This document shows positions 1 to 64,000 of a DNA stretch of 64,000 bases, piece after piece. The notes under the pieces are model-generated. The model was not told where the DNA came from, searched no databases, and saw only the letters and a program-made list of their open reading frames with translations. Numbering within the stretch: position 1 is the first letter of the stretch; every line of letters begins with the position of its first letter. Both the position numbers and the translations under genes were made by a program. The DNA lies in NCBI GenBank assembly GCA_002269645.1, contig NIVC01000129.1:108755-172754 (forward strand), written 5' to 3'. The stretch is from Macrostomum lignano (lineage: Eukaryota).

Positions 1-629
1 CACCCAGATAGCAAGCATCCCCCAGACAGCAAGCATTCCCCAGACAGCAAGCATCCCCCAGATAGCAAGCATCCACCTAGATAGCAAGCATCCCCCAGAT
101 AGCAAGCATCCCCCAGATAGCAAGCATCCACCCAGATAGCAAGCATCCCCCAGACAGCAAGCATCCCCAGATAGCAAGCATCCCTCAGACAGCAAGCATC
201 CCCCAGACAGCAAGCATCCCCCAGACAGCAAGCATCCCCAGATAGCAAGCATCCCTCAGACAGCAAGCATCCCCCAGACAGCAAGCATCCCCCAGACAGC
301 AAGCATCCCCCAGACAGCAAGCATCCCCCAGACAGCAAGCATCCCCCAGATAGCAAGCATCCCCCAGATAGCAAGCATTCCCCAGACAGCAAGCATCCCC
401 CAGACAGCAAGCATTCCCCAGATAGCAAGCATCCCCCCCCCAGCTAGCAAGCATCCCCGCCAGATAGCAAGCATCCCTCAGATAACAAGCATCCCCCAGA
501 TAGCAAGCATCCCTCAGATAGCAGGCATCCCTCAGATAGCAGGCATCCCCAGATAGCAAGCATCCCCAGATAGCAAGCATCTCTCAGATAGCAGGCATCC
601 CCCAGCAAGCATCCCCCAGACAGCAAGCA
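1..629. repeat. 18-bp minisatellite (ATCCCCCAGATAGCAAGC) in a TLK intron
   Basis: Tandem unit visible directly; gives the GDACYL/MLAVWG pseudo-ORFs. Confidence 0.95.
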
Positions 630-788
630 GTTTAGGTTCGGGTTAGGGTTAGGGTTAGACTTTACTGTCAAATTATTGTATATTTTCACTCAGTTGTCTT
701 TCCTGCCTTAGTCCCAAATCCCAGATCCCTCGCCACGTACTCAAAGCCTCTCTTACATTAAAATATGTAATAAAAAATCCTCAACCAG

Positions 789-1169
789 GTGGACGTGTGG
801 AGCGTTGGCGTCATTTTCTACCAGTGCCTCTACGGCCAGAAGCCGTTCGGTAACAACATGACCCAGGCCGACATCCTGCGCAACCACACCATACTGAAGG
901 CGTTAAAAATCGATTTCCCCCAATCAACGCCCGGCAACTGCAAGGTGTCCGAGCCGGCCAAGAACTTCATCCGCCGGTGCGTCACCTACGACAAGCGCCT
1001 ACGCCCCGATGTGTTCCAACTGGCCGAGGACGAGTATCTGAAGTCGAAGGCGCAATTGAAATTCGACACCACTACGGCGGCCTACTCGCCAGCTGAAGTT
1101 GGCAGCGGCGGCGGCGGCAGCGGCGGCAGCAGCGCCTGGGGTCTCATGCCCCCGCCTGGGCCAGTCTGA
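789..1169 (+). CDS. TLK: Tousled-like kinase, terminal coding exon (gene starts upstream of the window)
   Basis: Acceptor CCAG ends at 788. VDVWSVGVIFYQCLYGQKPFG...DIL...TILKA...F...AKNFIRRC matches kinase subdomains IX-XI of TLK. Stop TGA at 1167-1169. Confidence 0.92.
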   Translation: MDVWSVGVIFYQCLYGQKPFGNNMTQADILRNHTILKALKIDFPQSTPGNCKVSEPAKNFIRRCVTYDKRLRPDVFQLAEDEYLKSKAQLKFDTTTAAYSPAEVGSGGGGSGGSSAWGLMPPPGPV

Positions 1170-1352
1170 TGACCCCCGGCCCCCCTTCCATCGATCCTTC
1201 ATCATTCCTCTATGAGTTGAGCCTCTCCTGCGTTGTATAATCAATCTGATTGTTGAATTGCGGTTGCAGAAAATTTGTCGCCCAGGCTGTTTTGAGTTGC
1301 TGGCGATAATTGCAATTCTGCCTACTCTTTAACTCTTATTGAAGAGCTATCT

Positions 1353-1715
1353 TGGTCTGCCTTGACCCAGGCTGACCCAGATTGATGAAACATGACCTAT
1401 ATTGACCCAGGCTGACCCAGATTGATGAAACATGACCCATATTGACCCGGGCTGACCCACATTGACCCAGACTGACCCAGATTGGTGAAAAATGATCTAT
1501 ATTGACCCAGGCTGACCCATATTGATGAAACCTGACCCATATTGACCAAGGCTGACCCAGATGGATGAAACCTGACCCTTATTGACCCAGGCTGACCCAT
1601 ATTGACCCATTCTGACCCATATTGACCCAATCTGACCCATTTTGACCCAAACTGATTCTCTATTAACTGACCCACTTTATTACATTCTGCCCCACGTTGA
1701 CCCGCCTGACCCATC
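1353..1715. repeat. 10-bp-based tandem repeat (TGACCCAGGC/TGACCCATAT) with ~40-bp higher-order unit, downstream of the TLK stop
   Basis: Seen directly in the sequence. Confidence 0.9.
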
Positions 1716-4390
1716 GGATTCTAATCTGGTCTACCCTGCCTACCTTCGCTAATCTAAATTAGTTAAATAATATTATGTATAATATTGCCATGAATCGCTT
1801 TGTGCTTGCTTTTATATTACTGTTAGTAGATTCACAAGCAAAGCAAATTGTTGTTTGTTGTTGTTGGTATTTTATATTATTTCCAGTCTCAATATGTGCG
1901 GTTCAAGAAGTTCCTGTTGCTTTAAATAAAATTAGTGTTCAAATTAATCAATTACTTCTTCTCTCCATCACTCCGGAGATCCTTGAATTGAAATATTGTA
2001 ATAATATGTGTTCGTTCCCGTCTGTTTCTGCTTAACTCTCCGCGTGTCCTTGTGTCTTTCCGCCCTCGACACTTTCTGCATTATTTATAAGCTTATTGTA
2101 TCGCCTACCTACTGAATATACTACTTATAAATTTACTAACTAGTTTACTTTCCAATAAAGTATCAGTAGTGTATTATAAGTGAGTGAATGATTATTCATG
2201 GTTATAAAATTCATCGCTTATTTAATTTAATTTGGCGCCACAATTCCCAAGCGCTGCTTAACAAATAATGGACAATTTGAACTCGAGTGCCGTTGCTTTT
2301 ATTAACAATATTGCTATGTAATTGGCAATAGCATACGTTCTTCTGCGCTTTAAGCCTAGATGCTTCTTTTATTGTTGTCGTTGTTTCTGCTAAACTGTTG
2401 TTAAATACTTTGACAGCTCCCTCTTAGATATTTAATTAATATTCAAAGTTCGAAGCTGCCCCCACCTACCATTGTTCCCGTGCCCGAGTCTGTTGAGTTG
2501 CTCTTTTCACGCTAAGTGTTTTTACGACGCTATTTAATTATGTTCATCATATCCCAACCGCACTACTTGTGTATACTTGTTCAGTTAGTAGCAAGTAGCG
2601 AAACACAATTTAGATTGCGCAAAGCGGCACAAATCGGGCACACAGTTAGCAAGTCTAAATACGCCTAAATTGGTCTGTCTAGTTTGTTTTAATTTGCTCT
2701 TTCTCTTGCTATCTTGTGTTTCATGCGAGTGCGCGAAGCTTTTTAATGTAATAATAATTTGGCTATTTTTTAATTGCGTACTTTTATTTTGCTGCTTTAT
2801 CGAGGTCAGGCCACTTTGCTGCATATAAAAATATTTCTACCGTACTACTTATATTATACTACTACTATTTTCACAAACGTGATCCGACATATTTTATTGC
2901 CCAACGTATTCTTGTGCGAGCATAGCAAAATATTTTTATTTATTAATATAGGTCGCGCTTCGCTCGCCTTGGAGAGAATTATTGCAAAAATACTAGTAAT
3001 AGTTATTTAATTGGAACATTTCCTGTGTTTCTCTTTTGCCGATTTCAAATGTGTACAGCGGCCTCAAAATTGTAATTCTGTTTAAACTGCCCATCTGTCT
3101 TATAATTTCCTTATGTGTCTGTCTGCCCTCTTTGCTTCTTGAGCTAAATATTATACATATATATACATGCAAATCTATTATCTGAGTGTTCTGCGTCAAT
3201 TTCGTTCCCGATTTATTTTGTATTTGATCAGCTTCTGTGAGACAGCAATGTCTCTTTTTATAGTCTATTGTGTCACTTGTTGTGTCTCAACAATTCGTTT
3301 ACTTATTCGTAACTAGAATAAGAAATCAAACTTACATAATTGCTTGGCGGAGACCCTTAACTGGTAGAAAGCACAGTGTGCCCTTTTCCCACCTCCTTTA
3401 TACCGCGTGCGTATGCTATAACGCAAAATTCATCTCATGATAAATCAATTTTCTATCATCAATGTTCGCTGCTCTTATCATATGTCGGTCATTGTTGAAT
3501 GTTAAAAAAGTAATAAATTTGAAGATGTGCACGGCAATTTTGCGACGACCGAATTTAGCTGCGTAAAAATTCTAATTTAGAAAATTTGCAAAATAATCGG
3601 ATAATTGTTTCTATTTCGTTGTCTTTTTTGCCTGTATAATGGATAAAAATATTACGCTCGTACTAGACGTAAATTGGTTTTTCAAAAAATCTACCATTCT
3701 GGAAAAGGGCATTATGCGATATATGCGTCTACATGTAGTTTGAGCTTGGGTTCAAATCAGTTGCAACAAGTGTTGTCCTATTATGCAACTTTTCGGATCT
3801 ATTGCAATCGATTTCAAGCAAGTCCAGAGCGGTATTTTCGTTATTAAATTTATTACGCTTCTTCAGAAAAAAAGTCTTATTTAACAGTCTGACTTTTCAG
3901 CTTTGCCTCTTCTATTACCAAGCTTGGATAGCCTAAAATAAAACAACTCGCTTTATAATTAAAATCACCTGTTTGGTAGTTGTCAATTTTGTAACGATTT
4001 TTGTCCGTAATTTTTGCCGTAAAAATAAATGTTAAAACAAATTATCACAAACGCAAACAGACAATTTAACACGAGACGTAAAAACCTTACAAGGTATCTT
4101 TGAAAAATTAATATCTGAAATTTCTTTATGCAATAAGACTTATTGACAAACCTAATGATAATTAATTATACACGATATTTCGAAGCTGGTTTCATTTCCA
4201 ATTTCTCTTTTTTGTAAATATTTTAATAGAACCGTCTCAGCTAATTGTAATTGTTTTATGTTAAAGTAATTTAAATCTAAAAATATCATTAGGAATGAAA
4301 GTGTGATTAAAAAAGAATTAGTCTTTATGCATGTTTTCCCTAATATTTTGTCAGTAAAGAAGGCTTAATGTACCATTTTTCAGATTTAAA

Positions 4391-19006
<14,616 letters not shown>

Positions 19007-20872
19007 CTTTTGTCGCTTCAGCCTGACGACAATCATAAGAAATCAATTTTATGCCCCCGGCGGGCAATTTCGATTCCAATTGAGTCAATTTATCCTGCCA
19101 AGAGATCAAGGAATGCGATGACAGACCGATCTAATAATTAAAATAGTAACCGCTAGAATTTTGTTTTACTCTGTTTTAATCCACTGTTAGTAGCTGAAAT
19201 CCCGCATCTTTTTCATGCACTTTTGTCCAATGTCACTGAATGTGACTGTTCTGTCGTTAAAGTTCACGCATTGAAGGTCACACGTCGTGCTTTGTACAAA
19301 ATGAGCGTTTAAACTGCACAATTTTTTCTTGAGTCCTAATCGATACATTTCCTTTATTAATATTGTACTATACCACTTGTTGCAGCTTATATCAGTAGTG
19401 CAATATTTTCGCGCCTGATACGAAATATTTTCTTATGTATGCATTGCATTGTGTCGAGCTTATTTTTTAGCTGATAGAACAAAGCTATTTAACGAATAAA
19501 ACTACGCTTCATAAGCTTCGTTTAGGGTTTAGGCCCAGGGCAATAAAAAGCTGAGCTTTCAGTTTGGTTCACTTAACCCTCTCTAAAATGTACATGCTTT
19601 CAGTTAGCCTTTCCGTTAGTCAACTTCTTTCCCTCTCTCTCCTGAATGTACATTGCAGCCCACCCCCTGATCCCCTGAGCTGGCTGTACATAACCTATCG
19701 GTGTGTTTATCTCAACCCTTTAAATCTCTTATCTTAACTTCCACCCTCAGTCCCCAATATTAATGAACCTTCTATATTTAGAAACCGGCACAAGCGTTCG
19801 CCAATTTGATGAACCATCGCCTACTAATTAAATTAGGTAATTTACTTATTCGTAAAATAATTCACGCTCTCAATTTTATTATGCAGTTAACGAAACTACA
19901 AATATAAGCTAGACATATTTGGCTATTACTACTACTACCAATAGTGATGAATAAGAACTCAAATAGCTACATTTAGTCAGACATTTTTTTCACATACGAG
20001 TCCTATCAACCAACTGCTAGTCCTAAATATCTGGATTCGATATCCATTAATATTTTTCGCTTTATAGTAGCAACAGCAGCCCTACTTCTTGAGCAGCTTA
20101 AACTATCTCTTGATTCTGTATTATTCATTAGCACTTTCGGTTGACTATTTCCTCTCGAATTTTTCGGGGGTTGTTAGTCACAATTTTCATAACCATATAA
20201 AACACTTTAATTTTTTAATTTGCCAGAATATGGTTGTTAACGCTTTTTACATTATGCTGCATATTTTTGTTAGAGTCAGATAAAATGTTGATCGAAATTG
20301 ATTTGTACGCTGCGAAATAGTATTCTGTCTATTTTTACTACACATTAATATACTTTCCTTTTATTGACAAATTATTCTATAAATCGCGTTTATAATTTAT
20401 ATCTTTCTCTGTCCATTTCTATTTGATTGAGTCAGTGCATGGCGCGTCTGCAATTTTTTTGGTCAAAACTTTTTATTTCTATCTCTTATTTCTAGCTCTT
20501 GGTCTCATTTTCAAGCTTTGTTCGAACTGACTGTGTTTAACTGCACCAATCTCTGTCGATAATTTTCGGTTTTTTTATCAGCGGCGACTTTTTTCCTGTG
20601 AAAATTTGCGGGTTTTTCCTTATTATATTCATTTATTTATTCGCTAACAGATTCCAAAAGCATCTAGATAAAACAAACAATTCGATTTTCTAAATACAAA
20701 AAGAGATATTTATTTAATAGCTAAAGAAATAATACAGACTGCCTGACTGTAACTTGTGTGGAAAGTGTATTGTGTCTTTGATCTATTAGCGCTGAATATC
20801 CCCTATTTTGAAAGCTTTCTTTATTGGCTTGGTAAATTTTAACTCGACCAAAAAATACCTGTTTAAGTCAAA

Positions 20873-21295
20873 TCCCTGGGATCCCGGTGCACCAACCCTC
20901 ATGGGTTCTAATCCCCTGGGATCCCGGTGCTCCGACCCTGGTGCTCTAATCCTGGGATCCCGGTGCACCAACCCTCATGGGTTCTAATCCCTGGGATCCC
21001 GGTGCTCCGAACCTGGTGCTCTAATCCTGGGATCCCGGTGCTCCGAACCTGGTGCTCTAATCCTGGGATCCCGGTGCTCCGAACCTGGTGCTCTAATCCT
21101 GGGATCCCGGTGCTCCGAACCTGGTGCTCTAATCCTGGGATCCCGGTGCTCCGAACCTGGTGCTCTAATCCTGGGATCCCGGTGCTCCGAACCTGGTGCT
21201 CTAATCCTGGGATCCCGGTGCTCCAAACCCTCATGGGTTCTAATCCCCTGGGATCCCAGTGCTCCGACCCTGATGCTCTAATCCTGGGATCCCGG
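20873..21295. repeat. 36-bp minisatellite (CTAATCCTGGGATCCCGGTGCTCCGAACCTGGTGCT), left part of an array split by a transposon
   Basis: Unit corresponds to 12 codons. The array resumes at 23869. Confidence 0.93.
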
Positions 21296-23868
21296 TATTA
21301 CGGTTTAGAAACTCCGGGGCTCTGGTCGGTTTTGGGTCGCCGATCCGGAGACTGCAAACGGGCTGGGATCTCCGACCGGAGATCTTAAAGGGTTTAGGAT
21401 CTCCTTCGGAGAATACAAACGGTTAGGGATCTCCACGATCAGAGATCCCTAACCGTTGTGGGATCTCCGGAGCATGGTCAGGTCTCCCTATCCGGAGATC
21501 CAAAACCAGATTCTGTTATCCCCTCGGAGATTCTACACCGTTTGCCGATCTCCGTCACGAGTGCAAAAACTAAGGTTTGGTTTAGGATCTCCGGTTACCG
21601 ATCTCCCCATTTTTATAAAGTCCGAAATCGTAATCGTGCAACGAGTGTTGCTGTAGTTTCCTTCTCTTAACCGTTTAACAATTTTCATCGAAGCATAAAA
21701 GGTAGTAAAAATCGCTAACAATGTCAGTCATTTTTTCCATTTCAAGACATTTTACATTCCGTAAGATCGTAGTTTAACGTTTCACTGTAGCCAGTATATT
21801 TTGCAGCTGTCATGCACCATACCAGGGCAAAAACATGAGCTAGAAACCTTTGATAAATACTCGTACGAGTGCCGTCAGTTCAGAATCCCGCATGCGATTC
21901 TAATGAAAAACTGGAGATTCGCTCAACCATTGTACTTGTAGAAAGCACTTCTTGAGATGCCAGCCATTGACACGTCTAGTGAGTCCTCCTAATCGATATA
22001 CGTTGCGACCGAGGCACCTCGTCACGATGTAGACCTGCTGACTCCAGGTGTATCGCATCTTGCCACCCTTCCGATCATCCCTCCGCAGATTTCGAAGCCG
22101 AACTCTGTCTCCTCGCTTTAGCTCTTGAGCTCCAGCAGCCGAAACCAAGTGACGCTGTCGCATCCAAGGTCCTTGGTCGCATCTTTTCTTGAGCGATCTT
22201 GATTCTACGCGCAATTAGTTTTCGCGCTGCGGCTCGCTTCTTGTCCTTGTTGGCAAGCAATCGCCTGTTGATTTCCATCGGCTCCGGAACCGAAGCCAGT
22301 GCTGCGGCATGATCGCCTAGCAATGGCTCAAAGCCAAAGGCGGCTCTAAAGATAAATGGAGGCATATGAACTAACATTGTCTGCTACAGTATAGAAATAT
22401 GCTTTATAAAATATACTTGATTCTCTATAAACTTTATTACTTTCATATTTTACCTGCACGGCGAGAAGCCTGTCACCGAATGTCGGCGGCTGTTATATGC
22501 GAGTTGAACATCATTCAGCATGGAATCCCAGTTAGTTGGTTCCTCAGAATCACACCGCTTTCTCAGTAGATTAATGCACGTTTGGTTGAGGCGCTCAGTC
22601 TGACCGTTTGTCTGGAGAAAATTAGTGATCTACTCGTACTTAAAAAATGATGCACCACTACTACATAATATCAGAAGCATAAAACATTACTGTTAAGGTT
22701 ACCTGTGGGTGGTAAGCACTGGTCACTCTTCTTTGCGTTCCTCCGGACTGCAGCAGGGCGTCCAAGACAGAGTTGCAAAACTCGCGTCCTTGATCGCTGA
22801 GAATGACCAATGGCCAGCCAAAAAGCGCGAAGATGCTCTTTAACTCTGCTGCGATAGTCAGCGCTTTGATGTTCGGCAACGCCCGAAAAATGGCAAATTT
22901 TGTAAACTTGCAGCATACCGTTTGGTGTGGTAGTCGGCATTGTGATGCAGTCCATGCACAAAAAGCCGAAGAGGCGCTCTGCATTCCTGGGAACTTCAAT
23001 GGGATGCAGCTCCTTCTGCGCTGAAGAAAACTTCTTGTTGACCATTTCGCACCTCGCACACGCCTGAACCACAGCTTTGGCAATCGGTGTTACAGGTATA
23101 TCGGCATAGTACCTTACCGTGAAAAGACTCACGGTGCTGTTCACGCCAACATGGCTCCCTTGAGAATGAAGGCTCAAAACCTTTTCTTGCACTTCTTGCT
23201 CGGTAAACAGCACCTTGCGTCTGTCTTCGGGCCGCATGCGCTTACTGCCATCTTTATTTTTCACCATGTAATACAATGCTCAATCGTGAATGCTAAAATT
23301 TCTGCTCTTTTCCCTGATGCGCCTCTTCAAATTGCTTTTCTCTCTCGAGTTCAAGTCAACAGGAATTTGTGCGTAGTCATTGTTCAGTACATAAAAGAAT
23401 ATTTGATTCAAAGTAGCCATTTGACAAGTAGAAAGTAAAGATAACCGCAAACAGACAATGACTCACAATATGTTTTACTTCACTGCTTATATATGACAAT
23501 CAAATCCCTCGACAAATGCACAGAGACGAAAAATTATGCACAAGTCTGGCCAACCCTAAATTTAGCCCTCACAGGGCATGCAAATGTACGATGTACTAGA
23601 TGGATGAACTCATCGAAAAAGTTGCGCAAGCTATAGGCTGCTCACGAGCTGGGCTTTCTAGAATCAGAGAAATGTAATTTATCTCTTATCTTCCAATTTT
23701 CTAAGATAATAATACTCCGGAGAGTCTAGCCATGGCGGCGATCTGTAACCTTATCTTATGTCATGGTTCCTGATATCCATCCGTGAGGGCGATTGTAAAA
23801 TCGCGTAATTTTTTTGGTTGGATCGCCGGGCCGGAGATCCTTAACTCCGGAGAGCAGAAACCCTAACA
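21296..23868 (-). mobile_element. Ginger-type (Gypsy-integrase-related) DNA transposon, 2573 bp, decayed
   Basis: CCGG duplication at 21292-21295 and 23869-23872. Imperfect terminal inverted repeats (TATTACGGTTT... versus ...AAACCCTAACA, 15/22 match). Contains an intron-split integrase; no LTRs, gag or RT. Confidence 0.8.
21900..23420 (-). pseudogene. Ginger/GIN-like DDE transposase pseudogene with two spliceosomal introns
   Basis: H2C2 zinc motif (LHSQGSHVG...CARC); catalytic D (MDC), D (SDQGREF), E (YHPQ|TNGQTERLN); C-terminal LKRGDRVRLRN...GKM...W...Y. Introns at 22612-22702 and 22346-22453 (GT-AG, in phase). At least 3 frameshifts and one in-frame TGA. Confidence 0.85.
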
Positions 23869-24185
23869 CCGGTGCTCCAACCCTCATGGGTTCTAATCCC
23901 CTGGGATCCCGGTGCTCCGACTATGGTGCTCTAATCCTGGGATCCCGGTGCACCAACCCTCATGGGTTCTAATCCCCTGGGATCCCGGTGCTCCGACTAT
24001 GGTGCTCTAATCCTGGGATCCCGGTGCACCAACCCTCATGGGTTCTAATCCCCTGGGATCCCGGTGCTCCGACCCTGGTGCTCTAATCCTGGGATCCCAG
24101 TTCTCTGACCCTGGTTCTGTAATGCCTGGGATTCCGGTGCTCTGTTTCAACCCTTGTGCTCTAATCCCCAGGGATCCCAGCGCTC
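23869..24185. repeat. Right part of the same 36-bp minisatellite
   Basis: Unit continues as CCGGTGCTCC immediately after the element end. Confidence 0.9.
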
Positions 24186-24700
24186 CGACCTTAGCGCCTA
24201 GTGCTCCAAATTTACATGTATACCGCGATTTTATCCGTTCCCTGCTGTGCTCCAGTCCCGGTTTCTCAATCCCCGGTGCATGCGATACCTGTGCAGTACA
24301 TGTAGTCCCGTTTCTTAAACTTAGAGCTCAATTTTCCTTGACACAATTGTCTCGAATTCTCGATCAGAATACTCTATCAAGTAAAAATCCTGCCTAAAGT
24401 GACTTTTGCATCAAAACTTTTTGTGTTGCGACCGGAATTCCGCGCCGGAAGAGAAAGCATTTCAAGTAGTCTCTAAAAATGATTTTACATGTACGTAAAT
24501 TCAAATATCTGACGAAATTTTCCGGATTTTTAAAAAAGGCTAATAACGACTGCGCGCGCCAGTTCAAATTCTGGTGTGGTAATAAAGTGATAATAATTAA
24601 GTGTGGTACGCGAATTGGTGCAAGGTCTCGAATGAATGCTTAATTAGATAGCTCCATTGTATCTTAAAGACGCAGCTAATTAACTTAGACAGTTTCAATT

Positions 24701-27700
24701 ATGAGACCTGGTCACATGAGCAGCAATGCTGAGCAGCAGAAACGAACGAACCCAGCAGACGATGCAGCCGCAGCAGAGGTTGGTCGAGTCGCTCGAATCA
24801 GGCAGATGTTTCAGGCCGCTTCCGCTGCGGAATCTCATCGCCAGTCCAATTTGAAATCGACCAACAATTCTAGGCTGACAGCCTCATCGTCCGGGATGCT
24901 GCAGGGTCAGGGAGTCAGACAGCAGCAGCAGCAGCAGAAGCAGAAGCCATCGAGTGCCGAATTTCTCAAAGTTCGCTTGAGACGAACGCCAAATGTGGCT
25001 GCCACTGGACGAGAGAAGCCTCAGGTGCAAATCCGATCCATGCTGGCCAATAGGTGAGGGAGTAACTTAATTACTATGCAGAGTGAGAGAGTCGAATTGA
25101 GATTTTGAGTGAGATGAGAAGGGTGGGATAGAGAGTGAGATAGAGAGTGAGATGGAGGGTGTGATGGAGAGTGAGATGAACAGGGAGATGGAGAGTAAGA
25201 CGGTCGAGGGTGAGATGGAGGGTGAGATAGAGAGCAAGGTGAATAGTGGTAGAGGGTGAGATGGAGAGTGAGATGGAAGGTGAAATGGAGAGTGAAATGA
25301 ACAGGGAGATGAACAGTGAGATGGAGAGCGAGACGGTCGAGGGTGAGATGAAGGTTGAAATGGAAAGTGAGATAAGCAGTGAGACGGAGGGTAAGATGGA
25401 GAGTGAGATAGAGAGTTAAATGAACAATGAGATGGAGAGTGAAATGGACAATGAGATAGAGAGTGAGATAGAGAGTGAGATGGAGAGTAAGACGAAATAA
25501 GGGATCATTAAGTGAGTCTGCTCGGCAGAAAAAGCTACACTCATATTCGACCGGAAGAGGTCATATCAAAACCAGTTACTTTGGCTTAAAAGCTACGCAA
25601 GCTCAGCTGAGCCCAATCGGCAGCCCAAACCGCGTAATTCCTCCTTGGCTACTCAAAGGCCTCGCGCATGTATTGGAGTTTGCAGTACAGCGCGCAGGGG
25701 GGTTGTAAAAAACAGATTTTGCATTTCTCCAAGTATAAGCTGCATGGATGCGCACAGGGGACAGCATTGGAGCGGCCGGTATGCTAAATATAAATAATGC
25801 ACGTTACTTCGGCCAGAAAGTATAAATTATATATTACTGTAGGCGCTCAATATTGAGGCCATGAAAGAGAGTTAACTAACCGTGTGAATAAAAGCCTACT
25901 GCGGGAGTTTGAAATTGTGTTTCTAAGTGAATTAGTTTTCGACCTTGGAAAGGCAGGATATTGGAACTTACTGAGAACAATGGCCTGTGCAGCACCAGGG
26001 CTAAAGGGAAAGGAAAGTTTATATAATTAACACTACATTTACTAAAAGATGCTCTTAGAATTTACATGCAGTACATGCTACTCGTTAGTACAGGTAAAGA
26101 AAATCGCACACGACTATATTTCTCTGGATCAATTTATAATATTGCGCTACAAAAATTCGTTTATAATATTTTTTCTTAATTTACCGATAACCGCTCTCTT
26201 AATACTCTGATAATCTCCTTCTAAATCTACCGAAAATTAATCGCCCTCTTAATCCACCGATAATCTCCTAAACCCACCGACAATCTCTTTGTAAGTCCAC
26301 CGATAATCTATTTGTAAATCCACCGTCGCCCTCTTAATCCACCGATAATCTCCTAAACCCACCGACAATCTCTTTGTAAGTCCGCCGATAATCTCTATGT
26401 AAATCCGCCGATAATCTCTTTGTAAATCAACCGATAGTCTCATTGCAAATCCACCGATAATTGCCGTATAATTGCCTTATTGCCTTAATCCACCGATCAT
26501 CTCCTTGTAAATCCAACAATAATCTCCTTGTAAATTTACTGATAATCTCCTCGTAGATCCACCGATAATCTCCTTGTAAATCCACCGATCATCTCCTTGT
26601 AAATCCACTGATAATCGCCTTCAAAGGTTTTCTTCAAACCTTTACCTTTTAATCTTTTTTTAAAAATAGTCGCTTTTTCGCACATGCACTACTTAAATAG
26701 CAGACAATCAGTAGCATAGAAAGAATATCCAGCTAAATATTAGTACTGAAGCCGCGCCCCGCACCCACTATTGCAGCGACGCCACCGCAGCCTCCAGTAG
26801 CGAGGACGAATCCGCGGCAGCCTCCGTCCTCGGTGTTGTCGCAGAACTCGAACGTCGAGCGAATCGGCTGCGTCAGCTGACGATAGAGCTGCCGCGATGG
26901 CCGGCCGACGGTCTCGGAGTCGGACTGGCGGGCGTCGGCCTGACGGCAACCGGAAGCGGCGGCGGCGGCGGCGGCAGCGAGCGGATTGGCGTCTACGTGA
27001 AGTCGCTGACGCCAGGCGGCTGGGCTGAGCGGGACGGCCGCATCCGACTGGGTGACCAGGTGAGTCACAGCTGAGCAGGACTGATGGCGCACAATTTAAC
27101 TCTCCTGTTGCAGTTTAAGCTCCCCCTGTTCCAATTTAAGCTCCCTCTGTTGCAATTTAAGCTCCCTCTGTCGCAATTTAAGCTTCCTCTGTTGCAATTT
27201 AAGCTCCCTCTGTTGCAATTTAAGCTCCCTCTGTTGCAATTTAAGCTCCCTCTGTTGCAAATTAAGCTTCCTCTGTTGCAATTTAAGCTTCCTCTGTTGC
27301 AATTTAAGCTTCCTCTGTTGCAAGTGAAGCGCCCCTGTTGCAAGTTAAGCTCCTCTGTTGCAATTTAAGCGCTCCTGTTGCAAGTGAAGCGCCCCTGTTG
27401 CAATTTAAGCGCTCCTGTTGCAAGTGAAGCGCTCCTGTTGCAAGTGAAGCGCCCCTGTTGCAAGTGAAGCGCTCCTGTTGCAAGTGAAGCGCCCCTGTTG
27501 CAAGTTAAGCGCCCCTGTTGCAAGTGAAGCGCCCCTGTTGCAAGTGAAGCGCCCCTGTTGCAAGTAAAGCGCCCCTGTTGCAAGTGAAGCGCCCCTGTTG
27601 CAAGTAAAGCGCCCCTGTTGCAAGTGAAGCGCCCCTGATTACAAGAGCTCTTAGGACAAAAACTGCGCACCCGGAGCCTCATCTGCATGCAAATTCCAAA

Positions 27701-30700
27701 GCCGAGTGGTCAAACCAAATTCAAATGTCAAGTAGCAAGCCTACAACACAACGTCTGCGCAAATAGTGCCCCTCTCCACTCACCCGAATTTTCTTTTGCT
27801 AATTAAATAAAAGACCAATTACGCTCGTAGAGATTTGGTGCAATTTGTCTGCCAATAAAACAGTTAAATCCATTCCGCCTTTGAAATTGTGTCTCTATGC
27901 AGTGCTGGCACCTTGAGAACTTGTCCAAATTTCTTTTATGCAACCTCAGATTCTGGAAATCAACAATCGGCGTCTGGTGGCGGTGACGCCGGCGGTTGCT
28001 ACGGAGATTCTGCAGCAGTGCGGCCGAGGGGCCGGTCACGTGACTATCAGACTGGGCCGGCGGGCGGAGGCCAGCGGATTCGATGGTGGCAGCTGCGGCG
28101 AACAGGTTGATGGAGAGGATACGGTACAGCGGCTGCTGAGGGCTGCGACTGCCGCGCCGGGGTCTGGGTGAGTGATGGGGAGTGATTCTGGCTCATAGGG
28201 AGTGATTTTGGATTATGGGGAGTGCTTTTGGCTCATGGGAGTGACTTTGGCTCATGGGGAGTGATTTTGGCTCATGGAGAGTGATTTTGGCTCATGGGAG
28301 TGACTTTGGCTCATGGGAGTGACTTTGGCTCATGGGGAGTGATTTTGGCTCATAGGGAGTGATTTTGGCTCATGGAGAGTGATTCTGGCTCATAGGGAGT
28401 GATTTTGGATTATGGGGAGTGCTTTTGGCTCATGGGAGTGACTTTGGCTCATGGGGAGTGATTTTGGCTCATGAGGAGTGATTTTGGTTCATGGGGAATG
28501 ATTTTGGTTCATGGGGAGTGATTTTGGTTCATTGGGAGTGATTTTGGCTCATGGGGAGTGATTTTGGTTCATGGGGAGTGATTTTGGTTCATGGGGAGTG
28601 ATTTTGGTTCATGGGGAGTGATTTTGGTTCATGGGGAGTGATTTTGGTTCATGGGGAATGATTTTGGCTCATGGAGAGTGATTTTGGTTCATGGGGAATG
28701 ATTTTGGTTCATTGGGAATGATTTTGGTTCATGGGGAGTGATTTTGGTTCATGGGGAATGATTTGGTTCATGGGGAATGATGTTGGTTCATGGGGAATGA
28801 TTTTGGTTCATGGGGAATGATTTTGGTTCATGAGGAGTGATTTTGGTTCATGGGGAATGATTTTGGTTCATGGGGAATGATTTTGGTTCATGAGGAGTGA
28901 TTTTGGTTCATGGGGAATGATTTTGGTTCATGGGGAATGATTTTGGTTCATGGGGAGTGATTTTGGTTCATTGGGAGTGATTTTGGTTCATGAGGAGTGA
29001 TTTTGGTTCATGGGGAATGATTTTGGTTCATGGGGAATGATTTTGGTTCATTGGGAATGATTTTGGTTCATGGGGAGTGATTTTGGTTCATGGGGAATGA
29101 TTTGGTTCATGGGGAATGATTTTGGTTCATGGGGAATGATTTTGGTTCATGGGGAGTGATTTTGGTTCATGGGGAGTGATTTTGGTTCATGGGGAGTGAT
29201 TTTGGTTCATGGGGAATGATTTTGGCTCATGGAGAGTGATTTTGGTTCATGAGGAGTGATTTTGGTTCATGGGGAGTGATTTTGGTTCATTGGGAGTGAT
29301 TTTGGTTCATGAGGAGTGATTTTGGTTCATGGGGAGTGATTTTGGTTCATGAGGAGTGATTTTGGTTCATAGGGAGTGATTTTGGTTCATTGGGAGTGAT
29401 TTTGGTTCATGGGGAGTGATTTTGGTTCATGGGGAGTGATTTTGGTTCATTGGGAATGATTTTGGCTCATGAGGAGTGATTTTGGTTCATGGGGAGTGAT
29501 TTTGGTTCATGAGGAGTGATTTTGGTTCATGGGGAGTGATTTTGGTTCATTGGGAGTGATTTTGGTTCATGAGGAGTGATTTTGGTTCATGGGGAGTGAT
29601 TTTGGTTCATGAGGAGTGATTTTGGTTCATGAGGAGTGATTTTGGTTCATGAGGAGTGATTTTGGTTCATGGGGAGTGATTTTGGTTCATTGGGAGTGAT
29701 TTTGGTTCATGAGGAGTGATTTTGGTTCATTGGGAGTGATTTTGGTTCATTGGGAATGATTTTGGCTCATGAGGAGTGATTTTGGTTCATGGGGAGTGAT
29801 TTTGGTTCATTGGGAGTGATTTTGGTTCATGGGGAGTGATTTTGGTTCATTGGGAGTGATTTTGGTTCATGAGGAGTGATTTTGGTTCATGGGGAATGAT
29901 TTTGGTTCATGGGGAATGATTTTGGTTCATTGGGAATGATTTTGGTTCATGGGGAGTGATTTTGGTTCATGGGGAATGATTTGGTTCATGGGGAATGATT
30001 TTGGTTCATGGGGAATGATTTTGGTTCATGGGGAGTGATTTTGGTTCATGGGGAGTGATTTTGGTTCATAGGGAGTGATTTTGGTTCATGAGGAGTGATT
30101 TTGGTTCATGGGGAGTGATTTTGGTTCATGAGGAGTGATTTTGGTTCATGGGGAGTGATTTTGGTTCATGGGGAGTGATTTTGGTTCATTGGGAGTGATT
30201 TTGGTTCATGGGGAGTGATTTTGGTTCATGGGGAGTGATTTTGGTTCATTGGGAATGATTTTGGCTCATGAGGAGTGATTTTGGTTCATGGGGAGTGATT
30301 TTGGTTCATGAGGAGTGATTTTGGTTCATGGGGAGTGATTTTGGTTCATTGGGAGTGATTTTGGTTCATGGGGAGTGATTTTGGTTCATGGGAGTGATTT
30401 TGGTTCATTGGGAATGATTTTGGCTCATGAGGAGTGATTTTGGTTCATGGGGAGTGATTTTGGTTCATTGGGAGTGATTTTGGTTCATGAGGAGTGATTT
30501 AGGTTCATGGGGAGTGATTTTGGTTCATTGGGAATGATTTTGGTTCATGGGGAGTGATTTTGGTTCATTACTTGACTTGAAAAACATTACTCAAAAAAGT
30601 ACGCATTGGAACATTCACACCCTGTTATCACTGCAGCCAGTCGCTGTCCGATCTGCAGTCGCATTTTGCTTCGACGGGAACGTCGAATCAGTCGATGAAA

Positions 30701-32766
30701 AACGACTTTCCGGATCGACAGTTGCAGCAGCAGCTGCAGCCGAAATGTAAGAGTGCCTTTGGAGACTGGCGCTGGCGCCCAATTTACAGACACAGTTGGC
30801 GCCCGATTTACAGACAGATGGTGCCGATTTACAGACAGATGGTGCCCAATTTACAGACACATTTGGCGCCCAATTTACAGACACAGATGGTGCCCAATTT
30901 ACATACACAGATGGTGCCCAATTTACATACACAGATGGCGCCCAATTTACATACACAGATGGTGCCCGATTTACAGACAGATGGTGCCCAATTTACAGAC
31001 ACAGATGGTGCCCAATTTACATACACAGATGGTGCCCAATTTACATACACAGATGGCGCCCAATTTACATACACAGATGGTGCCCGATTTACAGACAGAT
31101 GGTGCCCAATTTACAGACACATTTGGCGCCCAATTTACAGACACAGATGGTGCCCAATTTACATACACAGATGGCGCCCAATTTACATACACAGATGGTG
31201 CCCAATTTACAGACACAGATGGTGCCCGATTTACAGACAGATGGTGCCCAATTTACAGACACATTTGGCGCCCAATTTACAGACACAGATGGTGCCCAAT
31301 TTACATACACAGATGGTGCCCAATTTACAGACACAGATGGTGCCCAATTTACAGACACAGATGGTGCCCAATTTACAGACACAGATGGTGCCCGATTTAC
31401 AGACAGATGGTGCCCAATTTACAGACACATTTGGCGCCCAATTTACAGACACAGATGGTGCCCAATTTACAGACACATTTGGCGCCCAATTTACAGACAG
31501 ATGGCGCCCAATTTACAGACAGATGGCGCCCAATATACAGACACAGATGGTGCCCAATTTACAGACACAGATGGTGCCCAATTTACAGACACAGATGGTG
31601 CCCGATTTACAGACAGATGGTGCCCAATTTACAGACACAGATGGTGCCCGATTTACAGACAGATGGCGCCCAATTTACAGACAGATGGCGCCCAATTTAC
31701 AGACACAGATGGTGCCCAATTTACAGACACATTTGGCGCCCAATTTACAGACACAGATGGTGCCCAATTTACAGACAGATGGCGCCCAAAATACAGACAC
31801 AGATGGTGCCCAATTTACAGACACAGATGGTGCCCAATTTACAGACACAGATGGTGCCCGATTTACAGACAGATGGTGCCCAAATTACAGAGGCAGATGG
31901 TGCCCAATTTACAGACACAGATGGTGCCCAATTTACAGACACAGATGGTGCCCAATTTACAGACACAGATGGTGCCCAATTTACAGACAGATGGTACCCA
32001 ATTTACAGACACAGATGGTACCCAATTTACAGACACAGATTGTGCCCAATTTACAGACAGATGGCGCCCAATTTACAGACACAGATGCTGCCCAATTTAC
32101 AGAGGCAGATGGTGCCCAATTTACAGACACAGATGGTGCCCAATTTACAGACAGATGGCGCCCAATTTACAGACACAGATGCTGCCCAATTTACAGACAC
32201 AGATGGTACCCAATTTACAGACACAGATGGTGCCTTCGTTTTTAAGCCACAGTTTCAAAAGAGACATGTAAAAGTGCATTTTCTTTAAGTAGAGTTGAAA
32301 AGTAGTATATGCAGCGAAAGTATTCCAGTTAAAACAGGTTAATTTTCCAACACTAGGCCGTGACCAGCAGCCGCCTCATCCGCGCCTCTCAATCGACGCT
32401 CGTCGCCAACTGCTGGAGGCGCACGCCGAGGCGCAGAGCCTTCGCGACCGCCTAGCAACGGAGCGCGGTCGGACCTCACGTTGGGAGCTGGCCGCCCAGA
32501 TGGAGGAGCGCCGCCTATCGGAGGCGCGCGACCGACTGGCGGCCACCCAGGGCGAGTTCGAGCAGACGGAGAAGCTGCTGGCCGAGACGCTGGCCGAGAC
32601 CGACCAGCTGAGACGTCGGGCAGCCGAGCTGGACGCCTGCGCCAACGAGATGCTCGAACGGTTCGGCCAGCAGCCGAGCAACACCGGAAGCATGGTGGCT
32701 TCGAGTCGCGGTAGCAACGTCATTGTAATAACCAAATCCTCGAAGCACCTGTCTGGCAAGGCTTGA
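24701..32766 (+). CDS. PPP1R9: Neurabin/spinophilin-like PDZ plus coiled-coil protein, 5 exons, ~468 aa
   Basis: Exons 24701-25053, 26744-27059, 27950-28167, 30637-30746, 32357-32766; in phase, 1407 nt. N-terminal GRVARIRQMFQ resembles the neurabin actin-binding start. ELERRANRLRQLTIEL precedes a PDZ (GLGVGL...IGVYVKSLTPGG.AERDGRIRLGDQILEIN) as in neurabin. C-terminal coiled coil. Confidence 0.78.
25090..25497. repeat. Diverged ~12-bp purine-rich repeat (GAGATGGAGAGT) in neurabin-like intron 1
   Basis: Seen directly. Confidence 0.85.
26205..26620. repeat. Diverged ~22-bp repeat (ATCCACCGATAATCTCCTTGTA) in neurabin-like intron 1
   Basis: Seen directly. Confidence 0.85.
27097..27638. repeat. 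21/20-bp minisatellite (CTCTGTTGCAATTTAAGCTCC grading into GCGCCCCTGTTGCAAGTGAA) in intron 2
   Basis: Seen directly; the unit changes progressively along the array. Confidence 0.93.
28176..30569. repeat. 2.4-kb 20-bp minisatellite (GGGGAGTGATTTTGGTTCAT) filling intron 3
   Basis: About 120 units starting directly after the donor at 28168. Confidence 0.98.
30770..32235. repeat. 24-bp minisatellite (ACAGATGGTGCCCAATTTACAGAC) filling intron 4
   Basis: Source of the three ~500-aa pseudo-ORFs. Confidence 0.97.
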
Positions 32767-33104
32767 ATTATTAACTAGGTCGTAAATACAGACATCTACA
32801 GCTCGTGGTTTCACATCGTCAAATAGACCTCTCTAGTCAACTCTCGCTATAGCTCACACCCTAACATGTGCGAACGATTTCGATTCAACATAAAAATATT
32901 GGTCACTCTTAGCGGAGCCATAGACTACTTTTTTTAATAGTAGTACACGTAGCTTAAATGCATTTTAAACGATTTTTAACAGTCTTTATTCATAGACAAT
33001 CTGCTAAGAGTCCCGCGTGGAGCTGCATGGTCTCCCATCGCGTCTTCGACAATTGACTGCCACAATCATGGCAACCAGCAATTTGACTGACAAGAGTTAG
33101 AGAT

Positions 33105-33300
33105 CTGACTGCCAGTGACATTTGACTGCTAGTGACATTTGACTGCCAGTGAGATTTGACTGCTAGTGAGTGAGTGAGTGACATTTGACTGCTAGTGAGT
33201 GAGTGAGTGACATTTGAATGCCAGTGAAATTTGACTGCTAGTGAGTGACATTTGACTGCTAGTGACGTTTGACTGCCAGTGATATTTGACTGCTAGTGCC
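33105..33300. repeat. Short repeat (CATTTGACTGCTAGTGA) with GAGT inserts
   Basis: Seen directly. Confidence 0.8.
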
Positions 33301-34275
33301 AATTGGCTCGCGGTTGCAGCCCTTGCTGGATCCGTACCTGCGTCCTGAGCGACACTGCAGATCCTGGCTCTTCACAGAAAGCTGTTGTCAAAATTAACAT
33401 AGGACGGCTTATCGAACTTGTTCGAGAGTCATTCTCTGCGGTGCTTCAAAGAGTTACGCTAGCGCCGTTCCTGTTCGTTCAGGAGCTTAAATGGATGCTG
33501 TAGATTGCTCTTCTCTTTAACGACGATGGCTTTCTGCGTGTCGTACGACATCAAGACTGACATTTGTTGCTCGGAGACGCGGACGCACAGACGACAGCAC
33601 TTCCACGATGTCCTCTACGAATTCCTCTACCTTGATTGTCTGTTTCCCCGACGTCCGCGCGAGATTCTGACGCGTCGCCTGGACGCTGACGGATTCGCTC
33701 GAACAATTTCGAGCACTAAACGCTTACAGCTTATCAACTTTATAAACAGGGGAAACTAGCCTAGATGAGTACCGTAGACTCCTTCGTGGTGCTAGTAACA
33801 GAGGAAAGGATGTTCTTCAACAAATTGTTTAGGAGCGGAGTATTCGCTGAGTCGAAATTATAGCCGAGAGCTGGTGTGACGTACTGGAGATGCGGAGATG
33901 CGTAAAACGTAAAGGTGCCATTTGTCCGGGAACAACAAGACAGCAGCAGAATTTCAAGAGAAATTCTCATTCTCTTGAAATTCTGGAAGACACTGCCATT
34001 GTCATCAAGTTTTTTGAAACGCCGCCATTTTAAACTTGGGTTTTCAAGTTTAAGCAGCTTCTCACAAGAGCAAACCCTCACTTTATTATCTTTATTAAAG
34101 AATGCAAAAAATCGACAAAACACACAGTAGGTTTTCTTGTTCCAAAAAAGACTGAAAAGCAGAAGCCCTTCGGATCGAATCGCGTATTATATTTTATTTA
34201 TTAAATTTCATAATTATACTAGCCAACAATCCAGCAGACTTTACCGCATTAATAACTGTCATTAACCATTCGAGT

Positions 34276-34770
34276 CTACTCGGGCACAGCGTAGCTACCA
34301 TCGTTCACTTTGTCGATGATATCGTGCGGATTCGAACCATCGACCGTGCAGCCAACGGACTGAGCTGTGCCAAGAATCTCTTTAACAGTGCCGGCCATAG
34401 TCTTAGCCATCGATCTCGGCCGCATCGTCTTAGCGATGTCAACAACCTCGTCGAAGGTGATGTTGCCAGTGTGCTTGACGTGTTTGACCTTCTTGCGATC
34501 GCGCGGCGGCTCGTTCAGAGCGCGGATGACCAAGGCGGAAGCCGTGGGCACCACGCTGGCCACCGCCTGACGGTTCTGAATGACCAGCTTCACCGTCACC
34601 TTCAAGCCCTTCCATTCCTTCGTAGCCTTGGCAATGTCTTCGCCGACCTTCTTTGGCGACAGGCCAAGCGGCCCAATTTTTGGCGCCAACGACGCTGTGG
34701 CGCCGACTTCGCCTCCGACGGCGCGCAGATAAACAATGTTGATAGCGGTCGGGTCAATCTTGGGCGGCAT
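34276..34770 (-). CDS. RPL12: 60S ribosomal protein L12 (uL11), 164 aa, intronless CDS
   Basis: MPPKIDP...[38 protein letters not shown]...[14 protein letters not shown]...PRDRKK. AATAAA on the minus strand at 34193-34198. Confidence 0.98.
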
Positions 34771-34897
34771 GGCTGCGGCTGCTGTCTCTTAGAGGGTCGA
34801 ACCTGCTCAGCTGGAAAGTTTTGAGTTTTCAAAGCAATTAGGGATTAGTGAAAGAATGCTCTAAGAGTTACTTTCTTTTTGAGGGAAGCAAGGAGAT

Positions 34898-36240
34898 AGG
34901 ACAGGTGAGAGATGCAATAGAGACAGGTGAGAGATGCAATACAGACAGGTGAGAGATGCAATACAGACAGGTGTGAGAGATGCAATAGAGACAGTTGAGA
35001 GATGCAATAGAGACGGGTGAGAGATGCAATACAGACAGTTGAGAGATGCAATAGAGACAGTTGAGAGATGCAATACAGACAGTTGAGAGATGCAATAGAG
35101 ACAGTTGAGAGATGCAATAGAGACGGGTGAGAGATGCAATACAGACAGTTGAGAGATGCAATAGAGACAGTTGAGAGATGCAATACAGACAGTTGAGAGA
35201 TGCAATAGAGACAGTTGAGAGATGCAATAGAGACGGGTGAGAGATGCAATACAGACAGTTGAGAGATGCAATAGAGACGGGTGAGAGATGCAATAGAGAC
35301 AGGTGAGAGATGCAATACAGACAGGTGTGAGAGATGCAATACAGACAGGTAAGAAATGCAGTACAGACAGGTGAGAGATGCAATACAGACAGGTAAGAAA
35401 TGCAGTACAGACAGGTGAGAGATGCAATACAGACAGGTGAGAAATGCAGTACAGACAGGTGAGAGATGCAATACAGACAGGTGAGAAATGCAATACAGAC
35501 AGGTGAGAAATGCAGTACAGACAGGTGAGAGATGCAATACAGACAGGTGAGAGATGCAATACAGACAGGTAAGAAATGCAGTACAGACAGGTGAGAAATG
35601 CAGTACAGACAGGTGAGAGATGCAATACAGACAGGTGAGAGATGCAATACAGACAGGTAAGAAATGCAGTACAGACAGGTGAGAAATGCAGTACAGACAG
35701 GTGAGAGATGCAATACAGACAGGCGAGAGATGCAATACAGACAGGTGAGAGATGCAATACAGACAGGTAAGAAATGCAGTACAGACAGGTGAGAAATGCA
35801 GTACAGACAGGTGAGAGATGCAATACAGACAGGTGAGAGATGCAATACAGACAGGTAAGAAATGCAGTACAGACAGGTGAGAAATGCAATACAGACAGGT
35901 GAGAGATGCAATACAGACAGTTGAGAGATGCAATACAGACAGGTGAGAAATGCAATACAGACAGGTGAGAGATGCAATACAGACAGGTGAGAGATGCAAT
36001 AGAGACGGGTGAGAGATGCAATAGAGACGGGTGAGATGCAATACAGACAGGTGAGAGAGAGATGCAATACAGACAGGTGAGAGATGCAATACAGACAGGT
36101 GAGAGATACAATACAGACAGGTGAGAGATGCAATACAGACAGGTGAGAGATGCAATACAGACAGATGTGAGAGATGAGAGAAGATACAGGTGAGAGAAGA
36201 TACAAAAAGAAGACAGGTGAGAGAAGATACAAAAAAGAAG
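34898..36240. repeat. 22-bp minisatellite (GAGATGCAATACAGACAGGTGA) between calumenin and RPL12
   Basis: About 58 units; explains the 416-484 aa pseudo-ORFs. Confidence 0.97.
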
Positions 36241-36674
36241 ACAGTAAGCAATAATAAAAAACAGAGAAACAAAACAATTAAAATTATGCTAAAAAGCAAA
36301 CAGACTAATTATGCAGGCATTTTAATGCATGTGTATGCGCGTTAATACAGTAAATCCACAATGAATAAAGCTTGAAGCAGATTTACCAGAAAATCAAGCA
36401 GCAGAACACGTACCGACAATCATTTTGCAACATTATGGGAGTTGAAAAAAAGAGTATCGAATGAAACCGAAAGCTCCGCTCTTATACCACCAGTAAAGGG
36501 AAATACTAACAGACAAATTGTAAGGCCTTATAAGAGTTGGCGAGCTCAGATATGAATCAACAGTCGAACTATTTAACAAAAATCTGAATAAAATAAATCA
36601 AATGAATTATAAGAAAATTCAAATTGTTCGCTCTTAACTCCGTTTGCAAAATGTCAGAACAAGAACTTGTCTTC

Positions 36675-38663
36675 TCAAAGCTCTTCGTGATTGCGCAACG
36701 CTTCGCCAAAGTCCGTAGCCTGACTGCCGGCAAAGATGTCGTGATGGTCCAGAATCTCTTGTTTTGATAAGCGGCCGTCTTTGTCCAAATCAGCTTGGCT
36801 GAACAGGTGCTTGGTCTCCGCGTCCACCTGCAGTTTGGGGGGGGGGTGAAATTTTAGTAGAGCTGATGGGAGAAAGTCTGTGGGGTGGGGATTAAGGGCG
36901 ATTCTATGGGGGGTTGAGGGCGATTCTATGGCGGATTGAGGACGATTCTATTTGAGATTAAGGGCGATTCTATAGGGGGATTAAGAGCGGATTCTATGAG
37001 GGGATTAAGGGCGATTCTATGGGGGATTAAGGGCGATTCTATGGGGGATTAGGGCGATTCTATGGGGGGATTAAGGGCGATTCTATAGGGGGATTAGGGC
37101 GATTCTATGGCGGATTGAGGACGATTCTATTTGAGATTAGGGGCGATTCTATAGGGGGATTAAGAGCGGATTCTATGAGGGGATTAAGGGCGATTATATG
37201 GGGGATTAAGGGCGATTCTATGGGGGATTAGGGCGATTCTATGGGGGGATTAAGGGCGATTCTATAGGGGGATTAGGGCGATTCTATGGCGGATTGAGGA
37301 CGATTCTATTTGAGATTAAGGGCGATTCTATAGGGGGATTAAGAGCGGATTCTATGAGGGGATTAAGGGCGATTCTATGGGGGATTAAGGGCGATTCTAT
37401 GGGGATTAGGGCGATTCTATGGGGGGATTAAGGGCGATTCTATAGGGGGATTAGGGCGATTCTATGGCGGATTGAGGACGATTCTATTTGAGATTAGGGG
37501 CGATTCTATAGGGGATTAAGAGCGGATTCTATGAGGGGATTAAGGGCGATTATATGGGGGATTAAGGGCGATTCTATGGGGGATTAGGGCGATTCTATGG
37601 GGGGATTAAGGGCGATTCTATAGGGGGATTAGGGCGATTCTATGGCGGATTGAGGACGATTCTATTTGAGATTAAGGGCGATTCTATAGGGGGATTAAGA
37701 GCGGATTCTATGAGGGGATTAAAGGCGATTATATGAGGGATTAAGAGCGGATTCTATGAGGGGATTAAGGGCGATTATATGGGGGGATTAAGGGCGATTC
37801 TATAGGGGGATTAGGGCGATTCTATAGGGGGATTAGGGCGATTCTATAGGGGGATTAGGGCGATTCTATGGGGGATTAAGGGCGATTCTATAGGGGGATT
37901 AGGGCGATTCTATAGGGGGGGGGATTAGGGCGATTCTATGGGGGGATTAAGGGCGGTTCTATGAGGGTCAACGGCGATTCTATGGGGGAATAAGGGCGAT
38001 TCTATGGGGATTAAGGGGATTAAGGATAAATTCAAAACTATATAGTCAAGAAATGCCTTAGTTCAGGCACTAAAACTCACCTGATCATAATTAGTCGGCA
38101 GTATCCAGGCCGATACCTCAGCCAGATCAAGCTTGCCATCCTTATTAGCGTCCCGCTGCGATCGGAACGTGTCCCGCTCCTGCTGGACCCAGTCCGGCTC
38201 CGGCTCCCCGCTGTCCTTGCCCGACCACATGTCGCCGATGTATTCGGCTTCGTCAATCGCGCCGTCGCCGTTACGGTCGAGATCTTCCAGCGATTCCAAG
38301 GCGACAAGTTCGCGCATGTGGGCAGCCTCCTCCGGATGGGCGAAGTCGGTGAACTCGGCCAGGCTCAGCAGGCCGTCGGCGTCTCGGTCGGCGCGTTGCC
38401 AACGGCGACGCTCCCGTTCGATTGTCTTGGTGGTGTGCGGGCCTGGGGATGGGCCGAACACCTTCGTCTGGGGGATGGGAAGGGGGCTGATCATGCTCAT
38501 ATCTGCATGTCTGTGTATTTATAGCCACAGTGGCCTGTCTGTGTCTGTCTGTCTGTCTGTCTGTATGCCTGTCTGTTTGATTTAGTTTCTGTCTGCCTGC
38601 CCGTCTGCCTGTTTGTCCTAGTATCTGTCTGTCTGTCTGTCTCTCTCTGTCTGTCTGCCTGCC

Positions 38664-38702
<39 letters not shown>

Positions 38703-38718
38703 GTTTGTCTGTCTGCCA

Positions 38719-38766
<48 letters not shown>

Positions 38767-39344
38767 TTCTATCTGTCAGTCAGTCAGTCTTTGCCTTAGT
38801 AGTCTGTCTGCACATCTAGCTCTCTGTCTTAGCATATCAGGCATACACATAGTGCCCAGCTGCCCGCAGCCTGTTCTGCACATTGCGTTCATACATGAAT
38901 TACGCCAGTCACCTTATAGGTATCCCAGTCGATCTTGGCGTCCTCCTTGCCGTCGCTATAGTCGTTAAACTGCCTTTTGCTGTTCTCGCGCACATACCGT
39001 TTGGCAATGTAATCAATCCAGCTGTACATCTCCTGCTGCGTCACGAAACCGTCGCCGTCTTTGTCAATCTTGTCAACAATTTTAGCCAAAGCCGCGGTGC
39101 TCTGCTCCGGCGTCATCTGGTCGAATTTCTCCGAGTCCTCGTGGCCGAGAAATGCCTCATGATCAAATTTGTGATCGTCGGCTAGAGGGTCTTCGTTGTG
39201 TGGCAAATCGCTTAGCGGCTTCTCACCCTTGGCTATGCGATCTTTGCTGCTGACATGGAGAGCCGGGTTGCCGTAGCAACTGTTGCTATGGAGCAGTGTT
39301 ACAGCTAGCAGTAGAATTACTGCAGAGCAGATCTTGGAACCCAT
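36675..39344 (-). CDS. CALU: Calumenin/reticulocalbin (CREC family) multi-EF-hand ER protein, 3 exons, ~323 aa
   Basis: Exons 39344-38913, 38467-38081, 36827-36675. Signal peptide, DHEAFLG motif, EF-hands (DKDGDG, DRDADG, DRNGDG, DANKDG, DLDKDG), C-terminal GSQATDFGEALRNHEEL* with an HDEL-like retention signal. Confidence 0.93.
36888..38025. repeat. G-rich ~21-22-bp minisatellite (GGGGGATTAAGGGCGATTCTAT) with 178-179-bp higher-order unit, calumenin intron 2
   Basis: Marker GCGGATTGAGG recurs at 36931, 37110, 37289, 37467, 37645. Confidence 0.95.
38535..38800. repeat. (CTGT)n microsatellite in calumenin intron 1
   Basis: Seen directly. Confidence 0.95.
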
Positions 39345-40052
39345 GCGAGTGCGTGACTGCATGCACAGAGTAAAATCAGAAGATTATAAATCAAATAAAA
39401 TTGGCTCAGCAGCTGAGTGGCCACAAAGCCCTGGTTAGCTCTCATGCAAAGCCACATTATACTGGGGTTTGTGCAAAAAAACTAACTAATTCAGACCTAT
39501 GAGCTGGTTTTCTTAGTGTCACAATTGTAATAGCATTGGTATATTGGGTCCAAATTCAGGATTATTTTATATTAAATGCCAACAGTCTATATTTAAGGTT
39601 TAGTAAGGTATGAAATAGGGATTGGATGATATCACATTTCTGCATCGAGATTTAAGATTAAGCAGTTAAGCCTAATTAGTATATAGTAGGCCTATTTACA
39701 CTATTATATCTATCATTGCTAATTAATATTATTTGTTAAATGTGTACAATGATGATAATAGAAGGAAAAACAAATAATATAAAATATTGAGCTTGTTAGT
39801 AATTTGATGTGTATTTAATATAACACTGACGTACTGACAATATCCTAGTCACCAATAGTCACAGAGTCACAAATCTTAACTTTTGAAATCTTGAAACCAA
39901 GATTGAGATTGAGAAAATTGCCAAGGTCCTGACAATTAAGATCGAGATCTTATTTGATCCCTAGTATGAAAATAGGTCTAATGTAGAATAGCTCTACAAA
40001 ATAATATTTTGCAACTGCCAACTATACAAAAAATATATTTGTGCCTTTTGAT

Positions 40053-40349
40053 CATACATGTGCAACCTCCAAAATTCGGTCAGCCGTGCGACTTAGTTTT
40101 AACAAAAATGCGACGTAGTTTTTGGCCAAAAATGCGACTTACATTTAAAAAAACCCGAAAGCAAAATTAACACAACTTTGGGTAAACGGCAGGAGTAACT
40201 ATGACTGTTTTATTAAGCTAAAATGCCTCGTCAGCTACTTAGTACTACTCTTTAGGTTATTTTTGGGTGGGCATTTTTGCGACTTCCTTGATTGGCCGCC
40301 AAATCGGTCGGCCGGATCGGCCGACTCGGCCGACTGTTGCGCATGTATG
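40053..40349. mobile_element. 297-bp non-autonomous hAT-type element (TIR CATACATGYGCAAC)
   Basis: 14-bp TIRs at both ends; 8-bp target duplication CTTTTGAT at 40045-40052 and 40350-40357. Confidence 0.85.
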
Positions 40350-43300
40350 CTTTTGATACATATGAATATCAACTTGACTGCTTCTTGATTAAGCCTATTT
40401 TCTCTTTTCTTTATTTTTTTTCCTTTTTATTTTCCTGGCAATCTTTCATTTCACTTTTGTATAGTCATGCTTAGACGCAACCTAGGGATTCACCTGACCA
40501 TTTCTATTGACAACACACACACATGAGTCACTATTGGACAGAATAGTAGTCATGTGACTGCTCTTAGCCAATAGCAACTTACATGTGTGTGTTGCCAATA
40601 GAAATCGCTGAGTGAATCCCAAGGTTGCATATGCATGTGTATAGTTAACTATTTTTTTAGAATTTTGTAATTTAAATGGGTATAAAATGATGTGGCTTAA
40701 AAGATTTATATTAGGCACAAACTCTAACTATCATTTTGGTCAATAGACTTAGTCATGGTCAATGGTCATGGTCAATGTAGGACAAATTCAATTAACTCAT
40801 CAATATGATTTATAGTCAATATCATGTGATATAACTCATTTGTCTTTAGTTTAGACTGTCTTATTGAATTACCAAAACCATGGCTAGCCATAGTGGCTAA
40901 TAGCCACCTACTTACATCTAGAGAGGGCCTGAAAATTTGGCTAGAATTTTAGGTACCCAAAATTTTGGGCATTTTCATTTCAAATTTTTGGGTATAGTTT
41001 CAATTTTGGGTATTACACTTTTGGGTACATTGATACCCAATTTTTTAAGCTCATTGTATTATATAAGATTCATTAGAACCATTTGCTATATATGCTACAC
41101 TTTCTATAAAAGGTTTGGGTCTGTCCTAATTTCATTATTGGGTCAGATAAATGCTTGAATGAAATGTGCAATCTATAGTGACTCAGTAAAAACAGGGTAA
41201 GAAAGAAACAACTTGGAAGGTAGGTCAGAGATTCATCACTTTAACACTAGAGTCTAGACTAGGCACTGCTAGGACATGGATAGGATACCAGACATAGTCA
41301 CAATTAGTGAATTAATCTATATAAATTGATAATAAGCCTTTAAACTTAATATAGAAAATAAGAGGCAAATCTAAATCTGCACCATTTAATTCCTCCCTCT
41401 TCTTTGTATGTTTGTCACTTCAGCCAACCCCTTCTCTTTTTTCCCCTAATCCTTCAATGTTTGCCACTTTAAACCCTCTTTCTTTTTTTCTCTCCTCATG
41501 AATTCATAATGGAATTTTATGGGTTTGCCTTGCCACCTAAACTTGTGGGCTCTATTGATCACACTCTCCTTTCATTATTTGACTCCAAACCCCCAAGTTG
41601 GCAACCCTCAAACACCAAAATCTGAGCCTAGTCTTGTGCAAGCTTTATATTGATTGAAAACAAATAAAATTGAAATGCTTGCCAGGTATATTCTTGTTGT
41701 GTTTGCTTTCAACATGGATTCTAAATGTCTTTTCAGTGTTGAGGGACTCATTGTGACTAAGAAAAGGAATTGGCTTTTAGCTAAAACCTCAGCTAGCTAT
41801 TGTTCATTGAAGCTAATTTGAACTTAAGGCTCTAAATATGCTTAATGAATAATGATATTCTTGAATATTTCAAATGAATATGATTGAAATATAAACTATA
41901 TCTTAATTGCATGTATGCTTAATTGCATTGTTGGCTTTAAAATTTTGGGTTTTAGGTAGTAGCAAAAATCTTTTTTGGGCCATCTCTATCTTTATCTATA
42001 ACCATTGTTTATTGTTGCTATTATATAGTCATTTCTTTCCTTAGGCTAGAAAAAGACTGTAAAAGGGAACTAGGCCTACCTGAACATATTTTAGGGCCTA
42101 GTGATAAGAAAATAGGCCTAGGCCTAGGCCGCCTAGTATGCTAAAATACAGATTTTCTATGCTACAATACTAACTAAGGCTGAGATAGAGCTTACTATTG
42201 ATTTGTGCCAACTGTCTGCTACTCCCATGTGAAGGGCCTAAACCCTATGGACTAGGCCTAGGCCTATGGTGATTGATTAAGACCAATAGCAAGAACAACA
42301 ATGTGAAGATTAGGCCTCTATTTTCACCTGGAACTTTAGGCTTTAGCCATTGCCCATTGCTGACATAGACTACATTGGTGGGCAAATGGGGAATACATAG
42401 GCCTAGCTTAGTAGATAGACAGGGACAGCTTGCTTAGGACTAGGCCTACTAAGCAGTAAGCTTAAAAGCTTAGTTCCCTTTGTAGAAAGATTTTGGCTTT
42501 AAAAAACCATTAGCATTAGCCAAATTCCAAATACACTATTTCCTAGGCCTATCGTAATAGTCCTAATTCCGAAACTAACATGACTAGGTAGGCCCTAAGA
42601 CCTAGGAATAAATGAAATCTATTCCTATATCCTAAATCTTCTAATATACTAAACCCATACACTAAAATGACGACAAATTATAGGGTGCGTTCAGTACGTA
42701 CGCTTGACATGACATGACAACACGGGACGGTTCTGAAGGCACCCGTGTCCATCCTAAAAAATATAATTTGTACAATTTTTTTCAAACAAAACAATAATGC
42801 AACGTGCTATATTTAAAACTTCACAAATAATAGCTTAAAAAAGCAGTCCTAAATTGTTTTTACATTTTTTGTTAAATCTAGTCACTTAAGCAGATTTTTA
42901 AAAATAGAGCTTTTCTACGAAGTTTTTATTCCCACCATCACGATTCACATCCTTGGTACGGGTTCTTGGCGCATTTCTGCAGAAAAGTCTCTATTTCTAT
43001 AGAAAAAAATCTATTTAATAAGCAATAGACCATAAGTCGTTAGATGTCAAAAGTTGCTGATTTTTTGTCCTTTTTTAGGCCTCCCAACAGTATATTTACA
43101 CGTATACAATTATCGCCAAATAGATTATGAGCAATCCTTTTACTCGATAGTCGATAGGCCTATTTTTTCGTAAAAACCGCAAAAAAACTTATACGCTCTT
43201 TCAAATATTATATTTTATACAATTTTGTTATCACCTAATAAATATCTATATAACTTATTTTTATAACCTATGGGCTAAACTGTTTTGCGCAATATCGCCA

Positions 43301-45479
43301 ACTACATACATAAATTTCACGCAATACCTTTTAGCTCGTAACTCCCTGCTTTTTCTTCTCGTTCTTTCACCTCGTTAGTCGTCCGAAGTTTCGTCAACAA
43401 AATTTACGCGTTATTTAAAATACTATATTGCAAAACTTGTACTTTGCAATCGTGGTAAATAACTAATGCTAAAATATTGCCTTCTGTTCCTGAAGTAATC
43501 TTAAAATACACAGAAATATATTGGCCAAACAGGCTTCTTGCCTGAGCCAACTTACTAATACTACTACTACTAAAAAGTTGGAATTCATTTCTTTAGGGTA
43601 CAGCTGGGTTTGTTCATATAATCATAATCACCATCTACTAAATCATAGTAAATCTCTAAGATCTGTCTGTCTGTGTCTGTATGACTTTTTGTCTGTAAGA
43701 GTTGTTAAAAAACAATTCTGCTATTTCTATCTCCTAATTCCTTACTGTAGGGCCTAATTGACTCATTGACTGTAATTCAAATTCAAATATATTCTTCTAT
43801 TTCATGCCATGAAATAGGCCTATACCCCATAGATACTTGTAACTTGTAGTGCATTTAGGCCTAATTCTTAGCTATATGAATGAAGGCATTCTTTCATTTT
43901 ATGATCACAGCACTATCCCTATAGGATTTGGGACTTTCGATATATGATATCCCCTTTAGAAGATGGCAAAATTTCTAAGTTAAAATTAGGCCCTCTTAAA
44001 ATCAAACTTCAAAATTGGATCACTTTAAGCGCAGTATCATAGAATCAAGTCTTGTGTTTTGTTGAAATGTAGCTTATATTCACTTTTTTGATACTATCAT
44101 TTAAATGGTGAAATTATATCTGGGCCTAGGCCCTAGGTGAGCCTAAAAACTAAAAGTTAGTTTTTAATTACAATCAGTAATCATATCAATAATAAAATTG
44201 GATTGGATTGAAGGATTGTTGGTTTTTAATTAAAAAACATCAATAATAAAATGGGATTGAAAGGATCATATGAACTAATGGATTAATAAATTTGCAGTAA
44301 TAATTTTGAGTTGGCAACAAATTTATTGTTAACATTAATGGCAATATAAATGACCAAAGATGCAAAGAAAGAACAAAATGTCAAAATATAAGTCTAAAGA
44401 GAAGTTATTTACAACATTACAAATGTATTTGAATTTACCTAAATGCCTAATTAAGCCTAATCTATTTGTTTATGATGATGATCATGCAAATGTAAAAATT
44501 TCTTACTAATAAACTTTAATAATAAATTAAAATTGTGAATCTTTATTGCTTACATGTAGGCATTGATCACTTTGTTTTACTTCTTTCCTAATCTTTGTAA
44601 CACTTAGCTGTGTTTACTAGGCCCAATGCTATTATAAGTTACTTCTATTACTATATGCTTGCTTTTAGTAATAGGCCCTATTATACATACAAGTTTTTTT
44701 AAATTATTATTTAATTTAAAACTTTTTAGCTTGTAAATGCTTAGATGACCTCTGTGTTTCACTAAAAAGATGGAAAAGCAAAGAGTGCATTTAAAAAGTT
44801 TCTATTTTTAGAGAAGATTTCTATTTTTTGTGTTTATTTTAACATTGATTCCTATTAATAATTAAGCTATCAATTAACTTTTAGTTAACTTAACAAAATT
44901 AAGAGTTAATGAGACAATAGGCCACTTGGTTACGTGGACACACATGAGTGGCCTGCCTATGTCCTGCCTAGTCCAGACTATGTCCAAGATCACAGACATT
45001 GCCACCCCCGTGTCTAGGTGACACTGAATTGGGATTTTCTTATCCTTGTACACAAACTATAGGGTGACACAGATGGCATCCTGAGTCGGGCCTACAATTG
45101 CTCCAATTGTGAACAGGTCTCCATTCATTGCTAGGGACTTGCTGAACACAAAACTGTACTGAGTCAATGTGGCCTGCAATGTCTGTCTTTGTCCAGCATA
45201 CCTTATAAAAATGGTCAGTGGCATAACCAAGGGGGGGGGGAAGGGTTGTTGCCCCCCCCCCTTAGGCGGAGACATACATGCGCAACTGCTGGCCGACCTG
45301 GCCGATCCGGCCACCGTAAATCGTGGCTGACCAGGGGTAAGTCGCAAAATTGAGTCAACCAAAAACAGAAAAACACAAGAACCAAGAAAGGCAAGAGGAA
45401 AGCGAAAGAAAGAGCAGTTCAGGGAAAATGGTGAAGCAAAAGAAAAACAATTCGCAAAAGAAGCAAACTAAGTTGTAAA

Positions 45480-46365
45480 AATAATCAGGTAAGTCGCAAA
45501 AAGGATCAGGTAAGTCGCAAAAGAAGCAAACTAAGTCGCAAAAAGGATCAGGTAAGTCGCAACAGGAATCAGGTAAGTCGCAAAAGAAGCAAACTAAGTC
45601 GCAAAAAGGATCAGGTAAGTCGCAAAAGGGTTAGGTAAGTCGCAAAAGGATTAGGTAAGTCGCAAAAGGGTTAGGTAAGTCGCAAAAGGGTTAGGTAAGT
45701 CGCAAAAAGGATCAGGTAAGTCGCAAAAAGGATCAGGTAAGTCGCAAAAAGAATCAGGTAAGTCGCAAAAGAAGCAAACTAAGTCGCAAAAGGATCAGCT
45801 AAGTCGCAAAAGGATTAGGTAAGTCGCAAAAAGGATTAGGTAAGTCGCAAAAGGGTTAGGTAAGTCGCAAAAGGATTAGGTAAGTTGTAAAAATAATCAG
45901 GTAAGTCGCAAAAAGGATCAGGTAAGTCGCAAAAGAAGCAAACTAAGTCGCAAAAGGATCAGCTAAGTCGCAAAAGGATTAGGTAAGTCGCAAAAAGGAT
46001 TAGGTAAGTCGCAAAAAGGATTAGGTAAGTCGCAAAAGGGTTAGGTAAGTCGCAAAAAGGATTAGGTAAGTCGCAAAAAGAATCAGGTAAGTCGCAAAAG
46101 GATTAGGTAAGTCGCAAAAGGGTTAGGTAAGTCGCAAAAGGATTAGGTAAGTCGCAAAAGGGTTAGGTAAGTCGCAAAAGGATTAGGTAAGTCGCAAAAA
46201 GGATTAGGTAAGTCGCAAAAAGAATCAGGTAAGTCGCAAAAGGATCAGCTAAGTCGCAAAAGGATTAGGTAAGTCGCAAAAGGATTAGGTAAGTCGCAAA
46301 AGGGTTAGGTAAGTCGCAAAAAGGATTAGGTAAGTCGCAAAAAGAAGCAACTAAGTCGCAATAAG
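45480..46365. repeat. 20-21-bp minisatellite (GGTAAGTCGCAAAAAGGATTA) inside the hAT-type element
   Basis: About 42 units. Confidence 0.95.
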
Positions 46366-46609
46366 AGGGAAGTAAGTCACAATCAGAGGCAATCAGGGGG
46401 TAGTAGGTGCAAGTGTGGCAAGAGAGCAAAAACAGAATAGAAGCCTTCAACCACAGACAAGATCTTTGAAATCAGAAGCCCGCGTCAACAGTTTCCCATT
46501 GATTTCTTAAACTCTGGAGCAGGGGTTGGCAAACTCCGGCTCGCGAAGCCCCTCTATCTGGCCCTCGCCCCTCGGGTTCTTTGAAACTTCCTAACCAGCA
46601 AGGTTGGTG

Positions 46610-47275
46610 TCTCTTCAACTCTCATCTCTCTCTTCTTCTCTACCTTGCCTCCCCTCTTCTCTCTCTCCCCCTTTTCCCTCTTCTCTCTCGTCTCATTTTT
46701 ACTCTCCTCTCTTCTCCCCCTTTCTCTCTACCCTTTCTCCTCAATGCCCTCTTCTCTCCTCTTATTTTGAGAAAAAATATGTGCATATTTTCTTACTTCA
46801 AAGTAGAGGGAATAGAAGATTAGAGATAAGCAAACAGAGGAGAGGCGAGCGATGCGATGGGAGAAAAGATAGAAGAGGAGAGAAAAGCTGAGGGAGGAAA
46901 AAGAGATGAGAGAGAAGAGGAGATGAGAGGAAAGAGGAAAGAAAAGATGATGGATGAGATCAGAAGAGAGGAAAGAGGAAAGAGGAGAGAGTAGATGAGA
47001 GAAGAGAGGATAAAGAGGAGATGAGAGGAGAGTGAAGAGAGGAGAGATGAGAGAGTAGAAAAGAGAGGAGAGATAAGATGAGAGAGTAGAGTGGAGAGAG
47101 ACGAGAGGGAAGATAAGATGAGAGAGTAGAGTGGAATGGAGAGAGACGAGAGGAGAGATAAGAATGTAGAGAGGAGACAGAAGAGATAGGAGAGGAGAGG
47201 AAAGAGAGAAGGGATAAGGGATGAGAGAGAAAAGAAAAAGAGGATGAGAAGATTGAGGAATGGAGAGAATTTGCA
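46610..47275. repeat. Pyrimidine-rich tract followed by a purine-rich tract (CT/GA low complexity)
   Basis: Seen directly. Confidence 0.85.
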
Positions 47276-49773
47276 AAGGCCTCAAATCTTAGTTTAACAT
47301 GCATTACTCCCATCTTTGCCTTTTTCCTAACTGTTAACAAGTTTTTGTTTGAGCATGACTTCAAATTTAGAATCTATGCAAAAATAGTTCCGGGAATTAG
47401 AATTCAGTGGTTTAAAAATCTGTGGGTTTTCACAGCTTGTATCTCTACTGGATTCGTATTCTGCATCTGATGAGCCATCTGAATCAGGGCTCTCATCTTC
47501 CATGCCAAATCGTCTAGCAAATCATTCTTGAGCTATAGGTCACACTGTATTCTCTTCACTTACTTCTGGACATTCATGAATCATGACTTTTGTAGTATGC
47601 TCACTACACTGTACTGACAATTTACTAATTGCTTCATGCCGCCACTAGATGACATACTGATTAGCTGTTATAAAAACGCGAAATCTGCACGCAGCACTAA
47701 TTAGCTGGCGAGGCAATTAGCTTTAAATTATGGTCATAGTTACTCCTGCCGTTTACCTAAAGTTTTTGCTTTGCTCTTTCATAGGTAAGTCGCATTTTTT
47801 ATCGAAAACTAAGTCGCACGGCCAGCGTAATTTCAGAAGTTGCGCATGTATGGGCGGAGACCCAAAAAAATCAAAGGGGGGACCAAGCAAATTTTTGCCA
47901 TAAACAGAGCCATCTCTCTGTCCCCCTCCTAGGATTATACCCTCTAAAATCTGCCCCCCCTTTAGAAAAATTCTGGTTGCACTACTGAAAATGGTTTAGC
48001 TTAATTCACTTGTGACAAGCCTTCCCAGTTGTTGGGCCCTGCATTTTTCCATGCAATGAACCACATCAAGGATAGGTGGTGCTAGTGCTACCTTTGAACT
48101 TGCTGCAACTTTGTTCTTTCAATGATTGTCCTTTTGAATTGAGCACACTGATCTTCATGACGGCCATACTCTCTCCTTTTGGTGCACTCTTCATGATCTC
48201 CATGGCTATTATGGTGGAATAAGCCTCAGCCTCCGCAACTGCATCCTTGAGGGTCAAGCTATGATGGTCTTGACCAAAAGCTTGCCTACAATCTGTTGAT
48301 CCATCAGACTGCAGATGAGTTGGTCTTGCAGGTATTTATCTTTGTTATCAAATTTGCATTTCTCCAATGCCCTTAGAAGCCATTCAGCAAATGCCCACAC
48401 TGACTCTCTAGGTGTGTGTGTGCACTGTTGGAATGTGTACCATTCAGCCAAAACAAAGGTTGCCAGTACCAATAGTTCCTATAAGGCAGCCTCCAGCACT
48501 GCAGCTAACAATTGTTTCAGCTTTGTTGGAGCCACCCAATTGGCTACTCGGTCATACAGGGCCAGAGACAGGTTCATGAGCAGCATCTACACCTTAGTCT
48601 TGGCATCCCAGTAGTAAAATTTTGCCCAAACTTCAAAATGGTTCATCCATCAGGTGAAAGATTTCTGATGTCCAACCGCTCAATCTCCATGGAGCCTCCT
48701 CTGGTGTGCATTGCTGCACTAGCAGCTTCATAAACTGGTGTCTTGACAATAGAGACTGCTGCCTTGGTTGACTGGCTAGCTGGTGGAATTGCTCCTGTTT
48801 TTGTTGGGGAGCTGAGTGTTTTTTGATGCAAGTCTAAAATGGAAAATGGAAAGTGCATAAAAGAATGGAAGGGTCATGCAAAAAATCATAGAAGCATCAT
48901 GCAAAAACTCATGGACAAAAATCACAAAATATTAAATTTAGGGTTAGGGTTAGGGTTAGAAGTTTGACAGGAGATTTTTTTAGATTTCAAGGCTACATGT
49001 AGCTTATTAAAAATATGTATTGCATTTCTTTGGCTCCCCAACAGGGGGTGTAGATTGCTAGTCTATAGCTGATCCTGCTCACAATGACACTGTTATGTTG
49101 TGGTTTTTTGAGAGTCTTTGCTCCCACAGTTACTTTTTGTTTTTTTGGCTTTCTTGCTAGCTTTGTCTCTTTACATATAATTCTTATTTAATGTAAAGTG
49201 CAGCCCACATTAAGTCATAGACATAGACAAGTCTGCTGTGGCGGATAAATAAAACTAAATCCACAGCAAAAAGTTTTAAAATGTTGTTATTGTAATATTA
49301 CTTAGCATATCTTCTTCAAGTTCTTTCACTAGAATAATCCATGGTTGCTCCTTATATTTCATTGAGTTCTTAGAGTCTAAAATGTAAAAAAATATAGTTT
49401 TAATATAGTTTTTATTAATTTAAGTAAACAATTTTATTATTGGCTGCTTTGTTATTTTTTACCTTTAGCAATCTGTGTTGGTTCCAATTGAATATAAATA
49501 TTTTGTCTTTCTTCTATCTCCATTTGCATACCTTAAAGACATGCACTGCCACTGGCATAGTGACTGTATATCTGGCTTGCCTGGAATGCAAATTGTTTTG
49601 AATGTTAAATGTAAATAGATAGAAGTCTGTCTATATATTCTGCTAACTTCTGAACATAATCTCTTACACATGCTAACATGTATATGTCAGCTCCAGATTG
49701 TCAGTCTGGCCCAGTTTAAGTTAATATTACTATAGCTAAATTATAATGCAATATCAGTTATATATAACATAAC

Positions 49774-50259
49774 ATATGCTCTACTGACTCATGCCAGTGT
49801 GACACACGATATGCTCTACTGACTCATGCCAGAGTGACACACGATATGCTCTGCTGGCTCATGCCAGTGTGACACACGATATGCTCTACTGACTCATGCC
49901 AGAGTGACACACGATATGCTCTGCTGGCTCATGCCAGTGTGACACACGATATGCTCTGCTGGCTCATGCCAGTGTGACACACGATATGCTCTACTGACTC
50001 ATGCCAGAGTGACACACGATATGCTCTGCTGGCTCATGCCAGTGTGACACACGATATGCTCTACTGACTCATGCCAGAGTGACACACGATATGCTCTGCT
50101 GGCTCATGCCAGTGTGACACACGATATGCTCTACTGACTCATGCCAGAGTGACACACGATATGCTCTGCTGGCTCATGCCAGTGTGACACGATATGCTCT
50201 ACTGACTCATGCCAGAGTGACACACGATATGCTCTGCTGGCTCATGCCAGTGTGACACA
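49774..50259. repeat. 35-bp minisatellite upstream of CPT2, two variants mostly alternating (70-bp dimer)
   Basis: ATATGCTCTACTGACTCATGCCAGAGTGACACACG alternates with the ...CTGCTGGCTC...AGTGTG... variant. Confidence 0.95.
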
Positions 50260-50401
50260 AGATGTGCGATAATGCTTTTATGTCAGATCTTTAAGCTTAT
50301 GTAATGGAATCAAACACGAATTATGAATTATTGCCACAATAATTTGTCTGCAACAAATTGCTTCTTTATGTCTGCTGCATGCCATTCAGCCAGCAATTAT
50401 C

Positions 50402-54519
<4,118 letters not shown>

Positions 54520-55242
54520 AGAGATTTGCTTGATGAGGAAAATATTGATAGCTTCTTCGACTGAAAATTTTACAGTAAATAAACTTTAGAAGCTTATGTA
54601 AGGCGTGTGTCTCTCGTTGTCAATATTGCGCTGACTCCTGACCACACCCAAGTGCGCCACTTGCGCTCACACAGAGCGTTCAGCGGCCTGACTGTCTATT
54701 CGTCAGACCATGTAAGGAAATTTATTAAAGCTTCTACGGTTTGTAATTGTTAGCATTAAATAATAAAAAATTAGGTTTCTATATGTTATACTGCCTCGAG
54801 ATTATTTTTATTGTATTTATTGCGTTAGTTGAGTTGATTGTAAGATAAATTTAGCTATAACGTTGACTCTACTATAAATCTTGTTGTTTGTTGTTTTTCT
54901 TTTAAAATTTTTGGTAATAAATTTTCAATAAATTCTGCTTACAAATCGTTAAAATTAAGGCTTTCAGTTTGAGTCGATTCTCTAGTTTAAGCCACAGCTA
55001 CGGGTACTAGAAAAACTTGGTATGTCAATTACATAACTACGCTCATCTACTCTTTTATGAGTATCAAAATTAGCACTTTTTGCCTTTTTTACGAGTAATA
55101 CTATAAAAACCCTAATCCAGTGCGTCTGCGCAGCGAGCAAGAGAGAAAAGGCCAGGCCGATAAACAGTTTGCTTTTCCTCCTTCCCGCTTAAGGTGAGGT
55201 CAAAGTGAACACTTTGTGTCGAAGTCAGACACTTTGATCTCT

Positions 55243-55590
55243 CTCCTTACTGCTCTCTCATTGGCTGAGCTAGATTGGGCCTGCCCCCCTTAGGCTGAGT
55301 TTCGTCCGTCTGACTGACCTGCCTCCTTACTGCTCTCTCATTGGTTGAGCTAGATTGGGCCTGCCCCCTTTAGGCTGAGTTTCGTCCGTCTGACTGACCT
55401 GCCTCCTTACTGCTCTCTCATTGGTTGAGCTAGATTGGGCCTGCCCCCTTTAGGCTGAGTTTCGTCCGTCTGACTGACCTGCCTCCTTACTGCTCTCTCA
55501 TTGGTTGAGCTAGATTGGGCCTGCCCCCCTTAGGCTGAGTTTCGTCCGTCTGACTTTGACCACTCTCCTTACTGCTCTCTCATTGGCTGA
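55243..55590. repeat. 80-bp tandem repeat, 4 copies plus a partial
   Basis: CTCCTTACTGCTCTCTCATTGG starts at 55243, 55323, 55403, 55483. Confidence 0.93.
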
Positions 55591-57064
55591 GCAAGTGACG
55601 CAGCGCAGAGAAACTACTGAAGGAGTAGAAGCTCTACTTTTTCACAACTTTAATGCGGGTGAACATCTAATCCAGATATTCCCGTATCTGTGGTTTAAGC
55701 ATAGAGAAATGGCCAATTATATTTTGTACATTTGGAAAATCGACTCTTAAAATCCGGTTCAGTTTGATCGGCAATGACTTTTCCAATCCGACATTTTTAA
55801 GCTACGGGTATTTTTCGAAAAGAGAAAATGATTGCTCCATGGAATATCAACGAGGAAACTGAGCTTTCACCTAGTTTACTGCCAGCAAGAAAGTCACAAT
55901 CAAATTCACATCAAGAAGTTTAGTCAAGTTTAGGGATAAGAAGAGAGGAAAGAAAACGGAGAAGAGACCCAAGCCTCGTGCTGGCCGCATTGCTATTGTG
56001 CAGTATCGAAGGACCGGATGGCCGAATTTTGCCGACCCTGGCTTAGCGACAGTGGATTAGTCTGTTGCTTTTAACTGCTTTGATTGAAATTTATTTGTAA
56101 TGATAATAATCTATACGAAGTAATTGCCTAATAAATCCTAAAGTGCCTATAAAAATCTGCTTATCTGCCCACTAAATTGCATCATTCTTACTTAAAATTA
56201 AAAATAAAATACATTGCAACTAACTCGGCACATCAGGTGATATGATTAGCTTGATTATTGTGCATGATAATTATTCAGCTTATTCTGCTTATTAATGTCA
56301 TTTATGGTCAATTAAACAGCCCAGGTAGACATCCTACACTCGGATTAACCAGTCCCAGTTACTGATACTATTTGCAAAGTAACGTCCTCTATCTACTAGT
56401 GGTCCTTGTCGTGCACACGTTCACATGTGGGTGTACAGCGGTCCTGACTAGCTTTCTAATCTTCAGGCATTGTGCACACAGTGCCTTTGGGGGGGGGGGG
56501 GGGGGTTGGCCCTCATGTTTAATCGTGAACCAGGGGCCGTGGCGCGAGTGATGATAATCCTCGCGGATTACTGTATTACATGTAGGTCTCTGACCGCAGA
56601 CATTCCAAGAAATCGATCAACTTGTTGTCCAACAGATCAGTAGCATCACGCGTACCGAAACTCAGAAATGCATGTTGAAACATGTGTCATTTATGGGTCA
56701 TAAATATTGTCAAGATCACAAAAATAAACCTTGAAGCACGAAATCCATTTGCTCCAACCTAATGATCAGACAGACAGACACACTAAGACAGAGAGACGGA
56801 CAGACAAACAGTTAGGCACAAACAGCCAATGACGCACAGAAAAATGAGGTGAACTTTTTGTAGCATTTCGTTTTTTATCGCATATTAGGTAAAATTTGTA
56901 CTAAAGCTGCAGAGGTTAAATTTTCAGCTAAAAATCGAAATTTGCCTAATTTACAGCGAAAAATCGGCCTTTAATTTCCCCCACGAATTAATTTTGAGTC
57001 CCTTAGAATTCAGCTGTGGGATTTCACCGAAGTCTGTTCAACAGTATAAAGAGGTCGGGAATTG

Positions 57065-57107
<43 letters not shown>

Positions 57108-57357
57108 TCCTTATGAACTTTCTGAGTCGCACAAATAACAAAAAATTACATCAATTTACTCAAAAGACGGATTTGCATAAAAATCGTGTTTAATAAATTC
57201 CGATTGCCGACCATTTCTGAAGCGGATTCTTTCGCCGAGAAGGTTTATTTTTTTAAAAATGAGTATAAAGTGTCCGGTAAACGCAAATTTCAGCCGAAAA
57301 AAGCTTACGCCACAGACGGGCCTAGAAAGTCGGGTTCATCAAGAATGCCGATGCCGG

Positions 57358-58647
57358 TCACTCCTCCTTGGGCTCGGCATCAGCAGCGGCGGCGGCGGCG
57401 GCGGCGGCGGCTGCAGCATCTGCAGGCTTCGAGGTGCTGTTCTGCGAGCTACCAGCGTTGGACTCGCCGTCTTTCTTGGCCTTGTCTTCCTCCTTGCGCT
57501 GCCAGGGCACGCTGAGGTAGAAGAAGTTCGACTCGCGGTGATACGGCAGCACCATGTTCTTGAGCTCGGCGAACTCCTCGACATACTTCTTGATCCGTTC
57601 GGCCTTCTTGCGGTTAAGCACCACAGGCTGGGTGCCGTCCGCGATCAGCGTGGTCTTGGCCGTGGCGTAGTCGTCCTTGAACGAGTCGTACAGCTTGTCC
57701 ATCTTCTTCGGGTCCAGCTGGTGCAGCTTCTTGGCCTTCAGGTCGTTGATCTCATCCCGGATCTCCGTCATGTCCGTGTTCTGCGCGGTGAAGACGTTGG
57801 CCAGGTTGTCCTCCTTGCTGGTCTCGTAGAAGCTCTGCATCTTCTCGAACACCTTGATCCTGGTGCGCACGTGGCTGACCAGGTTGTTCAGCTTGCTCTC
57901 CTCGTCCTTGCCATCGTTCATCAGCTGGTTGTAGTCGGGGAAGATGCTGAGCTCCATGTCCGTGCGGCTCGTGTCTGTCGAGAACAGCGCAGCCAGGCCC
58001 TTGCCCTCCGAGGTCTTCAGGATCTTCTCGTCGAAGGAGCGGAACACCGACTGGTCGGCCTTGCGCATGTTGTCGGTGAACTTGGCCAGACCGGTCTTCT
58101 GCGCGCTCTCCTGACCCTTGGCCTTGGCCTTGGCCGGGCTGGCGCCGCCTTCTGCTTTGGCGTCGGCGCCGTCCGCGCTGTCCGGGCTCGCGCCACCGCC
58201 AGGCGTCTTCTTTCGTCGGCGCCGTTTTTTGCGCTTCTCGCCTGCGCTGGCGGCGTCTTTTTCGTCTGCGATCGGCTCGCCGAAGGGCGACAGGAACAGC
58301 GGGTAGGCCTCGGCCAGGGTCATGTCCTTGTTCTTGTCGTTGCCAGTCTCTTTGTTAAGGAAGCAGTAGCGCTCCTGAAGCAGGTAGAACATCTTCATCT
58401 TGAAGAAGAGCGCCTTCTCGTCGGGGCTGAGGAAGGACGGCTGCGTGAGGTCGGCGGTGGCCGAGGTGAAATCGGTGGGACCGGCCTCCATCTTGCAGAG
58501 GTTCCGCATGATCCTCTTGCAGTCATCTGTCAGTATGAGGTTCTCGTTGCGCTTGTCAATCACAATGTCGCGGTCTTTGAGGTTCACCCGCATTACTCCA
58601 TCGTCTGGGCCGACGGAGACCCGCTTCTGAGAGGGTTGCTCAGCCAT
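57358..58647 (-). CDS. Unrecognised intronless 429-aa protein (charged, helical, basic NLS-like run, poly-Ala tail)
   Basis: Non-repetitive ATG-to-stop ORF with strong G/C third-position bias (AAG, GAC, TTC, AAC). AATAAA on the minus strand at ~57244-57249. No family motif recognised. Confidence 0.85.
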   Translation of the reverse strand: MAEQPSQKRVSVGPDDGVMRVNLKDRDIVIDKRNENLILTDDCKRIMRNLCKMEAGPTDFTSATADLTQPSFLSPDEKALFFKMKMFYLLQERYCFLNKETGNDKNKDMTLAEAYPLFLSPFGEPIADEKDAASAGEKRKKRRRRKKTPGGGASPDSADGADAKAEGGASPAKAKAKGQESAQKTGLAKFTDNMRKADQSVFRSFDEKILKTSEGKGLAALFSTDTSRTDMELSIFPDYNQLMNDGKDEESKLNNLVSHVRTRIKVFEKMQSFYETSKEDNLANVFTAQNTDMTEIRDEINDLKAKKLHQLDPKKMDKLYDSFKDDYATAKTTLIADGTQPVVLNRKKAERIKKYVEEFAELKNMVLPYHRESNFFYLSVPWQRKEEDKAKKDGESNAGSSQNSTSKPADAAAAAAAAAAAADAEPKEE

Positions 58648-58909
58648 GGCTTGCGATCCTGTGTTTCCTTGTTTTGCTTTTGCAAGCTGCTTCTTTACAC
58701 GGGGCCCAGCAGATTATTTTCTTTCAAGCCGATTGACACCTCCTGTACAACAGACTGAGTTGCCTTATATAATTGCATTCGTTCCAGCTCTGCCTCGATA
58801 CACAGTTGCCTTTTCAAGTTGTGCCATAGACATCAGATAAATATCTGATTCCGAATTTTATACTGACTCTTATAGGCGCATTTACGAGCTAGTATGGGAA
58901 TCTTAGACA

Positions 58910-59255
58910 CAGAAATTCCAGATTGATCGAGAGGGACCACAGGAATTCCCGATTCAACCACAACCGAAGGTATTCCCGATTCAGATAGGGGAATTCCCGA
59001 TTCAGATAGGGAAATTCCCGATTCAGCCACAACCAAAGGAATTCCCGATTCAACCACAACCAAAGGAATTCCCGAGTAAGATAGGGAATTGCCGATTAAG
59101 ACGGGGAATTCCCAATTCAGATAGGGGAATTCCCAAATCAGTCAGAGCTAAAGTGATTCCCGATTTAGTTAGGGCCAAAGAGATTCCAAGATTCAGATAG
59201 GGGGATTTCCGATTAGGTCAGAAGCAAAGGGATTCAAAGAGGAATTCCCGATTCC
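58910..59255. repeat. Diverged ~21-bp repeat with palindromic GGGAATTCCC core
   Basis: Seen directly. Confidence 0.8.
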
Positions 59256-60830
59256 AATTTCAGCTTTGTCGTACAAGTTTTGACCAAAAATTTCAGAGAA
59301 TATTTTAATGGATAAAAGAATCAAAAACAACAAGCCACGCTCGTATTTAGGGTTCAGCAGAACCAATTAAGTAAAAGAATCGCCTCATCAGCCGGTCCAC
59401 CCTAAATGAGTGTAATATATTTGGATAGAACCTACACTTAATACAACACCTTTTAAACGTTCAATTTGGGTTTAAATAGACAAAATGGAAAATCTGAATT
59501 GCAAAAACACAGCCAAATAGTTGTATAACTGGTTGCTAAGGGCTTTCGATCCTGCACTCGGCTGATGAAATTAGCATTCAATAAATTGGCATTTGGGATT
59601 TGCTTGCGAGTAAAAAACTCCAAGGATAAATGACAAAAAAATTTAACAGCAAAACAGATAGCATCATCATTTCTCACAAGCAGCATAACTAGAATGATAA
59701 TAATTAGAATTTGGCCTAAATATTGAAAATTAATTCCGACTTTGCATGCATAAAATTGCAAATAATCAGGAGCACTAATTTAGGTATCTACCTGAATTAA
59801 TAGATTTAAATCGAAGTTGCTATTCTGTTTGGAAGGCGTATAATTAAGGTATAAATAACAATTTCATGCAAAAAGGCTTACTATAAATAAAACAACAGGG
59901 AACTAAATATTCTGGAATATTATAGTTAAACGTAGAGGGTAGGACAGGCCCTTATTATAGGGATGAATGAGAAAATCGCTATCTACATTGGAGAGGATGG
60001 TGGTGTACGCAGGAGCCAGAAGGACTTCGTATGGTATGTACATACCGGGTAGAGAACTTAGCCTAAAAAGGGCGAAGAAAAGCGGTTTGCTATGTACATT
60101 AGGGATCATGTGTACATTGAAGCTGAGAGGCTCGGATTGTAAATGGCTACGTGTGTACACTCGTTCTAGTTAAAAGGTTCCCCGGAGCTATTTTTAGCAT
60201 CAGCGTACACCACCACCCCATTTTCATGCCAAAAACAAAAATATCGATCATTCCTTACCCCTTGAGTTGGGGTCGCCAGTTAATTATCGATTGATAGAGT
60301 TTTTAGTCACTGTTTTTGTTCGATAAATAAATATAAAATCATCGAAACCTGTATGAATGAAAACAAAAATGGATAAAAGGAAGACTGGCACAAATAATTG
60401 ATAAAATACATACACTTACTGGCGACACGGTTAGCTTAATTATAAGACAAGTATATTGGAATTCTTATATTATTTTTTCAAAGAGAAAAAAACTACAAAA
60501 TCTGGCGCATTCACTGTGAACACAGAAAGGTGAAACGATTTGCAGCAGAAGTACATTCATTAGCTTATAAGAATCACAGAATAACAGACGGCTATATTTG
60601 TGACCGAATTCTAATTAGAAAGCTCACGAAATGATTGGCAAACTCTTAACAGACTGACAGTGTCGCTTCATTCTGTATCAACAAAGAATATAATAAAAAA
60701 ATAACTACAAAGCAGACTGCTGGACATCATACCAAGAATTTGCAATAAGTATTAAATATTAGATATTAGATAAATAAAGGTTGTTGATTTCTATTTCTAC
60801 AGTTATTTGCACCTGTACTTCCTCAAACAG

Positions 60831-61886
60831 TTAATAGGAGAAGGTGTCCAAAGCCGCTTGAAGTTTGTTGGCGATCTGAAAGATTATATAAGAGAAATAT
60901 TAAATTTAACAGTTCGTTTAATTTTTAAATTTACTACCAAACTAAACAAAGCATACGGGAAGTGACTGAGACACGGAGTGACTGAGACAGGGAGTGACAG
61001 AGACAGGGAGTGACAGAGACAGGGAGTGACTGAGACAGGGAATGACAGAGACAGGGAGTGACTGAGACAGGGAGTGACAGAGACAGGGAGTGACAGAGAC
61101 AGGGAGTGACAGAGACAGGGAGTGACAGAGACAGGGAGTGACAGAGACACGGAGTGACTAAGACAGGGAGTGACAGAGACAGGGAGTGACTAAGACAGGG
61201 AGTGACAGAGACAGGGAGTGACAGAGACACGGAGTGACTAAGACAGGGAGTGACAGAGACAGGGAGTGACAGAGACAGGGAGTGACAGAGACAGGGGGTG
61301 ACTAAGACACGGAGTGACTGAGACAGGGAGTGACTGAGACAGGGAGTGACTGAGACAGGGAGTGACAGAGACAGGGAGTGACTGAGACAGGGAGTGACAG
61401 AGACAGGGAGTGACAGAGACAGGAGTGACTGAGACACGGAGTGACTAAAAAGGAGTGACTGAAATAAAGCGTCAGTGCCGCTCACCTCCTGGTGGAAGCG
61501 CACCTGCTCCCGCAGGAAGTTGGCCATCATGGCTTTGTAGTCGGCGTCCACTTCGCGCCGGAAGTTGTTCATCTCAGCGCACTGGGCGGCGCTGACCAAA
61601 GCGGCCCGACGCGTGGTCTCCTGGGCTTCGGCCGGCGAGATGCGGCCCTCCTCCAGGCCGCGCTGGCAGTCGCGGGCGGTGGCGATGGAGCCGCGGCCGA
61701 TGCTGATGACGGCCGGCAGGCAGGAGATCAGGCCGCTGTACTCGTGCAGCGCCTCGGCCAGCTGGTCCGAGTCCGAGCGGGGCTGCTGCGCCCACAGCTC
61801 CGACACCTGCTGATAGGACTGCCCGGCTGCGTGCATGGCCTGGGACAGCTGGTCCAGCTCTGCGGGGGGGGGGGCGGACAGGCTGG

Positions 61887-61942
<56 letters not shown>

Positions 61943-61985
61943 TACAGACACTAAGACAGACAGACAGACAGACACACAGACACTA

Positions 61986-62038
<53 letters not shown>

Positions 62039-62511
62039 CTAAGACAGACAGACAGACGGACAGACAAACAGACAGACAGACAGCAGTTACTCACTGTTAT
62101 TCGGCACCAGACAGGCCGCCTTCTCCATAGCAAAGCAGGCGTCAGCAATTCTCGAATACTCTTTCCTAATATTATTTTCGCATTTCTTCGAATGCGACAG
62201 AGCGGTGTCCATGGCCAGACGGGTGGCCGTGTCTATCTCGGTGGCGAATCCGTCGAACGCATCGGTGTAGCGCTCCATGTCGGTGAGGTCGCAGGGGGCC
62301 GACAGGCGGATGGTGTGGTACACCTGACCCCGGCTCAGCTTGTCCTGCTCGGCGCGGCGTTTTCCTTCTTTCCAACGTTTGCCCTCGTCGGCGCAGGTTA
62401 AGAAATGTTGGAATACCAGCGACGGGCCGGTGACGGGATGGGCGGACATCCGGTTCATCCAGCACTGCAGCTGGCGCATCCGAGCGTTGATGAAACTCTC
62501 CTCGTAGCGGC
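60831..62511 (-). CDS. SNX9/18/33: Sorting nexin of the SNX9/18/33 (PX-BAR) family, last three coding exons; 5' exons lie beyond the window
   Basis: Exons 62511-62095, 61859-61486, 60875-60831; in phase. GRYEESFINARMRQLQCWMNRMSAHPV, FLTCADEGKRWKEGKRRAEQDK, AEMNNFRRE..DYKAMMANFLREQVRFHQEIANKLQAAL match the family's PX end and BAR domain. Confidence 0.9.
60955..61460. repeat. 16-bp minisatellite (GACAGGGAGTGACAGA) in the last SNX intron
   Basis: Seen directly. Confidence 0.95.
61886..62082. repeat. (GACA)n microsatellite in an SNX intron
   Basis: Seen directly. Confidence 0.95.
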
Positions 62512-62899
62512 CTGATAGAGCGAGAGATAAAATATTTTTGAAAATTTTCTTAATTACAAGAAATGCGCTATCGTGCTACTCTCAGTACAAACAACGAGTT
62601 GACTTACTAAAGTAAAATTAAAAGACGAAAAAGATTTTAACGTCGGTTTTTTCGTACATGAAAAATAAAACAATACGGTGGTTGTTAAACAATTATACAA
62701 CTGGGTGAAAAAACTTAACACATATGATCAAAGATAATCACATATTATGTACCTCATTTTATGCTATTTCCTCGGCGATTTCACTTTGAACAGATGTCTT
62801 GTAAAAATTAAGGTCACGCTTGTTGGTTATTTTTTCCACTGAGAGTAGCGCGTAACACAACAGTTAAGCATTGACTGTCAACTTAACTAGAGGGTTGGC

Positions 62900-63260
62900 T
62901 GGTTGTGAAAATGGGGTGGGGCTGAATTGGATCGCCAATAAAACACACAGATAACAACTTAGCAGAGGATTGATAAGGGTGTGAAAATGGGGTGGGGCTG
63001 AATTGGATCGCCAATAAAACACAGATAACAACTTAGCAGAGGATTGATAAGGGTGTGAAAATGGGGTGGGGCTGAATTGGATCGCCAATAAAATACACAG
63101 ATAACAATCCAGCAGAGGATTGATAAGGGTGTGAAAATGGGGTGGGGCTGAATTGGATCGCCAATAAAATACAGATAACAACCCAGCAGAGGATCGATAA
63201 GGGTGTGAAAATGGGGTGGGGCTGAATTGGATCGCTATTAAAACACGCAGATAACAACTT
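62900..63260. repeat. 74/76-bp alternating tandem repeat, about 5 copies
   Basis: GTGAAAATGGGGTGGGG recurs at 62905, 62981, 63055, 63131, 63205. Confidence 0.93.
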
Positions 63261-63314
63261 TGTCACCCCCAGCTGTCACCAGTAATCAAATAATTTGTTT
63301 TATCTCTACATATA

Positions 63315-63900
63315 AAAATCAAAACTCTGTCTGTCTGTGTGTCTGTGTGTGGACAATTTTGATCGCTATGGACTCCCAAACCGCTCAACCAAATTACACC
63401 AAACTTTACACCCACCCTAAACTTACTACGGAGAATGTCTTAGGCTACCTTTTAATTTCCTAAATTTGAGTCTTCCTACCTAAAAGTACAAAAAACTGCT
63501 CAAAATGCGCGATTTTTTCACTTAATCCTCCATAGCGCCGCTCCACTTCTACCGATTCTCTTCAAATTTGACACAGACAATTTTCAACTATTTTGACACA
63601 ATCGTGTAAAATTTCGATTCTCAAAGTTAATCCTGAACGGCGCTGTGCACTTTTAAAGTTGGGCTGTTTTTTGTCAGCGAGACAGCCACCCCAACCTCCG
63701 CCCGCCTGCCTCTCTTTCCCGATCTGGGCGGCCCAGATGTGTAAAAGGGTTTCAAAATGGACTAACTTTCGGCTGCCATAAGTTTGCTCCACGTAAAGCG
63801 ATTGACTTCAAACTTGACACAATTCTTCATTGACCCATTCTCTGTCTAAATGTAAAGTTTCAACTCTGTAACTCAACCGAAAAAGAAACTGTAAGCATGT
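63315..63900. mobile_element. DINE-1/Helentron-associated (HINE)-like element fragment
   Basis: CTGT microsatellite followed by repeated core-like motifs (CAAACTTTACAC, TTCAAATTTGACAC, TTCAAACTTGACAC), the layout known for DINE-1-like elements. Ends not defined. Confidence 0.45.
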
Positions 63901-64000
63901 GAAGTTTGTCTCCTTTTTCTGTTGTTTGTGCTACTCACTCACTCATTCCCCAGAGCCAGACGAAGGGTCAGGCGATAGGACTGAATGTACATAGCAAATG

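Follow-up and report, generated by a model that had tools for sequence, protein, structure and literature searches.

An intronless, very probably constrained gene of a lineage-restricted Macrostomum family with a conserved polybasic run

The open reading frame (ORF) of 429 amino acids on the minus strand at 57358..58647 of the window, which is the whole 64-kb stretch of Macrostomum lignano DNA analysed here, is very probably a real and constrained gene belonging to a lineage-restricted Macrostomum family, as judged from sequence comparisons. It runs without interruption from ATG to TGA, and a stop codon in the same frame lies 15 codons 5' of the ATG (58693-58695). Its annotated match is the hypothetical protein BOX15_Mlig015388g2 of Macrostomum lignano (P0001, 428 aa), with 100% identity over the alignment; the two proteins are set apart by 1 substitution and by 1 extra Ala in a poly-Ala run of the tail, which counts 12 Ala in the window copy versus 11 in the NCBI copy. 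Their coding sequences (CDS) show 3 synonymous and 1 non-synonymous differences besides this one-codon indel. BOX15_Mlig015388g2 (GCA_002269645.1, contig NIVC01000412.1) is the same gene, with a single-exon model and the same neighbours: an SH3-PX-BAR sorting nexin lies on one side of it and a carnitine acyltransferase on the other, and the window ORF is flanked by the same pair, an SNX9-like SH3-PX-BAR gene and a carnitine acyltransferase. The shared neighbours, together with about 96.5% identity across the 4 kb surrounding the gene, indicate that the window holds the BOX15_Mlig015388g2 locus once more, as a second near-identical copy, as an allele or in another assembly version. The principal elements of the locus are the following.

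57358..58647, minus strand: complete single-exon CDS, 429 aa plus TGA, also one exon in the model that NCBI gives for the near-identical copy
58763..58771, minus strand: TATA-like TATATAAGG, candidate core promoter, starting 124 nt 5' of the ATG
57244..57249, minus strand: AATAAA, candidate polyadenylation signal, starting 109 nt 3' of the first base of the stop codon

The TATA-like TATATAAGG is identical in the second genomic copy, and AATAAA also occurs in both copies; we infer their roles as promoter and polyadenylation signal only as candidates. The intronless structure claimed in a preliminary description of this DNA agrees with the one-exon NCBI model of the near-identical copy and with colinearity to a congener contig (L003). 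A search of the whole 64-kb window against Rfam gave no match.

The strongest evidence for a selected coding sequence comes from an orthologue in a congener. This protein (P0002, 422 aa) is encoded on the 1683-nt Logan contig L003 (run SRR30276812), shares the start codon, is colinear with the window ORF and has 78% identity to the 429-aa protein by BLASTP and 81% by phmmer. The Nei-Gojobori dN/dS between the two is 0.126 overall, with a dS of 1.27, and varies by region from 0.02 in the N-domain through 0.17 in the linker and 0.10 in the C-domain to about 1.2 in the tail. The nucleotide differences are distributed over codon positions 1/2/3 as 45/30/158. The codon-position signal and the dN/dS are far beyond chance, and by the measure of purifying selection the ORF is functional coding sequence. 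A dN/dS comparison with congeners had been proposed in the preliminary description; its outcome, with substitutions mostly at codon position 3, is that of a genuine and constrained gene. Three Logan contigs, carrying this gene and the orthologue of a paralogue, have mRNA-like dimensions, each with a complete ORF, a 5' flank of 150-185 nt and a 3' flank of about 220-230 nt, and the 3' ends from two independent runs differ by at most 1 nt. Such dimensions and reproducible ends suggest that these contigs may represent transcripts. The gene ID was not found in the searchable supplementary tables of five published M. lignano studies, including expression tables.

The opposite strand also carries a long ORF over the same region.

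57259..58758, plus strand: antisense ORF of 499 aa, not a gene, the mirror of the GC3-rich sense ORF

That the minus-strand ORF might be spurious and that this antisense ORF, or nothing, might be the real feature is suggested by length, as the antisense ORF is in register with the sense ORF and exceeds it. The sense ORF contains zero TTA, CTA and TCA codons, and this is sufficient to explain why the antisense frame is open. In the antisense control, dN/dS was 1.69 and 10 stops interrupted the antisense frame of P0002, while the nucleotide differences cluster at sense position 3. The sense dN/dS, the codon-position pattern and the antisense control together refute the antisense reading: the minus-strand ORF is the selected frame and the antisense ORF an artefact, leaving practically no probability for the reverse. 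Gene finders relying only on ORF length would choose the wrong strand at 57259-58758.

The protein encoded by the sense ORF can be divided into four regions, two of them conserved domains.

58273..58647, minus strand: N-terminal conserved domain, aa 1-125, predicted beta-hairpin and helices, dN/dS 0.02
58357-58407, minus strand: conserved block FFKMKMFYLLQERYCFL, aa 81-97, within the N-domain
58108..58272, minus strand: low-complexity linker, aa 126-180, predicted disordered, pI about 10, three S/T-P sites
58207..58236, minus strand: polybasic run KRKKRRRRKK, aa 138-147, classical NLS-like or NoLS-like motif
57493..58107, minus strand: C-terminal conserved, mostly helical domain, aa 181-385, dN/dS 0.10
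57358..57492, minus strand: acidic low-complexity tail and stop codon, unconstrained, with a poly-Ala run, dN/dS about 1.2

Both conserved blocks named in the preliminary description are present. Block 1, FFKMKMFYLLQERYCFL at aa 81-97, is identical at 17/17 residues in P0002 and at 15/17 in the paralogue; block 2, ERIKKYVEEFAELKNMVLPYHRESNFFYLSVPW at aa 350-382, lies in the C-domain, which also holds TAKTTLIADGTQPVVLNRKK, and is identical at 30/33 residues in P0002. A C-domain core of ~110 aa (around aa 217-326, including FPDY) is common to the subfamily of the paralogue Mlig022690g2. The basic run KRKKRRRRKK is likewise found as described; it occupies aa 138-147 and gives way to a linker rich in Ala, Gly, Lys, Ser and Pro. 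The segment EKRKKRRRRKK (aa 137-147) keeps 10/11 residues in P0002 though 9/33 nucleotides differ, and composition alone is retained in the orthologue over the ~35 linker residues after the run. The whole protein has a mass of 47.9 kDa, a GRAVY of -0.84, a maximum 19-residue hydropathy of 0.73 and a hydrophilic N-terminus, and hydropathy revealed no signal peptide or transmembrane segment; the computed pI is about 10 for the linker and 4.4 for the tail. AlphaFold2 gave no confident fold, with a pLDDT of 39.8 from the single sequence and of 38.8 from a 5-sequence family alignment, and the domain description rests for this reason on conservation and on low-confidence secondary structure. The two low-confidence models agree in predicting a beta-hairpin at aa 18-31 and helices to about aa 117. 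Both leave a stretch without structure that begins at ~aa 120 and ends, according to the model, in the mid-170s or the mid-180s; helices are predicted from there to about aa 362-370 and nothing beyond. With the model built from the 5-sequence alignment, the best Foldseek match against the PDB had a meaningless E of 4.5.

As far as sequence methods reach, the gene appears to be an orphan whose detected relatives are confined to Macrostomum. When 1.84 billion cluster representatives, including proteins of public genomes and of Logan assemblies of sequencing runs, were scanned exhaustively with phmmer, four proteins came out at E <= 0.001: the orthologue, P0003 (Mlig011753g3), P0005 (Mlig022690g2) and P0004, of which the last was rejected as a false match due to low complexity. 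Word-indexed searches of 5.8 billion proteins, run with the 429-aa sequence and with profiles of the C-domain and of P0005/P0006, added P0006 alone, the congener orthologue of P0005; bridging through this distant paralogue profile yielded no further relatives. Pfam matches of the protein, its orthologue and its paralogues were all below threshold (best 12-17 bits versus cut-offs of 27-29 bits), and no weak match was shared by five family members. Among these, FHIPEP, TPPII_C, DENND11, Tup_N, Astro_VPg and DUF4922 were dismissed as sub-threshold and inconsistent between family members. Searching the PDB by sequence and by profile, with the whole protein and with each of its two domains, yielded at most chance-level matches, namely 3f1z (E 0.058), CFAP99 (E 0.4) and phosphomevalonate kinase (E 1.1), the profile searches admitting E values up to 10. 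The assignment of the gene as lineage-specific thus holds in both large scans, which gave Macrostomum relatives only. No match to a known family or transposable-element protein was found in the Pfam, PDB and HMMER searches; the database, profile and Foldseek checks suggested beforehand produced no relative outside Macrostomum, with the fold model remaining at a pLDDT <40.

Within Macrostomum, the family comprises three groups: the 429-aa gene, Mlig011753g3 and Mlig022690g2. The paralogue Mlig011753g3 has 52-55% identity to the 429-aa protein in the C-domain and is also intron-free. Its annotated product of 236 aa corresponds to the C-domain alone and is a truncated gene model: an ORF of 133 aa just upstream, in a different frame (L002 7471-8711, L001 5430-6670), encodes a 50%-identical N-domain, giving the same two-domain layout as in the 429-aa protein. 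The frame shift between the domains falls in a T6 homopolymer where seven T are needed for read-through, and it is the same in L001 and L002, which are 100%-identical contigs; it may reflect an indel error of long-read assembly, or else a genuine frameshift or a pseudogene. Compared with the 429-aa ORF, Mlig011753g3 has a lower GC3 (0.46-0.62) and a weakly basic linker. Mlig022690g2 and its congener orthologue P0006 share with the 429-aa protein the ~110-aa C-domain core (FPDY...KLH...LY) at about 30% identity and have neither the polybasic run nor the TAKTTLIADGTQPVVLNRKK/NFFYLSVPW end. The core match has a BLASTP E of 1e-11 and a non-circular hhalign probability of 90% (E 1.6e-6), obtained with P0005 left out; the comparison of A2 with A6 was discarded as circular since A2 contains P0005. 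A relationship between the N-domain and the N-terminal half of P0005 was rejected (hhalign probability 0.1%, unrelated).

Another family of this kind is Mlig-sperm1 (Mlig020950.g1/g2), which is flatworm-specific, testis-expressed and without a Pfam domain or homologues beyond flatworms, and which has 35 homologues in M. lignano as well as planarian homologues (PMC5816591), membership being defined by a BLASTP E <1e-15 to Mlig020950 and its homologues. The 429-aa protein resembles it in forming an M. lignano family with no Pfam domain and no homologue outside flatworms, but unlike Mlig-sperm1 it has two paralogue groups only and no planarian match. Membership of the 429-aa protein in the Mlig-sperm1 family was rejected: the searches gave Mlig011753g3 and Mlig022690g2 only, and the two families are set apart by description.

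Codon usage is weak evidence for the expression of this gene. The CDS has a GC content of 60.7%, with 0.56/0.39/0.87 at the three codon positions and an ENC of 33.9, and the DNA flanking the ORF has a GC of 0.40-0.42. The strong GC3 bias noted previously is thus confirmed as an observation, but as an argument for abundant expression it is weak. In a published comparison, the coding sequence of M. lignano is reported as the richest in GC among flatworms (CDS 58.7% versus genome 45.9%), with GC-ending codons preferred genome-wide, and the codon-frequency profiles of flatworms are attributed largely to genome-wide mutational bias (PMC6739440). Since GC-ending codons are a genome-wide habit and the GC content of the gene is near the CDS average, its GC3 is not specific evidence of abundant expression. 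The supposed resemblance to RPL12 does not discriminate either: exons of ordinary genes in the window have a GC3 of 0.66-0.90 and an ENC of 32.6-52.4, and the RPL12 (uL11) exon, in which a single 170-codon open stretch at 34279-34788 on the minus strand contains nearly the entire CDS, has a GC3 of 0.71 and an ENC of 42.7, a weaker bias than that of the 429-aa ORF and of several non-ribosomal window exons. In the M. lignano genome, high GC3 marks coding sequence and is unfit as an expression proxy.

The surrounding DNA was surveyed as well. Besides the exons already mentioned, it holds parts of other genes and an unusual density of long minisatellite arrays; their units measure 16-36 nt, and the longest array, made of 331 copies of a 21-nt unit, extends to 7 kb.

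774-1166, plus strand: protein kinase C-lobe exon
6781-7554, plus strand: SCAI-family exon
38066-38518, minus strand: EF-hand pair exon
9129-16260, 16691-18092, 28175-30568, 30773-32234, 34900-36176, 36887-38021 and 45487-46342: minisatellite arrays, among others

Several arrays yield long spurious ORFs in multiple frames, for example at 30695-32245 and 34845-36299. The two paralogue contigs, L001 and L002, also contain the 29-nt array of 16691-18092, with about 75% identity. Arrays of (CAGA)n and of the 16-nt AGTGACAGAGACAGGG at 53686-54148 and 60961-61445 lie in or beside the carnitine acyltransferase and SNX9-like exons and are probably intronic; read on either strand, they produce long ORFs of 'DRQT' or 'CLSV' repeats. 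A pure (CTA)135 trinucleotide array at 18433-18837 (96% matches) reads as poly-Tyr in one frame. Nearest to the gene, a minisatellite at 58930-59249, 290-600 nt 5' of the ATG, consists of 21-28 nt units with GGAATTCCCGATTC in each. All 10 matches to GGAATTCCC in the 64-kb window are inside this array (0.5 expected by chance), and several of them form the palindrome GGGAATTCCC, similar to a site of the Rel/kappaB type. The second genomic copy (L004) carries the array too; the paralogues have none nearby. With regard to the GGAATTCCC array as a specific regulatory module, the window is rich in minisatellites of 16-36 nt and the paralogue loci are without the array, which may be merely one of the many minisatellites of the genome.

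As for function, the product would be a soluble, hydrophilic and largely helical protein of ~48 kDa with two domains, in which a 125-aa N-domain (beta-hairpin and helices) and a mostly helical C-domain of ~205 aa would be joined by a disordered basic linker. The KRKKRRRRKK run would most likely be a nuclear or nucleolar targeting signal, and the protein might act as a scaffold or adaptor through protein-protein or nucleic-acid binding. The classical monopartite NLS consensus is K-K/R-x-K/R, clustered in a segment that is exposed or disordered, and long basic runs often serve as nucleolar signals; the run, placed in a low-complexity linker and conserved in the orthologue, follows the monopartite pattern. 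Because the basic run fits the classical NLS or nucleolar-signal pattern, we favour a soluble helical two-domain protein that would work in the nucleus or nucleolus as a scaffold or adaptor, tentatively and with rather less than even confidence. The conservation of KRKKRRRRKK through synonymous change makes the predicted nuclear location plausible. A more far-reaching version, which we regard as doubtful, would make the gene the founder of a Macrostomum-specific family with a previously unseen two-domain fold; its product would then serve in the nucleus or nucleolus in a role peculiar to the lineage, for example in germline or neoblast chromatin or in the ribosome biogenesis of this regenerating flatworm.

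RNA, microtubules and acidic membranes are further possible partners of a polybasic run, and the protein might instead be a cytoplasmic structural or cytoskeletal component, for instance of sperm, cilia or epidermis, with the basic run serving such binding. A helix-rich, hydrophilic protein with a charged linker would suit this role, and the weakly basic linker of the paralogue Mlig011753g3 counts against the NLS reading; the chance-level CFAP99 profile match (E 0.4) is listed for completeness. Flatworm-specific genes are, in general, over-represented among the germline-enriched transcripts of M. lignano (PMC5816591), and a germline role, as suggested in the preliminary description, has this general trend as its sole support. 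Against a cytoskeletal role, Pfam, PDB and phmmer searches found no significant similarity to axonemal or cytoskeletal families, and ten consecutive K/R residues match the classical monopartite NLS pattern. We consider the cytoplasmic reading unlikely on balance, and about as hard to exclude as the nuclear one. An equally modest probability attaches to the idea that the protein is orthologous to a widespread eukaryotic protein but has diverged so fast that sequence methods no longer detect the similarity. The dS of 1.27 to the sole congener orthologue and the low identity of the in-genome paralogues (52% and about 30%) imply that the family diverges quickly, and the structure models are too poor for a homology test at the level of the fold. 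Yet the N-domain, with a dN/dS of 0.02, has zero outside relatives in 1.84 billion representatives, and PDB profile searches at E up to 10 gave chance-level matches only.

A transposon- or virus-derived gene, domesticated or mobile, or a retrogene of an intron-containing parent is very unlikely. The CDS is intronless next to multi-exon neighbours, its paralogues are likewise continuous ORFs, and minisatellites lie on its flanks, all of which might be expected of such an origin. However, no match came from Pfam, in which the common families of transposon, gag, integrase, RT and viral capsid proteins are represented; no LTRs, TIRs or target-site duplications were found around the gene, no poly(A) remnant besides the ordinary AATAAA, and no intron-containing parent gene. 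The copy number is low and the syntenic site is fixed in both genomic copies. A processed retrogene was rejected on the same lines: direct repeats are missing from the flanks, AAAAAAATAAA is the sole A-tract, and the detected paralogues are all continuous ORFs.

On its own merits, this is an ordinary taxonomically restricted gene, previously annotated as a hypothetical protein. Flatworm genomes hold many lineage-restricted genes, and the gene matters little alone. It is nevertheless a clean case, combining a single exon, a strongly constrained N-domain, a small paralogue family and a conserved polybasic motif. As M. lignano allows RNAi and transgenesis, it offers a convenient test gene for the function of Macrostomum-specific proteins.
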